DNA from: a virus
Taxonomy: Duplodnaviria > Caudoviricetes
Reading direction: 5' to 3' (one strand)
DNA length: 64,000 bases
Virus record (IMG/VR): IMGVR_UViG_2931642416_000001
Location: 1 to 64,000 of that record
The position numbers and the translations under genes are program-made. Below are positions 1 to 64,000 of this stretch, in pieces (within the stretch, counting starts at the first letter, position 1; each line of letters begins with the position of its first letter). The notes below the pieces were generated by a model that saw only the letters and a program-made list of their open reading frames with translations, did no database searches and was not told where the DNA came from.

Positions 1-1554
1 CTAACCCACCTTGGCGATCTTCCGGCTGAGTCGCCTTCCGCCGATGCGAGGGATCAACGGAGTAGCCAAGGACGACACGGCCTTCTCCCTGTACGGCTCC
101 AGTAGTCGGTTCATCAGCGGCACACTTGAGCGCCGCGGAAGGCCGAATTCCGACCAGAGCCGCTCCAACTCGGCCCGCTGCATTAGCGCCGTCTCCCAGC
201 GCTGCTGCTGCGTCTCCACCACGCTGTCCCGCATCAGGTCGGTGCCATGCGTGTAGTGATCCCGCATCAGCGCCTTGACCCGCTCGTGGTCTTGGACGTA
301 GTGCCCCATTCGCTCATCCCGGATGATGTCTGGAATGCGGTCCTCGGCCATCCACGTCTGCTGCGTGTGCCGCAGCCAGTGCGTCGTCAAGCCCTTCCGG
401 ATCGGCAGCCACACCGCCACGGGAGTATCGGGCGACAGGCGCTTGTGCGCCCGGCCGCGCTCGATGATCGGTGGAACCTCGAAGGGCCCCCCTTCGGCAA
501 CTGGCCACGGATCCACAGGCACACCGGGCCAGCCCTGCGACAGGTCGACCATGACCGGCAGGGAAGGCTTCGGATTCTTGCCGCCTCTCCCTGGCCACCA
601 GCCATCCGCAGCGGGGCGGATGAAGCGCCGGCCGAAGTTGCTGCGGCGCGGATGCCCTCCATCGGGGCCGAGGAGCAGATAGTCGCGGCCCGTGCACCAC
701 TCTGGCTCACCCGGCTTGCGGTCCCGCGGCTTACACGTACAGCGCCGCGGCTTGATGTCAGCCAAGAGGTCGAGCAGGAACGGCGGCAGATCCAGCTCGC
801 GCAGCGACCCGTCCTTCGGGATGCCGCGATAGAAGCCGTTCAACTCATACAGCTTCCGCGCGATGTCGAGCTGGCCCTCGTCCGTCAGGTAGTCAGGTCC
901 CAGAGCCAGGGCCTCGCCCCATCGCACGCCGCCGAACGCGTACAGCAGCTCCAGGACGAGATCGTCGTCCTGGCCGCTGATTGCGGCCAGCCGTTCGGCG
1001 TAGAGGATCACCTCCAAGGGGGTGGGGACGTCCTTGGCCTTCTGCTTGGCCTGGGCTTGCTCCACCCGCCGCACCCCGCGCCGGCCCTTGGCCTTCTCCT
1101 TCACAGCCGGGTTGAACTGGATGCGGTGAGGGATGGCGGCGTTCAGGCACGTTGCCAGGGTGATGCGGGCGTCCTTCGCGGTACGGGGCGCGTACTCATG
1201 GACCTTGACGATGTCCTTCTCCCACGCATCGATCTCTTCTCGGGAGTGGGCGACAGCGGCGAGGCTGCGCCCTTGGAACGTGGGGAGGATGTGGTGTTCG
1301 AGGTAGTACCGGTAGTTGGTCATGGTCGACGGCTCAAGGTCGAGCGAGGCGTACCAGAGGTTGACGTAGTCCTCGAAGAGGATCTGTCCGGCCTTCGGAT
1401 CCACGTACCGGTTGGCGCGGATGGATGACTCCTGGTCCTGCCAGAACTTGTCCGCGGACTTCTTGGTGAGGAAGCCGGACATGGATTCGACCTTGCCGGA
1501 TGGAGCGTGCCAGCGGGCACGCCAGAATCCGCCGCGCTTCTCGGACCAGCCCAT
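1..1554 (-). CDS. int: Tyrosine integrase
   Basis: N-terminal arm-binding-like WRARW..GF.TKK.A; catalytic R (VRWGE), K (PKDG), HxxR (HWLRH), MGH, Y (HYTH). AGGAG RBS upstream of ATG at 1554. Confidence 0.92.
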   Translation of the reverse strand: MGWSEKRGGFWRARWHAPSGKVESMSGFLTKKSADKFWQDQESSIRANRYVDPKAGQILFEDYVNLWYASLDLEPSTMTNYRYYLEHHILPTFQGRSLAAVAHSREEIDAWEKDIVKVHEYAPRTAKDARITLATCLNAAIPHRIQFNPAVKEKAKGRRGVRRVEQAQAKQKAKDVPTPLEVILYAERLAAISGQDDDLVLELLYAFGGVRWGEALALGPDYLTDEGQLDIARKLYELNGFYRGIPKDGSLRELDLPPFLLDLLADIKPRRCTCKPRDRKPGEPEWCTGRDYLLLGPDGGHPRRSNFGRRFIRPAADGWWPGRGGKNPKPSLPVMVDLSQGWPGVPVDPWPVAEGGPFEVPPIIERGRAHKRLSPDTPVAVWLPIRKGLTTHWLRHTQQTWMAEDRIPDIIRDERMGHYVQDHERVKALMRDHYTHGTDLMRDSVVETQQQRWETALMQRAELERLWSEFGLPRRSSVPLMNRLLEPYREKAVSSLATPLIPRIGGRRLSRKIAKVG

Positions 1555-1595
1555 AGGGGAGCTCCTTGTGGGGGATTGCGAGGGATGGGTGTCGT

Positions 1596-2330
1596 CTAGG
1601 AAATCACGCACAGATCGAGGAGCGGGTCCAGATCCACGTGAAGGGTGCAATCCTGCGTCGACACCGTGGAAGGCGCCTCCGTGGAGGCGGAGGGTGGGGC
1701 GTGTGTCTCTGTGGAGCTTGTAGGTGTGTGTCTGGGTGGAGCCTCTGTTCGCCGAGGACGCGGATCCGAAGGCGTCAGCGATTCGGCGGGGGCGGTCCGT
1801 TCCAGGGTGGGCGTGCTGCTGTTGCTTGGCCGACGAGGAGACTTAGCAGGCGATGGGTGTGAGGTTCTGGCCGGCGGGGTTGGCGGGGAAGGAATTCCTT
1901 CCTTCGATGCCTGCTGAGGGTGCGGCGTGTGGGGAGATCGGGCGGGCTTGTGGGATGGGCTGGCATAGGACGGTGGATAGGGGGTGGGCGTGACCATGAC
2001 GGTCACGCTCGGTTGAGACCCGACCTCGTGGGGCTCTTCCTTCTTGAAGACAGGAGGAAGCCCTGTGGCCAGCACCGCGCCCGAGGTAGCGGCCACGATC
2101 GACGTCACTAGCTGGTGTTGGCGGATCCACTTGGTGTGCCCGATGACCCACCCCACGAGGAGAGGAATCAAAGTGCGAAGGCGGAGTTCGACGTAGGTGC
2201 CGCGCAGGTCTTGCTCGTTGGAGTTCAGGATGACGACTGCGTCTTCGTCTTCCTGGAGGGGAATTGCGACGGCGGCGAGTTCGGACGGAAGGTCCAGCCG
2301 TAATGGAATGGAACGAATTTCATCGCTCAC
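1596..2330 (-). CDS. Pro/Ser/Thr-rich membrane-anchored hypothetical protein
   Basis: Hydrophobic segments followed by a Pro-rich linker; overlaps the upstream ORF stop, between repressor and integrase. Confidence 0.6.
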   Translation of the reverse strand: MSDEIRSIPLRLDLPSELAAVAIPLQEDEDAVVILNSNEQDLRGTYVELRLRTLIPLLVGWVIGHTKWIRQHQLVTSIVAATSGAVLATGLPPVFKKEEPHEVGSQPSVTVMVTPTPYPPSYASPSHKPARSPHTPHPQQASKEGIPSPPTPPARTSHPSPAKSPRRPSNSSTPTLERTAPAESLTPSDPRPRRTEAPPRHTPTSSTETHAPPSASTEAPSTVSTQDCTLHVDLDPLLDLCVIS

Positions 2331-2772
2331 TCCGGACCTCCCTTACCAAGCTGCGGCAGAAGTTCCAGAGCCACTGCTCTCGTTCGCGGTCCGTTTTTCC
2401 TTGCGGGTTAAGAAGTAGGGGAACGGTCACGCCGTCGATCACGACCGCGATCGTCTTGCGGCGGGCATTCTTTGGTCTGCGAAGAGCTTGCACGAAGGCG
2501 CGCGGAGGGGTGCTCAGCTCCTCCTGCTCCCCGAGGCCGGGGTGCTCCAGTTCTGCGAGGAGTTCGTGCATCAGTCCGCGGTCCTTGCGGGTGACGCGGG
2601 CGTATCGCACGGCCTTGCCGATGAGGGTTTTGCGTACATCACCTCCTCTGCTGTTGCCGTTGGGAGGGTTGGTGTCGTCGTTGTCGCGAGATGCCACTCC
2701 GGACGCCTCCTGAGGGTGGAGAGTGCGGCTGCGATCCCTCGCCATATGAGCTGTCGGGTCTACACATACCAC
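2320..2772 (-). CDS. Hypothetical protein (start uncertain)
   Basis: ORF co-oriented with repressor and integrase; GGAG RBS for the next gene at its 3' end. Confidence 0.5.
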   Translation of the reverse strand: MVCVDPTAHMARDRSRTLHPQEASGVASRDNDDTNPPNGNSRGGDVRKTLIGKAVRYARVTRKDRGLMHELLAELEHPGLGEQEELSTPPRAFVQALRRPKNARRKTIAVVIDGVTVPLLLNPQGKTDREREQWLWNFCRSLVREVRSER

Positions 2773-2849
2773 GCTGTAAAGGCGTATTTGGTCCAGACCT
2801 TAAAGCTTGGTGTAATGAATCCGTTACAAAGAGTGCTCTACAGAAGTTT

Positions 2850-3317
2850 CTACGCGCCCCGCTTGTCTCGCAAAAGCTTCTTGATTAGCTCGTTCTGCTC
2901 ATCCATCTTCTTGTTCAACTCCGCCAACCGCTCATCCGTGCGTCTCTGTGCCTGCTCAAGCAGAGCACGCAACTGTGGAGTGATCGGCGAATCGTCCTCG
3001 CCGGCCCTGTCGGGTGTGGTGACGGTGCCAGGAGTCTCTCTGTGTGCGGATCGAGACTCGCCGACGATGTGAGGCTCTCCGCCTCGAAGCACCTCGTGCG
3101 CACTCCCGGATTGCCATTGGAGTGCTCGTTCGAGCTGCGCGAGGACCCGATCTTCATATGAAGACTGCCTAGCGTTTTCGATCTTGCTGACTACGCCGGT
3201 GGATGGGCCACCTGCTGCGCTCACGTCGGGCTGGCTCATCCCGAGGTCGATGCGTCTCTGGCGGGCCTGTTGCCCGAGCCTCACCCAGGCTTCCCGTGGG
3301 TACGTGGTGTCGCTCAT
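2850..3317 (-). CDS. XRE-family HTH immunity repressor
   Basis: RRIDLGMSQPDVSAAGGPSTGVVSKIEN HTH; divergent from early genes. Confidence 0.85.
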   Translation of the reverse strand: MSDTTYPREAWVRLGQQARQRRIDLGMSQPDVSAAGGPSTGVVSKIENARQSSYEDRVLAQLERALQWQSGSAHEVLRGGEPHIVGESRSAHRETPGTVTTPDRAGEDDSPITPQLRALLEQAQRRTDERLAELNKKMDEQNELIKKLLRDKRGA

Positions 3318-3404
3318 GACCTCTGCATCCTGACTGTCGCCGGGGGGAGATCTGAGGGGCTGTCCCCGAGTCAGACAGGACTTTACGGGTTTCGGCGCGC
3401 ATTG

Positions 3405-3520
3405 GCGAGTCTTCGCATGTAGAGGCGCGTGTCAACATGCGGACACATGTCCTGACTCGCATGCGTGTGCGAGTCAAAACATGCGAAAGCTTGCGAACGC
3501 ATGCGAGCGGGGCTAGTTTG
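3405..3520. promoter_or_regulatory. Lysis/lysogeny switch region with repeated CGCATG/CATGCG operator-like motifs
   Basis: TTCGCATGT, AACATGCGG, CTCGCATGCGTGTGCGAG, AACATGCGAA and ACGCATGCGAG cluster between divergent repressor and HTH genes. Confidence 0.6.
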
Positions 3521-3525
3521 AAGCC

Positions 3526-3765
3526 ATGGAAGTCACCAGCGACGACGCCAGAGCGTTCGAGCAGGCGAAGGAACAGATCCTCTACACAGCAGAGGAAGCT
3601 GCAGCCCTTGTGCAGCTCACGCCCTATTGGCTGAAGTTCAGGGCGCGACAGGGACTCATCCCCCATCGCCGCGTTGGACGTCTCCTGCGCTTCGCCCGCG
3701 AAGACCTTGAGGCGATCAAGGACATGTCGGCGCAGCCGGTGAAAGCCGGCCAGGAGTCAGCATGA
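3526..3765 (+). CDS. HTH_17 excisionase/Cro-like DNA-binding protein
   Basis: YTAEEAAALV...IPHRRVGRLLRFAREDL signature. Confidence 0.8.
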   Translation: MEVTSDDARAFEQAKEQILYTAEEAAALVQLTPYWLKFRARQGLIPHRRVGRLLRFAREDLEAIKDMSAQPVKAGQESA

Positions 3766-4106
3766 GCGGGTTGGAGAAGCTCTACACGACCCGCGACCTC
3801 GCTGATCGCTACCAGTGTGAGCCGCGAGCCGTAGCTCGCATGGCCTCGCTCGGCAGGTGGCCGTCTCGGATGATCCTCGGTGAGTACCGGTTCACGGCCG
3901 AGATGGTCGAGTGGATCGACACTCAGCAGGAGCGTTGGCCGCAGAACGAGCCCGCCCCTGTGGAAGCGCCTCAGCCGAAGCCGCAGCCGGCGCGACAGCC
4001 CAGGCAACGGCGTACGCCTCAGCCTCCTCCGCTGCCCAACGCCAGCAGCAACGTGCGCCCGCTAGTCGCCAAGGAGCACCCCAAGAGGGTCCGGAGGGTG
4101 TCGTGA
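3762..4106 (+). CDS. HTH_17-like DNA-binding protein
   Basis: LYTTRDLADRY...GEYRFT; ATGA overlap with the previous gene. Confidence 0.7.
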   Translation: MSGLEKLYTTRDLADRYQCEPRAVARMASLGRWPSRMILGEYRFTAEMVEWIDTQQERWPQNEPAPVEAPQPKPQPARQPRQRRTPQPPPLPNASSNVRPLVAKEHPKRVRRVS

Positions 4107-4891
4107 GCGAAATTCAGTTGTTCGACAACGGCGAGTTCGAGCTCCGAATCGTTCCGGACGGCGACTCGTTCAAGGTTCAGGCTCCTGGCCTGGCCCGCTC
4201 GCTCGGCTTCAACGAGGCGCGTGACATGCTCCGCACCGTCCCCGAGGACGAGAAAGGGTCGGAGATAGCTCCGACCCTTGGCGGTAACCAGCAGGTTTGG
4301 CACGTCTCCGAAGCCGGCTTCTACCGCGTGATGGGTCAGCGGCAGGCGGCCCGCATCAAGAACGACGCCATCCGGAAGCAGGTGACCCGCTTCCAAAAGT
4401 GGGTGTTCGGCGACGTGCTGCCCCGGCTGCGCCGCGGCGAACTGGTCGCGCAGACCCGCACGCCCATCCCAGAGGACTACGCAGCAGCGCTTCGCCGTCT
4501 CGCCGACGAGGTCGACGCGCGAGCCATCGCAGAGAAGCAGCGCGACGAGCTGCTGCCTCTCGCTGAAGCGTGGTCGGACTTGATGGAAGCCGACGGCACC
4601 TTCGACTGGGCCGCGGTGGCGCAGATCTTCGCCCGGATCACGGGCGGCTTGGGCCGGAACAACTTCTTGGACCTGCTGCGCAGCGACGACCTGAAGATCC
4701 TGAAGGCGAACAACACGCCGTATCAGTTCAAGGGCATGGACCGCTTCTTCAAGGTCATCCCCACGAAGGCCGGCAGGGACGCGACCCCGACGACGCGTGT
4801 CACTGCTGACGGCCTGGATTGGCTGCGCAAGCGGCTGATCAAGCACTTCAACCATCAGTCGACGCTGTTCGCGATCGGAGAGATCGCGTGA
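4103..4891 (+). CDS. Phage antirepressor (BRO-N plus ANT/KilA-C)
   Basis: LFDNGEFELR...TLGGNQQVWHVSEAGFY...FQKWVFGDVLPRLR (BRO-N); C-terminal LGRNNFLDLLR...NTPYQ...TTRVTADGL (ANT). GTG start at 4103. Confidence 0.88.
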   Translation: MSEIQLFDNGEFELRIVPDGDSFKVQAPGLARSLGFNEARDMLRTVPEDEKGSEIAPTLGGNQQVWHVSEAGFYRVMGQRQAARIKNDAIRKQVTRFQKWVFGDVLPRLRRGELVAQTRTPIPEDYAAALRRLADEVDARAIAEKQRDELLPLAEAWSDLMEADGTFDWAAVAQIFARITGGLGRNNFLDLLRSDDLKILKANNTPYQFKGMDRFFKVIPTKAGRDATPTTRVTADGLDWLRKRLIKHFNHQSTLFAIGEIA

Positions 4892-5121
4892 CCGCCGTCG
4901 AGCGGTGGGGAGCCGCCTACCTGACGCTGGGCCTGTCGATGCGGATGTCGGAGCTCGGCAAGTCGGACCTCGCCGAGATCGACCGGGACGACGCCAGGGA
5001 CTGGTTTGTCCCCGCACAGCGCACCCCTACCCCCTGACATGCCGCGAGGCCCAGCAACGCCATGCCGGACCTCGCGAGACCCCGCTCTATTGAGCTCCTG
5101 TGAGAGAGGAGAGCAGGACCT

Positions 5122-5421
5122 ATGACAGCCATCATCGCATCTGCCCCCGACCAGGCGGCGTTAACGCCTGAGGTCGGCCGAGTGCTCGATGCACTCGCTC
5201 TGTACGCCTACACCAACCAGCTCGACCAAGGCGGCCGGCACGCCCGTGCGGCGCTGATCGTCGCAGTGCTGGCTTCGCTCGGGATCGACGCGGCCGACGC
5301 GCTGGACCTGGTGGAGTACGGCGGCGACCTTGTCCGCGACATCCGGCCCCAGGTCGACGCGCTGATCGACCAGGCGCGACGCGCTGACCTCGCGGCTCAG
5401 ATGGGCGAGGTGCTGGCATGA
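5122..5421 (+). CDS. Hypothetical phage protein
   Basis: AGGA-rich RBS; coupled to the next gene. Confidence 0.6.
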   Translation: MTAIIASAPDQAALTPEVGRVLDALALYAYTNQLDQGGRHARAALIVAVLASLGIDAADALDLVEYGGDLVRDIRPQVDALIDQARRADLAAQMGEVLA

Positions 5422-5675
5422 CCGTCACGATCGCGCCCGTCCTGGTAGCCGAGTTCCAGGTGCGAGGCACCTGCCTCGACTCCGAGGGCGACGAGCAGAT
5501 GGCCACCGAGCCTGTGGACGGCATCGCTGAGGCGCACATGCAGTGCGCTCGGATCCTCGAATACCAGGAGGCGAACGGCCTGCCTGAGGACGCGACGGTC
5601 TGGTGGCGTCCCGGAGTCGGCCACGCCTGGCAGAAGTGGGCGCCCCTCGCCGAGCAGGCGGGAGCGAGCGCATGA
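5418..5675 (+). CDS. Hypothetical phage protein
   Basis: ATGA overlaps at both ends. Confidence 0.6.
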   Translation: MTVTIAPVLVAEFQVRGTCLDSEGDEQMATEPVDGIAEAHMQCARILEYQEANGLPEDATVWWRPGVGHAWQKWAPLAEQAGASA

Positions 5676-5971
5676 GCGACTTCGAGATCCGCTTCGAGGA
5701 CCCTCCACGGTCCACCAGAAGGTGGGCGAAGGCTCTCCCGTTCGACTACGAGCAGGTAGCCGTCACCTTGTGTGCACGTCCGGGGGAGTGGGCGTTCATC
5801 GGCGCGACCGCCACGCCTACGCGGGCTGGCGGCGTAGCCCAGCGCATCCGTGACGGGGTGGTTGAGGCGCTGGCCGCCCATGGCGAGTTTGACGCCGTCT
5901 CCCGGACGGTTGATGGCGAGTACCGCGTCTACGCCCGGTTCCTGGGCGAGGCCGGCGAGGTGGCGTCGTGA
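5672..5971 (+). CDS. Hypothetical phage protein
   Basis: RPGEWA...RVYARF motif of a type seen in actinophages; coupled stop/start. Confidence 0.6.
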   Translation: MSDFEIRFEDPPRSTRRWAKALPFDYEQVAVTLCARPGEWAFIGATATPTRAGGVAQRIRDGVVEALAAHGEFDAVSRTVDGEYRVYARFLGEAGEVAS

Positions 5972-6177
5972 CCTCCAACTGGCTGTCCATCACTGACGCC
6001 GCCGTCGTGCTGCGCCTCACCGACCACCAGGTGCTGGAGATGGCCGTGGCCGGCGAACTCCACTCCCGTCTGGACGTGGACCGGCGAGAGGTGTGCGCCG
6101 GCGCTGTAGCCGCATGGCGGGAGCAGTCCCGCCCCCTCCAGACCTACACCCCCAACGACGAGAGAGACGAGCACTGA
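5968..6177 (+). CDS. Small HTH_17-like protein
   Basis: WLSITDAAVVLRLT...GEL. Confidence 0.55.
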   Translation: MTSNWLSITDAAVVLRLTDHQVLEMAVAGELHSRLDVDRREVCAGAVAAWREQSRPLQTYTPNDERDEH

Positions 6178-7202
6178 TGGCGATCAGGACCCGTAGGCCC
6201 ACGGGTGCGGTGCCGTGGCCGCTGATCCTCCTGGAGGGCGGCGAGAAGGCCGGCAAGAGCTGGGCCGCCGCCGAGCTGTCCGCCTCCGACAAGGTCGGCC
6301 AGACGTACTGGATCGACCTCAACGAGGGCGCCGCCGACGAGTACGGCGCCATCCCCGGCGCCCGCTACCTCGTGGTGGAGCACAACGGCACCTGGGCGGA
6401 CATCCTCGGGCAGGTCGCTGAGATTCGCCAGGAAGCAGCCCGCGCTGCCGCCGCCGGCGAGCCGCCCGTCGTGCTGGTCATCGACTCGATGACCGCCGAG
6501 TGGGACCTGCTGAAGGACTGGGCGGCGAACCGCGCCAAGGGGTCGAGGTCGAACCAGCAACGGCTGCAGCGGGACCCGAACGCCGAAGTGCAGATCCCGA
6601 TGAACCTCTGGAACGACGCCACGGCAAGGCACCGCCGCCTCATGACGATGCTGATGACCTTCCCCGGGATCGTCGTCATGACCGCCCGAGGCAAGGAAGT
6701 CGCCTCGCTCGACAGCTCCGGCAGGCCCGTCGAGGGCAGCAAGGACTACAAGGTTGAGGGGCACAAGAACCTCGCCTTCGACGCGTCCGTGTGGGTGCGG
6801 CTGTCGCGCGACCACCCGCCGATCGTGGTGGGCGCCCGCTCCGTCCACGCCGGCATCAAACCGGGAGTGGACAAGCCGCAGCCGATGCCGGACTTCACGC
6901 TGGAGCGGCTCATCTTCGACGCGCTCAAGTGCGACCCGTCCGCGGCGAACGTGCGCGACATGACGGAGATGAAGCCGGGCGCTGAGTCGCCTGACCTGGA
7001 CAACCTGTCGGAGGCGGCGAAGCGGCTGCTGGGCGAGGCGGAGGACGCCGCCAACGTCGAAGCGCTGCGCCTGGTGTGGACGGCCACGGGGCCGCTGGCG
7101 AAGGCGGGCGAGATCACGCCTGCCGAGGCCGACTATGTGCGGCAGCGCATCGCCCAACTCCAGCAGCAGATGGGCGCCGAGTCGAACGGGGCCGCCGCGT
7201 GA
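6177..7202 (+). CDS. RecA-like AAA_24/Sak4-type ATPase (recombination)
   Basis: Walker A GGEKAGKS, Walker B LVIDS. Confidence 0.8.
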   Translation: MAIRTRRPTGAVPWPLILLEGGEKAGKSWAAAELSASDKVGQTYWIDLNEGAADEYGAIPGARYLVVEHNGTWADILGQVAEIRQEAARAAAAGEPPVVLVIDSMTAEWDLLKDWAANRAKGSRSNQQRLQRDPNAEVQIPMNLWNDATARHRRLMTMLMTFPGIVVMTARGKEVASLDSSGRPVEGSKDYKVEGHKNLAFDASVWVRLSRDHPPIVVGARSVHAGIKPGVDKPQPMPDFTLERLIFDALKCDPSAANVRDMTEMKPGAESPDLDNLSEAAKRLLGEAEDAANVEALRLVWTATGPLAKAGEITPAEADYVRQRIAQLQQQMGAESNGAAA

Positions 7203-7789
7203 ACGCCAAGATGCACGCCTTGAAGACAGGCGCCGCCAAGGTGCTGGTCGACATCGTCACCGAAGGCTACGAGCAGCTCCGCAAGGACGCCGAACCTGTG
7301 TTCGCCGACCTGCGGAAGGACACCGACTCCAAGGGGCTCGCGGTCAAGCTGCTCGACGGCACGGAGATCGGGGCCATCGCAATCTACGACGGGCCGCCCA
7401 AGACGCAGGTGAACATGGCGGCGGTCGCGGCGATCGTCGCCAACGATGACCCAGACGCGTTCGTCGAAGAACTCACCCCCGAGGCGCTTGAAGACGAGAC
7501 GCTGCGTGAGTTCCTCCGCGACCACATGCCGCACCTGCTGAGGATGCGGATCCGTGAGGATCACCTGAAGAAGCTGCTGAAGCGGATCGACGCCAACGGC
7601 TACCTGAAGGACAAGGCCGGCACTCGGATCAAGGTGGCGGAGGTGACCCGGGGGGAGCCGACCGGGAAGTTCGCGTTCAGTGCCGGGCCTGGCGCGCGGG
7701 AGCTGGTGTGGCAGGCGTGGCAGGACGGCACGCTGCAGCCGGTGCTCGGCGATCTGCTCCGTCCCGCTATCGAAGCGGGGGAGCAGTGA
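7199..7789 (+). CDS. Hypothetical phage protein
   Basis: GTGA overlap with the ATPase gene; typical codon usage. Confidence 0.6.
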   Translation: MNAKMHALKTGAAKVLVDIVTEGYEQLRKDAEPVFADLRKDTDSKGLAVKLLDGTEIGAIAIYDGPPKTQVNMAAVAAIVANDDPDAFVEELTPEALEDETLREFLRDHMPHLLRMRIREDHLKKLLKRIDANGYLKDKAGTRIKVAEVTRGEPTGKFAFSAGPGARELVWQAWQDGTLQPVLGDLLRPAIEAGEQ

Positions 7790-8445
7790 AGCCCGGCGGG
7801 CCGCTGAAGCGGTACACGGAGCTGAAGGCGAAGTCGCCGATGAAGCGCGGCAAGGGCTTCAAGGCCGCAGGCGAGGCGATCAAGCGCAAGGCCGGGCCGC
7901 AGACCGCCCCGAAGGCGGTCATTGACATCGTCAAGGAGCGCTCGGACGGCGCCTGCGAGATCGGGCTCAAGTGCTTCGGCTGCGCGCCGGCCACCGAGAC
8001 GCCGCACCGGCGCGGCAAGGGCTCGGGCGGTGTAGGCAGAAAGAACTCCACGTCGAACGTGGCGTCGAACCTACTGCGCGGGTGCGCCGCCTGCCATGAC
8101 CTCATCGACGACGTCGCCCCCGCCGATGCTGCGCGGATCGGGTTGAAGGTGCTGCATGGCGTGGCCCACCCCTACGAGATCCCGGTCAGGCACTGGCGGT
8201 TCGGGTGGGTGCTGCTCGACAACGAGGGCGGGTACCGTCCCGCACCGATCGAGGCATGCACTCCTGGCGACCTGCTTCCGGTGATCGCGGTCGACGTGTG
8301 GGACCTGATCCAGCAGAACGGCGCCTTCATCGAGGCGATGGAGCGGTTCGGGCACCTGCAGTGTCCTGGTTGGAGCACTCCGAGGGTCGGCCTGTTCACC
8401 TGCGGGTGCGGCTCCACGCCCTTCTACCTGGAAGAGGTGGCGTGA
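7786..8445 (+). CDS. HNH-type endonuclease
   Basis: CEIGLKC...HRRGKGSGG...SNLLRGCAACHD. Confidence 0.7.
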   Translation: MKPGGPLKRYTELKAKSPMKRGKGFKAAGEAIKRKAGPQTAPKAVIDIVKERSDGACEIGLKCFGCAPATETPHRRGKGSGGVGRKNSTSNVASNLLRGCAACHDLIDDVAPADAARIGLKVLHGVAHPYEIPVRHWRFGWVLLDNEGGYRPAPIEACTPGDLLPVIAVDVWDLIQQNGAFIEAMERFGHLQCPGWSTPRVGLFTCGCGSTPFYLEEVA

Positions 8446-8774
8446 TGCTGCCCTCCCTGTACTGCCTCGGCTGCGGCACCGACGCGCCGCACCAGTCTCT
8501 CGGCGGCAGCGAGGCGGCCTGCACCTCGTGTGGCACGGTCCGCGAGGCCGAAGCCGACCAGGTAGCCGTCGAGGACATGGCGTTCTGCGACACCTGCCGG
8601 GAGACCCGGCCGGCCGGGCACGTCTGCTACCCGGACGCTCCGCCATGCGAGTCGCGCACGCACCTGCTCAGCCGGTGCGGCATGTGCCCGACCGACCTCG
8701 CTCTCCAGGCGAAGGACCTCGCCCGCCGTGCCGAGTACGAGCACGGCAGCCCTTCCGACCTCTACACCCCCTGA
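8445..8774 (+). CDS. Cys-rich (zinc-finger) hypothetical protein
   Basis: Four CxxC motifs. Confidence 0.55.
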   Translation: MLPSLYCLGCGTDAPHQSLGGSEAACTSCGTVREAEADQVAVEDMAFCDTCRETRPAGHVCYPDAPPCESRTHLLSRCGMCPTDLALQAKDLARRAEYEHGSPSDLYTP

Positions 8775-8784
8775 GGAGATCGCC

Positions 8785-9192
8785 ATGACGCACGTAGACG
8801 ACCTGTACGAGCCGGGCGACGACCGAGAGCCGGAGCCGGACGAGCAGGCTGTTCCGCCGCTCGATCTGGACAACCTGGAGAAGCTGTACGACCTCGCGAA
8901 CGAGCCGGGCGGGCCTCTCGCGTGGCGGCAGGTGGTGTACATGGAGGTGCCCGCTCTGATCGCGGAGCTTCGTGAGGCCCGCCGGCGGATCGCCGAGTTC
9001 GAGGCGCTGCCGACCCGCGAGGAGTGGGCGGGAACCGTCTCCCGCAACGAGCCTCCCGAGCCTGGCAAGACCGTCTTCTACCGCGACGTCGAGACGGCCG
9101 AGAAGGACACAGCGACGAACGCCGCCCAGTTGTGGCGGCGGATGCTCTCGGCCCACCCGTGGGAGCCGATCGACTCCAAGCCTCCCTTCTAG
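8785..9192 (+). CDS. Hypothetical phage protein
   Basis: GAGGAG RBS; VPALIAELREARRR (Ead/Ea22-like tail). Confidence 0.55.
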   Translation: MTHVDDLYEPGDDREPEPDEQAVPPLDLDNLEKLYDLANEPGGPLAWRQVVYMEVPALIAELREARRRIAEFEALPTREEWAGTVSRNEPPEPGKTVFYRDVETAEKDTATNAAQLWRRMLSAHPWEPIDSKPPF

Positions 9193-9269
9193 ACCTTCCC
9201 TCCCTGCCGTGCCCGCTCGGGGGCGGGCGCGGCTCTCCCAAGACCTCAACACACCCCAGGAGATCCACG

Positions 9270-9692
9270 ATGACTCAGCCGTACACGGCCCTGCTCGACC
9301 AGTTCCAGCCCGCCTCGCTGCCCCTCACGGACCGGTCCGCCCAGTACCTGCGCGACACGGTCAAGCTCGTCGAGACCGAAATCGCCCGCCTGATCGAGGC
9401 GGAGGCCCACTACCTGCAGGAGGCCGCCGGGGCGAAGGCGGTCCGGGAACTACTGGAAGCGTCCCGCGACAGCTACACCAAGGGACTCGGCGAGCACGCC
9501 GGGTCGGATCAGCCGCAGCGCTGGCCGATCGACCCGGCCATCGCGCTGGGCCACGCCGAGACCTGCGCTCACTGCGGCGGGTCGATGAGGTGGGCGGAGA
9601 CGCATGGCTTCGTCCACGAGGTGGACGGCTGGTGGGTGCCCGCCGGCGAGTCGTGCCAGCAGCCTCAGAGCGTCGGACAGGGCGAGTCATGA
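9270..9692 (+). CDS. Hypothetical coiled-coil plus zinc-ribbon protein
   Basis: CAGGAG RBS; CAHCG motif. Confidence 0.55.
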   Translation: MTQPYTALLDQFQPASLPLTDRSAQYLRDTVKLVETEIARLIEAEAHYLQEAAGAKAVRELLEASRDSYTKGLGEHAGSDQPQRWPIDPAIALGHAETCAHCGGSMRWAETHGFVHEVDGWWVPAGESCQQPQSVGQGES

Positions 9693-9903
9693 CCAGCCGC
9701 CACCTCGCCGCCTTACCTGCCGCTCCGTTCGCCCGCCACACGGGCTGCCACCGTCGCCGCCGCTTCTGGCAGGTGCTCGCCGCTCCAGGCGAGCAGGTCG
9801 TGGACGACTTCTCCCGCCCGCGACAGGCGACCGCCCCGGTCTCCGTGGCCGACGACCTGATCCCCTTCCGCCGCAACCCCTACGACTCCTCGAAGGACGC
9901 AGC

Positions 9904-10332
9904 ATGAGCACCGAGACCCCCGACCCGATCGCGCAGATCCGTGAGCGCTTCCTGAACGCGACCGAGGGCCCGTGGTGGTTCGACGAGTCCGACCGGACCT
10001 GGCGCCTCCACGGCGTCATGGGCCGTATCCCCGCCCAAGCGGACGGGTTCATCCCCGAGCAGGTGATGAACAAGCAGATCCTCAAGGCCGCCAAGTGCAA
10101 CACCCCGTACGCCGAGTACTGGCCGGACGAGGCCGACGCCGCGTTCATCTCCCACGCATGGGAGGACATGCGGGCCCTGCTGGCGGAGTTGGACGCCGCG
10201 CGGGACAAGCTTCGCAAGATCGACGCCTGCCAGGTGGTGTACGACAACGGCACGCCGATGGTCCTCGCCACCGACCTGCACGCGATCCTCCGGCCCGCGT
10301 CCACTCAGGCTCACTCGGATGGTTTGGCATGA
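9904..10332 (+). CDS. Ead/Ea22-like phage protein
   Basis: ATEGPW...DAAFISHAWEDMRALLAELD. Confidence 0.65.
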   Translation: MSTETPDPIAQIRERFLNATEGPWWFDESDRTWRLHGVMGRIPAQADGFIPEQVMNKQILKAAKCNTPYAEYWPDEADAAFISHAWEDMRALLAELDAARDKLRKIDACQVVYDNGTPMVLATDLHAILRPASTQAHSDGLA

Positions 10333-10736
10333 GCGAGATCACCCCCGAGAAGGTCGCCGCCGCGCTCACTGGTGGAGACGACGTCAACGAAGTGCTCAAC
10401 CGGTGGGTGGACGTGAACGCCATCCCTGGCAGCAGCGCCGTTCGGATCACGGTCACGCCGATCAGCGATGACGGAGATCCGGACACGGAGAACGCCCAGC
10501 ACTTCCGGGCGGTCGTCGTCGAGGGCGAGACGGACCCGATCGTGCTGCCCGCCGGAGCGGCCTGCGACTACATCAACGGCGACAACGGCTACCACTGGCT
10601 GACCTGCGGCACCTGCGAGGAGTCGATGGGGCAGATCACGGCTGGCACGAGCGTCGCGGAGATAGTCACCAAGATCGCCGCCCACAAGTGCACTCCTGAG
10701 GCCGCTCAGGCAGAGAAGGGCGGCACCGATGCCTGA
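10329..10736 (+). CDS. Hypothetical phage protein
   Basis: Translationally coupled ORF. Confidence 0.5.
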   Translation: MSEITPEKVAAALTGGDDVNEVLNRWVDVNAIPGSSAVRITVTPISDDGDPDTENAQHFRAVVVEGETDPIVLPAGAACDYINGDNGYHWLTCGTCEESMGQITAGTSVAEIVTKIAAHKCTPEAAQAEKGGTDA

Positions 10737-11100
10737 GCCGATGACGTCCGAGCGCCTGGCCGAGATCCGCCGCAACGAAGCCGAGGTAGCGGACTACATC
10801 ACCGAGGGGCTGATGCGCCGCACGTCCGCCTACCGGGACCGCACGGACCTGCTGGCCGAGGTGGACCGCCTCAAGGCCGAGGTGGCGGATCTGAGGAGCC
10901 GCTACGACGCTCAGAAGGACCGTGCCGACAAGACGTCGGCCAGGACACGCGGGCTGATGAGAGCGGCTCTACGCCGTATCGCCGAACTGCAGACGGTACG
11001 CGACGCCCTGAACGGGCAGAGCGCCCGCGCTGAGCGGCTTGATTTCGCGGTCAAGGAGATCCGCGACCTGTTCCACCCGGCCTCTGAGGGCGGTGAGTGA
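10729..11100 (+). CDS. Hypothetical coiled-coil protein
   Basis: ERLAEIR...LLAEVDRLKAEV. Confidence 0.55.
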   Translation: MPEPMTSERLAEIRRNEAEVADYITEGLMRRTSAYRDRTDLLAEVDRLKAEVADLRSRYDAQKDRADKTSARTRGLMRAALRRIAELQTVRDALNGQSARAERLDFAVKEIRDLFHPASEGGE

Positions 11101-11363
11101 TGGACACGCTGGAGCAGATCGCCGCGTTCCTGAACACCGCCTCGGGCGGCACGTGGCTCCTCGCCGGTGGTGTGATCACGGTCCTCCTCACGGTCGCCGC
11201 TGTGGCGTGGATGTTCCGCCGCTCCCTCCCTGTGGAGGAGATGGCGGACCCGGCCTACAACCCGGGCCTGGACCGCCACCAGAGGGTCCTGCGCGAGGTG
11301 TTCCGCGGCGAGGCTGAGCGTTACCCGGTCGACCTCCACGACGTGTTCGAGGAGGACCGGTGA
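11097..11363 (+). CDS. Small membrane protein
   Basis: Single hydrophobic helix. Confidence 0.55.
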   Translation: MMDTLEQIAAFLNTASGGTWLLAGGVITVLLTVAAVAWMFRRSLPVEEMADPAYNPGLDRHQRVLREVFRGEAERYPVDLHDVFEEDR

Positions 11364-11671
11364 GGAGCGCGCGTCTGACCGACAAGGCTGGCAGCGGGAA
11401 CGGATGGCGGCAGCGCGCTGCCTGCCGAGACGTTGACCCAGTCCTGTTCTTCGGCCCCGCGGGCGAGAAGGCCGTCTCTGCCTACATCCGCGAGACGGAA
11501 GCGGTCGCATTCTGTAACGCCAACTGCCCCGTCATCAGCCAGTGCCTGGAGTGGGCTCTCCAGCTCGGCGAAGCCGGCGTGTGGGGCGCCACCACGGAGG
11601 ACGAGCGCAAGGCCCTCAAGCGGCGCCAGCAGCGGGCCGCGCTTCGTGCCGCGGCGAAGGCCGCCACCTAA
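11360..11671 (+). CDS. whiB: WhiB-family transcription factor
   Basis: WRQRAACRDVDPVLFF, four Cys, GVWGATTEDER. Confidence 0.9.
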   Translation: MRSARLTDKAGSGNGWRQRAACRDVDPVLFFGPAGEKAVSAYIRETEAVAFCNANCPVISQCLEWALQLGEAGVWGATTEDERKALKRRQQRAALRAAAKAAT

Positions 11672-11699
11672 CCCCCCATCCAAGATCAAGGACTTTGCC

Positions 11700-12116
11700 A
11701 TGGGTTCACGTAAACCGCAGGACTACAGCCCCGACGAGTTCGACTCCGTCGTGGAGATGATCCGCAAGGATGCGTCGCTACGCGCGGACATCGAGGCCAT
11801 CACCGGGCAGACGGTCTACGGCAAGACGCCCCGCGAGCTGTTCAACCTCTTCCGCACGATCGAGAAGACGACGGCCGTGCAAGCCGCGGTCGTGAACTAC
11901 GGCCGCGCACGCCAAGCCGTCCGAGAGACCCGAGCCATGCTCGCTGAAGGGTCGCTCGAAGACCTGGCCCCGGCCGACCCGGCGCTGCGCCGTATCCAGG
12001 ACCTGGAAGCGAAGGTCGACGAGCTCAAGAGCACCAACAGCCGGCTGAAGGAGACCAATAAGGCCCTCATGTCCGGCAAGCCGATCAGCGTCATCAAGGG
12101 AGAGGTGGCCTCGTGA
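11700..12116 (+). CDS. Hypothetical protein with C-terminal coiled coil, coupled to the Cas7-like gene
   Basis: AAGGA RBS; GTGA overlap with 12113. Confidence 0.65.
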   Translation: MGSRKPQDYSPDEFDSVVEMIRKDASLRADIEAITGQTVYGKTPRELFNLFRTIEKTTAVQAAVVNYGRARQAVRETRAMLAEGSLEDLAPADPALRRIQDLEAKVDELKSTNSRLKETNKALMSGKPISVIKGEVAS

Positions 12117-12826
12117 GCGCCGTCGACATCTTCGGTACCGCGTCCAGCGTCGCCATCTACCGGGTGCGGCTGCAGGTCCTGGACAAGATCGTGGGCGGGG
12201 TGCCGTCCAGCCCGTCGGTCATCAAGGGTTGGCTGAAGACCCGCATGGAGCTGGGCGACCGGGATCTGCAGGAGCTCACGCAGAAGACGCTGACCGAGCG
12301 GTTCCAGGACCGTCAGCCGTCCGCTGACGAGCTGGCCGACGCGCTGCTGGAATCCGATGCGGCTCCGTCCGTCAACGGGTTCAAGCGCATCCCCGACACG
12401 GGCGAGCTCGCCTACGAGGGACGGTGCATGAAGGCCGCGCTGAAGGAGTTCATGAACTCCGCCTACCCGGGCGTGGAGTGGCCTGGGAAGTCCGCGGTGT
12501 CGAAGGGCTTCCGCAAGGGGCTGATGTCGACGGCGGCCGAGCGCGTGTTCGTCGAGGACATCTACATCGGTCTCGGCGTGAAGGAGCCGACCGGGGTCGA
12601 GGAGCGGATCAAGCACGTGATGACCCCGCAGGGGCCGCGCAGTTCGATCAACCGCGTCGAGTACGTCGACAGGCCGCTGCTGGAGTTCACCCTGAAGGTC
12701 CACGACGACTTCCTGCCGGCCGAGGCGTGGGGCCGCATCTGGGAGCGCGGCGAGGACATCGGCGTCGGCTCAGACCGTGGTCGTTCCGACGGCAAGTTCG
12801 AGCTGGTCTCGTGGGAGCGGATCTGA
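12113..12826 (+). CDS. Stand-alone Cas7/RAMP-superfamily protein
   Basis: RAMP hallmarks: N-terminal strand YRVRLQVLDKIVGG, YEGRCMKAALKE (cf. PGSSLKGALR) and C-terminal Gly-rich loop GEDIGVGSDRGRSDGKFEL. Confidence 0.75.
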   Translation: MSAVDIFGTASSVAIYRVRLQVLDKIVGGVPSSPSVIKGWLKTRMELGDRDLQELTQKTLTERFQDRQPSADELADALLESDAAPSVNGFKRIPDTGELAYEGRCMKAALKEFMNSAYPGVEWPGKSAVSKGFRKGLMSTAAERVFVEDIYIGLGVKEPTGVEERIKHVMTPQGPRSSINRVEYVDRPLLEFTLKVHDDFLPAEAWGRIWERGEDIGVGSDRGRSDGKFELVSWERI

Positions 12827-13239
12827 CATGGCTCTCCTGCACTGCGACGCCGCGCTCGTGGATGCGGCTAGCCCACCCTTGTGCGACAAGCCCAGCCCCG
12901 CCTCACGCACGCCAAGCCACACCGACACCTCGTGCCTAGCCACGCTCCCGCCGACCCGGCCCGCTTCGACGAGCCTCGCCCGCCCGAGCCGTGCACCGCG
13001 TCTGGCCGTACCGACACGCCACGTCACATCTACCCGCTCCACACCCACCCGACATGCCATACCTGGCCGCGCCGTACGCATCCCGACAACCCGACCCTTC
13101 CCCTGTCAGGCCGCCACCGACTTGCCATCCCAGATCTAGCCGGGGGCGACAATCCGGGGCCGCTCCGACCCGTGCAGCGACATGCCACTCCGTTGCCTGT
13201 CCTGACGAGCCGACGGGCCAGACCTGATCTGAGCTCGAC
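12825..13239 (+). repeat. Non-coding array of about 11 (C)GAC-anchored units made of NN(R)CC pentamers; putative guide-RNA array
   Basis: GAC anchors at 12846, 12885, 12924, 12968, 13013, 13051, 13085, 13119, 13148, 13179, 13212 and 13237. Example unit: GAC-acgcc-acgtc-acatc-taccc-gctcc-acacc-caccc-GAC. Transcribed strand is not established. Confidence 0.78.
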
Positions 13240-13259
13240 GCCGGCATAGCGAACGACGA

Positions 13260-13288
13260 AGGGCCGCCCGCACCGGGCGGGCGGCCCT
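13260..13288. terminator. Perfect 12-bp GC hairpin closing the pentamer array
   Basis: AGGGCCGCCCGC-accgg-GCGGGCGGCCCT. Confidence 0.7.
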
Positions 13289-13323
13289 GACAACTAGCAG
13301 ACACGAGAGGAGGGGCAGGCGTC

Positions 13324-13503
13324 ATGACCCCCGAGGAGATGTACGCCGCGGTCGACGCCCGCCGGCAGGAGTTGGACCTGCCTTGGTGGCGGATCGCTAT
13401 CCAGCTCCAGTGCACGTCCGATCAGGTGCGGTGGATGAGGCGCGGCCACGTGTCGAAGCCGTTGCGGGCCCGCGTCGAGGCGTGGCTGGGGGAGGCGTCG
13501 TGA
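13324..13503 (+). CDS. Small HTH-like protein
   Basis: GAGGAGG RBS; MTPEEMYAAVDARRQELDLPWWRIAIQLQ. Confidence 0.55.
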   Translation: MTPEEMYAAVDARRQELDLPWWRIAIQLQCTSDQVRWMRRGHVSKPLRARVEAWLGEAS

Positions 13504-13508
13504 AGACG

Positions 13509-13697
13509 TCAGGAGTCGGCCGACTCCGTCGGAGCCTTGGGCGGGCGGGGAAGCTTGGCGCCTCGCTCGCCCACGTACCAGCGAAGGAACTCGCGGATCA
13601 CGGCGGAACGGTTGCGGTCGCCCACGATCGCGCCGAAGGCAGCCCACAGCTCGTCATCAACCCGGATGGGGCGGTGTCGCGTGTGGGTGTCTTTCAC
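13509..13697 (-). CDS. Ribbon-helix-helix (CopG/ParG-like) regulator
   Basis: RHRPIRVDDELWAAF...RSAVIREFLRWYV. Confidence 0.7.
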   Translation of the reverse strand: MKDTHTRHRPIRVDDELWAAFGAIVGDRNRSAVIREFLRWYVGERGAKLPRPPKAPTESADS

Positions 13698-13711
13698 GAG
13701 GTCAATGGTAG

Positions 13712-13785
13712 GCGCTGTATATACAGCGCTGCTCAGCGCAAGGTTGCCGTGTATATCCACACCCGCTATCGTCGTGTATATCCAC
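13712..13785. promoter_or_regulatory. Operator-like palindrome and direct repeats
   Basis: Perfect 18-bp palindrome GCGCTGTATATACAGCGC (13712-13729); CGTGTATATCCAC twice (13748, 13773). Confidence 0.65.
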
Positions 13786-13847
13786 GCCAAGGGCAAGTGC
13801 CCTGGCAGATAGGCGTTTGTTCACGCGAGACCGGGGGTCTATTTCGC

Positions 13848-14366
13848 ATGCTCAAAAACACCTGCAAGTCCAGCGCCAGACGCACTCTGCCCGCGCACGA
13901 GACGGGCCATCACCTGACCTACCGCCTGAGCTGCGATACGTACGAGCAGATGCTCGCTGACACCGAGCAGTGCTGCGAGATCTGCGGCACGCACGCCCGG
14001 AAGAACCCAGGCGGCAAGCTCTACATCGACCACGACTATGGCCTTGGCAACTGGGCGGTCCGCGGGCTGCTGTGCAACTACTGCAACACCCTGATTGGCG
14101 ACCGGCCAGGGTGGCACCTGCCCGCGCATCTCGACGCCACGCCCTATCTCACTAACCCCTGGTACGCGCGCCGGCTGGCCGAACTCGGACGCACCCCACA
14201 TGGTCCTGCCGAGCCCAAGAACGGCTCGCTGGTCGTCGATTACCGAGGACGCATCTGGGGTCGTACAGGAAGCGGCTGGAGGCAGGCGCCCGGTCGCGGC
14301 CGGATCATCTCGTGGGCCTTATTGGTCACCTGGTCCGGCCCCATCTCATTGACCGTTCTTCATTAA
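13848..14366 (+). CDS. Endonuclease VII-like protein
   Basis: YEQML...CEICG...IDHD...VRGLLCNYCNTLIG. Confidence 0.82.
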   Translation: MLKNTCKSSARRTLPAHETGHHLTYRLSCDTYEQMLADTEQCCEICGTHARKNPGGKLYIDHDYGLGNWAVRGLLCNYCNTLIGDRPGWHLPAHLDATPYLTNPWYARRLAELGRTPHGPAEPKNGSLVVDYRGRIWGRTGSGWRQAPGRGRIISWALLVTWSGPISLTVLH

Positions 14367-14466
14367 TCGAACAACTGAGTGATCAGGGGGACTGAAGTGG
14401 CGCAACCCCGAAGACCGGCCCAGCTCCGAACCGGAACGACCTACTAGAGCAACTGGAGCGCCGAAC

Positions 14467-15480
14467 GTGGCGGGAAGCTACGCCAAGATCTTTAACGAGA
14501 TCTGGGCAGACCCGGACTTCAGGTCCCTCAGCAGGGGCCAGCAGTGGCTGTACTTCGCGCTGATCAGTCAGCCGGAGCTGAACTTCGCCGGCGTGGTGAC
14601 GACGACGGATCGCCGTCTCACGGGTTGCGCCGCGGGGTTCACGGTGGATGAGCTGCGGGCCGATCTGAAGGTGCTGGAGGCCCGCAGGTACGTCGTCGTG
14701 GACGACGAGCATGACGAGATCCTGGTCCGCTCCTACGTGCGCCATGACGGCGCGTGGCGGACCCCGAACGTCCTGACGAGCATCGTGCGGGCGGCGGTCG
14801 GTGTCCGGTCGACCGCCATCCGGGCCACCCTGGCGGAGGAGTTGGCGCGGCTTCCGCTCCAGGAGTTGTCCGGCAAGAAGGCCGAAGACATGCGGGCGTC
14901 GGTCACAAGGGTTATCGAAACCCTTAGGCCAAGGGTTGCCGCAACGGTTCCCGCAAGGGTTAGCCGAAGCGTTACGGCAAGGGTCACGGAGACCCTTCCG
15001 GAAGGGTTGGTTCAACCCTCGGCCCAACCCATTGCCGAACCCATCGTTGTTGTTGCTGTTGTAGGTGAAGAAGTTAAAGACCGTACTTCGGTCACTCTCC
15101 CTCACGATCCTTCGCCTCCTTCGGAGTCGGAGAGTGAGGGCGTTCTCATCGAGCTGCCGACCAAGCCGAAGATCGAGTGCGGCAGCGACCAGGATCCCGA
15201 CTTCGTCGCCTTCTGGACGAACTACCCGCGCAAGGTCGGCAAGCCGTCCGCCCGCACCGCATGGCGCAAGGCGATCAAGGCCGGCGTGGACCCGAAGGTC
15301 GTGATCGAGGCTGCCGCCGCCTACCGGGACGACCCCGAGCGGCGACGTCGCGGCAAGCAGTTCACGCCGCACCCATCCACCTGGCTCAACGATGACCGCT
15401 ACGAGCCTGACGAGGACGACGAAGACGACACCTGGACCTGGAGCGACGTCCAAGAGGCTGCCCCGGCGGAGTTCAACTGA
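14467..15480 (+). CDS. Phage replication initiator / replisome organizer
   Basis: IWADPDFRSLS..QWLYFAL N-terminus; FWTNYPRKVGK...HPSTWLN C-terminal domain; lies upstream of the helicase. Confidence 0.8.
   Translation: MAGSYAKIFNEIWADPDFRSLSRGQQWLYFALISQPELNFAGVVTTTDRRLTGCAAGFTVDELRADLKVLEARRYVVVDDEHDEILVRSYVRHDGAWRTPNVLTSIVRAAVGVRSTAIRATLAEELARLPLQELSGKKAEDMRASVTRVIETLRPRVAATVPARVSRSVTARVTETLPEGLVQPSAQPIAEPIVVVAVVGEEVKDRTSVTLPHDPSPPSESESEGVLIELPTKPKIECGSDQDPDFVAFWTNYPRKVGKPSARTAWRKAIKAGVDPKVVIEAAAAYRDDPERRRRGKQFTPHPSTWLNDDRYEPDEDDEDDTWTWSDVQEAAPAEFN
14906..15045. repeat. About 12-bp periodic iteron-like repeats (putative phage origin)
   Basis: CAAGGGTT/AACCCTT variants at 14906, 14918, 14930, 14942, 14954, 14966, 14978, 14990 and ~15001, followed by a more AT-rich tract. 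Confidence 0.65.
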
Positions 15481-16736
15481 TGAACGACGACTACCGGGCG
15501 CTGCCCCACGACATCGACGCCGAGAAGGCCGCCCTCGGTGCTGCTCTGATCTCGCCGAACGCGGCTCACGCGGTGTTCTCCCACCTGTCGATGGATCACT
15601 TCTACCGACCTCAGCACAGGCTGATCTTCCGCGGCGTCGTCGACCTGTACCGGCGGGGCGAAGCCGTGGACGTGCTCACGGTGCGCGCCGAACTCAACAG
15701 GACCGGGACGCTGAGTCAGGCCGGTGGCGACATGTACCTGTCGGACCTGGCGGCGTTCGTGCCTACCGCTGCGAACGTGGGCTTCTACGTTGCCCGGGTT
15801 CGCGAGCTGGGCACGAAGGCGATCACGATCCAGGAGCTGTCCCGTATCGCGGGGGAGGGCTACAACGAGTCCATCAGCTCCGACGAGATGCTGGTCGCCA
15901 CCGAGGACGCGCTGACCCGGTTTCGCGCGCTGGCGACGGATGAGAACCAGATCGAGGGGTTCTCGACGCTGGGCGCGTTCATCGACGAGGCCGACACCGA
16001 GTACGACTGGCTGATCCCGGGCGTGCTGGAGCGCATGGATCGCGTCATCGTCGTGGCCTCCGAGGGCGCCGGCAAGACGACTCTGGCCCGGCAGATTGCC
16101 GTCCAGCTCGCGGCCGGCGTCCACCCCTTCTCGCCGCACACGCGGATCCCGCCGGCGCGAACCCTGTACATCGACCTGGAGAACCCGCCCGCTCTGGTGC
16201 GGCGCAAGGTGCGCCAGCTCGTCAACCTGGGTCGGGAGCACTCCGGCTGGGACGACGACCGGGCGTGGAGGTGGACCCGGCCGGGCGGCATCGACCTTCG
16301 CAAGCCGCACGACCAGCACCTGGTGGACCGTGTGATCGAGCAGTCTCGCGCCGAGTTCGTCGCGATGGGGCCGCTCTACAAGACGTTCCTCGAAGGCGAC
16401 GCGAAGGCCGAGACCGTCAACGGGCAGGTCGCCCGCATTCTCGACGGGTTCCGTGCCCGTCACGGTGTGGCCCTGTGGCTCGAAACGCACGCCCCGATGG
16501 AGCAGCAGGGCATGCGCTCTCTCCGCCCGATGGGGTCCGGCGTGTGGTCCCGCTGGCCTGAGTTCGGGCTGGCCCTGCGCAAGTCGAAGGACAGGCCAAG
16601 CCGGGTTCATCTGGAGCGGTTCCGCGGCGACCGCGACGAACGCGCCTGGCCGCACCACCTCGAACGCTCCAGCCCCTGGCCGTGGAGCGCCGTCTGGGAC
16701 GGCGGTTTCCCGGTCGAAGAAGCAACCAGCGCTTGA
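15480..16736 (+). CDS. DnaB-like replicative helicase (DnaB N-terminus plus RecA-like AAA_25)
   Basis: LPHDIDAEKAALGA...FYRPQHRLIF; Walker A ASEGAGKTT. Confidence 0.85.
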   Translation: MNDDYRALPHDIDAEKAALGAALISPNAAHAVFSHLSMDHFYRPQHRLIFRGVVDLYRRGEAVDVLTVRAELNRTGTLSQAGGDMYLSDLAAFVPTAANVGFYVARVRELGTKAITIQELSRIAGEGYNESISSDEMLVATEDALTRFRALATDENQIEGFSTLGAFIDEADTEYDWLIPGVLERMDRVIVVASEGAGKTTLARQIAVQLAAGVHPFSPHTRIPPARTLYIDLENPPALVRRKVRQLVNLGREHSGWDDDRAWRWTRPGGIDLRKPHDQHLVDRVIEQSRAEFVAMGPLYKTFLEGDAKAETVNGQVARILDGFRARHGVALWLETHAPMEQQGMRSLRPMGSGVWSRWPEFGLALRKSKDRPSRVHLERFRGDRDERAWPHHLERSSPWPWSAVWDGGFPVEEATSA

Positions 16737-16757
16737 CGCCCTGAAAGGACTCTTGCT

Positions 16758-17078
16758 GTGACGGCACCTCCTGAGACCACTGCGGGCTTACTGAAGATCC
16801 GCGAGGACTGGCTGAAGGTCATCGCGATCGAGAGCCCGCACGGCGGGTTCGACATCGCCGTGGTGATCGACGGCTCTTACGACCGGCAGTACTACGACCC
16901 GGCCGACCTGAAAGAGACCTGGGCCAAGCGCCTGAAGGCGGCCCTGGCCGTGGACGGTCTTCCGCTGGGCGTCCCGCTGAGCCAGTGCCCGAACAAGGCG
17001 GCGCTGCTGGGCGGCGAGCCAATGCCGGCGCTTCCTGTCCCGTCCCCCGCTAGAGAGGAGACCCCTAACCATGGCTGA
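16758..17078 (+). CDS. Hypothetical phage protein
   Basis: AAAGGA RBS; part of a coupled gene chain. Confidence 0.5.
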   Translation: MTAPPETTAGLLKIREDWLKVIAIESPHGGFDIAVVIDGSYDRQYYDPADLKETWAKRLKAALAVDGLPLGVPLSQCPNKAALLGGEPMPALPVPSPAREETPNHG

Positions 17079-17409
17079 CACCAAGATCGACACGCCCGCT
17101 GACCAGATGCGGTTGGCGGTTCGACGGCTGCGCTGCGATCACCGCTACCCGATCCAGCCGCCGCACGGCTCCCTCGCCCACCCCGGCCCCTGCCTGAACT
17201 GCGGCTTGCCGCACCCCGGCGACGAGCAGGTCCCCGAAGCGCTGGCAGGTGCGCTGGTCTTCCTACTGGACGAGCTGGCCCGCCAGTACGACATGCCGCC
17301 CTGTGACAAGCCGGACGGCTGCTGCAACGGCTGTGAGCGGCGCGACGACTTCGTGTACGCCAACGGCCTCGCCCAGATCATCAACGGAGACAAGGGATTT
17401 GCCTCATGA
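17071..17409 (+). CDS. Cys-rich hypothetical protein
   Basis: GAGGAG RBS. Confidence 0.55.
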   Translation: MADTKIDTPADQMRLAVRRLRCDHRYPIQPPHGSLAHPGPCLNCGLPHPGDEQVPEALAGALVFLLDELARQYDMPPCDKPDGCCNGCERRDDFVYANGLAQIINGDKGFAS

Positions 17410-17786
17410 GCGACACCAAGATCACCCCGAATCCGTACAGCCCCTACGCCAACGCCGATCCGGAGTGGCGGCATCTGATCCCGTCGCTGTTCGGCATCGT
17501 CCCGGAGCCGGGCGTGCTGTGCCTGACCGCGTGCGACCGGATGGCGGTCGCGCCGGAGGAGGCGCTCAAGGACGCCACGGACGGGCTCGTCGGTGTGGAG
17601 AGCTTGCCGGATGGGCTGTGCCCGAGCTGCGTGGCCATGGCCAAGGCAGGCGAGGTGCCGGTCCCGGCGCGCTCCCAGGAGTGCCGCGAGTGCGGCGAGT
17701 TCGGCACGCAGGGCGAGTGGTGCGCTCTGTGCCGTCAGGACCTGCACGACGAGTGGTGGCCGACGCGAGAGGCGGCGAAGGCATGA
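17406..17786 (+). CDS. Zinc-finger hypothetical protein
   Basis: Multiple CxxC motifs; ATGA overlap. Confidence 0.55.
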   Translation: MSDTKITPNPYSPYANADPEWRHLIPSLFGIVPEPGVLCLTACDRMAVAPEEALKDATDGLVGVESLPDGLCPSCVAMAKAGEVPVPARSQECRECGEFGTQGEWCALCRQDLHDEWWPTREAAKA

Positions 17787-18178
17787 GCCTACCCACCTAC
17801 GGCGAGGTGTACGCGAAGGCCGCCGAAGGGTCGCCGTTCTCGAACTCGACAGAGGGCGACGCCTGGATCACCAACAACTGCCAGCGCTGCATCCACGACA
17901 AGCCCGCCCGCAACGACGACTACGAGAACGCCTGCCCGATCCTCGGAGTCGCCTACTGCGGGAAGACGCCCGCCGAGTGGATGCGCAAGGAAGGCTTCCG
18001 CCTGGGCGACCAGTACACGTGCCTGTTCTTCCGCGACGAGAACGACGGCGGGCCGGACGAGCCGACGCCGGTCCCGGACCCTCCCGGCCAACTCACGCTG
18101 TGCCCGCGAGAGCCGTTCGAGCGTCCGGGGCGGATGTTCGCCGACACGAAGCCGCAGGAGGTGTCCGTCCGTGGCTGA
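17783..18178 (+). CDS. Hypothetical phage protein
   Basis: PFSNSTEGDAW..NNCQRC motif. Confidence 0.6.
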   Translation: MSLPTYGEVYAKAAEGSPFSNSTEGDAWITNNCQRCIHDKPARNDDYENACPILGVAYCGKTPAEWMRKEGFRLGDQYTCLFFRDENDGGPDEPTPVPDPPGQLTLCPREPFERPGRMFADTKPQEVSVRG

Positions 18179-18545
18179 CACCGAGAAGACCCTCAGCGAC
18201 GAGCTGCGAGCCGCCGCCGCGAAGCTGCGCGAGGCGGCTGCTGACGCGCATGGTGGACCGTGGGGCATGGCTGACGTCGGCATCGCGGTGATCTCCGCTG
18301 ACGTGCAGCCGTACGGCGCTCCGTGCGTCGCGGACCGCCTCTACGAGGGCGACGCACGATGGATGGTCCTCACGAACCCGCTCCTGGGTGAGCCTCTCGC
18401 CTCCTGGCTGGAGACGACGTCGCACGTCATCGACTCGTTCCGCCTGCCGACCCACCCACTGCACGAGCCGTGCGACGACCCGTGCTGCTACACCGCTCAC
18501 CACGCTCTGGCTGTGGCTCGGGTCTTGAACGGGACCTCGACGTGA
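18171..18545 (+). CDS. Hypothetical phage protein
   Basis: ELRAAAAKLRE...GPW...HALAVAR. Confidence 0.6.
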   Translation: MADTEKTLSDELRAAAAKLREAAADAHGGPWGMADVGIAVISADVQPYGAPCVADRLYEGDARWMVLTNPLLGEPLASWLETTSHVIDSFRLPTHPLHEPCDDPCCYTAHHALAVARVLNGTST

Positions 18546-18994
18546 TCGGCCTCGACATGTGGGCGGCCCGCCTCGTCAGAGCCCCGTGGGCCGACACCGC
18601 TCCCGCCGCTCCTGTCGTCGTCTCCGAGGTGGCCGAGTCGAGCCCGATGCTCACCACGTACGCCGACACCGTCTTGGAGGTGGAGGCGGCGGAGCTGGAC
18701 GTGGTGGCTGACCTGGACCGGCTGACTGCTGGCGGGCTGTCGCCACTGGAGGCGTGCCGGGCGCTGTTCGGCGGAAGCGACGCGGAGGCGGGGGACGACT
18801 CGAACGGGATCGGCTCTAGCGGGCCCCAGAAGGCCGCTACGGGACGAGAAGAGGCGTCTCCGGTCTCCCTGTAGCGGACGGGTGGCTGAGAGCCCTTTAG
18901 AAGCGGCTCTCAGCGCTCCGAGATCAGAACTCCAGTCCTAATCAAGATCGACATGCAGCCTCTCAGGGGCCATGTTCGAGAGAGGAAGCGAACG

Positions 18995-19252
18995 ATGAGC
19001 ACAGAGACCATCACCGCCGCCATCGTCCCGTGGGGTCAGGTCGAGCCCGGCTGGGTCGTCCTGTCTCGCGGGCAGATCGTCACCGTCTGCGAGGTCTGGC
19101 AGAACTGGGAGAAGGGCGTGGGCCTGCTCATCCTGTGCCCCGCTACCTCAGACAGGGAGGAGCACGTCGAGCACCGTGAGGAGCACGCCGACGACCTCAC
19201 GGCTGTGATCTCGCGGGCGGACGTTCGGCAGTCTGGGGAGGCGTCCCGATGA
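18995..19252 (+). CDS. Hypothetical phage protein
   Basis: GAGGAA RBS; coupled to the next gene. Confidence 0.45.
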   Translation: MSTETITAAIVPWGQVEPGWVVLSRGQIVTVCEVWQNWEKGVGLLILCPATSDREEHVEHREEHADDLTAVISRADVRQSGEASR

Positions 19253-19521
19253 CGCCACCGACAAAAGAAGTCGTCGAGCAGAGGGGGCTGATCCGCCGCT
19301 TCCGCCGCTGGCTGCTGGAGCCCCTGGCCCAGCCGTTCACGCCAGGGTTCATCGCCGTCACCGCCGCGCTCGGGCTGCCGGCCATGGCGTTCGGCTTCTG
19401 GTTCGGCCAGTACGCAATGGAGACGGGCAATGGGCGCGTGCTGGCCATCGTCCTGGTGTTCGCGCTCGCCGGGTTGGCGGACCTGTTCCGGAGGCTGAAC
19501 CGGGCGCGGCGGTCGAGGTGA
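19249..19521 (+). CDS. Two-TM membrane protein
   Basis: Two hydrophobic helices. Confidence 0.55.
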   Translation: MTPPTKEVVEQRGLIRRFRRWLLEPLAQPFTPGFIAVTAALGLPAMAFGFWFGQYAMETGNGRVLAIVLVFALAGLADLFRRLNRARRSR

Positions 19522-19525
19522 CGGG

Positions 19526-19756
19526 CTACTCGCCGGCGGGCGTCTTGCGGGGGCGGCCGACCTTGGGCTTGGCGGGCGGCCAGTGCGGTTCTACGAGCTT
19601 CAGGGCGGCGTCGAGGTCTTCGCGGGCGAGGCGGAGGAAGGCGCGCAGGAAGTCGTCCATGGTGCGTTGCCGCTCGGCGAGCCCGTCTTTGACGGGGTCG
19701 TACTCGTCTGGCTGGGGGCGGAACGCCTTGGCGCTCAGGCGGTGCTCGGTCGGCAT
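19526..19756 (-). CDS. RHH-like DNA-binding protein
   Basis: KAFRP..DEY...TMDDFLRAFLR; C-terminal GRPRK AT-hook-like motif. Confidence 0.55.
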   Translation of the reverse strand: MPTEHRLSAKAFRPQPDEYDPVKDGLAERQRTMDDFLRAFLRLAREDLDAALKLVEPHWPPAKPKVGRPRKTPAGE

Positions 19757-19775
19757 GAGATCAGTGTGCCAGAGG

Positions 19776-19834
19776 GGCTAGCCACCTTCTAGTGGGCGTG
19801 CTATGTTCATCTCAACAGAAGGTGGCTAGCCACC
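19776..19834. promoter_or_regulatory. 15-bp inverted repeat operator between divergent genes
   Basis: GGCTAGCCACCTTCT (19776-19790) / AGAAGGTGGCTAGCC (19817-19831); palindrome GGTGGCTAGCCACC. Confidence 0.65.
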
Positions 19835-19856
19835 ATACGGAGCCAAGGAGAACGAG

Positions 19857-20048
19857 ATGCAGGTCATGGAGATCGGAACCCGGATCCGCTACTGGGACAC
19901 CGACTATCCGGCGCTGGGCACCATCCTCCGGGCCCGCATCGACGGCCAGGGCGAGGACGCCGAGGCCGAGTACCTGATCCGGTGGGACAACGACCCCGAC
20001 CAGGAGGGCCCCACCTGGTCCTGGTGGATGGAGATCGTCCCCGTCTAG
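19857..20048 (+). CDS. Small hypothetical protein
   Basis: AAGGAG RBS. Confidence 0.55.
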   Translation: MQVMEIGTRIRYWDTDYPALGTILRARIDGQGEDAEAEYLIRWDNDPDQEGPTWSWWMEIVPV

Positions 20049-20113
20049 CAGACCCCGAGGGCCCCGAGAGGGGCCCAACCCCCTCTCCCTGATCACCCGA
20101 AGGTGGTGAGAAC

Positions 20114-20596
20114 ATGTCCGACTTCGTCGCGCCGCCCGGTGCCAACGACGCCATCCGCGAGCACCTGGTCAACTCCGCTGAGATCGCCCGCCGTACGGGC
20201 GTCACCAAGCAGGCGGTCAGCCTGTGGATCACCCGCCACCAGTCGCTAGCGGAGCTCGTCATCACCTGGGTCGGCTCCCACAACCCGATGTTCTGGTGGC
20301 CGGAGGTCGAGGCCGAGCTGGGCCGGCTCGGCCTCCCCGGCGCCCAGGCTGGCGAACCCCGGTGCGGCGCAACCAGAGTCCACGACCAGAGGACACTCAT
20401 CTGCGCCCGGGCGGAGGACCACGACGGCAGCCACATCGACCGCTACCGTCGCGCCCGCTGGGCCGACGGCGGCCCGGCGACCGACCTTGAGGGCCGGCCC
20501 CTGCTGGGCGGCACCGTCCCGACCTCGGACCCGCGGGCGTTCCGCCGTCGCAGGACCACCCCGGCCCGCCTTGGAAAGACCGGAGGCGCAGCATGA
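20114..20596 (+). CDS. HTH protein with C-terminal Cys/His motif
   Basis: LVNSAEIARRTGVTKQAVSLW. Confidence 0.6.
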   Translation: MSDFVAPPGANDAIREHLVNSAEIARRTGVTKQAVSLWITRHQSLAELVITWVGSHNPMFWWPEVEAELGRLGLPGAQAGEPRCGATRVHDQRTLICARAEDHDGSHIDRYRRARWADGGPATDLEGRPLLGGTVPTSDPRAFRRRRTTPARLGKTGGAA

Positions 20597-20925
20597 CCCC
20601 CGTCCACCCGCCCGACCTGCACGGCCGGCCGTGCATCGCCTGCACCGACCCCGACGCGTACGAGGCGTGGCAGGCCACCCAGCGCTCCCACGCCGACCAG
20701 TACAGCGGGTGGGCTGAGACGCTCCGGGCCGCCGGCCAGGTGATGAAGGAGCGGTCCGTCTGGGCGGCCGTCCGCGGCGAGGACAGCGCCGACTACGCCA
20801 TCCTCAACGTCCGGCTGTGCGGGGAAGCCAACGCTCTAGCGATGCGCGCCAACAGCATCCGCCACCACATGGAGGTGGTCGCGGCCAGCCACACCGAACC
20901 CGTCCAGACGACCCTCCCGGCATAG
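20593..20925 (+). CDS. Hypothetical phage protein
   Basis: GGAGG RBS. Confidence 0.5.
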   Translation: MTPVHPPDLHGRPCIACTDPDAYEAWQATQRSHADQYSGWAETLRAAGQVMKERSVWAAVRGEDSADYAILNVRLCGEANALAMRANSIRHHMEVVAASHTEPVQTTLPA

Positions 20926-20934
20926 GAGGACGCG

Positions 20935-21285
20935 ATGGTCGACAAGCTCGTCGCCACCGGCGACGCCGACGCTGACACCTACCTGCACATCGCCCGCGAG
21001 ATGCGCGCATGGAAGGCCGCCCTACGCCTCGCCGAGGAGTACGTGGTGGACGGGCACCGGTACGAGAAAGTGCCGTGGCCGCGCGCCGAAACCGCCCTCA
21101 ACCCCGTCGGGTACACGCTCGCCGCCGACGTCGTCGACCTCGCCCCGATCGCCATCGACTCCGCCCGCGAGCGTGCACGCCGGCACCTGGAAGCCGTACA
21201 AGCCCGCAACCCCGCGACGGCCGACCTGATCGCCGCTCACGCCGCCTACCTGCTCGGCCCCGAACCGAACGGAGACCCCCGATGA
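20935..21285 (+). CDS. Hypothetical phage protein
   Basis: AGGAGGA RBS. Confidence 0.55.
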   Translation: MVDKLVATGDADADTYLHIAREMRAWKAALRLAEEYVVDGHRYEKVPWPRAETALNPVGYTLAADVVDLAPIAIDSARERARRHLEAVQARNPATADLIAAHAAYLLGPEPNGDPR

Positions 21286-21587
21286 ACCCGATCGTCATGC
21301 CCGACCGCACGACCGACCTGTACGTGTGGCTGACCGTCCGCGAAACCGCCGGCCCGTACCAGGTCGACGGCGCCCACCTGGACGAGGAGGCTGCCCGCGA
21401 CCAGGCCGAGAAGCTCGCGGAAGCCGACTTCCCGCCCGGCACGGTGTTCTCGTGGGCGCCCGTCACAGGTGACGACCCAGACGGGCCGCAGGTGCTGTTC
21501 GCAGACACACCCGACCAGGAGGACGTGCAGACCCGCCACCAGGTGCACTGGCGGCCGGTCCGGCTCGGCGGCGAAGGCGAAGACTGA
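21282..21587 (+). CDS. Hypothetical phage protein
   Basis: GGAG RBS; ATGA overlap. Confidence 0.5.
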   Translation: MNPIVMPDRTTDLYVWLTVRETAGPYQVDGAHLDEEAARDQAEKLAEADFPPGTVFSWAPVTGDDPDGPQVLFADTPDQEDVQTRHQVHWRPVRLGGEGED

Positions 21588-21657
21588 CGACCCTCACGGG
21601 CGGGACCTTCGCTGTCCCGCCCGCCCCTGACCAGACCCCCTGAACGGAGACCGACCG

Positions 21658-21870
21658 ATGACCGCCACGCTGACGCAGCAGCCGATCTACACCCTGGCCT
21701 GCGACGCGCCTGACTGCGGAGCCACCTTCGAGGCGAAGCATGACTTCGACCAGGGCAGCGATCGGGCGACCCGACGTGCTGCCCGCCGCGCTGGCTGGGA
21801 TGTACCACCGCCGCGCGGCAAGGGCTCCCGCTCGCCGTACGACTTCTGCCCCGAGCACAAGCGCCGCTGA
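21658..21870 (+). CDS. Small zinc-finger protein
   Basis: CDAPDC...GW...DFCPEH. Confidence 0.6.
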   Translation: MTATLTQQPIYTLACDAPDCGATFEAKHDFDQGSDRATRRAARRAGWDVPPPRGKGSRSPYDFCPEHKRR

Positions 21871-21938
21871 CCTCTCGCCCTCTCCGCCTACACGGGAGAG
21901 ACCGCAACCCAAGACCCCCGAGCAACCGAGAAGGCGAC

Positions 21939-22205
21939 ATGAGCAACGAACTCACCCCGAACGAGCGGGAGGTCCTCGCCGACGTGTTCGGCGACGACCC
22001 GACGTACAAGGAACAGGAGCGCGAGTACGTCGTCGTCTCCTACTGGCGGGGCAAGGGGAGGCTGTCCGCCCACGGCCCTTACCCGCAGCACCTCGCCGAG
22101 AAGAAGGCCAAGGCCGAGGGCGGCATCGTCGCCGAACGAGTCAAGACCACGACATGGGGACCATGGAGCCTCGCCTCTCCGGACTCCTCCTCCGAGGAGG
22201 GCTGA
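21939..22205 (+). CDS. Hypothetical phage protein
   Basis: Ends in the junction repeat. Confidence 0.5.
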   Translation: MSNELTPNEREVLADVFGDDPTYKEQEREYVVVSYWRGKGRLSAHGPYPQHLAEKKAKAEGGIVAERVKTTTWGPWSLASPDSSSEEG

Positions 22206-22209
22206 CCCG

Positions 22210-22392
22210 ATGCCTAAGGACACTCGCCGCTCGGGCTACCCGGCTGACGTTGCTGTCCCGGACTGGCTGCTGAACACCGCCGTCCGGGCCTGGCAGCAGA
22301 ACCCCTCCCTGCCACTCAACGACCGCATGCGAGCGGTCCTCGTAGAAGCGCTCACCGAGTACCGGATCGCCTACTGGCCCGAGGAGGGCTGA
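22210..22392 (+). CDS. Small hypothetical protein
   Basis: Flanked by junction repeats containing an RBS. Confidence 0.55.
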   Translation: MPKDTRRSGYPADVAVPDWLLNTAVRAWQQNPSLPLNDRMRAVLVEALTEYRIAYWPEEG

Positions 22393-22396
22393 CCCG

Positions 22397-22651
22397 ATGG
22401 CTACGATCTCCGCCGCGCAGCTCAGCCTCCTCCGCCGCTCCCACGAGGGCACCGTGTACGTGGACCGCGACCCGGGATCGTCACGCCCGGGAAGCGGCAT
22501 CCACCGCCGCACCCTCGACGCTCTCCGAAACGCCGGCCTCCTCCGCAAGGGCGACTACGTGCCGTTGAAGGGCCGCCCGCTGGTCGTCACCACGAAGGGC
22601 GTAGCGCTCCTGATCCACCTCGGACAGACCCCTGCCCCGGAGGAGGGGTGA
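22397..22651 (+). CDS. Small winged-helix-like protein
   Basis: RRTLDALRNAGLL...VTTKG. Confidence 0.55.
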   Translation: MATISAAQLSLLRRSHEGTVYVDRDPGSSRPGSGIHRRTLDALRNAGLLRKGDYVPLKGRPLVVTTKGVALLIHLGQTPAPEEG

Positions 22652-22654
22652 CCC

Positions 22655-22894
22655 GTGGCCGACTTCAACATCCCTCGCGGCCCGATTGACTCCGAGCCGC
22701 TACGCGCCATACTCGCCGACCCCAGCGAGTCCACGCGCCTCGCCAAGACGGCCGCCCTCCAGACGGCGCTCGACGGTGTCGAACTTGGCGAGTGGGACCG
22801 CACCATCCTGGTCTGGTTGGCGGGATGGGAGCCTTCCACCGTCGCCGTCGTCTGCTCGTGGCTGCACCGGGTTAGGGAGGCGCCCCGTGGGTGA
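22655..22894 (+). CDS. Hypothetical phage protein
   Basis: GVELGEWDRTILVWLAGWEPSTVAVVCSWL. Confidence 0.6.
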   Translation: MADFNIPRGPIDSEPLRAILADPSESTRLAKTAALQTALDGVELGEWDRTILVWLAGWEPSTVAVVCSWLHRVREAPRG

Positions 22895-23288
22895 CCGAGA
22901 GCCGAAGCGCATCCAGAGACGACGCACGAAGGGCTACAAGCTCCCCGAGGGGGCGGTCTGCGTAGACCGCACCACGAAGTGGGGCAACCCTGTTCGGATC
23001 ACACCGGAGCGCAGCGAACGCGACGGCAGGCGCATGTACCGCGTCCACGGCAGCCCGATGGACATCAGCGGCGGACCGTCCTACAACGACCTGGAGACGG
23101 CACGCTACTTCGCCGCGAAGTTCTTCAAGTGGGACCTGCTCAACGGACGGTACGGAGACGCCTACCCGTCCCTGGACGAGATTCGACGCGAGCTGGCAGG
23201 CAAGGATCTCGCGTGCTGGTGTCCAGAGGGCCCCTGCCATGCGGACGTGCTATTGGAGATCGCGGACGGAGCGTACGCCGATGCCTGA
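22887..23288 (+). CDS. DUF4326-like protein
   Basis: RIQRRRTKG..LPEGAVCVDRTTKWGNP...ELAGKDLACWC...CHADVL. Confidence 0.8.
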   Translation: MGDREPKRIQRRRTKGYKLPEGAVCVDRTTKWGNPVRITPERSERDGRRMYRVHGSPMDISGGPSYNDLETARYFAAKFFKWDLLNGRYGDAYPSLDEIRRELAGKDLACWCPEGPCHADVLLEIADGAYADA

Positions 23289-23625
23289 GCCCATCCCAGC
23301 AGAAGCCGAACAGGCTGTCGCTGACGACCTCATGGAGGCGTTCGCCAACGTGCCGTTCCGCTTCTGGACCTGCCTCAATAAGGCGCACAAGGACGTCACC
23401 TGGAACGGCGACGTCGCCTCCTGCGACACGTGCGGGCTCACCTCAACCATGAAGGACGCCTGGACCAAGCTCGTCCGCGAGCACGAGCGCAAGAGGACCG
23501 CCGAAGAGATCGCCACCGCCATCGAGGCCCGCCGCTGCTCGATGGACCGCAAGTTCTGTGTCTCGTGCGTGTGCCGTCCCGAGGATGCTGCCCTCGCCCG
23601 CCAGATAGGAGAAGCCCGTGCCTGA
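23281..23625 (+). CDS. Hypothetical zinc-binding protein
   Basis: Coupled ORF with CxxC motifs. Confidence 0.5.
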   Translation: MPEPIPAEAEQAVADDLMEAFANVPFRFWTCLNKAHKDVTWNGDVASCDTCGLTSTMKDAWTKLVREHERKRTAEEIATAIEARRCSMDRKFCVSCVCRPEDAALARQIGEARA

Positions 23626-23887
23626 GGACGTGACCATCGTCGTGGACGAGACAGAGGGCAGCCCCTTCGATCGGATCCGCCGCATCGCTGTCGGCGCTGC
23701 TAACGGCTGGGCGCTGGGGCCGAACGGCTTCTACCAGCAGCCACGGATGACGGGTGCTGACATCGCACATGGGCAGGTCCGCGCGGACCTGCTACACCTG
23801 CTGGAGCTGGGGCTCATCAGCATCGACGAGCAGCGCCTCAACGAGCTGCGCATGTACAAGCCGTGGAGGGAGGAGGACCGTGGCTGA
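23618..23887 (+). CDS. Hypothetical phage protein
   Basis: AGGAG RBS. Confidence 0.5.
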   Translation: MPEDVTIVVDETEGSPFDRIRRIAVGAANGWALGPNGFYQQPRMTGADIAHGQVRADLLHLLELGLISIDEQRLNELRMYKPWREEDRG

Positions 23888-24323
23888 TGACCTCCGCCAC
23901 CGCTACGCCGAAGCGCTCGCCGCGAAGTTCACCGAACCGGTCTACCGGTCCGACAGGGACGGCGAGAACGAGTGGGTCGAGAACCCTGAGCCCGCCGACC
24001 GGATCGACCAGACGCCGTACGTCATGGTCTCCGCAGGGGATGGGTGTCGGGCGTTCTACACGCCGTCGTGTGCCGAGCTCGCTGAGGTGGTCGCCGCTGT
24101 ACGAGACGAGGAACTGGAACGGCTCCACGCCGTCCTCGCCCGTGTCCGTGCTCAAGCTGCAGAGTGGGCGCAGCTCGCCGAACGCGGAGACCCCTGTGCA
24201 GAGCGGGTAGACCTGGCTATTGCTGACTGTGGACGCGACGTCCTCGCCGCTCTCGACGCTAGCCTGCCCCCACCGAAGTCTCTCAAAGTGGAAGACGTGC
24301 CCATGGCCAGCGGAGGAGACTGA
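23880..24323 (+). CDS. Hypothetical phage protein
   Basis: LRHRYAEAL...VRDEELERL. Confidence 0.55.
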   Translation: MADDLRHRYAEALAAKFTEPVYRSDRDGENEWVENPEPADRIDQTPYVMVSAGDGCRAFYTPSCAELAEVVAAVRDEELERLHAVLARVRAQAAEWAQLAERGDPCAERVDLAIADCGRDVLAALDASLPPPKSLKVEDVPMASGGD

Positions 24324-24376
24324 GACCGGCGGGCGAGACAGCAGTCCGCCCTGTTCAAGGAGGCCAAGTGACGCCG

Positions 24377-24793
24377 ATGCCGAACGACCCGGACCTCTTG
24401 AGCGAAGCTCTTTGCAAGACCGCACTCGCCGGCGTAACCGTGAACACTCCCACGCAGGGACGGAACGAGGTCTACCACCTGCTGAACCACGAGCTCAGGC
24501 CGCTCTGTGGCTGCGGCGAAGCCGACGGGCGGCGTCTAATGGCCGTCGAAGCTCCCTGGATGCTCCGCTGTGGTAGGTCCGGGTGTCTGGAGCACTGGCG
24601 ATTCATCAAGAAGGCCAACGAGGTGCTCGTCACAGCAGCAGGGGACTGCTATCACGACTACGTGGATTGCGAGGCGTTCCTGAACGGACGTCGCGGCAGC
24701 CTGCATGCGCAGTACCACCTGCATGATGTTGAACAGACGGACGTGTTCAAGGCTGAACGAAAAGGAAAGCGCCCTTGCCCGACCTGCCGGTGA
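24377..24793 (+). CDS. Cys/His-rich hypothetical protein
   Basis: YHDYVDC...RPCPTC. Confidence 0.5.
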   Translation: MPNDPDLLSEALCKTALAGVTVNTPTQGRNEVYHLLNHELRPLCGCGEADGRRLMAVEAPWMLRCGRSGCLEHWRFIKKANEVLVTAAGDCYHDYVDCEAFLNGRRGSLHAQYHLHDVEQTDVFKAERKGKRPCPTCR

Positions 24794-25014
24794 GCGAGCT
24801 GCTCCTTAACCTCGATGAGCCTTCTACCCGAGAGCACGTCACCCGATGCGCCGCCTGCAAGCACACCCTGCGCACCCCTGAGTCTCGTGCTCTCGGCATC
24901 GGCCCTGACTGCGCGTCCAAGCTCGGCATCGCACCCCGCAAGCCTCTCCGGATCACTGGTGTCCCTACCGGGTGGGACGTGGAGGGACAGACAGACCTAC
25001 TGGAGGAGACGTGA
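24790..25014 (+). CDS. DUF6011-like zinc-finger protein
   Basis: CAACKHTLRTPESRALGIGPDCA. Confidence 0.7.
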   Translation: MSELLLNLDEPSTREHVTRCAACKHTLRTPESRALGIGPDCASKLGIAPRKPLRITGVPTGWDVEGQTDLLEET

Positions 25015-25561
25015 CCCGCTACTTCCATCCGATGCACGTCTACGACACTAGGGACGGATGGACCTGGGGTGTGCTCGCCTACGAGGAGCCGGCCGGGTTC
25101 TGCGTGTGGGATGAGGGGCTTCAGATGTTCATCGGCGCAGGCATCACAGAGCCCGTGGCGATGCTCAGCCTGGGGGAGCCGTACGAGACCCCGGACGGCC
25201 GGATATGACCGCCGTCGAACACTTGTGGTCGGTCGATCAGGACGCCTACGAGGACGTCAGCGACGACGGACGGTACGTCGAGTGGAAGCCCACCGGGTAC
25301 GCCTCGTTCCGCTGCTCGTGCGGCATCTTCGAGCACGGCCGCTCCGACATGATCGTGGCGCTCGCCAAGCTACACCTCGGCGAAGACGAGTTGTGAGACG
25401 ATTACTGTCGTTCCCGCCACTCCGGCATACGCCAGACTCTCACTAGACAGCGAAAGCGGCCCTCCGCACCACCGGAGAGCCGCCTCGTCCCACTAGTCCT
25501 CGCCCACCGCAATGCCCTCATAAGCGGTCTCCTGTAAGCGTACTGCTCAGAGGGGGACAAA

Positions 25562-26434
25562 GTGGCCCTGGACTGCCCCGTCGCATCCTGCGACCGCACC
25601 ATGCCCGGCTCGGCCCGCATCTGCGGAGCCTGTGAGGCCGAACTCGACCGCGAACTCGCCGCCGTCCCGGACCTGTGGGCGGACCTCGATCTCGCCATCA
25701 CTAGGCAGACCCGCCTCACCAGCGGGGGAGTCGGCGGACGCGGCAACGAGAAGCCACTCCCGTGGAACGAACGAGCATCGGAGGCGGCTGACCATCTCGC
25801 CGTGATCCTGCTCGGCTGGACCCGAGTCCTCGTCGCCTCCGTCCACCCCTTGCAAGGCCCCGTCTGCGCCTCCTGCGACCACCCGTCGTGCACGTACATC
25901 CACCTCGGCCGCGAACCCCACCACGACCCCGTCCACGTTTCTCGTTGGCTCCGCAGGCACGCCGGCCCGCTCATCGCCCACCCCGCCGGCCCCGACGCCG
26001 TCGAGGAGATCCTTCTCGCCGCCAGGAACGCCCGCTACGCCACCGACGCCCCACCGCGGGATCTCGTCTACGCCGGCCCGTGCGACGCCTGCGAAGGCGA
26101 CCTGTACGCCCGACCTGGCGCTGTGTCGGTCTGCTGCCGCTGGTGTGTGGACGAGGACGGGCAGCGGCCCCGCTACGACGTCCACGCCCGCCGCGAGTGG
26201 ATGCTGAAAGCCCTCGAAGACCGACAGTTCGGCGCCCCGACGATCGCCCGCGCGCTGACGTCGCTGATCCGGCCGATCAAGCCCGCCCTGCTACACACCT
26301 GGATCTCCAGGGGCAAGCTCCAGCCGGCAGGGCTGGACGAGTCGGGGCGCATGGTTTTCCGCGTGGGCGACGTGATCGACCTCATGGCCTCGGGCGACAC
26401 GAGGGGTCGTCAGCGTGACCTGGTAGTTGCGTAG
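25562..26434 (+). CDS. Conserved actinophage zinc-finger plus C-terminal HTH protein (possible late-gene regulator)
   Basis: CxxC motifs; C-terminal LLHTWISRGKL...FRVGDVIDL; sits at the end of the early region. Confidence 0.65.
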   Translation: MALDCPVASCDRTMPGSARICGACEAELDRELAAVPDLWADLDLAITRQTRLTSGGVGGRGNEKPLPWNERASEAADHLAVILLGWTRVLVASVHPLQGPVCASCDHPSCTYIHLGREPHHDPVHVSRWLRRHAGPLIAHPAGPDAVEEILLAARNARYATDAPPRDLVYAGPCDACEGDLYARPGAVSVCCRWCVDEDGQRPRYDVHARREWMLKALEDRQFGAPTIARALTSLIRPIKPALLHTWISRGKLQPAGLDESGRMVFRVGDVIDLMASGDTRGRQRDLVVA

Positions 26435-26766
26435 ACAACGATCAGGTGACATGATCCCTGGTGATAGCTTCGGCGAGAGCCGTCGAGAAGCCCGTCCATC
26501 TCCTCCCCGAGTGGGCGGGCTCTCGCCATTTCTGGGCTCCTATACGCCGCTAGAGACTTCAAGACGCGCGCCCTGTGCTGGAGGCGCGCTGCTCGCGTGA
26601 CCACTCCTGCCCCCGTAGGTGACTGTCGCGTGAGCCGGGTTGGCGGCCCTCGTCCCGGCGAGGGAGCGGGGCCGCCAACCCACCCCCATATGCGTGCGGC
26701 CCTGACTAGCTGGGGGGTTGGGTCCAGGGCCGCACAACAACCCCCTACAGCCCCCTGGAGACACGC

Positions 26767-27081
26767 ATGCCCCGGTTCAGGAAGAAGCCCGTCGAGATCG
26801 AAGCCATGCTCCTCCCCATCGACCCCACACCCGCGCAGGGCATGGAGGTCTACCAGTGGATCGAGCAGCACATCGGCTCCACCCAGCCCGCTGGTGAAGG
26901 CCCCGGATACAAGCCTGTCGCTACAGGGGTCACGATCGACCCCACCGACGGCCAGATCGTCATCCGCACCCTCGAAGGCGATATGAAGGTCAGTCCCGGC
27001 GACTACGTCATCCGCGGCGTTGCTGGAGAGTTCTACCCGTGCAAGCCGGACGTGTTCGCCGAGACGTACGAGGCGGTCTGA
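26767..27081 (+). CDS. PGDYG-like phage protein
   Basis: FRKKPVEIEA...IRTLEGDMKVSPGDYVIRGVAGEFYPCKPDVFAETY. Confidence 0.8.
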   Translation: MPRFRKKPVEIEAMLLPIDPTPAQGMEVYQWIEQHIGSTQPAGEGPGYKPVATGVTIDPTDGQIVIRTLEGDMKVSPGDYVIRGVAGEFYPCKPDVFAETYEAV

Positions 27082-27082
27082 G

Positions 27083-27403
27083 ATGGCAGAGACGACGACC
27101 GCCAAGCCGTACCTGTGGGCCGACGCTGATCGCCTGATGTGGCGTACGGAGTCAACCGGCGGCAAGATCGTCATGCCGCACGAGCCGTTCCTAACCTGGC
27201 TACGCTCGGAGAACATCGACCCCGCCAGGGCGAAGCGGTGCGAGGTCTACGAGGCCCGCGACGGCAAGCCGCCGTACGCGATCGTCACCCTGTACGAGCT
27301 GGACGAGAACGGCCGCAGAGTCCTCGACGAGGTACGCGAGGAATGCGTGACCTACACCGAGATCGTGCCCCTGTCGTCGCTGCCTCCCTTGACGGAGGTG
27401 TGA
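27083..27403 (+). CDS. Hypothetical phage protein
   Basis: Coupled ORF. Confidence 0.5.
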   Translation: MAETTTAKPYLWADADRLMWRTESTGGKIVMPHEPFLTWLRSENIDPARAKRCEVYEARDGKPPYAIVTLYELDENGRRVLDEVREECVTYTEIVPLSSLPPLTEV

Positions 27404-27406
27404 GCG

Positions 27407-27889
27407 GTGAAGGTCTACCTAGCGACCAGCGGGTCATACTCCGACTTCCGTGTCCAAGGAGTTTTCGCCCGCGAAGAGGATGCCGCAGCGTACGAACTCG
27501 GCGAGAGCGTCTCCGAGTACGAGCTGTGGGAAGGCCCGCAACAGGTCCGGGATTGGCACGAACTGACCTGGTACCCGGACCTGCCCGAGCCCGTGTATGA
27601 GCGGGACAGCTACTACGGCGGCACGATGAAGATGCCGAACCCGTATGAGGAAACCCTCGTCTACAACCGCCGTCACTACGACGGGGACGAGCGCCGAGTC
27701 GAGCACCACTGGAGGGACGCGGGCGGGGCTCACATCGGCTGCCTGAGAGTGTCCGGCTGGAGTCTGGAGCACATCCGCAAGGTGTTCGGGGAGCTGCGGG
27801 CCGAGTGGCTGTACTGCAAGTCGCTCGGCATGGTGTGGGACCCGAAGAAGTTCAAGTGGACGCCCGGCGAGGTGGACACCGATGTCTGA
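27407..27889 (+). CDS. Hypothetical phage protein
   Basis: MKVYLATSGSYSDFRVQGVF motif; GGAGG RBS. Confidence 0.6.
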   Translation: MKVYLATSGSYSDFRVQGVFAREEDAAAYELGESVSEYELWEGPQQVRDWHELTWYPDLPEPVYERDSYYGGTMKMPNPYEETLVYNRRHYDGDERRVEHHWRDAGGAHIGCLRVSGWSLEHIRKVFGELRAEWLYCKSLGMVWDPKKFKWTPGEVDTDV

Positions 27890-28271
27890 CCTGCTCTCCT
27901 GGTTGAAGGCCACGATAGAGGGCGACAAGGCAGCAGCCGAGAAGGCGCAGCCGGGCCCCTGGCACATCGGCAAGGCGGTCGATCCGACCAGGCCGTGCAA
28001 CGTGCACACCTTCCCCGGCGCGCGTGGAGTGGCTGACGAACTGCTGTGGCTCGATGCCGAGCACGTCGTTCGCCACGACCCCAGGGACACGATCGCCCGC
28101 TGCACGGCAGAACTGGCGCTGCTCGACGAGCACGCCGAAGCGAAGGCGCACTACGACAAGCACCTGTCAGCGCCAGCAGGGGAGCTATACGGCCTCTACT
28201 CGGCGATCAAGTGGCTGGCTTCCGGCTACCGCCATCGCGAAGGCTTCAACCCTGAGTGGCTGCGCGAATGA
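27882..28271 (+). CDS. DUF6221-like protein
   Basis: HVVRHDPRDTIA...LASGYRHREGFNPEW. Confidence 0.7.
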   Translation: MSDLLSWLKATIEGDKAAAEKAQPGPWHIGKAVDPTRPCNVHTFPGARGVADELLWLDAEHVVRHDPRDTIARCTAELALLDEHAEAKAHYDKHLSAPAGELYGLYSAIKWLASGYRHREGFNPEWLRE

Positions 28272-28573
28272 GCAGGTCAGAAGCCCTAAGCAATCCTTAG
28301 ACCTCCGGGCGGGTATGAGGACACACCTACCGTGTGCGCCTTCGCTGGGAGCACCCGCCCGGAACAACCCCCCACCCTGGAGCCGGCATGGACGCCCTAC
28401 AGCTCGACCTCGCCACGCTCGTAGGCCGCCTCCAGCAGGTGCAGGACGAAGGCGGCTGGGAGCACGCCTGCCCGATCGTGTTGGACCGCATCCTCACCTG
28501 CGACCTGCCACGCCTGCGCGAGCACCTCAGCGTGGAAGCTGCCGCGCTACTCGACGCCGGCTAGTAACCCGAC

Positions 28574-28589
28574 TCGAATACCTGTTCGT
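28574..28589 (+). promoter_or_regulatory. Putative LexA (SOS) box
   Basis: TCGAAT-ACCT-GTTCGT versus actinobacterial consensus TCGAAC-N4-GTTCGA; TATCCT -10-like hexamer just upstream of ATG 28612. Confidence 0.5.
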
Positions 28590-28611
28590 CCTGCTGGGTA
28601 TCCTCGCTTCC

Positions 28612-28842
28612 ATGCCGCCCGTCGTGAAACTCCCAGCTCACCCCGCTGGAGCAGGTCACATCCTGGCGTGGCGGCAACGCGCCGACCGGACGTGGGAAGC
28701 ACTGGTCGAGTACGTGATCGACGCGCCTGGTTTCCGCGGCGGCCTACAGAAACCCGCACAGTCATGGATGCCGGCACGCGAGGTCCAGCCCGTACAGGGC
28801 GAGGACTACAGCAGAGTGCCACGCACTAGGCAAGACGAATGA
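28612..28842 (+). CDS. Small hypothetical protein, possibly SOS-induced
   Basis: WRQRADRTWEALVEY...EDYSRVP. Confidence 0.55.
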   Translation: MPPVVKLPAHPAGAGHILAWRQRADRTWEALVEYVIDAPGFRGGLQKPAQSWMPAREVQPVQGEDYSRVPRTRQDE

Positions 28843-28856
28843 CAGACCCGCTCTGC

Positions 28857-29393
28857 TCAGGAATCACCTTGAAGGTTCCGGTAACGGGCCCATCCTTCCT
28901 TCATCTCAGCACGCGTCCTGAGCCCCGTCCGCGCTTGTATTCGCGCCATGTACGTGTGAACAGTGGACAGAGTAACCTCAAGCCGCCGAGCGATCTGGCG
29001 GTCCGTGAGGCCCTGCACCACAAGATCCATACAGTCCTGCTCGCGCGGCGACAAGGTTCCCCACGTCTTATCAAGCTCGCCTCGAATACGTCCCAGTGAC
29101 TCAGCAGCCGCAACGAGATCTTGCACTGCGTCCTGCCGCTCAGCCGCATCCAATTCCGGCGACACCACCTGATCGGCAAGGGTCGCCACCTGCTCCTCCT
29201 GCTTGGCTTCCACGGCAGCGAGGTCGATCTGTCCGCCAGGGAATTGCAGAGAGCTGACGCGGTCGATCAAACGCCCGAAGGCATCCCTGTGCCTCCGCAT
29301 GACCAGCCACACCGCCAGGACGACAGCTACTGGCCACGCCACGGCGCCGACCAGGCCGGCAATGGCCTCGATCAACTTCGCCCAATCCGCCAC
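28857..29393 (-). CDS. Membrane-anchored LuxR-type HTH protein
   Basis: N-terminal TM helix; LSPREQDCMDLVVQGLTDRQIARRLEVTLSTVHTYMARI. Confidence 0.75.
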   Translation of the reverse strand: MADWAKLIEAIAGLVGAVAWPVAVVLAVWLVMRRHRDAFGRLIDRVSSLQFPGGQIDLAAVEAKQEEQVATLADQVVSPELDAAERQDAVQDLVAAAESLGRIRGELDKTWGTLSPREQDCMDLVVQGLTDRQIARRLEVTLSTVHTYMARIQARTGLRTRAEMKEGWARYRNLQGDS

Positions 29394-29949
29394 ACGCCGA
29401 TACTGCCTGGCCCGTCAGGCTGCCGGTAGGGCTGTGGCTTGACCGTGACATCAAGAACCCTGCGGCTGATCCCCGCAGGTTAGACGGCCCCGAGCTCCCC
29501 GGACTCGGGGCCGTCGCCACACCTCACGTCAGAGCGAAGATGACCTTCTCCTGGTGAATGGTGCAGTGGTAGGACCGCAGGGGGCCGAACACGCCCACGA
29601 ACGGCCCGCCCATCGGCAACTCCCTCGCGGGCACGACCCCCTCATCCACGAGGCCGTCGGTGTGGAACCCGGACGAGCAGCACCAGATCCCATCCAGGTT
29701 GGAGCTGGTCATCGGGTTGAGTGACCGGCGCTTGAGCAGGGTTACACCGTGTCGGATCATCGTCGAATCTCCTTCCGGGAGGGTGGCTAGCAGCACTGGA
29801 TTGTGCATGCCGCCGGCGCTACTGTCCCCTCCTGCCGGTTTCGTCACTCTCGGTACAAGTCGGCACCCTCTGGATACCTACTCTGCGTAACGACAGCAGG
29901 AGCGTCTGACCCAGAACCCGCCTCGACGACTTGAACCCTTGGAGGCGAC

Positions 29950-30495
29950 ATGGGGCGGCAAGCCCGCAAATGCAAGGGCCGCAAGACCAACGGCGAACCC
30001 TGCAACAACTACGCCATCACCGGCGGCATGGTGTGCCACGCTCATGGCGGACGCGCCAAGCAGGTGAAGGCGAAGGCGGCCGAGAGGGTAGCGGAGGAGA
30101 AGGTGCGCGCCGCTCTGGCCCGCATGGATGTGGACCCGATCACCGACCCGCTGTCGGAACTGTCGAAGATCGCAGGCCAGGTCGTCGCCTGGAAGGACAC
30201 GATCGCCGGCACCGTCAACGAGCTCACCAGCCTCCGCTACTCGACCGAGGGCGGGGAACAGCTCCGGGCCGAGGTCGCCTTGTTCGAGCGGGCGCTGGAC
30301 CGGTGCGAGAAGTTCCTGTCGTCCATGGCCCGGCTCAACATCGACGAGCGTCTGGCCCGCATCTCCGAACGGCAGGCCGACATCATCATCAAGGCGATCA
30401 CCGCGACCCTCGCCGAGCGAGGCTTGTCGGTGGAGGAGCAGGCGGAGGCGCGGCGTGACGTTGCTCGTAGACTCCGCGTTGCGTCGAGCGGCTGA
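29950..30495 (+). CDS. terS: Terminase small subunit (HGGxSTG-like)
   Basis: CKGRKTNGEPC...CHAHGG; directly upstream of TerL. Confidence 0.75.
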   Translation: MGRQARKCKGRKTNGEPCNNYAITGGMVCHAHGGRAKQVKAKAAERVAEEKVRAALARMDVDPITDPLSELSKIAGQVVAWKDTIAGTVNELTSLRYSTEGGEQLRAEVALFERALDRCEKFLSSMARLNIDERLARISERQADIIIKAITATLAERGLSVEEQAEARRDVARRLRVASSG

Positions 30496-31906
30496 CGCCC
30501 TCGACGAGGCCGGCCAGCCGAGCCCGTACCTGAACGACCCGGTCGGCTGGGTTAAGGAACGGCTCGGCGGCCACCTGTGGTCCAAGCAGCGCGACATCGC
30601 CGAGAGCATCGTCCACCACCGCCGCACCGCAGTGAAGTCCTGCCACAACGCCGGCAAGAGCTTCCTCGCGGCGCAGATCGCCTGCTGGTGGATCGACGTC
30701 CACCCGCCCGGCGAAGCGTTCATTGTCTCCACCGCCCCGACCTACGCGCAGGTGCACGCCATCCTGTGGGAGGAGATCCGCAAGGCGGCGAAGAACCCGG
30801 CCGGCGACCCTCTCCCGGGCCGGGTGCTGCAGTCGGATGAGTGGAAGCTCGAAGACGGCACCCTGGTGGGGTGGGGCCGCAAGCCTGCGGACCAGGACCA
30901 GCACGGATTCCAGGGCATCCACCGCCGCTACGTCCTGGTCATCCTCGACGAGGCGTGCGGCATCCCCGAACAACTCTGGGTCGCCGTAGAAGCGATCACC
31001 ACAGGTGCCGACTGCCGGATCCTGGCGATCGGTAACCCGGACGACCCGAACACGGAGTTCGGCAACGTGTGCCGGCCCGGCTCCGGCTGGAACACGATCC
31101 GCATCTCCGGGTTCGACACCCCAAACTTCACCAACGAGCCCTTCCCCGAGCACCTGCGACCACTCATGCTGTCGCCGGAGTGGGTGGAGGACAAACGGCG
31201 CCGCTGGGGCGAAACCTCGCCCCGGTACACGGCCAAGGTGCTGGGCGAGTTCCCCGAGGTCGGCGACGACACGCTGATCTCGCCGCGCTGGATCGAGGCC
31301 GCCCAGCAGCGGACGCTCAACCCGGGCCCGGTGAACGTGCTCGGCGTGGACGTGGCCCGCTTCGGCTCCGACCGGTCGGTGTTCTGCCTCGCTCGCGGCC
31401 CTGTCGCTCGCATCATTGGCGACCACGCACACGCCCGCACCACGGAGACGACTGGCAAGGTCATCGCCGCCAAGCGCGAGCACCAGGTGCACGAGATCCG
31501 CGTGGACGGTGTCGGCGTTGGCTCCGGTGTCGTCGACGAACTCTTGGAAGCAGGGCACGACGTCCTGGACATGCAGTCCGGTGCCGGCGCCATGGATCGG
31601 GAGCACTTCGCCAACGCCCGCGCCGAATGGTGGTGGGGGCTGCGCGAACGGTTCGAGCAGGGTGACATCGACCTCGACCCCGAAGACGACGAGCTCGCCG
31701 CACAGCTTGGGACGCTCAAGTACAAGTACACGGCCCGCGGCCAAGTCCTCATCGAGTCGAAAGACGACATGAAGAAGCGCGGCCTGCCCTCCCCGGACCG
31801 GGCCGACTCGGTGATGCTCGCCTACGCCCACGTACCTCCGCCTGACGAGATCGTCGACGGCGACGAACTCGACGACGAACTGGCGCTGAGCATCAGCCCG
31901 TACTGA
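30455..31906 (+). CDS. terL: Terminase large subunit
   Basis: Walker A SCHNAGKS, Walker B VILDEA, GNP, RNase H-like GVDVARFGSD, SPDRAD. Confidence 0.92.
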   Translation: MTLLVDSALRRAADALDEAGQPSPYLNDPVGWVKERLGGHLWSKQRDIAESIVHHRRTAVKSCHNAGKSFLAAQIACWWIDVHPPGEAFIVSTAPTYAQVHAILWEEIRKAAKNPAGDPLPGRVLQSDEWKLEDGTLVGWGRKPADQDQHGFQGIHRRYVLVILDEACGIPEQLWVAVEAITTGADCRILAIGNPDDPNTEFGNVCRPGSGWNTIRISGFDTPNFTNEPFPEHLRPLMLSPEWVEDKRRRWGETSPRYTAKVLGEFPEVGDDTLISPRWIEAAQQRTLNPGPVNVLGVDVARFGSDRSVFCLARGPVARIIGDHAHARTTETTGKVIAAKREHQVHEIRVDGVGVGSGVVDELLEAGHDVLDMQSGAGAMDREHFANARAEWWWGLRERFEQGDIDLDPEDDELAAQLGTLKYKYTARGQVLIESKDDMKKRGLPSPDRADSVMLAYAHVPPPDEIVDGDELDDELALSISPY

Positions 31907-31922
31907 GCTGAGGGAGGCCGCC

Positions 31923-33626
31923 GTGGGTATCGCCTCCCGACTCCAGGAGACCTTCTACCGGGTGACCGGCCGGACCGAACTGGCCGAGGTCGTCAAGGCC
32001 GAACGGCAGATGGTCGCCCACCTGCAAGAGTCGATCGCCGACCTTGAGGCCCGCATGTACGAGCCGGGGTGGCAGCGGCTCACCGCCACGGTGGAGGAGG
32101 AGTTCTCCCGGGGCGGGCTGGAGCAGATCACAGCGGTGTGCCGCATCATGACGATCAAGTCGCCGCTTCTCCGCCGCGGCCTGTCGCTCCGCACGGGCTA
32201 CGTGTGGGGGCAGGGCGTCCAGATCAGCGCCCGCGCCACGGGGGAGCAGGGGCAGGACGTCAATAGCGTCGTTCAGCGCTTTTTGGACGATCCCGGGAAC
32301 CGGCGCACGCTGACCGGCGACCAGGCGCACGAAGAGCTGGAACGGGCCCTCTATAGCGACGGCAACGTGTTTCTCGCCCTGTTCACCAGCCCGCGCACTG
32401 GACGGGTGCAGGTGCGGACGCTGCCTTGGGACGAGATCACAGACGTCATCTGCAACCCCGAAGACCGCAGCGAGCCCTGGTTCTACCGGCGCGAGTGGTG
32501 GCAGGACGTCCGCACCGACTCCGGCGTGATCCAGGAGAGGCGCGTCGCCTACTACCCAGCGCTCGGCTACAACCCGCCCCTCAAGCCGCGACGGCTGACG
32601 TTCCCCTACTACGGGGACAACCAGCTCGCCGAAGTGCTGTGGGACGCCCCCGTCTACCACGTGCGCGTCAACGCACAACTCGGCTGGAAGTTCGGGGTGC
32701 CCGACTCGTACGCCGCGGTCGACTGGGCGCAGGCGTACAAGTCGTTCTTGGAGGACTGGGCGACCCTCATCAAGGCGTTGTCACGGTTCGCCTGGCGCCT
32801 CACAAGCAAGGGCAGCAAGCAGGCCGCGGCCCGCGCCCGCATCGCACAAGCTCCAGCCACCGACCGCTACAGCGGAGATCCGCAGCGCGCCGGCGCCACG
32901 GCGTTGATGACGCCCGACATGAGCCTAGAAGCGATCCCCAAGAGCGGGGCAACGATCGACTCCGAGTCAGGCCGGCCTCTCGCCGCCATGGTTGCCGCCG
33001 CCCTCGACGTGCCGGTGACGATGCTGCTCGGCGACCCCGGCACCACCGGCGCCAGGGCGACGGCGGAAACGCTGGACACCCCCACCGAGCGAAGCATGGA
33101 GCTGCGCCGCTCCGTGTGGGCGGAAGCGTACCGGCGCATCCTCGACCACGTCATCGACCAGGCCGTCAAGGCTCCGCAAGGTGCCCTCAAGGGCAAGGTC
33201 GTGCGGGACGACGACAACATCGAGACCGTCGAGCTCGCCCAGGACACCGACCGGACGGTGGACATCTCGTTCCCCGACATCGACGACCTCGACCCCGGCG
33301 TCATCATCGACTCGATCACCAAGGCAGACGGCACTGGCTACCTGCCGCCCCTCGTTGTCGTACGCCTCCTCCTGGAAGCGCTCGGCGTGAGGGACGTCGA
33401 GTCCATCCTCGAAGCGCTGACCGACGAGGAAGGCAACTTCCGGCCCCCTGAAGGATTAGCGAAGGGTGCCGGCCAAGCTGCCATCGATGCCTTCCGTCGT
33501 GGGGAGGACCCGGCGGCGCTGCTTGCCGACCGCAAGCCAGGCCAGGCGAACGACGGGCCGGCCGATCCTGAGCAGGCCGACAAGCAGGACCAGGCCGACA
33601 CCTCTGAGGATGACGACGAGGAGTAG
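31923..33626 (+). CDS. Portal protein
   Basis: Position after TerL, 567 aa, DGNVFLAL motif, acidic tail. Confidence 0.8.
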   Translation: MGIASRLQETFYRVTGRTELAEVVKAERQMVAHLQESIADLEARMYEPGWQRLTATVEEEFSRGGLEQITAVCRIMTIKSPLLRRGLSLRTGYVWGQGVQISARATGEQGQDVNSVVQRFLDDPGNRRTLTGDQAHEELERALYSDGNVFLALFTSPRTGRVQVRTLPWDEITDVICNPEDRSEPWFYRREWWQDVRTDSGVIQERRVAYYPALGYNPPLKPRRLTFPYYGDNQLAEVLWDAPVYHVRVNAQLGWKFGVPDSYAAVDWAQAYKSFLEDWATLIKALSRFAWRLTSKGSKQAAARARIAQAPATDRYSGDPQRAGATALMTPDMSLEAIPKSGATIDSESGRPLAAMVAAALDVPVTMLLGDPGTTGARATAETLDTPTERSMELRRSVWAEAYRRILDHVIDQAVKAPQGALKGKVVRDDDNIETVELAQDTDRTVDISFPDIDDLDPGVIIDSITKADGTGYLPPLVVVRLLLEALGVRDVESILEALTDEEGNFRPPEGLAKGAGQAAIDAFRRGEDPAALLADRKPGQANDGPADPEQADKQDQADTSEDDDEE

Positions 33627-33629
33627 GCG

Positions 33630-35525
33630 ATGGCGATCACAGCAGAGACGCTGAGGATCGCCGAGCAGCTCCGCCGGCAGGTTGGCTTCATCGTGGACGG
33701 CGTCACCCGCTCCCTGACTGCTGCCTGGGTGAGGGCGTGGGATGAGGTGGTGTTCGATCTCGCCGCCGCGATCACCGAACTCCTCCAGATCGGCGACGGT
33801 CGGTGGCCGACGAGGCGGCAGATCGAGCGGACCAGCCGCGCCATGCGGGCATTGGACATCGTGGGGGCGAGCCTGGAACGCCTTGCCACCTTGACGCGCT
33901 CCCAGACCGCTACAGCAGCCGCAGAAGCCGCACGGGTGGGACTGCAGGGGCAGGGAGACCTGGTCGCCTCACAGCTCCCGTACGGGTCCACTCAAGCGCT
34001 CGCAGCCCGCTACAGGGCCCAACAGCCGGACACCATCGACGCGATCGTGCGCCGCACCGCCGAGCAGATCAACGCCGCACACTGGCCGCTCGCCGATGAG
34101 GCAACCGAGGCGATGAAGCGCGAGCTCGTGCGGGGCGTGGTGGTTGGCGACAACCCGCGCACCGCTGCGGCCCGCATGGTGAAGAACCTGGAAGGCGAGT
34201 TCAACGGCGGCCTGACCAGGGCGCTCAACCTCGCCCGCACCGAAACCCTTGATGCTCACCGGCAGGCCGCCGAGATCGGGCAGGAGCAGCACGGCGACGT
34301 CCTCGAAGGGTGGGTGTGGCATGCGGAGCTCAACTCCAGTAGGGGCCGGACCTGCCCGAGCTGCTGGGCCCTTCACGGGAAGGTCTTCCCGTTAAGCGTT
34401 CCGGGGCCGATCGATCACCAGCAAGGCCGCTGCAGCAGGACACCGAAGACCAAGAGCTGGGCGGATCTGGGATTCGACATCGACGAGCCTGACGACCTCA
34501 TCCCCGACGCCCGGCAGGTCTTCAACGACCTGCCCGAGTCGGAGCAGGTCGCCATCATGGGCCGCCGCCGCCTCGACCTGCTCACGTCCGGCGACATCAG
34601 CTGGGACGACCTGTCCGAGCTGCGTACCACCGATGGATGGCGGGACTCGTACGGGGTGCGATCGGTCAAGGATCTGGAGCGCATCGCCTCCGGTCGCCAG
34701 CCGGAACCGCAGACACACGTCACGCCTCGACCGGCACCGCAGCCCGCGCCGGCCCCCGCTTCTGAACCCATGCGGGCAGTGCCGGAGGATGCGCAGCCCT
34801 ACCACCGGACGCTCGACGGCATCGAAGACCTCGCCGACCTCGTCGAAAGCGGCCCGCCAGACGACCGGAGGCCGCTTGGCGGCGGAGCAGTCGCCGAGGT
34901 CGAACTACTCACCTATCCCGACGGCCGCCAGGTGGTCCGCAAAACGGCACGGCCCGGCTCAGGCGGAACGCAGGAGGCGGCGAGCGAGCAGCTCGCCAGC
35001 CTGGTTGCCCGCACGCTGGGCTTGCCGGCGCCGGGCGTCTACCGCAACTCCGACGACGCCATCTTCATGGAGTACGTCGCCGGCAAGACAGCTCAGGAGA
35101 TCATGGGCTGGGGCGGCGACCTCACCCCGGACCTTCGGGCGGCGATCGACAGCAACGAGGGCGCCCTTCTCGGCCTCTTCGACGTGCTGATCTTCAACTG
35201 GGACCGCAACGCCGGCAACTGGCTGCTCGACGACCGGGGCCGTCTGGTGCCGATCGATCACGGTGTCGCCTGGACCGAGATGCCGTCCGAAAGCGTCGAG
35301 AGCCTGCTGGAGTACATCCAGTCGCCGTTCGCCGACCGGGTGACGGGTGACACCAACCCGTTCACGAAGGCAGACATCGCCGAAGTCAGGCAACGCCTCG
35401 AAGGGCTGAGGGCCGACTTCGACCACCTCGGCCACGGCTCCTGGATCGACTACGGGATGCAAGTCCTCGACCTGCTCGCCGACCGTGCACGAGGGCGCCG
35501 GAACCTGATCGCGAAGGTACGGTGA
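33630..35525 (+). CDS. MuF (gp7-like) minor head protein fused to a C-terminal HipA/PI3-PI4 kinase-like domain
   Basis: MuF: ARTE..., RTCPSCWALHG, DHQQGRCS. Pro-rich linker. Kinase motifs GGGAVAEV, VVRK, SEQLAS, NWDRNAGNWLL, PIDHG. Confidence 0.8.
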   Translation: MAITAETLRIAEQLRRQVGFIVDGVTRSLTAAWVRAWDEVVFDLAAAITELLQIGDGRWPTRRQIERTSRAMRALDIVGASLERLATLTRSQTATAAAEAARVGLQGQGDLVASQLPYGSTQALAARYRAQQPDTIDAIVRRTAEQINAAHWPLADEATEAMKRELVRGVVVGDNPRTAAARMVKNLEGEFNGGLTRALNLARTETLDAHRQAAEIGQEQHGDVLEGWVWHAELNSSRGRTCPSCWALHGKVFPLSVPGPIDHQQGRCSRTPKTKSWADLGFDIDEPDDLIPDARQVFNDLPESEQVAIMGRRRLDLLTSGDISWDDLSELRTTDGWRDSYGVRSVKDLERIASGRQPEPQTHVTPRPAPQPAPAPASEPMRAVPEDAQPYHRTLDGIEDLADLVESGPPDDRRPLGGGAVAEVELLTYPDGRQVVRKTARPGSGGTQEAASEQLASLVARTLGLPAPGVYRNSDDAIFMEYVAGKTAQEIMGWGGDLTPDLRAAIDSNEGALLGLFDVLIFNWDRNAGNWLLDDRGRLVPIDHGVAWTEMPSESVESLLEYIQSPFADRVTGDTNPFTKADIAEVRQRLEGLRADFDHLGHGSWIDYGMQVLDLLADRARGRRNLIAKVR

Positions 35526-35529
35526 CGTC

Positions 35530-35751
35530 GTGGCCGTCGTGGTGAACATCGTCAGCGTGCGGGACGGGCAGCTCGTCTCCCGCGCGACCTTGGCCGATGA
35601 CGGAACCGTCACCTACCAGGGCGACGCCGCCCGGTCCGCTGTGCGCCGCTGGCTGCTCGCGAACCGTGGCCGCACCGAGGCCGACGCCATCCGTGCTCTC
35701 GCCGTCGACGGGTGGTCCAACGGCTACCTCATGGTGCAGCGCGACCAGTAG
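35530..35751 (+). CDS. Small protein after MuF-kinase (candidate immunity protein)
   Basis: 73 aa, immediately downstream; ends GWSNGYL. Confidence 0.55.
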   Translation: MAVVVNIVSVRDGQLVSRATLADDGTVTYQGDAARSAVRRWLLANRGRTEADAIRALAVDGWSNGYLMVQRDQ

Positions 35752-35920
35752 ACCGCACCCTCCCTGACCTCTCGGCTGTCCCGTTCGCGCCCTCTCAGCT
35801 GCCCGGATGGAGGCTGATTGCGCCCTACGGGCCGCGTTGGCGTCGCGGTGTAGGGCGGGGAGCTAGCCAGCCCGCAGCGGCGGGACGGCCGACCTCTATC
35901 CATCCCGCTCGGAGGACCTG

Positions 35921-36073
35921 ATGTCCGTGCCCGAACTCCTGACCATCATCGCCGCCCTGTGTCTGCTCGCCGCAGCCATCTACGCCGCCGTCCACAAGGC
36001 GTGGATTGCCGCGCTCGTGTGCACAGCCGGAACCCTGCTCGTCTTCGCCGGCTTCCTGCCTGACATCACCTGA
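35921..36073 (+). CDS. 50-aa two-TM membrane protein
   Basis: GGAGG RBS; MSVPELLTIIAALCLLAAAIYAAVHKAWIAALVCTAGTLLVFAGFLPDIT. Confidence 0.6.
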   Translation: MSVPELLTIIAALCLLAAAIYAAVHKAWIAALVCTAGTLLVFAGFLPDIT

Positions 36074-36086
36074 CCTGGAGGTCACC

Positions 36087-37544
36087 ATGCCCGATCAGCA
36101 GGCGCTCACCGAGCGCGTGTCGCTCGCTGAGGCCGCCGGAGGGCAGGCCCCGAAGGGGCGCCGCTTCCGGGCACGCATCATCCAGGGCGACATCCAGGGC
36201 TCCAGCGGCTTCTATCCAGCGGAGATGCTCAAGCGGGACGCTGCAGTGTTCCGCGAGGGCCTGCCGGTATTTCTCGACCATCCGGGCGCCACCGAGTCCT
36301 ACGACCGGCCTGAGCGGTCAGTCAGGGACCTCGCCGGCAAGCTCGCCTCTACCGCCGTGTACGAGCGGGACGGCCTGTATGCGGACGTCGAGGTGTACCC
36401 GCACTGGGCTCCGGTGGTTGAGGCCATGGCCGGCGACATCGGCATGAGCATCCGAGCCTCCGGGACGGTCGAGGCGTCGAAGGACGAGTCGATTCGTGGG
36501 CCGATCGTCACGTCGCTGACCGAGGCCGCGTCCGTGGACTTCGTGACCGCGGCTGGCGCTGGAGGGAAGGTCGTCGCTCTCCTGGAGTCCGCGAGGGCCC
36601 AGTCAGGAGACCTGCTCCGCAAGGCCACCGAAGCGCGTCCCTTCTCGGGCAGCCCCAGCGGCGGCGACATCCTTTCCTGGCGGGAGCAGCGCGCCCTCAC
36701 CGAGGCGGCCAACGTCGGAGCGTGGCTCGAATCCCGCATCCACAGCATGTTCACCCAGCTCGCCGACGACATGTACGGCGACGGGCGCCTGACACGAGAA
36801 GAGCGCATCACCTGCTCCTCCGCGATCGGCGACGCCCTGGCCGCGTTCACCTCCCGCATCGAGGCCGACGCCGCCCACCTCTACCAGCGCGACCCGTGGC
36901 GAGAGCCCGAGGCCGTGCCTGCCGAAGTCGCTGAGACTACGGCCCCTGACGTACCGGCGCCGCCGGTCACCACCCTGAAGGAGGTAGCCCCCGTGAGCGG
37001 AGGCACCGCACAGGGCACGCCGAACGGCGGCCCGATCGACCTGAGCGAGGCGGCAGAACTGCGCACCGCCCTCGCCGAGACCAAGCAGAAGCTCGCCGAG
37101 GCCGAGCTGGAGATCGCCAAGTTGGGCGACCAGTCGCGTGAGCTGGCCGAGACCAAGGCGAAGCTGGAGGAGTCCACGCGGGAGAACCTGCGGCTCAAGG
37201 CCAACGACGCCGCTCGCGCCAAGACCGCGGAGACCCTGGCCGAGTCGACACTGCCTGAGACGGCGCATGAGCGCGTCATCGAGGCCGTTACCGGCAAGAA
37301 CCTGCCCCTCAACGACGAGGGTGCTCTGGACGAGGCCGCGTTGGTCCGCAACATCAAGGCCGCGATCGAGTCCGAGCGCGCTTACCTGACCCGATTCGCT
37401 GAGGCGGCTGGCATCGGTCAGGTCCGCGGGCTCGGCGAGAGTGGCACCCCGCGGGTCAACGTGGAGTCCGAGCTGAACGACATCTTCGTGTCGCTCGGCA
37501 TGAGCGAGAGTGCGGCCTCCGTCGCCGCGAAGGGGCGTGGCTGA
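36087..37544 (+). CDS. Capsid maturation protease / scaffold fusion
   Basis: FLDHP, IGMSIRA, SVDFVTAAGAGG; C-terminal coiled coil. Confidence 0.75.
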   Translation: MPDQQALTERVSLAEAAGGQAPKGRRFRARIIQGDIQGSSGFYPAEMLKRDAAVFREGLPVFLDHPGATESYDRPERSVRDLAGKLASTAVYERDGLYADVEVYPHWAPVVEAMAGDIGMSIRASGTVEASKDESIRGPIVTSLTEAASVDFVTAAGAGGKVVALLESARAQSGDLLRKATEARPFSGSPSGGDILSWREQRALTEAANVGAWLESRIHSMFTQLADDMYGDGRLTREERITCSSAIGDALAAFTSRIEADAAHLYQRDPWREPEAVPAEVAETTAPDVPAPPVTTLKEVAPVSGGTAQGTPNGGPIDLSEAAELRTALAETKQKLAEAELEIAKLGDQSRELAETKAKLEESTRENLRLKANDAARAKTAETLAESTLPETAHERVIEAVTGKNLPLNDEGALDEAALVRNIKAAIESERAYLTRFAEAAGIGQVRGLGESGTPRVNVESELNDIFVSLGMSESAASVAAKGRG

Positions 37545-37545
37545 C

Positions 37546-37908
37546 ATGGCTACCAACCGCGTGTTCGAGCACGGCCACCAGTTCGAGGCCAACGTCTCTG
37601 CCGTCACCGGCACCGGCGCCGGCGGCAAGGTGCTGTCCGGTGACCCCGTCGTCATCGGCCAGCTTCCGGCCGTCGCCCTCACCACCGAGGACGCCGACGG
37701 CATGGCCACCATCCAGACCGACGGCGTCTTCAACCTGCCGGTCAAGGGCGAAACCACCACCAACGCCGCCGTCAGCGTCGGCGACATCGTCTACTTCGAC
37801 AGCGACAAGCTCAACAAGGACAACACCAACGGCGTCCGATTCGGCTACGCGCTGGAGGCCGTCTCCAGCGGTGCGACGACTCGTATCCGCGTCAAGGTCG
37901 GCTACTGA
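37546..37908 (+). CDS. DUF2190-like capsid decoration/cement protein
   Basis: SGDPVVIG...GVFNLP...VGDIVYFD. Confidence 0.75.
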   Translation: MATNRVFEHGHQFEANVSAVTGTGAGGKVLSGDPVVIGQLPAVALTTEDADGMATIQTDGVFNLPVKGETTTNAAVSVGDIVYFDSDKLNKDNTNGVRFGYALEAVSSGATTRIRVKVGY

Positions 37909-37931
37909 GGCCGGGAAGGACTACCACCACC

Positions 37932-39122
37932 ATGACCGATCTGACGACCCTGCCGGACGAGGGCACCCGTCCCGCCGCAGAGGCCACCCCGGCGTGGCTG
38001 AAGGAAGGCGCCGGGCAGGGCATTCGTAGCCTGCGCGCCCGCCGCCAGGCCGACCCGAACTACGGGGGCAGGCTGGTGGAAGCGGCCCGCCTCTACCAGC
38101 GGGCTTGCCATGGCGACCGCAGAGCCCTGATCGACTTCGAGGAGGCGATGACCACCAGCGACTTCGGTCTGCTGTTCGCTGACATCCTCGACAAGCAGCT
38201 GCTGGGCGCCTACCAGGACTGGCCGTCCACGTGGCAGATGTACACGCGCCGCGGCACTGTGCGCGACTTCCGGCCGGTCAAGAGGTTCGCCCTTGACGGC
38301 GCGGCGTCCACCCTGGACGAGGTGCCGGAGCGCGGCGAGTACCCCGAGGCTGCGCTGATCGCATCCGAGTACGAGTACCGCGTCACCAAGCGGGGCCGCC
38401 GCCTCGACTGGACGTGGGAGATGCGCGTCAACGACGACCTGGACGCCTTCCGCGAGCTTCCGATCATCCTGGGGCGTGCGGCGAAGATGACCGAGGACAA
38501 GTTCGTCACCGGGCTGTACGCCAGTGCGAGCGGCCCGAACAGCACGTTCTTCTCCGCCGGGCACGGCAACGTCGTCACCGGCAACCCTGCGCTGTCCGTC
38601 GAGGCGCTTGAAGTCGCCATGACGGTGCTGGCGTCGCAGCGAGACAGCGACGGCAATCCCATCTTCATCGACAACCTCGTGCTTGTTGTCCCGCCTGCGC
38701 TTGAGGTCGTGGCCAACAACATCCTCAACGCTGTGCAGATCGACGCCGCGACTGGCGGCGGCGATGGCACGGGCCACAACCAGTTGCGCGTCAACAACTG
38801 GCTCGCCCGGCGCGTCAGCGTGGTCGTGAATCCGTGGCTGCCGATCGTCTCGGCCACTGCCAACGGCAACACTTCGTGGTATCTGATCGCCCAGACCATG
38901 GCCGGGAGGCCGGCGATGGAGGTCGGTTTCCTGCGCGGCTACGAGCAGCCGCAGGTGTTCGTTAAGGCCCCCGACTCGCTGCGCGTTGGCGGCGGGATGG
39001 CCGCAGTGGAGGACGGCGACTTCGAGACCGACGCCATCCGCCACAAGGTGCGCCACGTCCTGGGCGGCGTCCTGATGGACTACAAGATGGCCGTCGCCTC
39101 GAACGGCACCGGCACGCCGTGA
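37932..39122 (+). CDS. Major capsid protein (Mu gpT-like)
   Basis: TTSDFGLLF, DFRPVK, VNDDLDAF, LVVPPALE, EVGFLRG. Confidence 0.85.
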   Translation: MTDLTTLPDEGTRPAAEATPAWLKEGAGQGIRSLRARRQADPNYGGRLVEAARLYQRACHGDRRALIDFEEAMTTSDFGLLFADILDKQLLGAYQDWPSTWQMYTRRGTVRDFRPVKRFALDGAASTLDEVPERGEYPEAALIASEYEYRVTKRGRRLDWTWEMRVNDDLDAFRELPIILGRAAKMTEDKFVTGLYASASGPNSTFFSAGHGNVVTGNPALSVEALEVAMTVLASQRDSDGNPIFIDNLVLVVPPALEVVANNILNAVQIDAATGGGDGTGHNQLRVNNWLARRVSVVVNPWLPIVSATANGNTSWYLIAQTMAGRPAMEVGFLRGYEQPQVFVKAPDSLRVGGGMAAVEDGDFETDAIRHKVRHVLGGVLMDYKMAVASNGTGTP

Positions 39123-39349
39123 GCCTGCCGCAGCCGCGCAACGCCACGGAGACGTACCTGGCTGCGATTAACGACCGGCTCGGCGAAATCCTCGACCGGC
39201 TCCCCGCACGCACGCAGGAGCCGGACGAGGGGCAGGTCGAGCTGCGAGAGCCGGCCACGCCGAACTCTGACAGCGACAAGCCCGCGGAACTGGCTGAGCC
39301 AACACCGCGGGCGCCTCGCAGACGAACGAAGAAGACAGGAGGGGCCTGA
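39119..39349 (+). CDS. Hypothetical virion-region protein
   Basis: Coupled ORF. Confidence 0.5.
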   Translation: MSLPQPRNATETYLAAINDRLGEILDRLPARTQEPDEGQVELREPATPNSDSDKPAELAEPTPRAPRRRTKKTGGA

Positions 39350-39684
39350 TGGGCACCACCGCCAAGGGCGTGGCCGGCGGCCTCGCCAGCCTGAACGCGT
39401 CGGGCCGTGTTCCGGCGTCGCAGAAGATGCTCACTGCCACGGCGACGCTGGACTTCGCGTCCATCGCCGCGGGCGCTGTGGGCACGCTGACCGCTACCGT
39501 GACCGGCGCCGCGACGGGCGACTTTGTGATCGTCGCTCCGCCCGGCAACCTGACCGCCGGCCTGGTGCACTCGGCCTTCGTGTCCGCGGCGAACACGGTG
39601 ACGGTCCGGATCATCAACGGCACCGCAGGCGCTGTCGACCCGGCGTCCGCTTCGTGGGGTATCGCCGTCATCCCCGCCTCCTAG
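39349..39684 (+). CDS. Head decoration/fibre-like protein
   Basis: LDFASIAAG...VTGAATGDFV...VSAANTVTVR. Confidence 0.6.
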   Translation: MGTTAKGVAGGLASLNASGRVPASQKMLTATATLDFASIAAGAVGTLTATVTGAATGDFVIVAPPGNLTAGLVHSAFVSAANTVTVRIINGTAGAVDPASASWGIAVIPAS

Positions 39685-39694
39685 GAGGTGCCGG

Positions 39695-40051
39695 ATGGCG
39701 ATCGACTACACCACCGACCGAGGCCGGGTCAGGCTGCTCATCCCTGATGTGGACGAGGCCAACCTGCTGCTCGCCGACGACCAGATCGACGCCTTCCTCT
39801 CGCTGGAAGGCTCAGTCAAACTGGCCGCTGCCCAAGCCTTGGACGCGATCGCCTCCTCCGAAGCGCTCGTGTCCAAGGCCATTCGCACGCAGGATCTGCA
39901 GACGGACGGGCCGAAGGTTGCTGCCGAGCTACGCGCACGAGCGTCAGAGCTTCGCCGTCAGGTCGACGAAGGCGTCGGCGACGACTCGGTGGGATTCGAC
40001 ATCGTCGACTTCGACCCGTACACCGGCTACCTCGGGTACGAGCCCTGCTGA
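39695..40051 (+). CDS. Head-tail adaptor
   Basis: RVRLLIPD...DDQIDAFL; position. Confidence 0.7.
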   Translation: MAIDYTTDRGRVRLLIPDVDEANLLLADDQIDAFLSLEGSVKLAAAQALDAIASSEALVSKAIRTQDLQTDGPKVAAELRARASELRRQVDEGVGDDSVGFDIVDFDPYTGYLGYEPC

Positions 40052-40062
40052 GAGGAGGCTGC

Positions 40063-40494
40063 ATGTCTCCTCTCGCAGGCCACCAGCCGATCGCGGCCAG
40101 GTGGTCCGAGCATCACAGGCCGGTTGCCACTGGTTCCCAGACGGGCCGCTGCACCATCACGCGGCCCGGCGTCGGGGAAGGCACAACCGACCCAGACGGA
40201 ACCTGGCATCCACCTGCGGCAACGACGGTCTATTCGGGGCCATGCAGGATCACCGCGCCGTCCCCATCGTCGATCGTCGTGGTGGGGGAGCAGCAGACAG
40301 CCGTTGCCTCGTACGAGGTCGCGATCGAGTGGGACGCGGCCGAGGTCCTAGAACACGATCTCGTCACCCTGGACAGCGCCCCGGACCCGGCGATCGTCGG
40401 CAAGCAGCTCATCGTCACCGATATTGCGTATGCGACCGAACGATTCGAGCGGGTCCTGCGCGCGAAACTCAACCTCAGCGAACCGGAGGCGTGA
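40063..40494 (+). CDS. Head-closure (DUF6093-like) protein
   Basis: CTITRP...VYSGPCRI. Confidence 0.65.
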   Translation: MSPLAGHQPIAARWSEHHRPVATGSQTGRCTITRPGVGEGTTDPDGTWHPPAATTVYSGPCRITAPSPSSIVVVGEQQTAVASYEVAIEWDAAEVLEHDLVTLDSAPDPAIVGKQLIVTDIAYATERFERVLRAKLNLSEPEA

Positions 40495-40934
40495 TGGGCT
40501 GGGACGTCTCCGAAGTCGACGGCCTGATCAAGCACATCGCTGCGGCACCCCCGAAGGCGGAAGCGCTCACTCGTGTCGTGGTCAAGAAGATCGCCTTCGA
40601 TACCGTTGCCGGCGCACAGGGCCTCGTACCCGTCGACACCGGAAACCTGAAGAACACGATCGGCCAGGACTTCGACGACGACGGCATGGGCTTCGAGGCA
40701 GGCCCGACCGCCAACTATGGCGCCGACGTCGAGTACGGCACACAGCCGCACGAGATCCGACCCCGAGACGCCAAGGCCCTGCACTGGGTCGACAGCGAAG
40801 GCCAGGACATGTTCCGCCGCCGCGTCTGGCATCCCGGAACCGAGCCTCAGCCGTACATGCGGCCCGCGTTCGAGAAGGCCACAGCGCCGATCGACGACGT
40901 GATGTCACAGGTGGGGAAGAAGGCCCTCGAATGA
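40494..40934 (+). CDS. HK97 gp10-like tail component
   Basis: PVDTGNLK, YGADVEYGT, QPYMRPA. Confidence 0.85.
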   Translation: MGWDVSEVDGLIKHIAAAPPKAEALTRVVVKKIAFDTVAGAQGLVPVDTGNLKNTIGQDFDDDGMGFEAGPTANYGADVEYGTQPHEIRPRDAKALHWVDSEGQDMFRRRVWHPGTEPQPYMRPAFEKATAPIDDVMSQVGKKALE

Positions 40935-41365
40935 TCCCTGTCGCGCCGTCGACTCCGCACACCGATGCCGTGGTGGAAGCCATTGCCGCGATCCCCATGC
41001 TGGTCGACCGGGCCAAACTGCCATCAGGGGCGGGATGGCAGGGCACCCCGGGATCGTCAAGCTTCGTCCGGTACGCGGTCGTCTATCCGTTCCCTGGCAC
41101 GCCTGAAGGCAACACGGCCGAACCGTACGAGTACCTGAACTATCAGGCGCAGATCAGCATCTTCGGTGCGACAGCAACCCAGGCCGAACGCGGGTTCGAC
41201 GACGTGAATGCCGCCCTGATCGGCCGGCGCCTGGACGTCGCCGGGCGGTCCACTTACCCGGTCCAGGCACCCCCTGGTCAGAGGCCGTTGAGGCGGGACG
41301 ACTCCCTGCCGACGCCTGTGTATATGGCGGTCGTGGAGATCCAGTTCAAGTCTCAGCCCGCCTGA
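40931..41365 (+). CDS. Tail terminator
   Basis: Position and size. Confidence 0.6.
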   Translation: MIPVAPSTPHTDAVVEAIAAIPMLVDRAKLPSGAGWQGTPGSSSFVRYAVVYPFPGTPEGNTAEPYEYLNYQAQISIFGATATQAERGFDDVNAALIGRRLDVAGRSTYPVQAPPGQRPLRRDDSLPTPVYMAVVEIQFKSQPA

Positions 41366-41437
41366 CCCCATCCCGTAATTCGTAGCCCGACACCGGCAGG
41401 TGCACGGGCTCTTCGGCATGCCCGAAAGGAGCCCGTA

Positions 41438-41770
41438 GTGGCTACCCGCACAGCTCAGGCGGTCACCGTCGCTGGTGTCACGCCCACCTACAACGCCGCG
41501 ACGGCGACGACCGGAGACAAGGTGAAGGCCGGACCTCGCAACTGGGTCCACTACAAGAACGGCTCCGGTGCCGGTATCACCGCCACCGTGTCCGGTGTCG
41601 GTCAGACCTCCTACGGGGTGGATCAGCCCGACAAGGTCTACAACATCGCTGCTGGCGCGGAACTGCTGATTCCGCTGCTTCCCGAGTTCGGCGACCCGGA
41701 CGACAACGGGCTGGCCACGATCATCTGCTCGTCCGTCACCAGCGTGACGTTCGCGGCGCTGCGGATCTGA
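41438..41770 (+). CDS. Virion structural protein
   Basis: AAGGAG RBS; beta-rich sequence. Confidence 0.55.
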   Translation: MATRTAQAVTVAGVTPTYNAATATTGDKVKAGPRNWVHYKNGSGAGITATVSGVGQTSYGVDQPDKVYNIAAGAELLIPLLPEFGDPDDNGLATIICSSVTSVTFAALRI

Positions 41771-41771
41771 C

Positions 41772-41984
41772 ATGCCGCGCAACCGGATCAAGGTCCGATC
41801 TAAGACGACGGGCCTCACCGCAGAGATCGCCGCAGAGGCGCTCGACCACTTCCCCGACTACGAGCCCGTCGAAGCTGCGCCGGAAGCGGTGTTCGTCGAG
41901 CCTGACCTCCCGCCTGCAGAGGCGGTCGAGACCCCCAAGACTTCGCGCCGCAGCACGGCGGCCAAGACCACTGAAGAGGAGTGA
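41772..41984 (+). CDS. Hypothetical protein
   Basis: Coupled ORF. Confidence 0.5.
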   Translation: MPRNRIKVRSKTTGLTAEIAAEALDHFPDYEPVEAAPEAVFVEPDLPPAEAVETPKTSRRSTAAKTTEEE

Positions 41985-41987
41985 CCC

Positions 41988-42473
41988 ATGGCTGCCGACC
42001 TTCTGGGCGACGGCAACGTCAAGGTGACGTTCTGCCTGACGATCGCGAACATCTCCGCGCCGACCGCGGCCGAGTGCAATGCGGGCGTGGACCTGCAGGA
42101 GTACATCACCAAGGACGGGCTCGGCATCAGCCCCGAGCAGGCCGCGGTGGACAACACCGCCCTGGCTTCGCGGGACGAGACCGAGGACGCCGGTTCGGTG
42201 AAGTACTCGATCGAGCTGACTGTGAAGCGGAAGGAAGTCTCCGCCGAGGACATCGGCTGGAACACCCTCACCGACCGGACGCTCGGCTATCTCGTCGTCC
42301 GCCGCAACATGGCGCACGAGACCGCCTACGCTGCCGGCCAGCACGTCGAGGTGTACCCGGTCCGGTGCGGCCGGCCGAACATGCAGCCGCCGGAGCTGAA
42401 CGCGGCGCAGCGGTTCGTGACGAAGATGTTCAACCACTCCACCTCCGACCCGGACGCGCTGGTGGCGGCATAG
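41988..42473 (+). CDS. Major tail (tube) protein
   Basis: IANISAPTAAECNAGVDL...GYLVVRR...VEVYPV. Confidence 0.8.
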   Translation: MAADLLGDGNVKVTFCLTIANISAPTAAECNAGVDLQEYITKDGLGISPEQAAVDNTALASRDETEDAGSVKYSIELTVKRKEVSAEDIGWNTLTDRTLGYLVVRRNMAHETAYAAGQHVEVYPVRCGRPNMQPPELNAAQRFVTKMFNHSTSDPDALVAA

Positions 42474-42994
42474 TGCAGAGCATCGACGACATCCTCGGGC
42501 AGATCCGTCTGCCCGAGCGTAGCTACCAGCTCTGCGTACGGCCGGACCTTCAGGCCCAGTGGGAGCAGGCCGAAGCGGAACTGGAGGCTGCCCAACGCGG
42601 CGACTCCGGCTCTCTCGCCGGCGTCAGCGCCGCGGCCAAGGCGGCTGCAAAGAGGGTGCAGCAGATCGAGGCGGAGATGGCCGAGCACACGGTCCCCATC
42701 ACGCTGCGCGCTCTCACCCACAAAGCGTGGTCTGATCTGATCGCTGCGCACCCGCCCAGGGAGGACTCTGACGACGGGCTGTGGAACGCTGAGACGTTCA
42801 GCCGGGCGCTGCTTGCGGCGTGCGCGGTCGACCCGGAGATGAGTGTCGAACAGGCCACATCGTTGGTTGATCGTCTGCCGCTCGGCCAGTGGAACGGCCT
42901 GCAGGCGATGCTGTTCGACCTGAACGCGTCCGGTGTCGACCTCCCAAAATCCAGGCGAGCCTTCGAGATTCTCCGGAACTCGCGGAAGAAGTAG
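42473..42994 (+). CDS. Tail assembly chaperone (gpG-like)
   Basis: Between major tail and tape measure; slippery site near the 3' end. Confidence 0.75.
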   Translation: MQSIDDILGQIRLPERSYQLCVRPDLQAQWEQAEAELEAAQRGDSGSLAGVSAAAKAAAKRVQQIEAEMAEHTVPITLRALTHKAWSDLIAAHPPREDSDDGLWNAETFSRALLAACAVDPEMSVEQATSLVDRLPLGQWNGLQAMLFDLNASGVDLPKSRRAFEILRNSRKK

Positions 42995-43362
42995 CACTCG
43001 CCGCCGCGTACGGGGTGCCGCGGTCGATCCTGCTCGGTCGGCAGCGCAAGTCTGTGATCGAGCGGGAGTACGACGAGAAGGGGCGCCTGGTTCGCGAGGT
43101 GCTGACTCACGATGCTGAGTGGCTGGAAGAGGATCTCGCCTACGCTAAGGCGCACCGGCGGAACAAGCTGGACGAGTGCCCTGCTTGCGGGCTCCCTCTC
43201 TCAGAGACGACCGATCCTGAGAATGAGGGGATGTACGAGGCTCCGCCCCCGATGCGGTGCCACGCCTGCACTCCTCTGGAGCACAGGAAGAACGAGTACA
43301 GAGAGTCCCCTCCGGGGCTGCTGTTCCGCGTCTACCTGAAGGTTCGGTCGGCCCTCAGATAG
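42943..43362 (+). CDS. Tail assembly chaperone -1 frameshift extension (gpGT-like)
   Basis: C CCA AAA at 42943-42949 leads into the -1 frame PKIQASLRD...CPACG...CHAC. Confidence 0.72.
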   Translation, partial: PKIQASLRDSPELAEEVALAAAYGVPRSILLGRQRKSVIEREYDEKGRLVREVLTHDAEWLEEDLAYAKAHRRNKLDECPACGLPLSETTDPENEGMYEAPPPMRCHACTPLEHRKNEYRESPPGLLFRVYLKVRSALR

Positions 43363-43786
43363 AGCGCAACATCGCGTGCATGATGGCGCCCAGCACGATC
43401 CCGCCGAGGCTAAGGATCATGCCTGCGATGGAGAGGGGCCGGTTGTTGGCGGTCCCGATTCGTGCCTTCGTGAGCCCCACCCCGGAGAAGATCACGCCCA
43501 CGACGGCGAGCAAGATGCCGATCCGGGCGAGCAGCATGGTCAGGTCGCACACCACGGCCAGGATGCCGACGATCAGCCCCACGAGCCCTGCCCAGTTGTG
43601 GGTTGTGGGGGCTGGCATTGGGGGCCGGTAGCCGGGGGGCGGACCCTGCCACTGCTGCTGCTGTGGCTGTGGGGCGTACAGGCCCCCGCCTGGGTTGGGC
43701 GGCTGCTGCGGGTATTGCCCGTACGGCTGTGACGGCTGCTGCGGATACGGCTGGCCGTACTGGTCGTGAGGGCCGGGGTGCGCCAT
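43355..43786 (-). CDS. DUF4190-like membrane protein (P/Q-rich N-terminus)
   Basis: CAGGAG RBS; GLVGLIVGIL...GMILSLGG; antisense within the tail operon. Confidence 0.75.
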   Translation of the reverse strand: MAHPGPHDQYGQPYPQQPSQPYGQYPQQPPNPGGGLYAPQPQQQQWQGPPPGYRPPMPAPTTHNWAGLVGLIVGILAVVCDLTMLLARIGILLAVVGVIFSGVGLTKARIGTANNRPLSIAGMILSLGGIVLGAIMHAMLRSI

Positions 43787-43921
43787 GTGGGGCTCCTGAG
43801 GGAGTAGGGGTGCGCGCGTAAGACGCGCCGACAGCGGGTGCGGTTTGCACCGTTACACGACAGGACCGCTCAAGTCCTGCAATCGCGCAATTTCGGGCTC
43901 CAGGGCGGAGGTGACTCCGCC

Positions 43922-46900
43922 GTGGCCGACCGCACCGTAACCGTCCGCCTCGATGCCGACGTCAAGCCGTACATGTCGGCGCTGGCCAAGGCAGAGGCGG
44001 CGACGAAGCGCCTGCGGGACGCCATGTCAGGCGACCTCAAGGTTGACGCCGACACCCGTGCGGCGACGGCGCAGATTCAGGCGCTGCAGCGCGAGGTAGA
44101 CCGTCTCTCTGGCAAGAGGACCACTGTCTCCGCTGACGCGGATACGGCGCGGGCGCAGGCGGAGTTGGACGAGCTTCGGCGACGCCTGGACGAGCTCAAT
44201 GTCCGCCGCGTGATGAATGTGGACCTGGACGACGGGGCTGCCCGGTCGGAGCTTGGCTCGATCCAGCGGGATCTGGAGAGGCTGAACGCCACCAGCGCCG
44301 ATCCCAAGGTTCGTGTGGACTCTGCGGCTGCGCTGGCGCAGGTGCGCACGATCCAGTCGGAGATGGCACGGGTCGATGGCCGGTCGGCCAAGGTCAAGGT
44401 CGACGCTGACGTGAGCGGAGCCCTCCGCAACATCGCGATCGTCGCCGCGGCACTGGCGAGCCTGCCGTCTGCAGTGTCCATCGGTGTGGGCGTGGCGGGC
44501 TTGGGCGCGGCGTTCGGTGCGGCTGCTGCTGGCGCGGCAGGATTCGCCGCAGTTGCAGTGCCTGGGATCTCTCGGGTGACGGATGCGCTCAAGCAGGCCG
44601 AGACGGCTGGCGGCGGTGCCGGCGGCGCGATGAAGAGTGCCGCCCAGAAGGCCGCCGAGGCGGCGTCCGCTGCGCTGCGGCTGGCCGAGGCGCAGGACCG
44701 GGTCACCGACAGTGCCCAGGCGGTTAAGAGTGCTCAGCAGGCCGTACGGGACGCCATGGCCGGCGTTCGGTCCGCCCAGCAGGACGCGGCTCGGGCGGCA
44801 GAGGACGCCGCTGACCGGCAGGCTCAAGCGGCCGCTCGCATCGCCGACGCGGAGCGCTCTGTCCAGGACGCTCACCGCGCCACCCAGCGGGCGATCGAGG
44901 ACCTCACGCGGGCACGTGAGAGGGCCCAAGAGCGAATCGAGGACCTTGCTCTGGCGACGGAGCGCGGGGCTCTCTCGGAGGAGAGGGCTCAGCTCAGCAT
45001 CCGCCGAGCGCGGGCCGAGCTGCAGCGCATCCTGAACGATCCCAAGGCGTCCGCGCTGGATAAGGAAGACGCCGCGCTCCGGCTGCGAGAGGCCGAACTG
45101 TCTCTGCGCGAGATCCAGGAGCGCAACGGAGACCTCGCCAAAGAGCGCGAGGAAGCCGACCGGAAAGGCGTCGAAGGCTCAGACGAAGTCGTCGCAGCCA
45201 AGGAGCGGATTCTCGACGCCCAGCAGCGTGAGGCGGACGCTGAGCGGGCTCTCGCGGACGCTCGGGCGGAGTCGGCGCGTGCCGCCCGCGACGGGGCACG
45301 TGATGTCGCCGATGCGAACACTCGCGTCGCTGACGCTCAGCGGAAGGTGGCCGACGCCCAGCAGGCGCTGGTTAAGGCCCAGCGTGACCACCTGAGGGCC
45401 GTTCAGGCGCTCAAGGTTGAGCAACTCCAGCAGAAGGCTGCCCTGGAGCAGACTGGCGGCGCTGCTGGTGGGGCCGCGTCGAAGATGGCGGAGCTGTCGG
45501 CGGAGGAGAAGAAGCTCGCTGCGGCGATCAAGTCGTTCCAGGAGGACTACCTCGCCTGGCAGAGGTCGCTACAGCCGGACGTTTTCTCTGTCATTGAGAA
45601 GGGGCTCGACGTCCTCCGGGTCGGCATGGACCGGGCAACGCCGCTGGTCAAGGGAGGAGCAGCAGGTCTCGACCGGTTTGCCGACTCCGCGAAGAAGGCG
45701 CTGGAGTCCAAGGAATGGACCAACTTCTTCGACGACCTCGGACGACGGGCCCCCGACGCAATCGCCGGCCTCGGCAACGCCGCCATCAACGTGGCAGGCG
45801 GGCTGCGCGGCATCGTCGAGGGGTTCCTGCCCTACACGGGGCCCCTGACGGACTGGGTGGAGTCCATCACCCAGGACTTCGAGGACTGGGGGACCAACCT
45901 CAAGGACAGCCCCGAGTTCAAGGAGTTCCTGGCCTACGCCGCCGAGCAAGGGCCGAAGGTCGCAGAGATCGTCAGGAACATCGCCGAATTCATCGGCAAC
46001 GTGGCTGCAGCCGGCGGCCAGCTTGGGCCTGGCGTTCTCGACTTCTTCGTGTCCTTGTCGGAGAAGCTGGCCTCTCTGCAACCTGCTCAGGTCGAAGCCA
46101 TCGCGAAGGGTGTAGCGGCGATCTTCACGGCTGCCAAGCTGGGCACCACGCTCAAGCTCGGCGGGTTCGTGCTCCTCGCTGACGTGCTGTCCAAGATGAG
46201 TCCCGGCCAGATTCAGGCTCTCGCGATTGCCATCGTTGCGACTGTCAGCGCCGTGAAGGGCTACCAAGCCGTGACAGGCGCGGTCGAGTGGTGGCAGACC
46301 CTGTCCGGCAGCCTTGACAAGGCGGGCAAGTCTGCGGAGGGTGCCAAGGGCAGGTTCTCTGGCCTGTCGGGGACGCTCAAGGCCGGCGGCATGGCGGCGG
46401 TCCTGGCTGCTGTGGCGGTCGTCGCGGACAAGGTCGGCGATGCCCTTTCCGGCCTGAACCCGGACATCGATGGACTCGCCAAGCAGATGGCGAGCCTCGC
46501 GCAGCAGAGTCGGCCGGCCGCCGCTCAGCTCAACGTGTTCGGGTCGAACCTGGACACGCTGGCTGGCGACATGGCCCGATCTGGCACTTGGTTTGCGCCG
46601 GTGGTGGGCCAGTTCGAGTCCTTGGGGGACACGGTTGGTCGTCTGACGAGCAGTAACCCGTTCGCGCAGCTCACCACCGAGGTGGCGTCCATGGCGTCGT
46701 CCGTCACGGGCGACCTGTACAGCATGGACACGGGTCGGCAGAGGCTGGAGAACTTCGACAAGACCCTCACCCAGATGGTGCAGAGCGGCAACAGCAAGCA
46801 GGCCGCGGCTCTGTTCAACGAGCTTGCCAAGCAGGCTGGGCTCGCTGGCGGGGACGTGGACAAGCTGCGGGCTTTGCTGCCTGGCTACAGCTCGGCTGCT

Positions 46901-48352
46901 GCGGCTGCCCAGCAGGCGACGGCCCCGACCGGGGACGCGCTGAAGGATCTGGGGAACTCGGCGGATGGGGCGGCCACGAATGTGGACACGCTCCGCTCGG
47001 CGATCAGCCAGCTCACCAGCCTCACGGCTACTGCCATGCAGTCGGAGATCAACTACAAGCGGGCGGTGGATGACGCAGCCGCCTCCATCAGGGAGAACGG
47101 CCGAGCCCACGACACCAACAGCGAGGCCGGGCGTCGAAACCGTGAAGCGCTGATCGGGCTGGCGGAGAAGGCCAACGCCTACCGGGACGCTCTCATCGAG
47201 CAGGGCACTCCGCTCGATGAGGTGACTCGGAAGGTCGGCGCGCAACGGGATTCCTTCATCGGCCTGGCGGAGAAGATGGGCTTCTCACGCAAGCAGGCCG
47301 AGGAACTCGCAACCAAGTTGGGTTTGATCCCAGGCAACGTGAAGACGGACGTCAAAACGCCGGGCGGCAAGGAAGCCCTCGACCTCATCCGAGAGTACGA
47401 GAAGAAACTCCGAGAGCTCGACGGCAAGACGATCACCACCACGATCCGCGAGTACTACATCCGCAAGCAAGAGAACCTCAAGGCCCGCGCCGGCGGCATC
47501 TTCGCCTACGCCGAGGGCGGCATTCAACGGTTCGCTGCTGGTGGGCGTAGCACGCCGCCGAACATGGCGACCGGCCCGACCATCTTGTACGGGGAAGGCG
47601 CCGACCAAGAGGCGTTCATCCCGTACGAGCAGCGCTACAGGTCGAGGGCGATCGATCTACTCTCGCAGGTGGCGTCCGATTTCGGCCTGGAGGTTTACTC
47701 CGCTCAGGCCTCGCAGCAGGTGCAGAGCCTGACGAGCGCGATCGATGCGACGAGCATGCAGGTCGGTACCGGCCTGACAGGCGCGGTGAGTGCTCTGCAG
47801 GCGACGCTGGGGCAGGCTGGTTCGCTGACCTCGTCCATCTCGCAGGTCGGGGCCTCGGCGGAGCAGCTTGACCAGTCGTGGCTGGCTGGCTCGCAGGTCA
47901 TCGGGGACTCGATCAACCTGCTCGGCGCGGGCGTGGACGGGCTATCCGGCAGCGTGTACGAGCTGACGCAGACGATGGCCGCGATCGGCTCCAAGGGCGC
48001 TGTGGGAGCGTCAGCGAAGAAGACCACGGGCTCCCTCAAGGGCAAGTCGGGCGGTTTCGTCGAGGGCAACCAGCCCAAGAAGCCGGCTGGTGGCATGGTG
48101 TCTGGCTCTCAGCCGGTCTCTGGGTATGCGTCGAGCGGTCCGGTGAACGCCAGCAAGGTGTCCAAGCCTCAGCAGATCTCGGGCTCCTACGGTGGCCTGG
48201 GCGGCTCGTACGGCGCGGGCTCGAACGGCTCGGGAAGTGCGAGCGTCGCCCCGCAGGTGACCAAGACGGTCAACTTCTACGGGACCACCGTGAAGGAGAC
48301 GGTCGACTCCGACATCTTGTGGGCCAAGGCCGACCTGTACACGCGCGGCTGA
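43922..48352 (+). CDS. Tape measure protein
   Basis: ~1476 aa, Ala-rich coiled coil; AGGIFAYAEGG...GEGADQEAFIP. Confidence 0.92.
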   Translation: MADRTVTVRLDADVKPYMSALAKAEAATKRLRDAMSGDLKVDADTRAATAQIQALQREVDRLSGKRTTVSADADTARAQAELDELRRRLDELNVRRVMNVDLDDGAARSELGSIQRDLERLNATSADPKVRVDSAAALAQVRTIQSEMARVDGRSAKVKVDADVSGALRNIAIVAAALASLPSAVSIGVGVAGLGAAFGAAAAGAAGFAAVAVPGISRVTDALKQAETAGGGAGGAMKSAAQKAAEAASAALRLAEAQDRVTDSAQAVKSAQQAVRDAMAGVRSAQQDAARAAEDAADRQAQAAARIADAERSVQDAHRATQRAIEDLTRARERAQERIEDLALATERGALSEERAQLSIRRARAELQRILNDPKASALDKEDAALRLREAELSLREIQERNGDLAKEREEADRKGVEGSDEVVAAKERILDAQQREADAERALADARAESARAARDGARDVADANTRVADAQRKVADAQQALVKAQRDHLRAVQALKVEQLQQKAALEQTGGAAGGAASKMAELSAEEKKLAAAIKSFQEDYLAWQRSLQPDVFSVIEKGLDVLRVGMDRATPLVKGGAAGLDRFADSAKKALESKEWTNFFDDLGRRAPDAIAGLGNAAINVAGGLRGIVEGFLPYTGPLTDWVESITQDFEDWGTNLKDSPEFKEFLAYAAEQGPKVAEIVRNIAEFIGNVAAAGGQLGPGVLDFFVSLSEKLASLQPAQVEAIAKGVAAIFTAAKLGTTLKLGGFVLLADVLSKMSPGQIQALAIAIVATVSAVKGYQAVTGAVEWWQTLSGSLDKAGKSAEGAKGRFSGLSGTLKAGGMAAVLAAVAVVADKVGDALSGLNPDIDGLAKQMASLAQQSRPAAAQLNVFGSNLDTLAGDMARSGTWFAPVVGQFESLGDTVGRLTSSNPFAQLTTEVASMASSVTGDLYSMDTGRQRLENFDKTLTQMVQSGNSKQAAALFNELAKQAGLAGGDVDKLRALLPGYSSAAAAAQQATAPTGDALKDLGNSADGAATNVDTLRSAISQLTSLTATAMQSEINYKRAVDDAAASIRENGRAHDTNSEAGRRNREALIGLAEKANAYRDALIEQGTPLDEVTRKVGAQRDSFIGLAEKMGFSRKQAEELATKLGLIPGNVKTDVKTPGGKEALDLIREYEKKLRELDGKTITTTIREYYIRKQENLKARAGGIFAYAEGGIQRFAAGGRSTPPNMATGPTILYGEGADQEAFIPYEQRYRSRAIDLLSQVASDFGLEVYSAQASQQVQSLTSAIDATSMQVGTGLTGAVSALQATLGQAGSLTSSISQVGASAEQLDQSWLAGSQVIGDSINLLGAGVDGLSGSVYELTQTMAAIGSKGAVGASAKKTTGSLKGKSGGFVEGNQPKKPAGGMVSGSQPVSGYASSGPVNASKVSKPQQISGSYGGLGGSYGAGSNGSGSASVAPQVTKTVNFYGTTVKETVDSDILWAKADLYTRG

Positions 48353-48394
48353 GCCGCCTTTCAACATCAACACGTGAGGAGGGCAGGCTCAGCC

Positions 48395-48646
48395 ATGCCT
48401 TGGGATCCAAACAGCGGCCAGACGTTCGGCGAGTACATGAGAGACGGGGAGCCGCTCGGAGAGGGCCGCACCGCTGACGTGGTCGTGGGGGAGCGCACCT
48501 TCCTGACCACTGATCAAGTGCGTGAGGGGACCCGCGACGACGGAACCCGCTTCCAGCATCGGATGGATCAGCGCGGCCATGAGGTGATCCGAGAGACCAG
48601 CCCGGACGGCCGCGAACGCCAGCACGTCCGCATCAACCTGCCTTAG
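48395..48646 (+). CDS. Small hypothetical protein
   Basis: GAGGAGG RBS. Confidence 0.5.
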   Translation: MPWDPNSGQTFGEYMRDGEPLGEGRTADVVVGERTFLTTDQVREGTRDDGTRFQHRMDQRGHEVIRETSPDGRERQHVRINLP

Positions 48647-48655
48647 GAGGGCGTT

Positions 48656-49126
48656 GTGGCGTTGCAAGACGGCGTGTTCTCCGACACGTGGATCAAGGCG
48701 CTCGGGAACACGATCGCTCTCGACCTGGATGACACCACGCCGGGCGTCCACAAGGGGGCGCTGTTCACGGGGTCGGTCGCGGGCGGCACGATCGATTTCG
48801 ATCAGACAAACCCGGCGTACGGATCGAGCCCGTGGAACGCCAACGAGGCCAGTGGGCCCGGCTACACGGCAGGCGGTCTGAACATCACAGTGGTGTCCCT
48901 GGGCGTGCTGTCCACCGCGAACAAGATCGGGTGGAAGATCAGCACTCTGCTGTGGACGTCCACCACGATCACCGCAGAAGGGCTGCTCGTCTACACGTCG
49001 ACCCTGTCCAATCGGGCGCTGCTGTACCGGTGGTTCGGTCAGCCCTACCCGACCGCTGACGGCGATTTCCAGATCACGTTCCACGCTGACGGCGTCTTCC
49101 GCGAGAAGCTGCGCGCCGCCGCCTAA
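48656..49126 (+). CDS. Minor tail/virion protein
   Basis: NEASGPGYTAGG...GDFQITF. Confidence 0.65.
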   Translation: MALQDGVFSDTWIKALGNTIALDLDDTTPGVHKGALFTGSVAGGTIDFDQTNPAYGSSPWNANEASGPGYTAGGLNITVVSLGVLSTANKIGWKISTLLWTSTTITAEGLLVYTSTLSNRALLYRWFGQPYPTADGDFQITFHADGVFREKLRAAA

Positions 49127-49192
49127 CTCCGCTGTTTCGACCTTCGACCCTCGCCGACGTGCGGGGGTTTTCGCATGTAAAGGGGGCCGAAC

Positions 49193-49672
49193 GTGGCCAA
49201 GTCTGGATATTCGATCACGACGGAGGGGGCGGTGGCGCTGTCGGCTGCCACCGCCAAGACCATCCTGGGCGTCAAGAGCGGCGCGACGACCGCCAATCAT
49301 GGCGTGGACTGGACCCGGTACAAGATCGGTTTCGATGGAACGTCCGCTGCTGCTGTTCCCGTCCTGGTCGAGCTGTGCGCGTGCTCTTTCGGGGCGAATC
49401 CGCCGGGAACCGCCAGCACGTCGGTGACGATCAACCAGGTGCGAGGTCGTCTGGCGTCGACCGGCTTCTCGGCGGCGAAGAACTGGACCACCGAACCGAC
49501 CACGATCGTCGTCATCGACTCGTTCCTGCTGACACCGAACGGCGGCACCGTCCTGTACGACTTTCCGCTGGAGACGAACCCCGACTCGCCGCTCGGCGAG
49601 GGGTTCGTGATCCGCTGCACGGCACCTGCCGCAGTCAACGTCAGGGCGTCCATGGGCTTCGAGCGCTGCTGA
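49193..49672 (+). CDS. Virion structural protein
   Basis: Beta-rich; tail region. Confidence 0.55.
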   Translation: MAKSGYSITTEGAVALSAATAKTILGVKSGATTANHGVDWTRYKIGFDGTSAAAVPVLVELCACSFGANPPGTASTSVTINQVRGRLASTGFSAAKNWTTEPTTIVVIDSFLLTPNGGTVLYDFPLETNPDSPLGEGFVIRCTAPAAVNVRASMGFERC

Positions 49673-50355
49673 TGGCGATCGCGATTGCCACGTCGCCGCC
49701 GCTTGTCTCTACCGCCTCTGCGACGTCGCTGCCCACCGCCGCGTTCGACGCGCCCGCTCAGAGCCTGCTGGTCGCCTGCACGATGATCGGCGGCCTGGCT
49801 GCGCTGTCCAACTCCGGCGCCGCGCTGACGTGGACACAGCGGCACATCACCGCTGACAACAAAGACGCCATCTGGACTGCCCCCGTTCCCGATGCCCGAA
49901 CAGGGATGACGGTGACGGTGGCGCGGGACACAGCCGCGACCTTCGTGGGCGGCTTCTCCGTGTACGTGTTGACCGGCGCCGGGCTGAGCAATCCAATCGG
50001 GGCGACCGGTAACGGCACCAGTACCACCAACAACATCACGCCGACCGGCTACAACTCCACGATCGCCAACTCGCGCGGGTTCGCTGTCGCCCGGGACACC
50101 GCTGCTGGCGGCACACCAACGTCGACCGATGACGAGCAGGCGTGGGTGCGCGGCATCAACACCGCCGGCATGAGCGTCGTCAAGGCAGCCAACACCGCCA
50201 CCCCCGGCACAGGCGTGACGTTCAACTTCGATGCCTTCGGCACCTCCGCCGCGAACTGGACGTGGATCGCGGTGGAGATCACCGAAGAGCAGCCGATCCC
50301 CCCGACCCGCGTCTGGACGCCTCCGACCGCCGTGCATCGCGCTGCGAACTGGTAA
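49672..50355 (+). CDS. Minor tail protein
   Basis: Thr/Ala/Gly-rich beta protein. Confidence 0.55.
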   Translation: MAIAIATSPPLVSTASATSLPTAAFDAPAQSLLVACTMIGGLAALSNSGAALTWTQRHITADNKDAIWTAPVPDARTGMTVTVARDTAATFVGGFSVYVLTGAGLSNPIGATGNGTSTTNNITPTGYNSTIANSRGFAVARDTAAGGTPTSTDDEQAWVRGINTAGMSVVKAANTATPGTGVTFNFDAFGTSAANWTWIAVEITEEQPIPPTRVWTPPTAVHRAANW

Positions 50356-50367
50356 GGGAGGGGTGCG

Positions 50368-51447
50368 GTGGCCCGCTCCGGACGCTCATTTCCGAACCGC
50401 CCCATCGTTGCCCGCCATCCCCGCATGTTCGGCAACAGCGTCACCCTCGGCGCGTTCGAGCTAGAGGTTGAGTTCCCGGCGATAGCGGTCACCACCCCGG
50501 ACGCGCGGGTCCTGCTCGGCCCGTTCGAGACCGAGATTGAGTTCCCGCCTTTGGCGTTCTCGTACGATCAGCGGCCCACGCTGGGCGTGTTCGAGATCGG
50601 GGTCGAGTTCCCGCCGCTGTCGATCACAGTGCCGATCAAACCCGGCGACTCCCTGACAGGGGCGGCGGGGGAGGTCGAGTGGAACGGCACTCTGTGGGGG
50701 CCCAGCACGAGCGTAAGAGTGCTGCTGCCGGTGCAGGGGTGGATGGGCACACCGAACATCGACAACCTCAACGAGGAACGCCCCAACAGACACGGCGCGT
50801 GGGATGCGCGCAAGCTGGCCCAGCAGCGGCTGGTCACGCTGAAACTCCAACCGGACTCAGCGTCCGACCCGACGCAGATCGACACGCTTCTCGACCAGAT
50901 CGCCGCAGTCACAGGCATCCCCGACAGTGAGGATCCTCTGCCGCTGGTCGTCAAGTCGTACGGGGAGCCGCGGCTGGCCTACGGGCAGATCATCGCCCGC
51001 GACATCGAGCTGGACGAGGCGTACAACGTGGGCTTGCCCACAGTGAGCGTGCTCGTGGCGTGCGCTGACCCGCGCCGGTACAGCTTGGAGCGGCGCGGCG
51101 CGACAGTGCCGTTGGAGAGCGTCACAGGGCTCGGAAACGCGGGCAACATCGCCACGCATCCGCTCATCCGGGTCGAAGGGCCCGCCGTGGATCCGACCCT
51201 GGCGAACCAGACGTCCGGCCGGATCCTGGAGCTGTCCATCACTCTGACCGGCGGACAGCTCCTAGAGATCGACACCGACAACGGCACGATCACCCTGGCA
51301 GGCGAGTCCCGCATGAGCGCCTTGACCGGCGCCAGCGTCCCGGTCCAAGACTTCGTCCTAGCGCCAGGACCGAACGACATCCAGTACAGCGCGACCAGCG
51401 GCGGAGCCAACGGCGCGGACTTCCTCTGGCGTGATGCCTGGCTGTAG
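50368..51447 (+). CDS. Distal tail (Dit-like) protein
   Basis: ADPRRYS...NAGNIATHPLIRVEGP...LAPGPNDI...WRDAWL. Confidence 0.75.
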   Translation: MARSGRSFPNRPIVARHPRMFGNSVTLGAFELEVEFPAIAVTTPDARVLLGPFETEIEFPPLAFSYDQRPTLGVFEIGVEFPPLSITVPIKPGDSLTGAAGEVEWNGTLWGPSTSVRVLLPVQGWMGTPNIDNLNEERPNRHGAWDARKLAQQRLVTLKLQPDSASDPTQIDTLLDQIAAVTGIPDSEDPLPLVVKSYGEPRLAYGQIIARDIELDEAYNVGLPTVSVLVACADPRRYSLERRGATVPLESVTGLGNAGNIATHPLIRVEGPAVDPTLANQTSGRILELSITLTGGQLLEIDTDNGTITLAGESRMSALTGASVPVQDFVLAPGPNDIQYSATSGGANGADFLWRDAWL

Positions 51448-51460
51448 GTGACGGGGGTGA

Positions 51461-53290
51461 GTGGTGCCCGCCGTCATCCGCTCGTGGACCCAAGGGATCG
51501 GCCCTAATACCGCGACGTGGCAGGTTAACGCCCCCACAGGCGTCACGGCGGGGATGTCGCTGCTGGCGTTCCTGAGTGTGGACGGGGGCGGCGTCGCCAA
51601 CATCACCGGCGGCGGCACCTGGCAGCAGATCGGCCACATCGCCGGCACGCCGGGCGTCCTGACGGCGGTGGACGTCTGGTGGCGGCTCGGCACCAACGCC
51701 GAGCCGTCCCAGTACACGGTCAACCAGGCCGGCACCGCGGACGGCGTGTGCGTCGTCGTCGCCATCGCGGGGGCGGTCACTACTCAGCCGCAGGTCGGAC
51801 TGGGGAATGCATTCACCAACAGCCAGGCGGCCATCTCGCCGTCGATAGTCCCGGCTACCTCTTCGGGATTGGAATTCCGGTTCGCCGCCGGTACCCCATC
51901 GAACGTGGCCGTCAGCTGGTCGACGCCAGTCGGCTTCGATGAGCTGGCGGACATCCAGTCTGAGGACGACGTGTCCGGGCAGGTCGTGTGGCGGCGTGTG
52001 TCGAGCACGACGGCAACGGGGCAGCAGTTCCACCTGGCGAACGCCAGCCTCCTGTGCCTGGCAGCGCTCGTCGTGGTCGTGGAGTCGTCCACGGCGCAGG
52101 TGCCGGACCCGCCCGTCGTGCAACCTTTCACACCAGGTCGCGGAACCAGCCGCTACCGGTATGTGGTCACCCGGCTGCTGGACCGCACCTACCTCGGCGA
52201 CCTGGATCTGAAGGGCGTCTCGTTCGACAAGCGGATCTTGCAGGCGGGCAGCTTCAGCGCCACGATCCCGATCCCTAACCGGCGGGTCCGCTCTCAGGTG
52301 GCCGACATCATCCCGCTGGACGACACCGTCCTAGACCGCGGCCCTGGTGTGATCACGGTGCAGATCTACAGGGATGGCGATCCGTGGGGCGAGTACTGGA
52401 TCACCGCAGCGACAATCGGGCGCTCCCGGAGGGGTACGCCTGCTGTGCAGCTCCGGGGCTCCACCCTGGACGCGTATCTCAGCCATGTCGAGATCCAGAA
52501 CGATCTTTTTTACACCAACACGGACCAGATCGACATCGCGCGCGCCCTGCTCAATCACGCGCAGGCTCAGGCCGGTGCGAACATCGGCCTGGCCCTGCAA
52601 TCGGGCACGTCAGGCGTGAAGCGGGACCGCACCTACTTGGACAGCGAGGGCGGCACCTACGGGCAGCGGCTCGTCGAGCTCGCCCAGGTCGACAACGGCT
52701 TCGAGTGGGCGATTGACCTCGCGCTCGTCTCCGGCGTGCTGGAACGTCAGTGGCGCTGGGGGTACCCGACGCTTGGGCAGGCCGAACCACAGCACGTCCT
52801 GGTGGATTCGGCGCACGGCGGCGACATCTTGGAGTGGAGTGAAGAGATTGACGCCCTCCGCGGGGCGACGAGGTGGCGGGCGCGCGGCTCGTCCATCTCG
52901 ACGGACGCCTCTACGTCGGCGACTCCGCTCGTGTCCACCGTCGCGTCCGCGACCGCTCATCTGGCCGCAGGCTGGCCGCGGCTCGACCGGACGATCTCAT
53001 ATCCGACGGCGACCGTGCAGGCCACGTTGGACGATTACGCCGCGTTCTGGGCAGCGAAAGCGCCGGGCGCGCTGCGCGTGGACCAGGTGACGATCGCGCT
53101 CGGCGCCAACCCCACGCTCACGCCGAACAGTCTCGGCGACACGGCGATGATCAAGCTGGACAACGAGTGGCACGTCCGCCAGTCCCGGATCCGGCGCGTG
53201 ATCGGCATGCGAGTCACCCCTACCAGCCGTGACTCCGGCAAAGAGGAAGCGCAGCTCGTGCTTGAGGGACAGGAGGCCCCGGGTGCCTGA
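51461..53290 (+). CDS. Minor tail / hub protein (Gp37-like C-terminus with N-terminal beta domain)
   Basis: Follows Dit; DQIDIARALL...LVELAQVDNGFEW. Confidence 0.7.
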   Translation: MVPAVIRSWTQGIGPNTATWQVNAPTGVTAGMSLLAFLSVDGGGVANITGGGTWQQIGHIAGTPGVLTAVDVWWRLGTNAEPSQYTVNQAGTADGVCVVVAIAGAVTTQPQVGLGNAFTNSQAAISPSIVPATSSGLEFRFAAGTPSNVAVSWSTPVGFDELADIQSEDDVSGQVVWRRVSSTTATGQQFHLANASLLCLAALVVVVESSTAQVPDPPVVQPFTPGRGTSRYRYVVTRLLDRTYLGDLDLKGVSFDKRILQAGSFSATIPIPNRRVRSQVADIIPLDDTVLDRGPGVITVQIYRDGDPWGEYWITAATIGRSRRGTPAVQLRGSTLDAYLSHVEIQNDLFYTNTDQIDIARALLNHAQAQAGANIGLALQSGTSGVKRDRTYLDSEGGTYGQRLVELAQVDNGFEWAIDLALVSGVLERQWRWGYPTLGQAEPQHVLVDSAHGGDILEWSEEIDALRGATRWRARGSSISTDASTSATPLVSTVASATAHLAAGWPRLDRTISYPTATVQATLDDYAAFWAAKAPGALRVDQVTIALGANPTLTPNSLGDTAMIKLDNEWHVRQSRIRRVIGMRVTPTSRDSGKEEAQLVLEGQEAPGA

Positions 53291-53675
53291 CGTTTTCCCC
53301 AACGATTTGATGGGCGAGATCCGGCAGCTCCAGCGAGATGTCGAGGAGCTCAAGGCCCTCATGCGTTCCCAGCCAGGCAAAACCGTCGCGTCGCAGGGGT
53401 GGGCCATGCACTCCATGACGGCACCCGACACCTCCGGCCTCCCATCAGGCGCAGGGCATGTCTACTTCCGGGGCGGCCTGCTGCGGTACCGCGCGGCTGG
53501 CAACGTCGGGGAGGTGACGCTCCCGGCGCCCGTCGTTCTGGCCGACATGGGTGACATCGCCACAGCCGATGCTGGATCGACGTACACGGCTACCGTGCAG
53601 CAGTTGATCAACGAGATCAAGACGGTAGTCAGGGCCTTCCGCGCCGACGCGCGCTCGAAGGGCCTCATGCAGTAG
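53283..53675 (+). CDS. Minor tail protein
   Basis: N-terminal coiled coil typical after the hub gene. Confidence 0.55.
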   Translation: MPDVFPNDLMGEIRQLQRDVEELKALMRSQPGKTVASQGWAMHSMTAPDTSGLPSGAGHVYFRGGLLRYRAAGNVGEVTLPAPVVLADMGDIATADAGSTYTATVQQLINEIKTVVRAFRADARSKGLMQ

Positions 53676-53746
53676 CTGCCCCCATAGTCGTGCCGTCCCG
53701 CTACCGAGGATGGGCGGGACGGCACCCCAATCACGAGGGGATGTGC

Positions 53747-54184
53747 ATGAAGCGGTTCGTTCCCCTCGCCGAGCACCCGTTCGAGCTGCTGTTCGGGCTG
53801 CTGTTCCTGCTCAACGGGACAGCCATCTCGTTCGGGGCTGGACCACCTGCCAGCATCAACGCCACCCTCCCTCCCGCCGTCGTTCTGGCTTGGGGGGCGA
53901 TCCAGCTACTGGCGGGGCTGCTCATCGTCGCCGGGATCATTCTGCGCTACTGGCGCCCAAGCCTGCTCCTGCTCGGGCTGCGCCTGGAAAGGGCCGGCTT
54001 GTGGCCGCTCGCCGCGGCTGTCTCCGTCTACGGAGTGGTCGTGGTCCGCTACGCCGGCGCCCCAGCCGTCTACACCGCGGGCGTGCTCGCCGCTGTCGCT
54101 GCCGCCTGCGCCGCGAGGGCAAGAACGCTGGCACGTCTGGAGAAGACCATCATCAAATACTCGGGAGGTGCGGGTGGCGACTGA
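53747..54184 (+). CDS. Multi-TM membrane protein (lysis region)
   Basis: Four hydrophobic helices. Confidence 0.6.
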   Translation: MKRFVPLAEHPFELLFGLLFLLNGTAISFGAGPPASINATLPPAVVLAWGAIQLLAGLLIVAGIILRYWRPSLLLLGLRLERAGLWPLAAAVSVYGVVVVRYAGAPAVYTAGVLAAVAAACAARARTLARLEKTIIKYSGGAGGD

Positions 54185-54578
54185 GTGGCTGACGCCCGCG
54201 GTGATCACCTTGCTGGGCGGCGGCCTCACGTCAGCGCTTGGGGTACTCGTCAAATCTCGCATCGACTTGAAGAAGGCACGACTGGACGAGGAACGGCAGC
54301 CGATCGAGCTGGAGAACGTGTTCATCGGCGGCGCCGAGAAAGCTGTCGCTGCGCTACAGGTGGCGTTGGACCGGGCAGAGTCCACGATCAACCGCCTGGA
54401 GCAGGCGCTGACCGAACGGGATCAGAAGCTTCAAGAGCGCGACCTTCGGATCGCTGAGCTGGAGATGGAAGTGACCCGGACGCTGGCACGTCTGGCCCGG
54501 CTACAGGACCAGTGCGAGAAGCTGCAGACCCGTCTGGCTGACCTGCGGATCGATCCGCGTGAGGGAGAGACGCCGTGA
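54174..54578 (+). CDS. TM plus coiled-coil protein (lysis region)
   Basis: N-terminal TM, long coiled coil. Confidence 0.6.
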   Translation: MATEWLTPAVITLLGGGLTSALGVLVKSRIDLKKARLDEERQPIELENVFIGGAEKAVAALQVALDRAESTINRLEQALTERDQKLQERDLRIAELEMEVTRTLARLARLQDQCEKLQTRLADLRIDPREGETP

Positions 54579-55420
54579 GAGCTGGTGAGCCGCCCATCAC
54601 CCGGCGTGCCGCGCACAACTCAGGAACCGGCAACAAGCCGCCGCGGCGGGTGGTCATTCACGCCACCTGCCCCGGCGTCGGCTATCCGGCCGCGTCAAAG
54701 AAGGGCGCTGCGTCAGGGACGGCGAAGTACTTCCAGATGCAGTCCTCAGGCGGCAGCGCCCACTACATCTACGACTCCTCCCGGCATGAGGAGCACTGCG
54801 TTCCCGAGAACACGATCGCCTGGCACGCGCCCCCGAATCCGCACACGATCGGGATCGAGATCTGCGGCGAAGCCTCTTACACGCGCGAGCAGTGGCTGTC
54901 GTCAGAGGTGTGGCCGGCGGTCGAGGAGGCCGCGGCCCGCACCCGGGAGCTGTGCCTGCGCTACGACCTGCCGATGAGGAAGCTGACCGTGGCGCAGGTG
55001 CGTGCGGGCGCGGCCGGCGTGTGCGGCCACGTGGACGTTTCTCTCGCCTTCCGGCAGACAGACCACAGCGACCCGGGCCGGCACTTCCCCTGGGACGAGT
55101 TCATGCATCTGGTCAACAGCGACGGCGAGGGGCCCGATCCTGTCACCTCGCGGACGGAGGACATCGTGAACGCTCTGCCCGTTCTGTCGGTTGGCGCTGA
55201 CTGCTACGACGTGAAGACCGTCCGGGCGCTGCTGTTCGCCCGCGGTGGCCTCAACGAGAAGGTGTACGGCGGCGCTGTGGGCTTGCGCTCGTGGCAGGAG
55301 TCCACCAAGTACGACGCCGCCCTCAGCGAGGACGTGAAAGCCTTCCAGCGCCGCTCCAAGCTCGCCGATGACGGCGTGGTGGGCCCGCTGACGTACGCCG
55401 CTCTGCTGAGGGTGTCGTGA
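54575..55420 (+). CDS. Endolysin: N-acetylmuramoyl-L-alanine amidase with PG-binding domain
   Basis: VVIHAT, SAHY, AWHA, IGIEICG, GHVD..TDHSDPG; DDGVVGPLT. Confidence 0.9.
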   Translation: MRAGEPPITRRAAHNSGTGNKPPRRVVIHATCPGVGYPAASKKGAASGTAKYFQMQSSGGSAHYIYDSSRHEEHCVPENTIAWHAPPNPHTIGIEICGEASYTREQWLSSEVWPAVEEAAARTRELCLRYDLPMRKLTVAQVRAGAAGVCGHVDVSLAFRQTDHSDPGRHFPWDEFMHLVNSDGEGPDPVTSRTEDIVNALPVLSVGADCYDVKTVRALLFARGGLNEKVYGGAVGLRSWQESTKYDAALSEDVKAFQRRSKLADDGVVGPLTYAALLRVS

Positions 55421-55627
55421 GCGACGGTCTTCTGGCCCGGTGGTGGCCGCTGCTCTACCAGACGTCTCTTCCACGGCATCCCGAGCTCGTGGAGGAGAGC
55501 ACGCCTGAGCGCGTGCCGGGCCTCGTCGACGAGGCCAACTGACGAGCCCTCTGCGGCTCACCCAGAGCGTCCCCGCACGGCGGTGGGCGCTCTCTTCGTA
55601 TTCACCTCATCGAGGAGCATCCTCAAA

Positions 55628-56179
55628 ATGCGCATCACCAAGAGCGCGATCGTCCTGTCCGCTGCCGCCCTCGCGGCCGGTCTCGTCGGCGCTGTGCCGG
55701 CGTCTGCCACTGCTGACGTGCCGGGCCTGCAGATCACGCAGGTCGGCTACAACGCGTACGGCCCGGACACGATCTACAACCGCAATCAGGAGTTCGTCGA
55801 CGTCAAGGCCGACGGGGCCGCGGGTCGTGCCGTGAACGTCACCGGCCTGACTGTGGCCGACCAGTGGGGCAAGTCCCACGAGGGCGCGGACGACAACCCG
55901 CACGGCTGCAACACCTACAAGGTGACGTCGTTGCCTGGCATCACTCCGATCGACGGCAACGTGCTCCTGCCTGCCGGGCACACGATCCGCGTCTACTCGG
56001 GCGCTGGCACGCCGTCCGTGTCCGCGGGCGGAACGGTGCACGCCGTCTACATGGACTCGCGGTGCGGCTACCACGGCCACATCTGGGGCAACGGCGGTGA
56101 CACCGCCTGGATCACCCTCGGGTCGAACAGCGAGAGCTTCGCCTACGACTTCGACAACGGCTACACGGTCAAACCCTGA
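55628..56179 (+). CDS. Secreted lamin-tail-domain-like protein
   Basis: Signal peptide; NQEFVDV...VNVTGLTVAD...IRVYSGAG...IWGNGGDTA. Confidence 0.7.
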   Translation: MRITKSAIVLSAAALAAGLVGAVPASATADVPGLQITQVGYNAYGPDTIYNRNQEFVDVKADGAAGRAVNVTGLTVADQWGKSHEGADDNPHGCNTYKVTSLPGITPIDGNVLLPAGHTIRVYSGAGTPSVSAGGTVHAVYMDSRCGYHGHIWGNGGDTAWITLGSNSESFAYDFDNGYTVKP

Positions 56180-56189
56180 GGAGGGTGTC

Positions 56190-56378
56190 ATGAACGTTGG
56201 TAAGTACGCGAAGACCTTCGTCGCCGCGCTGTTCGCCGCTGTGGTCGTCGCCAAGTCCGCGGTCACCGATAGTGTGATCTCTCCGCAGGAGTGGATCGAC
56301 ATCACACTGGCGGTGCTCACGTCTCTGGGCGTGTGGGCGGTGCCGAACGCTCGGCGGTCTGAGGACCTGCCGCGCTAG
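56190..56378 (+). CDS. Holin
   Basis: KYAKTFVAAL...EW...LGVWAVPN actinophage holin motif. Confidence 0.8.
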   Translation: MNVGKYAKTFVAALFAAVVVAKSAVTDSVISPQEWIDITLAVLTSLGVWAVPNARRSEDLPR

Positions 56379-56390
56379 TCTGGTTTGTAC

Positions 56391-56549
56391 GTCCGAGCAT
56401 CCATCGGGGTAGCGTCCGGAGCGCCACTGGTTCGGCAGCCCGCCAGCGGCTTCCGCCCCCGGTCCAGGTCCGGCGCGAACCGCTGGCATTGGTTCGCCTA
56501 CTCCGATGGATGCTCGGACCTCCTGCCTCTGCCACGGGAGACCGTGGCA
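56391..56549 (+). ncRNA. Candidate structured RNA
   Basis: 22-bp stem 56391-56412/56498-56519 (one G-U), inner stem GCCAGCGG/CCGCTGGC, then a TGCCACGG-GAGA-CCGTGGCA hairpin. Confidence 0.4.
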
Positions 56550-56580
56550 CCCGCATGAGCGGTACAGCGGCGGGACTCCA

Positions 56581-56625
56581 GCAAGAAGCCCTCGCTCTCC
56601 TTCGGGAGGGCGAGGGCTTCTTTGC
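56581..56625. terminator. Bidirectional intrinsic terminator between the late operon and the convergent accessory operon
   Basis: AAGAAGCCCTCGCTCTCC-TTCG-GGAGGGCGAGGGCTTCTTT. Confidence 0.8.
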
Positions 56626-56630
56626 GTTGT

Positions 56631-57419
56631 TCAGGGCTGTACGCGCTCGATCTCGATGGCCAGCACGCCGAGCGCTTCCTTCTCTGGCCCGTAGATGCGG
56701 CGAATGTTGGCGAGCTGCTGCTCACGCGAGGAGTCGGGATTCACGCGCTCCGGCCCCTCGGTGTCGAGCAGTTCCTCGAAGCTGTCGTAGACCGCAACCC
56801 GTACGACCTTGGTCAGGCACTCATCACCGTCGCATCGGAACAGGATGCGCTGCCCAGCGGCGAGGTCGCGCAGGTTCGAGTAGAGGACCCGGACCTCGAC
56901 GGACTTGCGGCCAGCAGAGACCAGATCGAAGTAGGGGCGGTAGAGGTTCATGTCGCGTGCCGGGGTCTCCCTGCGCTGCCAGCCATCGAGGCTGAAGGCG
57001 TCGCCGCGCTGGTAGGCGCCAAGGCCGGCGCGGATGTAGGAGACGACGTCGCCAGGCAGATCGTCCAGGGGGAACCATTCGATCTTGTCGCACTTGCTCG
57101 GTTCGGCATTCACCGGTTCCCCACCCCATCGGCTCGTGGCGAAGAAGACGCCGATGCGGGCCTGGCCGTCGGGGTCGGCGTGGTGGCAGACGCCGGCGAA
57201 GTCGAGGTCTGCGGGGTTGATGTCGATGCCCAGCTCCTCGCGAGCCTCCCGTGCGGCCCCCTCAGGTAGGGTCTCGCCGGCGTCGAGGCAGCCCCCCGGG
57301 ACGGACCAGAGGCCGTCGGCGAACCCCGTGTTGGCTCGCAGCAACAGCAGGACCTTGTCCCCCTCGATGAGGATCAGGTGGACGCCGACGTGGGGCCGGA
57401 ACGGTTCAGGTGTGGACAT
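56631..57419 (-). CDS. NUDIX hydrolase fused to ASCH (PUA-like) domain
   Basis: Nudix box GGCLDAGETLPEGAAREAREELG; ASCH MNLYRPYFDLVSAGRKSVEVR. Confidence 0.85.
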   Translation of the reverse strand: MSTPEPFRPHVGVHLILIEGDKVLLLLRANTGFADGLWSVPGGCLDAGETLPEGAAREAREELGIDINPADLDFAGVCHHADPDGQARIGVFFATSRWGGEPVNAEPSKCDKIEWFPLDDLPGDVVSYIRAGLGAYQRGDAFSLDGWQRRETPARDMNLYRPYFDLVSAGRKSVEVRVLYSNLRDLAAGQRILFRCDGDECLTKVVRVAVYDSFEELLDTEGPERVNPDSSREQQLANIRRIYGPEKEALGVLAIEIERVQP

Positions 57420-57506
57420 GGCCGTGCTCCCCGTGGTGGCGATGAGTCGTGGGTGTCACGCTACGCGGCCACACGGGGAGCACGGGGTCTGTTTGCCGGG
57501 ATGGAT

Positions 57507-58190
57507 CTAGACGTCGCTGCCGGGCAGCTGGGCGCTGGCCATCGCGTGGACCATGGCGGCGAGGTGGTCGGCGAGCTGCTCCGGCGTGCGGTTGTCGGTG
57601 TGCAGGTGGTAGGCGGTGGAGTCAGTGTCGGCGATCTGGTCGTAGTGGTCCTGCAGCCGTCGCAGCAGGGCGCGGTCGGCGATGAGGTCGCGATCGGATG
57701 CGGTCTGGTCGGGTTTGCCGGTCATCCGCGCGGTCAGCTCGTCCAGGTCGGTGTGCAGGTAGACGGTCAGGTCCGGCTGGGCCAGGTAGCCGACGAAGGG
57801 CGCGATGGTCGCGACGACGGTGCCATTGTCGAGGCCGTGGACGGCGGAGTGGTTGGCTATAACGGAGTTGATGTAGCGGTCGGCGACGGCATGCCCGGTC
57901 TCCAGGGACTGGCGGGCCAGGTCGGAGGCGTGTAGCGCCCCGGCGAGGTAGAAGGCCAGCTGCGGTAGCGCCTGGGCGTGGGCGTTGATGTACGGCTGCA
58001 GATCAGAGACTGGGGCGGGCACCGTGTGGAAGGCACGGCAGTCCAGCCGTTCGGCGAGGTGTCGGGCGAGGGTGGACTTGCCGGATCCGCTGATGCCCTC
58101 CAGGACCACGAAGATGCCCGATCGTGCTGTCTTGGCCGGCTGGTAGGCGGCGGGCAGCTGGTTGCTGATGCCGGGGGCGATGATGGTCAT
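57507..58190 (-). CDS. Thymidylate kinase-like nucleotide kinase
   Basis: FVVLEGISGSGKST, ADRY..S, PDLTVYL. Confidence 0.82.
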   Translation of the reverse strand: MTIIAPGISNQLPAAYQPAKTARSGIFVVLEGISGSGKSTLARHLAERLDCRAFHTVPAPVSDLQPYINAHAQALPQLAFYLAGALHASDLARQSLETGHAVADRYINSVIANHSAVHGLDNGTVVATIAPFVGYLAQPDLTVYLHTDLDELTARMTGKPDQTASDRDLIADRALLRRLQDHYDQIADTDSTAYHLHTDNRTPEQLADHLAAMVHAMASAQLPGSDV

Positions 58191-59218
58191 CAGAGGGTCC
58201 CTTCGGTGAAGGCGTCCAGGTGGGCGGAGACGGCCGCCAGCAGGCCGGCCGGGTCTTGTGCGTACGGGGTGACGTCCAGGCGGAGGTCGGGGCGAAGTAG
58301 ACACGGGCTGAGCTCGCCGGCCGAATCCAGGCGCAGCGCCCAGAACCCCTCGATGCACTGCGCTCGCTTGGGGCAGGTGGTGCACTGGCCGACGTGGTGG
58401 CGGCCGAGGGAGGCGTCGATGACCTCGATCGTCATTGGTCCGCGCTGGCCGGGGACGTTGAAAACGTGGCGCCCCTGTCCCGTACCGGAGGTGACGACCT
58501 CCCCGCTGGTGGCGATCGAGCGCAGGTAGGCGGTGATGTCCCCGGAGGGGACCTTGGCGCTCAGCTGGTTGTGGTCGGTGTCGACCAGCTCGATGATCTG
58601 CAAGCTGGTGCCGAGCTCGCGCGCGTAGGCGATGATGTCCATCACCTCGTGCGCGTTCTGCTCCTGCAGCAGCAGGTTCAGCTCGACGATCGGGATTACC
58701 TCGATGGCGGCCTCGATCCCGGCCTTGATCTTGGCGATGTCGCCCGGCTTGCCTTCCGCGATGGCGGCGATGGAGGCGTCGGAGAAGTAATGCAAGCTGA
58801 CCTTGATCCGGTCGAGTGCGGTGGCGGCCAGCCAGTCGAGGTCCTTGGTGAGGGTGAGCCCGTTGGTGATGAGCGTGGTGGTGTAGTCGCTCATGTCGTG
58901 TGCGGGCAGGCCCTGCAGGATCGGGCGGGCCAGCGGGGACAGCAGCGGTTCGCCACCGGTGAAGAAGACGCGGCGGATCCCGGCGGCGGTCATCGCGTTG
59001 ATCGCGGTCAAGAAGTCGTCGGCTCCCATCGCCCGCCGACGGGGCTGGATGGTCCGGTCGTGGTGGGTGATCCGGGGCGGGATCTCTCCTTCGTTGTGGC
59101 AGAACCAGCACCCGAGCTGGCAGCGGGGAGTGAGAGAGACTCGCAGCTGGCCGCCGCGGCGGGCGAAGTCGCCGCCCAATGGCGCCGCAGTGGGGAAGCC
59201 GAGCGCGGTCGGTGGCAT
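58190..59218 (-). CDS. MoaA-like radical SAM protein
   Basis: LRVSLTPRCQLGCWFCHNEG, FTGGEPLL, ITNG; C-terminal CTTC...C...LRLDSAGELSPCL. Confidence 0.85.
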   Translation of the reverse strand: MPPTALGFPTAAPLGGDFARRGGQLRVSLTPRCQLGCWFCHNEGEIPPRITHHDRTIQPRRRAMGADDFLTAINAMTAAGIRRVFFTGGEPLLSPLARPILQGLPAHDMSDYTTTLITNGLTLTKDLDWLAATALDRIKVSLHYFSDASIAAIAEGKPGDIAKIKAGIEAAIEVIPIVELNLLLQEQNAHEVMDIIAYARELGTSLQIIELVDTDHNQLSAKVPSGDITAYLRSIATSGEVVTSGTGQGRHVFNVPGQRGPMTIEVIDASLGRHHVGQCTTCPKRAQCIEGFWALRLDSAGELSPCLLRPDLRLDVTPYAQDPAGLLAAVSAHLDAFTEGTL

Positions 59219-59297
59219 GATGCCTCCTCTGGTCCGGTGTGACTCCAGAAAGCCCCGAACCGGTGCCCCATGCAGGCGCGCTTGCATAGGTCGGCAA

Positions 59298-59320
59298 CGG
59301 TTTGCATGTACTGCAAACCG
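59298..59320. promoter_or_regulatory. Inverted repeat operator between the radical SAM operon and the XRE regulator
   Basis: CGGTTTGCA-tgtac-TGCAAACCG. Confidence 0.6.
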
Positions 59321-59382
59321 GCGTGCCTCCAAGGCGTTGGCCAGCTACGGTGAAGCGGGGACTCTCTTCTGTGGAGCAGCCG

Positions 59383-60672
59383 ATGACACTGCGTCACGCT
59401 GGCGAGATCGTAAGAGCAGCTCGACAGGCCAAGGGCATGACGCTGGCCGATCTTGGCCGGTTGACGGGGTATTCCGCCTCTCAGGTCTCTCGCCTGGAGC
59501 GCGGAATCGTGCCCCTGACCGACACGGTGGTGCTGCGTAGTTTTGCTTCCGCGTTGGGATTGTCGCCAAGGGCGGTTGGGCTTCTCCCCGACGCCGGCGT
59601 CCACGCCGCGACGGATCACGCTGTTACACGCCGCCATGCTGCGGATACATTACGTGGTGGGAGTCATGACGACGAGGGGACCGATCCGATGCGGCGTCGC
59701 ACACTGCTCACAGCAGCCGGACTGAGCATCCCGCTGTCCCTACTCCAACGCCTGGACGACGCCCTGGCGGTGCCGCCGCAACCGGACGGCATGGCCGAGC
59801 CGGCACAGATCGCCCAACGGCTACGGTCAGCGCGCCACCAGTTCGACGCTGCCGAACTGGCCGCCCTTGTAGCGGCCCTGCCCGGACTGCTCGCCTCAGC
59901 GCGAGAAGCAGCCGAACGGGCCGACAACCCGGCAGGGTGGGCGCTGGTCTCGGCGAGCTACAACCTCGCCACCGACACCCTCAACAAGATCGGCAACAAG
60001 TCGTCCGCCCGGCTCACCGCGGACCGAGCGATGCTGTACGCCGACCGGTCACAGGACCCCGTCGCCAAGGCGGCCTCGGCGCGCGCACTGGGCATGATGC
60101 TGCGCACCCAAGGCCGCCCCGACCTCGCCACCGCCGTCATGACCAACGGCATCGACCAACTGGCGACGACCGGACACCAGACGACTGCCCAAGCCAGCAT
60201 GTACCTGCGGCTGCTGTGCGCCCGCGCCTACACCTACGCCTGGGCCGGAGACCGGCAGCGAGCCCTCGACGGCATCGCCGAGGCCGAGCAGGCAGCCGGC
60301 CGGATCCCGGCAATGAAGCCCACTGCCTTGCCGTTCGCGACGCTCTACCGCGTCGACATCCACTACGCGCTCGGCGATGCCGGCGCAGCCGTGCACGCCG
60401 CTCGGGACCTGCGAGACGAGATGTACCCGACGCCCGAGCGGCGCGGGCGTCTCCACACTGACCTCGCCCGCGCCTACTGGCGGTGGGGCAGGCCCGAACA
60501 GACCGCGGCCGAGCTGTTGGCGGCGTACCGGCACGCGCCGGCGGAGGTGCGGGATAGGCCGTCAATCCGGCGGATCGCGGCCGAGGTGGTGGAGCGCCAC
60601 CCGTGCGTCGCTGGTGTGCGCCAGCTCGCCACGGCGATTGCCCGCCCTCCCGCTATGCCCGCCGCCATCTGA
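59383..60672 (+). CDS. XRE-family regulator with helical (TPR-like) C-terminal domain
   Basis: RAARQAKGMTLADLGRLTGYSASQVSRLERG; MRRRTLL; APAEVRDRP. Confidence 0.85.
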   Translation: MTLRHAGEIVRAARQAKGMTLADLGRLTGYSASQVSRLERGIVPLTDTVVLRSFASALGLSPRAVGLLPDAGVHAATDHAVTRRHAADTLRGGSHDDEGTDPMRRRTLLTAAGLSIPLSLLQRLDDALAVPPQPDGMAEPAQIAQRLRSARHQFDAAELAALVAALPGLLASAREAAERADNPAGWALVSASYNLATDTLNKIGNKSSARLTADRAMLYADRSQDPVAKAASARALGMMLRTQGRPDLATAVMTNGIDQLATTGHQTTAQASMYLRLLCARAYTYAWAGDRQRALDGIAEAEQAAGRIPAMKPTALPFATLYRVDIHYALGDAGAAVHAARDLRDEMYPTPERRGRLHTDLARAYWRWGRPEQTAAELLAAYRHAPAEVRDRPSIRRIAAEVVERHPCVAGVRQLATAIARPPAMPAAI

Positions 60673-60743
60673 CTGGCCTTCGGCAACGAGAAGCCCCCGC
60701 CCGGTCCTCGCGGATCGGGCAGGGGCTGCTTCGCGTTGTACGG

Positions 60744-61340
60744 CTACTGTTCGCGGTATCCCTCGCTCGTGAGGTCGACGCGCCGGTTGTGAAGGTAGCT
60801 CTCGACCTCGCCCGGGTCGGAGAACGAGCGGATGTCCTTGTCGCTGATGCCGTCCACCGTGAAATCCTCGGTCACCTCGTTGCCGTTGACAGTGATGGTG
60901 ATCGTGTCCGTGCCCCAATCGGGCTTGTCGTTCTCGCGAGTGAAGGTGATCGTGCGCGGGGCCATGGTGACGATGCGGGTCGGCCACCCGGCTACCTCGG
61001 CCTCTCCCTCGATGACGTACAGCAGTTCGTCGTCGCTGTCGCCGTAGCCCTGCTCCGTTGCCCATGTCTGCGCGTCAGCGGGGAGGTCGTGCCAGGTGAT
61101 GGTCGACTCGGCGAGTTCGGTTGCGCCCTCCGGCATCCGGTCGCCAGACGTGGCAGAGATGAGGGTGTACGTGGTCACGGTGGACTCCTGGGGGATGAGG
61201 TCGATGGGGACGATGGCTGCGACTCGGCGGCCGTGCCGGGTGATGTAGGTGATCTGTCCGGCGTACTCTGCGCGGTTCACCAGGTCCCCGAACTTGGCGC
61301 GTCCTTCGCGGAGGCCGATCTCGTTCTCGCTCACATCCAT
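60744..61340 (-). CDS. Phd/YefM antitoxin-like N-terminus fused to an unknown domain
   Basis: IGLREGRAKFGDLVNRAEY...ITRHGRRVAAIVP; palindromic TTGTGTACACAA upstream (61359-61370). Confidence 0.7.
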   Translation of the reverse strand: MDVSENEIGLREGRAKFGDLVNRAEYAGQITYITRHGRRVAAIVPIDLIPQESTVTTYTLISATSGDRMPEGATELAESTITWHDLPADAQTWATEQGYGDSDDELLYVIEGEAEVAGWPTRIVTMAPRTITFTRENDKPDWGTDTITITVNGNEVTEDFTVDGISDKDIRSFSDPGEVESYLHNRRVDLTSEGYREQ

Positions 61341-61439
61341 GAGAGTACACAGTTTGCATTGTGTACACAATAGGCTTTGGTCTGGGAAAACGAGAGGCTC
61401 GCCCCAAGCAGGGCGAGCCCCATGTGTCGTACGGCTAGC

Positions 61440-61715
61440 TCAGGCTCGACGCCAACGCCAGTACGGGTCGGAGCTCTTGTAGGTGCACTTGTAGCGGACC
61501 TTCGTCACCTTCGCGTACCCGTACCGCCCGTGCGCTGCTTTCGGACAGAACGCTCCCGGAGTGATGCACTCCCAATGGGACCCGACCTGCCGGTAGCAGG
61601 AGGCGGCGGCAGCGTTCACGTGCACTGTCGTCGCGGAAGCAGGCAGCGAAGCGACGGCGGGGGCGACCATAGCGGACCCGGCGAGGGCAGCGGACACGAG
61701 CAGGCGTCTGAGCAC
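61440..61715 (-). CDS. Small secreted Cys-containing protein
   Basis: CAGGAG RBS, signal peptide, four Cys, PGAFC motif. Confidence 0.65.
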   Translation of the reverse strand: MLRRLLVSAALAGSAMVAPAVASLPASATTVHVNAAAASCYRQVGSHWECITPGAFCPKAAHGRYGYAKVTKVRYKCTYKSSDPYWRWRRA

Positions 61716-61861
61716 AGAGACTCCTGAGGTGGGGGATGGAACGTGACAAGGGTGAGACGCCGGCCGGTTGGCGGAAGTTGCCGGGAGTTGCTGTCCGGAT
61801 GCGGACACAGAGAAGCCCTCACCCTGCCGTAGGCAGAATGAGGGCTCTTCCAGAAAGGGGA

Positions 61862-62197
61862 CTACGCGTCGGCTAGGAGTCGATCGGTGGCGTCCGCGGG
61901 CGCCACATGCATCACCGCTCGCTGCGTCTCCCAACCGGGGGTTGCGTCGCCGATGCTGTGGATCGCGGAACGGAGGAAGCAGAGGGCCTTGACCATGGCG
62001 TCGGCAGGATCGTCGGCTTCGACGATCATCTGGACGTCCACCACTCCATCCGTGATGGTTGCGGCCAGATCAGGATCCTCGACTGCCGAATCGGTGTCTT
62101 CCAGGTCGAGTAGGGCGTTCATCAGGTCGTTGAGGCGCTCGTCGAATCCTGTGAGATCGCCGATGCACTGAACTTCCTGGATCGTCATGTACTTCAT
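61862..62197 (-). CDS. Acidic protein, putative antitoxin of the HicA-like gene
   Basis: ATGA overlap with the upstream basic gene. Confidence 0.5.
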   Translation of the reverse strand: MKYMTIQEVQCIGDLTGFDERLNDLMNALLDLEDTDSAVEDPDLAATITDGVVDVQMIVEADDPADAMVKALCFLRSAIHSIGDATPGWETQRAVMHVAPADATDRLLADA

Positions 62198-62424
62198 GGC
62201 GTGTCCTCGTCCCAACAGGTCGCTCTTCGCAGTTGGCCGAGCAGGTTCCTCTTGTAGTTGTTCCCCGATGGCGTGCACTTCACTGTCTTCATGTGAAGAC
62301 CGCATGGGCACTTCATCATGAAGTACTTCTTTCCTTTATCGACATCCCAGCCTTGAGCCTCCGCGTCGGCCAGGACCTCTTCCAGCTCCTTGATCGGGTG
62401 TCGCGGTCTGACCACTTTGTCCAC
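62194..62424 (-). CDS. HicA-like toxin
   Basis: KELEEVLADAEAQGWDV...CPCG...TVKCTPS. Confidence 0.55.
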   Translation of the reverse strand: MDKVVRPRHPIKELEEVLADAEAQGWDVDKGKKYFMMKCPCGLHMKTVKCTPSGNNYKRNLLGQLRRATCWDEDTP

Positions 62425-62549
62425 CTGTCGACGACTTCGAGTCTACGTTCCGGCCCAGTGCCCCGATAGACCGCCCCCGCCGTAGATTGGCATAGCGTGT
62501 GACGCGCGTCTTCCTTTTTTGGTTGACACCTGAAGATGCGGAAGTCCAG

Positions 62550-62574
62550 TCGCACACTCGTTCGGTCATAGGAT
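62550..62574 (+). promoter_or_regulatory. Putative LexA box plus -10 element
   Basis: TCGCAC-ACTC-GTTCGG then TAGGAT. Confidence 0.4.
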
Positions 62575-62608
62575 CCTGGCGAACCACCACGCACCGGGGG
62601 AGACCGCC

Positions 62609-62890
62609 ATGGCTGACTACGAACTGCCGCAGGATTTGATCGACGCGCAGAAGGCGTTCTACGCGGCCGAGGCGCGCTGCGCTGAGCTGGTAGCCGCTGA
62701 GCCCTCACCTGTCGCCATAGCGGCGCTGGAGGCGGAGCTGAGCGACGAGCAGCGTCAGGCCCTCGCCGCGGCGCGGGAGGAGCGGCTGCAGGCGGTCGAG
62801 GTGCTGCACCGGCATCCGTTCTGGAAGGATCTCCCGGCCGGCGACAAGATGAAGGTTCAGGCGAAGCTGCGCGAGGCCGCCAAGGGGTGA
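62609..62890 (+). CDS. Hypothetical protein
   Basis: GGGAG RBS; ELPQDLIDAQ...HPFW; followed by a hairpin. Confidence 0.65.
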   Translation: MADYELPQDLIDAQKAFYAAEARCAELVAAEPSPVAIAALEAELSDEQRQALAAAREERLQAVEVLHRHPFWKDLPAGDKMKVQAKLREAAKG

Positions 62891-62931
62891 GCCCCGGCCC
62901 CATCGTGGGAAGGCCGGGGCTCACAAGCCGG

Positions 62932-63060
62932 CTACTGCTCGGCGACCAGCAGTGTCGTCGTGATCTCGCCGCTGCCTTTGCACATCGAGCAGGTCATGCC
63001 GTCCTTGACCTTGGCGCCCTTACAGTCCCAGCAGGTCTCGCGGATCTGGTCGGTGCTCAT
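62932..63060 (-). CDS. 42-aa DnaJ-type zinc-finger peptide
   Basis: MSTDQIRETCWDCKGAKVKDGMTCSMCKGSGEI; GGGAG RBS. Confidence 0.55.
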   Translation of the reverse strand: MSTDQIRETCWDCKGAKVKDGMTCSMCKGSGEITTTLLVAEQ

Positions 63061-63101
63061 GGTGGTCTCCCTCTGTGGTGTCGGGTTGGGTAGTTGGTCC
63101 G

Positions 63102-63368
63102 TCAGACAGCGAGGTCGAGCTGCTGTAGGTGCTGGCGCTCCTGTGGTGTGAGCCCGCCGTAGATGCCGTACGGGATGTCCTCAGCGAGGGCGTAGGCGAG
63201 GCAGGCCGCGCGGGCAGGGCAAGCGGCGCAGATGCGTTTGGCGGGGCCGGCCGGGGCGCCATGCTCGGGGAACCAAGCCTCTGGGTCGGCCTCGACGCAG
63301 AACGCGCCATCCATCCACGAGGTGGCGGTCACATAGTCGTCCATGTCGGCGAGAGCGTCGATCAGCAT
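63102..63368 (-). CDS. whiB: WhiB-family transcription factor (second copy)
   Basis: WMDGAFCVEADPEAWFP, CAACPARAAC, GIYGGLTPQER. Confidence 0.9.
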   Translation of the reverse strand: MLIDALADMDDYVTATSWMDGAFCVEADPEAWFPEHGAPAGPAKRICAACPARAACLAYALAEDIPYGIYGGLTPQERQHLQQLDLAV

Positions 63369-63527
63369 GGGGCTTCCTTCGTCACTTTGAGTAGTTCGCG
63401 TGATGTCCACGGGATGTCTACGAGCGATGTCCCGGAGACATCGTTTGGACATCCACCCCCCGCGTACGCGCGCACGTGTGGAGAGGTCCGGGAGCGGGTG
63501 GGGCGGTCGCCGGGGGAGAGGGGCTCA

Positions 63528-64000
63528 CTATCCGTCACTGTCCCCGCCTCCCGGGGTGTGGGACTCCAGTGGTGGCGCCGGGTCGGGCCCACCCTCTACC
63601 TGGGCCTCCCCGCCCCTGCCCGAGGGGCCATCTGGGGGTATCCGCAGCTGAGCATGTGGGCCTCCCTCGGCCGGCTTGGGGTCGTCTCCCCCTTCGGCTC
63701 GCCCGGACCGCAGCTCCTCCTCCGCCTCCAGCGCGCCCACGACCAGCTCGCGCTCCCCCGCGCTCCGCCGCCACTGCCCCTGCTTCGGCTGCTCGATCAG
63801 TCCCCTGCGCCGCCAGGCCGCCCGCCGTGCGCTCGCCCACGCGCGGCTGCGAGGCGAGACGGCGTCGTTGGACATCGCGGTGGTGACCAGGCCGGGGGAG
63901 AGGTGCACCTCCACCAGGGCCCGCAGGTGCGGGTCGGCGATCTCGGCCGTGAGCGCGTCCATCTCGCCGGGAGGCTCGATCGTCTCGCTCACCACCAGGC
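63528..64000 (-). CDS. Hypothetical protein (5' end possibly beyond the window)
   Basis: Open frame reaching the window edge. Confidence 0.35.
   Translation of the reverse strand, partial: LVVSETIEPPGEMDALTAEIADPHLRALVEVHLSPGLVTTAMSNDAVSPRSRAWASARRAAWRRRGLIEQPKQGQWRRSAGERELVVGALEAEEELRSGRAEGGDDPKPAEGGPHAQLRIPPDGPSGRGGEAQVEGGPDPAPPLESHTPGGGDSDG

Follow-up and report, generated by a model that had tools for sequence, protein, structure and literature searches.

The locus described here is, with a probability that we put at about 85%, a VIPR (Viral Interference Programmable Repeat) system, because it brings together a RAMP fold, profile homology to a known Vipr, a periodic array, a conserved linkage of gene and array, and a provirus setting without cas genes or a CRISPR array. 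VIPR systems are RNA-guided DNA-silencing systems and, in the available passages of the preprints, only type II, represented by Escherichia phage SUSP1 and a Pseudomonas fulva prophage, is bench-tested (bioRxiv 10.64898/2026.04.26.720920; structures in 10.64898/2026.04.26.720927). The preliminary description of this DNA had put the locus forward as a candidate minimal phage RNA-guided system; a claim of novelty fails because VIPR has already been described in preprints (bioRxiv 2026).

The window, that is the whole stretch of 64,000 nt that was analysed, comes from a provirus record of 72,873 nt (72.9 kb) with integrase, capsid and tail genes, and the locus belongs to a Streptosporangiaceae-type prophage. 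Pfam cas domains were found neither among the 50 coding-like ORFs scanned nor in the 9 neighbour genes, and no direct-repeat family of the window exceeds two copies at a spacing of up to 120 nt, as a CRISPR array would; this agrees with the earlier statement that cas genes and a repeat-spacer array are absent. The features of the locus are collected in Table 1.

Table 1. Features of the locus (positions in the window)
Feature	Position	Strand	Description
Partner gene	11700..12116	+	138 aa, all-helical: conserved N-terminal domain and coiled coil
vipr-like gene	12113..12826	+	GTG start, 237 aa, single-domain RAMP (Cas7-like) with G-loop GVGSDRGRSDGKF
Conserved small hairpin, GAC-GCCGC(loop)GCGGC-TAGCC	12846..12873	+	gene-proximal end of the array
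Array, putative vrRNA precursor	12885..13259	+	about 11 contiguous short units
Closing hairpin	13260..13288	.	12 perfect bp, G+C-rich, probable terminator

Judged by its predicted structure, the 237-aa protein is a Cas7/Csm3-type RAMP. It contains YEGRCMKAALKE and the C-terminal loop GVGSDRGRSDGKF, and had no match in Pfam and PHROG searches. The AlphaFold2 model (pLDDT 91.3, pTM 0.84) gave 157 Foldseek matches in the PDB at E ≤ 0.001, with Csm3 chains on top (E 2.5e-7), and VIA-align against 48,161 chains placed Csm3 9g9a_D first (Z 11.0, rmsd 4.0, 156 aligned residues), every one of ranks 1-22 being a CRISPR RAMP subunit. Thus, the open reading frame exists and the RAMP/Cas7 character that had been read from its sequence is upheld by the fold tests. 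A PDB profile search gave only E 0.21, to the G-loop of Csm4. Among 72 family members the G-loop (GxGxxR..GxF) is nearly invariant and R222 is invariant. The best structural matches, Csm3/Cmr4 (type III), type VII Cas7 and Csf2 (type IV), share with the protein the RRM core, a thumb-like hairpin and the G-rich loop. In contrast to these backbone subunits of CRISPR-Cas systems, the window protein has no partner cas genes or repeat-spacer array, the period is 5 nt here and 6 nt there, and identity is 9-18%. A class 1 CRISPR-Cas effector was considered and rejected, since the window has no other cas genes beside a repeat-spacer array.

In profile comparisons the protein is a divergent Vipr, a profile-level homologue of the tested Vipr of SUSP1, whose locus was taken from KT454805.2. 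Aligned with hhalign, 72 members of the window protein's family and 38 members of the SUSP1 family gave a probability of 95.5% and E 1.4e-8 over 129 columns, spanning helix 1 to the G-loop. The family profile did not detect Vipr in the SUSP1 genome (nothing at E ≤ 10), the best cross-family profile-to-sequence score was 18.8 bits, and a single sequence against a profile reached a probability of 15.8% in the comparison of the window protein with SUSP1 Vipr. With profile-to-sequence searches failing, homology to SUSP1 Vipr therefore rests on one profile-profile comparison together with the fold. A likeness to VIPR had been suggested in the preliminary description, and it is borne out, VIPR systems being in print and the tested Vipr family being homologous at this level. 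R222 of the window protein aligns with R179 of SUSP1 Vipr, which, in the available part of the structural preprint, stacks on the pyrimidine of GGY, while D177 and W178 read the two Gs (bioRxiv 10.64898/2026.04.26.720927). D177 and W178 are not kept in the window protein's family.

The partner gene is a candidate clade-specific accessory (vap-like) gene. Its stop overlaps the start of the RAMP gene by 4 nt, a homologue immediately precedes the RAMP gene in 8 of 9 genome loci, and an alignment of 16 orthologues has a mean column identity of 53%. The modelled protein (pLDDT 80) has four helices; no Pfam match above cut-off and no PHROG match were found for it, and Foldseek returned nothing from the PDB at E ≤ 0.001, only generic helical hairpins being matched.

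Behind the RAMP gene, about 430 nt form the only 5-nt-periodic stretch in the window. In the region 12827-13288 (462 nt) C predominates, with 206 residues against G 122, A 76 and T 58, and identity at lag 5 is 0.427 versus 0.25-0.33 at lags 1-4 and 6-9. When periodicity was scored in 1,272 sliding segments of 400 nt (mean -0.017, sd 0.026), the 12 top scores all started at 12601-13151, the best being 0.143; the array itself scored 0.138, which was reached by none of 1000 shuffles (shuffle maximum 0.070). The patterned DNA that had been noticed directly after the RAMP stop is accordingly real and unique in the window. Tandem Repeats Finder did not report the array in the window, indicating that it is periodic but degenerate. 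The same tract could be read as coding, from an ATG at 12829 through a P/S/T/R-rich frame of 103 codons. Such an open frame does exist within the ORF 12777-13139, and an ATGG motif just past the vipr stop recurs in several loci. A 5-nt period is nevertheless incompatible with a reading frame, 12827-13323 contains no ORF of at least 90 aa with coding-like GC3 and GC2, the C-rich strand is stop-poor by composition, and by eye the frame relative to the conserved hairpin is lost in the related loci L015, L007 and L006; we give hardly any credence to a coding tract.

Each array unit opens with GAC-NN, followed by 5-7 xCC-NN pentamers and a final xCC, and neighbouring units are offset by 3-4 nt. The exact length 5n+3 is found in only 2 of the approximately 11 units of the window, and the distal third of the array (~13148-13259) is degenerate. 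Exact RCC-NN (NN-GGY on the opposite strand) occurs as a single run of 4 units, at 13056, and relatives reach 15. Part of 13116-13186 is common to loci L002 (81% over 73 nt) and L009. Information content was counted in 237 internal pentamers of 47 units from 10 loci, chosen only by GAC boundaries and the length 5n+3. On the gene strand, positions 1-5 of the pentamer carry 0.22, 0.73, 1.74, 0.04 and 0.03 bits, position 3 being C in 97% and position 2 a pyrimidine in 89%. The fixed triplet reads N-Y-C (mostly GCC) along the gene strand; along the opposite strand it is G-R-N, with G in 97%, R in 89% and a pyrimidine at the third position in only 60%, then NN. Rfam gave only sub-threshold chance matches in the window and none at the gathering score in 8 related loci, therefore no hammerhead or other known RNA lies between the units.

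The association of gene and array is conserved. A periodic stretch directly follows the homologous RAMP gene in 9 of 9 related genome loci; the same layout is seen in Microcystis phage Mae-JY09, whose RAMP homologue has 34% identity, and a periodic stretch also follows the homologue of the distant locus L073. Homologues do have a downstream 5-nt array, as the preliminary description had proposed to check. L073 was the one useful locus from a search for distant lower-GC relatives by single proteins; two other candidates were rejected as efflux-pump genes that shared the word VGFKRDEN. The genes downstream differ among the loci carrying RAMP gene and array, and the Endonuclease VII gene 1 kb downstream is kept in only 1 of 9 relatives. 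All 10 IMG/VR relatives are viral records (8 classed as provirus), and the clade comprises 693 representative clusters at E ≤ 0.001, the nearest Atlas clusters being 96-100% viral. It occurs in only 1 of 50,697 isolated phage records. Of two samples of 401 genomes each, the one drawn from the phylum gave a single match (the centre itself) and the one drawn from the order gave 11.

This linkage also bears on the idea that the tract acts as DNA, be it as a set of binding sites for a protein, as an origin-like or curved region or as a repeat prone to slippage, the RAMP-like protein then having another role. Genes for a replication initiator and a DnaB helicase lie 1.2 kb downstream of the periodic tract, and ten identical GCCAA units in a row in L006 look like slippage. 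However, every relative examined has the tract behind its RAMP gene, whereas a DnaB match stands beside the array in only 2 of 9; three of five positions are fixed and two free, exactly as in vrRNAs, and the protein is a homologue of the tested, RNA-binding Vipr. We consider a DNA element very unlikely.

The locus resembles type II VIPR in that a one-domain RAMP with a G-loop stands alone, three positions of the 5-nt repeat are fixed and two are free, and the setting is a phage or prophage with a small candidate accessory gene but no cas genes or CRISPR array. It differs from type II in several respects. The window protein has 237 aa versus 195 aa, with extra helices in the model at about residues 34-79, and the readers of G1 and G2 (D177, W178) are not conserved in its clade. 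Where type II has the triplet GGY, the window has N-Y-C along the gene strand, or G-R-N when read from the opposite strand. Approximately 11 contiguous units of 5-8 repeats, opened by GAC and offset by 3-4 nt, take the place of the separate vrRNAs of about 100 nt, with 9-16 repeats and a tail each, that the available passages describe for type II. There is one small conserved hairpin, on the gene-proximal side, and the candidate accessory gene lies upstream, overlaps vipr and lacks a recognisable DNA-binding fold. The short units and the want of a tail per unit, set beside the published 9-16 repeats, speak against the VIPR reading as far as the passages go. VIPR comprises seven types, and further array forms have been described. 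The accessible passages of the discovery preprint, whose array rule is at least 4 YNNGG units, report staggered arrays and NNNGG, YNNNG and NNNNG repeats (bioRxiv 10.64898/2026.04.26.720920), and those of a later one report the non-canonical cores GAC, CAC, WGT and TGH in 21 clusters (bioRxiv 10.64898/2026.10.21.760802). Thus, contiguous tail-less arrays and departures from GGY are on record, and a GAC core opens the units of the window. An xCC/GCC core, the 5n+3 unit rule, the window's protein clade and its host family are not named in the preprint passages and Methods available.

Which strand gives the guide is a separate question, and we lean towards a gene-strand RNA in which the fixed triplet N-Y-C (mostly GCC) stands in place of GGY. 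In SUSP1, where the available text of the discovery preprint assigns the vrRNA strand by sRNA-seq (bioRxiv 10.64898/2026.04.26.720920), position 1 is the weakest of the vrRNA strand (G 79%, G 92%, Y 93%), and this order of conservation recurs here on the gene strand only. The residue holding the pyrimidine (R179 = R222) is invariant and the G readers D177 and W178 are not, and the published non-canonical cores all keep position 3 non-purine in the passages available (bioRxiv 10.64898/2026.10.21.760802); one of them, as GAC-NN, begins every unit here, which again argues for the gene strand. Against it, the array complement (G-R-N/NN) fits the GGY/NN and NNNGG class of the published passages, and the conserved hairpin, if read on the minus strand, would correspond to the 3' tail described there.

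The alternative is the same VIPR system with its guide made from the strand opposite vipr, so that a canonical GG(Y)-NN RNA would be transcribed towards the gene, carry the conserved hairpin as its single 3' tail and terminate at the vipr junction. With G in 97%, R in 89%, N and then NN, it satisfies the YNNGG/NNNGG search rule as given in the available part of the discovery preprint. Published vrRNAs have, in the same passages, a conserved structured 3' tail, and the array's sole conserved element would then be 3'. On the other hand, position 3 would be a pyrimidine in only 60% although the pyrimidine-holding residue is the conserved one, and the order of conservation would be the reverse of that in SUSP1.

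The hairpins contribute to both sides. The small hairpin was found by pattern in 18 of 20 loci, and besides these further downstream in L020 and as a variant in L021. Among its 14 distinct versions the fifth pair covaries (UA 8, CG 4, GC 1), and in the window alone its fold is no better than that of shuffles (z 0.08 and 0.46). Of 13 versions read on the gene strand, ten have G-U and one has A-U as the sixth pair, so that 11 of 13 pair on the gene strand only; the opposite strand would have A-C in 10 of 13. The units have no tails of their own, each array having this single conserved hairpin, which would serve as a 3' tail only in an RNA made from the minus strand. The perfect 12-bp closing hairpin had been pointed out before and stands, with a folding energy of -29.9 kcal/mol (z -5.2) that none of 200 shuffles equalled; it is a probable terminator. 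In the window and in Mae-JY09 there is a hairpin after the array and none between gene and array, in favour of the gene strand. L009 has a similar hairpin at the same place, after which the minus strand reads GTTTTCG and continues into a minus-strand gene; only about 30 nt separate this distal terminator from the first periodic unit, a tight space for a promoter on the minus strand.

By contrast with the window, a strong hairpin lies between the protein genes and the array in L002, L005 (= L016), L014, L015, L017, L018 and the distant L073, and also, after an extra ORF, in L020, so the array in these loci needs a promoter of its own. The strong hairpin follows the conserved element within about 45 nt in several related loci, stays with the array and not with vipr in L020, and has a minus-strand flank (TACGCGTTTC) richer in T than its plus-strand flank, all of which fit an opposite-strand guide. 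However, no promoter is seen at the distal end for such a transcript, and in Mae-JY09, where 63 of 66 genes lie on the same strand as the RAMP gene, it would be among very few minus-strand transcripts and run against the early operon. A scan for sigma-70 and terminator consensus gave 0 sites, and relaxed promoter scoring at both array ends gave nothing consistent on either strand; the best promoter-like candidate, cTGACt-N18/19-GAACGT, lies upstream of the hairpin in the closely related L014, L017 and L020. Taken together, an opposite-strand guide appears rather unlikely to us, and the gene-strand guide is the reading that we carry forward.

Among sequencing runs listed as containing the locus there was no RNA run, and the single DNA run may be its source sample. 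We infer transcription, strand, RNA binding, processing, skip rule, targets and output at this locus as follows. The DNA at 12846-13259 would encode the guide RNA or RNAs of the 237-aa Vipr. In loci without a hairpin between gene and array, the guide would be the 3' part of the partner-vipr transcript, which would end here at the hairpin 13260-13288. By analogy with SUSP1, a row of Vipr protomers would form on the RNA, one for every 5-nt repeat. Each protomer would hold the fixed triplet and leave two variable bases exposed, and together the variable bases would read double-stranded DNA, skipping one base at each repeat. The preliminary description had likewise proposed that a subunit grips the constant triplet and displays the two variable bases; for this locus the idea would hold by analogy, being the mechanism published for VIPR in the passages available. 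Since the units are offset by 3-4 nt, every unit would either support a short filament of its own, about one helical turn long, or be cut out as a separate short guide. The likely outcome would be that a rival phage, prophage or satellite is silenced at the level of transcription. In a target search with 145 parsed guides (6-13 NN) against 820 kb (11 related proviruses and 7 loci), that is with short guides and a small library, skips of 0, 1, 2 and 3 gave mean mismatches of 2.97, 2.82, 2.94 and 2.92, and a shuffled order gave 2.83, with no signal for skip 1. Joining neighbouring units gave no outlier in the skip-1 search of the same 820 kb. The guides of the window specify at most 14 bases, and thousands of chance matches are expected in large collections. 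We tentatively suggest, at somewhat under even odds, that this clade reads a mirrored code, in which the vipr mRNA ends in a C-rich N-Y-C (GCC) guide made up of successive one-turn mini-guides (GAC-NN with 5-7 repeats), neighbours differing in register by 3-4 nt. If true, every transcript would carry about ten independent addresses of 12-16 nt, without promoters, tails or ribozymes between them.

To conclude, the locus defines a divergent and well-populated clade of VIPR, a class of RNA-guided DNA binders that use a gapped code and have been known for only months. A protein that holds GG would make the locus an ordinary VIPR whose array is convergent. A protein that holds CC would mean that the base-reading pocket of Vipr can adapt further than has been shown to date, and arrays of 33-nt mini-guides would multiplex programmable repression very compactly in high-GC actinomycetes.

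The locus is very probably (about 85%) a VIPR (Viral Interference Programmable Repeat) system, of a kind that has already been described. In the preprint text available, VIPR comprises a solo ancestral RAMP protein (Vipr) and guide RNAs (vrRNAs) in which 9-16 GGY/NN repeats are followed by a structured 3' tail; each repeat skips one base in DNA recognition, rival phages and satellites are silenced, and seven types are described, the named variants being NNNGG, YNNNG and NNNNG repeats, staggered arrays and ribozyme-separated arrays (10.64898/2026.04.26.720920). In the accompanying structural text each repeat is occupied by a single protomer and a helical turn takes six, with G1 read by H17 and D177, G2 by R138 and W178, and a Y3 pocket formed by helix 1 and R179 (10.64898/2026.04.26.720927).

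The product of the vipr-like gene belongs to no Pfam or PHROG family, and its 350 close relatives, whose named source genera are Nonomuraea, Streptosporangium, Microbispora, Actinomadura and kin, are all annotated as hypothetical. At E of 0.001 or better, a full scan with its family returned 693 representative clusters. The Atlas clusters closest to it were 96-100% viral. The RAMP/Cas7 fold proposed in the preliminary description was borne out by a confident structure model built from a 72-sequence alignment (pLDDT 91.3): Csm3/Cas7 chains headed the Foldseek matches (E 2.5e-7; 157 matches with E 0.001 or better), and in an exhaustive VIA-align comparison Csm3 reached Z 11.0, rows 1-22 being exclusively CRISPR RAMP subunits. 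The nearly invariant C-terminal GxGxxR..GxF of the family corresponds to the RAMP G-loop. Neither the 50 window ORFs scanned nor the nine neighbours of the gene contained cas domains, and no repeat-spacer array was found in the window.

The likeness to VIPR suggested in the preliminary description was substantiated by comparison with Escherichia phage SUSP1 (KT454805.2), which encodes a 195-aa Vipr with the C-terminal end GVGDWRPRFGRF and carries four GGY-NN tracts, all on the gene strand. Profile-profile alignment of the 237-aa family with the SUSP1 family (38 members) gave a probability of 95.5% (E 1.4e-8, 129 columns) from helix 1 to the G-loop, and R222, invariant in the 237-aa family, aligned with R179 of SUSP1 Vipr. 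Since plain profile-to-sequence searches failed to bridge the two families, the 237-aa family represents a distant clade.

Features of the locus and its surroundings
Feature	Window position	Strand	Details
WhiB-family regulator gene	11360-11671		immediately 5' of partner-vipr pair; Pfam E 4e-20
Partner ORF	11700-12116	+	138 aa; stop overlaps vipr-like GTG start by four bases
vipr-like ORF	12113-12826	+	237 aa, GTG start
Conserved element	12846-12873	+	GAC-GCCGN-loop-N'CGGC-TAGCC; opens array
Closing hairpin	13260-13288		perfect 12 bp; -29.9 kcal/mol, z -5.2

No coding-like ORF was present in the 430 nt behind the vipr-like stop. The pentamer-periodic tract noticed there, like its closing hairpin, withstood analysis: identity was 0.427 at lag 5 and 0.25-0.33 at neighbouring lags, the periodicity score was reached by 0 of 1000 shuffles, and all twelve top scorers among 1,272 sliding windows scanned for 5-nt periodicity overlapped the tract. 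Tandem Repeats Finder reported nothing on the array, so the repeat is highly degenerate. The conserved element folded no better than shuffles in the window alone; its 14 distinct versions show covariation at the fifth pair (UA 8, CG 4, GC 1), and the sixth, read on the gene strand, is G-U in 10 of 13 versions and A-U in one of 13. Contiguous units follow, each starting with GAC-(A/T)N and continuing as xCC-NN, and GAC-to-GAC spacings of at least 18 nt fall into the classes 5n+3 (49), 5n+4 (40), 5n+1 (11) and 5n+2 (8), the clearest example being locus L006 (33, 33, 33, 33, 38, 33, 43). About 11 units make up the window array, the distal third of which is degenerate. Over 237 internal pentamers, selected without regard to CC, the information per position was 0.22, 0.73, 1.74, 0.04 and 0.03 bits; the array pentamer has three fixed and two free positions, matching vrRNAs. 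A single unit of L006 from Streptosporangium (4885-4945) holds ten consecutive identical GCCAA pentamers within a run where 15 of 15 units have CC in phase, a pattern that resembles either recent slippage or a guide directed at a poly-(AAx) site.

A 5-periodic stretch lies directly 3' of the vipr-like homologue in all nine related bacterial-genome loci, and the same gene-array layout recurs in the more distant L073 and in Microcystis phage Mae-JY09, the sole match (34% identity) among 50,697 records of isolated phages. The latter locus (PP395641.1, 37713-38976) is filed as a Microcystis phage and its array region is C+G-rich, actinophage-like in style. Among ten IMG/VR relatives (eight proviruses, two linear), a first pattern placed the conserved element at the array start in eight; L021 has a variant element, and L020 has the element, but beyond an extra ORF. 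This ORF of about 96 aa lies between vipr and the junction hairpin (L020:3230-3520), and the hairpin and a 45-nt spacer travel with the array rather than with vipr. Three prophages have in common two to three units inside otherwise differing arrays (window 13116-13186, L002 +638-710, L009 +387-423; 81-83% identity), which suggests a conserved guide and perhaps a common target. Genes 3' of the array are not conserved among the nine genome loci. The original observation of a RAMP gene with a pentamer-periodic array is confirmed and its interpretation supported.

We predict, with some reserve, that the guide is the C-rich RNA of the gene strand. Only on that strand does the conservation order match the SUSP1 vrRNA strand (79/92/93% at positions 1/2/3), position 1 being weakest and position 3 a pyrimidine (C 97%). 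Conservation extends to the pyrimidine-holding residue (R222) but not to those that read the two Gs, and a language-model survey listing 21 clusters with non-canonical cores (e.g. GAC, CAC, WGT, TGH) prints, in the text available, only cores with a non-purine third position, GAC among them (10.64898/2026.10.21.760802); both points favour the gene strand. So do the G-U pairs of the conserved element, formed on that strand alone, the hairpin found after and not before the array in the window, Mae-JY09 and others, with 63 of 66 Mae-JY09 genes on the array-gene strand, and L009, where the distal hairpin is the minus-strand terminator of the next gene and scarcely leaves space for a minus-strand promoter. 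A guide transcribed from the opposite strand, as a convergent canonical array, seems rather unlikely. The reverse complement of the array, G(97%)-R(89%)-N-NN, fits the canonical motif, the conserved hairpin would become the 3' tail, and a strong hairpin separates genes from array in several related loci. This separation is nevertheless no evidence for the opposite strand, because a terminator-like hairpin, read by eye, lies between vap1 and the downstream same-strand vrRNAs of SUSP1. Promoter scans found no consensus promoter on either strand.

The window covers the initial 64,000 bases of a 72,873-base record. This provirus is of the siphovirus type and encodes an integrase, an antirepressor, capsid, cement, tail-tube and Dit proteins, an amidase, a WhiB-like regulator, a replication initiator and a DnaB helicase. 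The partner is upstream of the vipr-like gene in eight of nine related genome loci. Its all-helical product combines a conserved N-terminal domain with a coiled coil, and family and fold searches gave no informative match. The WhiB gene, upstream in six of the nine, may control the partner-vipr module or belong to it. Beyond the array (13324-13796), a plus-strand 59-aa ORF has a good ribosome-binding site and faces a convergent minus-strand gene for a 95-aa Arc-like repressor (PHROG 6506, E 5e-4), whose transcript, after antisense passage through the 59-aa ORF, could be additionally terminated by the closing hairpin. At the far prophage end (56634-61370, minus strand), a cargo-like block encodes three proteins: one of NUDIX-ASCH type, one radical SAM protein and one with a weak Phd/YefM antitoxin domain.

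Targets were sought with 145 distinct guides of 6-13 dinucleotides, parsed from array loci, in 820 kb from eleven related proviruses and seven loci. A skip of 1 nt performed no better than the controls (skips of 0, 2 and 3 nt; shuffled order), and neither did neighbouring units joined with any gap. Larger collections would be swamped by chance matches, as only 12-16 bases are specified per unit. Set against the preprint texts available, the 237-aa clade is divergent, with its own array architecture, and so far uncharacterised; by analogy with the published VIPR systems, the window system would have a silencing role.

What the first reader, a model, noticed from the sequence alone, without database searches (positions are those of the whole stretch)
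12825..13239. Two-level grammar of the array: (C)GAC anchors every 25-45 nt with a 5-nt NN(R)CC period inside
Units parse as GAC plus n pentamers. Examples: 12885 aagcc cagcc ccgcc tcacgc acgcc aagcc acacc; 12968 gagcc tcgcc cgccc gagcc gt gcacc gcgtc tggcc gtacc; 13013 acgcc acgtc acatc taccc gctcc acacc caccc; 13051 atgcc atacc tggcc gcgcc gtacgc atccc; 13085 aaccc gaccc ttccc ctgtc aggcc gccacc. Anchor spacings are 39, 39, 44, 45, 38, 34, 34, 29, 31, 33 and 25 nt. Units share the frame but not the variable bases, unlike a slippage microsatellite. A period of 5 also fits poorly with coding. Most units carry one 6-7-nt irregular step. GAC may be a processing or loading signal.
Basis: seen in the sequence. 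Interest (0 to 1): 0.88.

Follow-up and report, generated by a model that had tools for sequence, protein, structure and literature searches.

The report
Phage VIPR-type gapped guide-RNA array
The odd five-letter rhythm is a prophage's array of short guide units for a lone CRISPR-like (Cas7-type) protein, a kind of system first described in 2026, and one guide spells the catalytic motif of the host family's vsr DNA-repair gene.

Summary
In 12825-13239 the lag-5 autocorrelation of C has z=5.6. CGAC is twice as frequent as in shuffles (1 of 2000 reach it).

This is not a new kind of element. It is the guide array of a VIPR-type system (bioRxiv 10.64898/2026.04.26.720920). The upstream 237-aa gene folds as a Cas7/Csm3 RAMP (pLDDT 91; Foldseek E 1.7e-7). 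The same punctuated array follows its homologue in 26 of 28 related loci.

Each unit has n variable dinucleotides held between n+1 fixed triplets, so its length is 5n+3. GAC is the special end triplet.

The published one-base-skip code holds here:
- Window unit 1 spells the Vsr motif VFVDGCF and matches 41 of 101 host-family genomes exactly, against 1 control site.
- A sister-array unit spells SNF2 helicase motif VI, with 72 hits against 4 for the control.

Two points are unusual. The canonical GGY/NN reading lies on the strand opposite the gene, and the units have no tails. The transcribed strand and any processing at GAC were not tested. This scan holds 517 earlier VIPR-type notes on other DNA.

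The parts
11700..12116 (+). 138-aa coiled-coil partner gene whose stop overlaps the RAMP gene start (GTGA). Candidate accessory (vap-like) gene.
   Evidence: ORF. It has no Pfam, PHROG or PADLOC family. tblastn finds a homologue ending at the RAMP gene start in 22 of 28 related loci, at 41-62% identity.
12113..12826 (+). 237-aa stand-alone RAMP (Cas7/Csm3-like) gene, the Vipr-type protein of the locus.
   Evidence: AlphaFold2 with an 82-row alignment gives pLDDT 91.2 and pTM 0.85. The top Foldseek PDB hits are Csm3, type VII Cas7, Cmr and gRAMP chains, with E from 1.7e-7, probability 1.0 and TMq 0.40-0.49. The profile weakly touches the Csm4 G-loop (E 0.24). The family has 895 clusters at 50% identity with E<=1e-3.
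12846..12873 (.). Conserved array-end hairpin: GAC, stem GCCGC (12849-12853), loop, stem GCGGC (12864-12868), then TAGCC. It is a 5' leader if the + strand is transcribed, and a 3' tail or terminator if the - strand is transcribed.
   Evidence: A regular expression finds it in the window and in 24 of 27 loci. The fifth stem pair is C:G, T:A or G:C. The GAC-to-GGCTAG distance takes the values 14, 15, 17, 19, 20, 21 and 26, which are not all in one reading frame.
12885..12923 (.). Unit 1: GAC AAgcc CAgcc CCgcc TCacg(c) ACgcc AAgcc ACacc. Read on the - strand with one base skipped, its NN string gives GT.TT.GT.GA.GG.TG.TT = V F V D G C F, the core motif of Vsr endonuclease.
   Evidence: The NN string is shared with L020, L014 and L006, and partly with L004. 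Exact matches occur in 41 of 101 host-family genomes (42 sites) against 1 control site. All 12 of 12 loci examined lie in frame inside Vsr ORFs. All 3 of 3 ORFs tested match Pfam PF03852. Among the 114 IMG/VR hits listed, 20 carry VFVDGCFWH.
12924..13239 (.). Further units, bounded by GAC at 12924, (12953), 12968, 13013, 13051, 13085, (13093), 13119, 13148, (13167), 13179, 13212 and 13237. The periodicity decays after about 13190.
   Evidence: Parse and GAC positions. Targets were sought for three units without a clear result: 13013 (4 hits against 22 control), 12968 (13 against 10) and 13051 (14 against 0, but spread over unrelated genes).
13261..13287 (.). G+C-rich 10-bp hairpin (GGGCCGCCCG / CGGGCGGCCC) between the distal end of the array and the next gene's ribosome-binding site. 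It looks like a terminator but has no T run on the + strand.
   Evidence: Read from the sequence. The own-genome search returns an inverted self-match at 13260-13288. The consensus terminator scan found none. Similar hairpins follow the array in L004, L006, L014 and Mae-JY09, and lie between the gene and the array in L004, L007 and L009.

Best explanation
The stretch is the guide-RNA array of a prophage-borne VIPR-type system. VIPR stands for Viral Interference Programmable Repeat: a lone Cas7-like 'Vipr' protein plus RNAs built of five-base repeats.

Module. The conserved module is a partner gene (11700-12116), a RAMP gene (12113-12826) and the array.

Unit structure. Each unit is n variable dinucleotides (NN) held between n+1 fixed triplets, so its length is 5n+3, with n mostly 5 to 8.
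- On the gene strand a unit reads GAC NN GCC NN ... NN GCC.
- On the other strand it reads GGC NN ... GGC NN GUC.
There are no tails between units. The whole array has a single conserved hairpin, at the end next to the gene.

Inferred mechanism, by analogy with the SUSP1 structures. One protein protomer binds each pentamer and hides the fixed triplet. The exposed NN pairs then read double-stranded DNA as NN-skip-NN-skip, which places NN on codon positions 1-2 and the skipped base on the wobble position. The complex would sit on the target gene and block its transcription.

Shown here:
- the RAMP fold;
- the grammar and its conservation across loci;
- selection acting on NN rather than on the triplets;
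- in-frame, one-base-skip matches of whole units to conserved catalytic motifs.

Inferred, not shown:
- that the array is transcribed, and from which strand;
- that the protein binds it;
- that the RNA is cut at the GAC/GUC triplet;
- that targets are silenced.

My estimate for the strand is about 60% for the strand opposite the gene (the canonical GGY/NN reading) and about 40% for the gene strand (a GCC/NN variant).
For: 1. Protein. The model has pLDDT 91.2. Its top Foldseek PDB hits are Cas7-family RAMPs (Csm3, type VII Cas7, Cmr, gRAMP), with E from 1.7e-7 and probability 1.0.

2. Linkage. A script parsed the array directly downstream of the homologue in 25 of 27 loci. I read it by eye in Microcystis phage Mae-JY09, whose protein is 34% identical.

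3. Pentamer profile over 2225 pentamers: positions 1-2 are near uniform, position 3 is G in 0.49, position 4 is C in 0.75 and position 5 is C in 0.94. The complement is GG-Y-NN, the published vrRNA repeat.

4. NN carries the selected information. Among 110,473 unit alignments, 21 reach P<1e-6 on NN identity, where 0.11 are expected. In the 6 that come from non-orthologous arrays, NN identity is 0.91 while identity at position 3 is 0.47 and at position 4 is 0.53. Background is 0.32 for position 3 and 0.72 for positions 4 and 5 pooled.

5. Code test 1. The 10-pentamer unit shared by L004, L012 and L023, read with one base skipped, gives 72 exact hits in IMG/VR against 4 for the same pattern read backwards.
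- 60 of the 72 lie in frame on SNF2 motif VI (EQRxGRIHRxGQ), and 57 also show the upstream PW(N/S).
- 4 of 4 ORFs tested match Pfam SNF2-rel_dom and Helicase_C.

6. Code test 2. Window unit 1 matches the Vsr motif (figures given under parts).

7. Code test 3, weaker. The unit shared by L004 and L023 spells KPAW(I/V)VD just before GQQR in two paralogous DpdB genes (PADLOC E 1e-144 and 1e-147).

8. No self-target. None of the 16 proviruses held carries SNF2 motif VI.

9. The irregular 6-base step in unit 1 is absent in L006, yet the NN order and the contiguous target are kept.
Against: - No RNA evidence at all: no RNA run was listed.
- The canonical GGY/NN reading is on the strand opposite the RAMP gene in every locus read. 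In the reference phage SUSP1 all 21 GGY-pattern hits lie on the vipr gene's own strand.
- In several loci the array is wedged between + strand genes with no visible room for a - strand promoter. The downstream genes are not conserved.
- My family profile finds nothing in SUSP1, so kinship to the published Vipr rests on fold and locus logic, not on sequence.
- Position 3 is a purine in 36% of pentamers on the GGY reading, whereas the SUSP1 pocket excludes purines.
- Most target searches were blank or ambiguous:
  - 132 clean units against 1.17 Mb of related proviruses showed no excess over controls;
  - the units at 13013 and 12968 and sister family 2 were at control level;
  - the unit at 13051 hit unrelated housekeeping genes.
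- The 42 vsr sites are homologous copies, so they count as one independent event. By my own base-composition estimate, which is not a tool result, a chance match is about 0.006 per genome before allowing for roughly nine units tested.
Confidence: 0.82

Rival explanations
1. Same system, but the gene strand is the one transcribed. The array is cotranscribed with the partner and RAMP genes. The RNA repeat is then G-C-C/NN, which differs from canonical G-G-Y/NN only at position 2. GAC/NN is the first repeat of each unit, and the hairpin is a 5' leader.
For: - The array sits downstream on the gene's strand in every locus read.
- It often runs straight into the next + strand gene's ribosome-binding site, and downstream genes vary from locus to locus.
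- A hairpin follows the array on that strand in the window, L004, L006, L014 and Mae-JY09.
- SUSP1 arrays run in the same direction as vipr.
- Non-canonical triplets, including GAC/NN and CAC/NN, are reported for 21 of 99 period-5 clusters (passages of 10.64898/2026.10.21.760802).
Against: - The repeat is the exact reverse complement of the commonest canonical repeat, GGC/NN, which would be a coincidence on this reading.
- A 350-1000-nt untranslated C-rich, G-poor RNA is the classic substrate of Rho termination. That is established knowledge, not tested here.
- In L004, L007 and L009 a strong hairpin sits between the gene's stop and the array, and in L007 and L009 it leaves too little room for a promoter.
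Confidence: 0.33
2. A Rho-utilisation or transcription-insulator region. On this reading the C-rich, G-poor untranslated stretch merely ends the early operon, and the periodicity has no coding role.
For: The stretch is 45% C and 25% G on the sense strand. It lies at the end of an operon and before a hairpin.
Against: This does not explain any of the following:
- the period of 5;
- the 5n+3 units;
- conservation confined to the NN positions;
- the in-frame gapped matches to Vsr and SNF2 motifs;
- the strict linkage to a RAMP gene down to 34% protein identity.
Confidence: 0.04
3. A decayed or unusual protein-coding region: the 120-122-aa proline- and threonine-rich ORFs at 12777-13139 and 12881-13249.
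For: Open frames exist on the + strand. In many loci an ATG lies just before the leader, in the frame that reads ...DA..D(T/A)AS.
Against: - There is no lag-3 signal (z=-1.9).
- Stop codons are rare in any C-rich sequence, so open frames are expected by chance.
- The leader loop lengths 15, 19 and 21 break the frame, and L013 has TAG in that frame.
- Array lengths range from 270 to 1013 nt, and the sequences are unrelated outside the repeat frame.
Confidence: 0.02
4. A DNA-level element such as a replication origin or iteron field, or a protein-binding array. It lies just upstream of the replication module (initiator at 14467-15480, DnaB at 15477-16736).
For: Its position is next to the replication genes. 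The short motif CGAC is repeated.
Against: - In other loci the array travels with the RAMP gene, not with replication genes. Downstream genes differ: the 59-aa ORF has 0 of 28 hits and endonuclease VII has 1 of 28.
- Iterons do not carry hypervariable dinucleotides that spell other genes' motifs.
Confidence: 0.02

Closest known systems
VIPR systems (Vipr protein + vrRNA). Reference: type II of Escherichia phage SUSP1, bioRxiv 10.64898/2026.04.26.720920. I read the outline, the whole Results and methods sections 18 and 20. For the structures paper 10.64898/2026.04.26.720927 I read sections 5 and 6.
   Same: - A lone small RAMP protein carried on a provirus.
- A partner gene beside it.
- An adjacent non-CRISPR array with a 5-nt period, made of a fixed triplet plus a hypervariable NN.
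- The NN read against DNA with one base skipped, the skipped base falling on the wobble position.
- Targets found on either strand.
- No self-targets found.
   Different: - The GGY strand is opposite to the gene. In SUSP1 it is the gene's own strand.
- Units have 5-8 repeats, against 9-16 in the paper's main text.
- There is no 3' tail or pseudoknot after each unit. SUSP1 has (GGYNN)n, then GG, then a tail, and each vrRNA has its own upstream element.
- The protein is 237 aa, against about 195 aa.
- No sequence-level match to the SUSP1 genome.
'Staggered vrRNA arrays with overlapping vrRNAs' (legend of fig. S18 of the same preprint; legend only, the figure and supplements are closed)
   Same: [quoted passage not shown]
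   Different: The legend speaks of positions that overlap by 1 nt. I could not see the figure, so I cannot say whether it shows the GAC/GUC-closed 5n+3 units found here, or which VIPR type this clade belongs to.
Non-canonical VIPR-like arrays found by entropy periodicity (bioRxiv 10.64898/2026.10.21.760802; passages only)
   Same: Arrays with a 5-nt period next to Vipr-like folds. Fixed triplets other than GGY occur, for example GAC/NN and CAC/NN.
   Different: In the passages I read, GCC/NN is not among the examples named, and no punctuated two-level grammar is described.
Class 1 CRISPR Cas7 backbone with crRNA (type III Csm3, type VII Cas7; PDB 9g9g, 6ifl, 8z4l)
   Same: The fold of the protein. 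One protomer per fixed RNA step, with a thumb that breaks the guide-target duplex at regular intervals (as stated in the VIPR papers).
   Different: There is no CRISPR repeat-spacer array, and there are no other cas genes among the neighbours I annotated. The step is 5 nt with 2 bases read, not 6 nt with 5 bases read.
Wobble-aligned vrRNA aimed at active-site codons (SUSP1 vrRNA4 on a satellite recombinase; bioRxiv 10.64898/2026.10.15.759431, passages only)
   Same: The guide footprint lies on codon positions 1-2 of a catalytic motif, so that escape requires an amino-acid change.
   Different: Here the motifs belong to Vsr, an SNF2 helicase and DpdB. The vsr copies examined sit in an ordinary chromosomal context (HAD hydrolase, DUF6912), not in a satellite or a rival phage.

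Membership tests
VIPR system | Stand-alone RAMP-fold (Vipr) protein with an RRM core, a glycine-rich loop and a thumb | tested here: met
   The model has pLDDT 91.2. Foldseek matches Csm3 and other Cas7-family chains with E from 1.7e-7 and probability 1.0. The C-terminal GxGxDRGRSDG loop is invariant or nearly so in the alignments and weakly matches the Csm4 G-loop. The thumb was not inspected separately.
VIPR system | Sequence or structure kinship to published Vipr proteins (X1U2U4, SUSP1 Vipr) | tested here: inconclusive
   The family profile finds nothing in the SUSP1 genome. No Vipr structure appeared among the matches listed from the PDB copy, which holds entries released up to 2026-04-08.
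VIPR system | Adjacent array of tandem pentamers made of a conserved triplet and a hypervariable NN (GGY/NN or a related consensus) | tested here: met
   Lag-5 z=5.6. Profile over 2225 pentamers. Arrays parsed in 25 of 27 loci, plus Mae-JY09 read by eye.
VIPR system | The RNA strand carries GGY/NN and is expressed as small RNAs bound by the protein | not testable with these tools
   No RNA run was listed. GGY/NN lies on the strand opposite the gene, unlike in SUSP1.
VIPR system | NN dinucleotides specify DNA targets with one base skipped between them | tested here: met
   SNF2 motif VI: 72 hits against 4 for the control, 60 of 72 in frame. Vsr: 42 sites against 1, and 12 of 12 in frame. Other skip lengths were compared only in the small local search, which showed no signal for any rule.
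VIPR system | Invariant structured 3' tail after each repeat tract (type II) | tested here: not met
   Units abut one another, separated only by the GAC/GUC triplet. There is one conserved hairpin per array. The preprint itself describes tail-less 'staggered' arrays in other types, so this feature excludes type II, not VIPR as a whole.
VIPR system | Two-gene locus with an accessory vap gene, mostly viral or proviral | tested here: met
   The record is a provirus. The 138-aa gene is conserved and coupled upstream in 22 of 28 loci. Homology to the named vap1-6 genes was not tested because I had no sequences for them.
CRISPR-Cas (class 1) | Repeat-spacer array and a multi-gene cas operon | tested here: not met
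   There are no direct repeats, no Rfam CRISPR hit and no cas families among the neighbouring genes.

The most novel reading that the evidence does not exclude
A large actinobacterial clade of VIPR-type systems (895 protein clusters) uses a distinct array architecture:
- it is transcribed convergently with its own vipr gene;
- it is made of tail-less mini-guides of 5-8 repeats, each closed by a GUC triplet;
- it ends in one shared hairpin.

The prophages aim these guides not only at rival mobile elements but also at host chromosomal and defence genes: the catalytic motif of vsr in the window, and SNF2 helicase and DpdB motifs in sister arrays. This would amount to RNA-guided silencing of host DNA repair and defence by a resident prophage.
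Probability: 0.3. Interest if true: 0.65.

Novelty: new member of a known kind. Interest (0 to 1): 0.45.

Why it matters
It shows that the finding is a working-looking example of the RNA-guided VIPR class described in 2026, not an unknown code.

It extends that class to prophages of Streptosporangiaceae-type actinomycetes, with a compact, punctuated array layout.

Three points could be useful to people who work on VIPR:
1. The 5n+3 rule (n NN between n+1 triplets, with the last triplet altered at position 2) gives a simple way to find guide boundaries in tail-less arrays.
2. The fixed triplets drift while NN is conserved between distant arrays. This is a cheap test for functional guides that needs only sequence.
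3. A leading guide matches a chromosomal vsr gene in about 40% of the host-family genomes sampled. That hints that prophages may also use such guides on host genes.

None of this changes the concept of the class, and the strand and the processing remain open.

Tried and rejected
Searches that found nothing
- Tandem Repeats Finder: 0 rows.
- Rfam at E<=10: only noise, best E 0.85.
- Consensus promoter and terminator scans: 0 each.
- blastn of 12100-13600 against 50,697 phage records: no match.
- PDB sequence search with the single protein: only a TatB chain at E 1.4.
- RNA runs: no RNA holder was listed, so read laying was never used.

Protein structure and wider relatives
- A single-sequence fold was useless (pLDDT 35). 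I repeated it with an alignment.
- Reaching distant loci mostly failed. P0146 and P0218 found no viral locus. tblastn of these two against the phage records found only Mae-JY09.
- A phylum-wide sample had the gene in 1 of 401 genomes, and that one was the seed genome.

Target searches without a clear result
- A local search of 132 clean units against 16 related proviruses (1.17 Mb, arrays masked). With one base skipped, 15 of 132 units had a perfect hit. The comparisons were 7, 20 and 13 for skips of 0, 2 and 3, 18 for the pattern read backwards, and 14 for shuffled NN. There is no enrichment.
- Unit at 13013: 4 sites in 401 genomes, against about 22 control sites by my count of the table.
- Unit at 12968, assuming the 2-nt irregular step keeps phase: 13 against 10 control sites, allowing up to 1 mismatch.
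- Unit at 13051 (12 specified bases): 14 sites against 0. They fall in citrate synthase-like, HisRS-like, kinase-like and other ORFs, named by my reading of the motifs. I treat these as chance matches multiplied by homology.
- Sister family 2: 6 against 5.
- Sister family 3: 4 against 2. It is suggestive only because two of the hits are DpdB paralogues.
- The SNF2 pattern lies nowhere near that DpdB island in G001, even allowing up to 2 mismatches. The idea that both guides aim at one Dpd island is therefore not supported.

Strand of the RNA
- The hairpin covaries only through Watson-Crick pairs, so it cannot give the strand.
- T runs by the hairpins are inconsistent.
- I saw no convincing promoter on either strand. 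This was by eye and is not a result.

Other
- In six orthologous array pairs, substitutions at positions 1-5 number 37, 58, 62, 41 and 3. The pairs are not independent, so this is suggestive only.
- The coding, Rho-site and origin readings are rejected for the reasons given under rivals.
- Supplementary files of the VIPR papers are closed. Their tables may already list this clade, its type and its array form.
Full report
WHAT IS THERE

The window is part of a 72.9-kb provirus with 65-70% G+C. Homologues of its genes are named from Nonomuraea, Streptosporangium, Microbispora, Actinomadura and related genera. The finding lies in a gap of about 500 nt between a 237-aa gene (12113-12826, +) and a 59-aa gene (13324-13503, +). 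The neighbours upstream are a WhiB gene and a 138-aa coiled-coil gene whose stop overlaps the start of the 237-aa gene. Downstream lie an Arc-like repressor on the other strand, an endonuclease VII, a replication initiator and a DnaB helicase.

CHECK OF THE OBSERVATION

The 415 bases hold 187 C and 103 G. Against dinucleotide-preserving shuffles, the lag-5 autocorrelation has z=5.6 for C and z=5.1 for G. There are echoes at lags 10 and 15, and lag 3 gives nothing.

CC followed by CC five bases later occurs 30 times against 12.9+-3.2 (0 of 2000 shuffles reach it). CGAC occurs 15 times against 7.1+-2.1 (1 of 2000). No other part of the 64 kb has as strong a lag-5 signal.

Tandem Repeats Finder and Rfam find nothing.

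THE GRAMMAR IS A FAMILY TRAIT

The 237-aa protein has 350 relatives at E<=1e-3 in the 90%-identity collection and 895 clusters at 50% identity. None carries a functional name.

I fetched 27 related loci (three are duplicates) and one annotated phage, Mae-JY09, whose protein is 34% identical. A script parsed the same C-rich, CGAC-punctuated pentamer array directly downstream of the gene, on its strand, in 25 of the 27 loci. By eye, Mae-JY09 has it too. L027 has it after a spacer, and L028 is unclear.

Over 23 distinct arrays (2225 pentamers, 308 anchors):
- positions 1 and 2 are close to uniform;
- position 3 is G in 0.49;
- position 4 is C in 0.75;
- position 5 is C in 0.94.

Units hold 6 pentamers (81 units), 7 (55), 5 (42) or 8 (32). 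The unit length is 3 mod 5 in 146 of 285 units and 4 mod 5 in 84. Raw CGAC spacings peak at 33, 28, 38, 39 and 43.

A conserved hairpin (GAC GCCGN, loop, N'CGGC TAGCC) sits between the gene and the first unit in the window and in 24 of 27 loci. Its fifth pair is C:G, T:A or G:C. The loop lengths are not all in one reading frame, which argues against a coding reading.

The 138-aa gene is conserved next to the 237-aa gene in 22 of 28 loci, while the downstream genes are not conserved. The mobile module is therefore partner gene, RAMP gene and array.

WHAT THE PROTEIN IS

With an 82-row alignment, AlphaFold2 gives pLDDT 91.2. The best Foldseek matches in the PDB are Cas7-family RAMP subunits: Csm3 of type III-A, type VII Cas7, a type III-B Cmr chain and gRAMP. 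Their E-values start at 1.7e-7 with probability 1.0. Pfam, PHROGs and PADLOC have no family for it.

THE KNOWN CLASS

Sister notes on this stretch used the word VIPR. A literature search then found three preprints from 2026. The main texts I read make the following statements:
- VIPR systems are mostly viral.
- They consist of a lone ancestral RAMP (Vipr), an accessory vap gene and vrRNAs made of GGY/NN pentamers.
- One protomer binds one repeat and hides GGY.
- The NN pairs read double-stranded DNA with one base skipped, usually the wobble base, on either strand.
- There are seven types, including 'staggered arrays' without tails.

A fourth preprint reports 99 clusters with a 5-nt period, 21 of them with other fixed triplets such as GAC/NN.

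For comparison I located the SUSP1 locus. All 21 GGY-pattern hits lie on the strand of the vipr gene. Each vrRNA there is (GGYNN)n followed by GG and a structured tail.

TESTING THE CODE HERE

First test: is the information in the NN positions? Among 110,473 ungapped unit alignments between arrays, 21 have NN identity with P<1e-6, where 0.11 are expected. In the 6 that come from non-orthologous arrays, NN identity is 0.91 while position 3 is 0.47 and position 4 is 0.53 identical. Orthologous arrays give 0.87 and 0.89 at those two positions. The triplets have drifted while NN was kept.

Second test: a unit shared by L004, L012 and L023. It has ten pentamers and is bounded by GAC on both sides. 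Read as NN-skip, it was scanned in IMG/VR.
- It gave 72 exact hits, against 4 for the same pattern read backwards.
- 60 of the 72 lie on (E/D)QRxGRI(H/Q)RxG(Q/N/S/R), with NN on codon positions 1-2.
- 57 also show the upstream PW(N/S).
- 4 of 4 ORFs tested are SNF2-related helicases.
- None of the 16 proviruses I hold has that motif.

Third test: the window's first unit (12885-12923). It shares its NN string with L020, L014 and L006.
- Its pattern is exact in 41 of 101 host-family genomes (42 sites), against 1 control site.
- 12 of 12 loci examined place it in frame on VFVDGCF of an ORF of about 150 aa.
- 3 of 3 ORFs tested are Pfam Vsr (PF03852); the two whose neighbouring ORFs I scanned lie beside HAD-hydrolase genes, one also beside a DUF6912 gene.
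- This match reads on the strand opposite to the SNF2 one, so both target strands occur, as published for VIPR.
- The 6-base step inside this unit is absent in L006 without any change in the NN order, and the target is contiguous. The 'irregular steps' therefore sit in the fixed part and do not shift the code.

Fourth test, weaker: a unit of L004 and L023 spells KPAW(I/V)VD in front of GQQR in two DpdB paralogues that lie in a region of lower G+C (0.58) in one genome.

RESULTS AGAINST THE READING, OR EMPTY

- Most searches gave nothing: the local search of 132 units against 1.17 Mb, the units at 13013 and 12968, and sister family 2.
- The unit at 13051 hit several unrelated conserved genes. 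This shows how a chance match in a conserved gene is multiplied by homology.
- The same caveat applies to vsr. The 42 sites are one event, and by my own composition estimate a chance match is about 0.006 per genome. I hold the vsr target at about 80%. The general code I hold as well supported, because of the 17-base SNF2 match and the NN-specific conservation.
- An earlier follow-up in this scan that claimed motif-directed guides was later partly withdrawn. That is a further reason for caution about how broad the targeting is.

HOW THE TWO LEVELS FIT TOGETHER

A unit of length 5n+3 is n dinucleotides flanked by n+1 triplets.
- On the gene strand it reads GAC NN GCC NN ... NN GCC.
- On the other strand it reads GGC NN ... 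GGC NN GUC.

The 'anchor' is therefore the terminal triplet, altered at its middle base, where one unit abuts the next. SUSP1 vrRNAs likewise end their tract with an extra GG before the tail. Whether the RNA is cut there, or the filaments simply end there, is not known.

WHICH STRAND

For the strand opposite the gene:
- the repeat is then the canonical GGC/NN;
- the hairpin becomes a 3' end element;
- in L004, L007 and L009 a strong hairpin lies between the convergent gene and the array;
- a long C-rich untranslated RNA would invite Rho termination (established knowledge).

For the gene strand:
- the orientation and tight packing are constant;
- hairpins lie distal to the array;
- SUSP1 sets the precedent;
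- GCC differs from GGY only at position 2, as does the reported GAC/NN variant.

I put the strand opposite the gene at about 60%. No RNA run was listed.

VERDICT

The element is a real, probably functional guide array of a known class (VIPR), in a clade whose array layout may match the 'staggered' form of the preprint. I could not see that figure or the supplements.

It is a new member of a known kind, with an unusual gene-to-array orientation and a host repair gene among the likely targets. This scan has already noted VIPR-type loci 517 times on other DNA.

Noticed in passing
window 13690-13800: Just upstream of the Arc-like repressor gene (13509-13796, - strand) lie a palindrome, GCGCTGTATATACAGCGC, and two direct copies of GTGTATATCCAC. 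They look like operator sites of the prophage's immunity switch.
   Followed up: no
L008 3960-4030 (about 140-210 nt downstream of the gene end): One array carries AAGCC repeated about eleven times in a row. A single pentamer seems to have expanded by slippage, which suggests one way such arrays may grow.
   Followed up: no
distal array ends: window 13179-13205; also L003, L016, L017, L020, L022, L025: Many arrays end with a unit that begins GACATGCC(T/A)(T/C)... just before the next gene's ribosome-binding site. This could be a conserved last (or first) guide, or a signal for starting or ending the array transcript.
   Followed up: partly
L004, L017, L019-L022, L025: the ~45-60 nt between the gene-proximal hairpin and the leader: These loci share a short conserved element containing ACTGTA(C/A)CC between the RAMP gene's terminator-like hairpin and the array hairpin. 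Its role is unknown; it could be a promoter or part of the tail.
   Followed up: no
PP395641.1 (Microcystis phage Mae-JY09) 37713-38976 = L031 2501-3764: A phage recorded as infecting Microcystis carries the same RAMP gene and C-rich punctuated array at the very end of its linear record. The stretch I read looks G+C-rich.
   Followed up: partly
G001 contig C51 406-410 kb (L321, L322): Two DpdB paralogues (PADLOC E 1e-144 and 1e-147) lie 2.4 kb apart in a region of 58% G+C in a Nonomuraea genome. This is probably a Dpd (7-deazaguanine) defence island. A guide from sister arrays matches both paralogues.
   Followed up: partly
window 13324-13503: The 59-aa ORF with a strong ribosome-binding site after the array has no homologue in any of the 28 related loci. 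It converges on the Arc-like gene with a gap of only 5 nt.
   Followed up: partly
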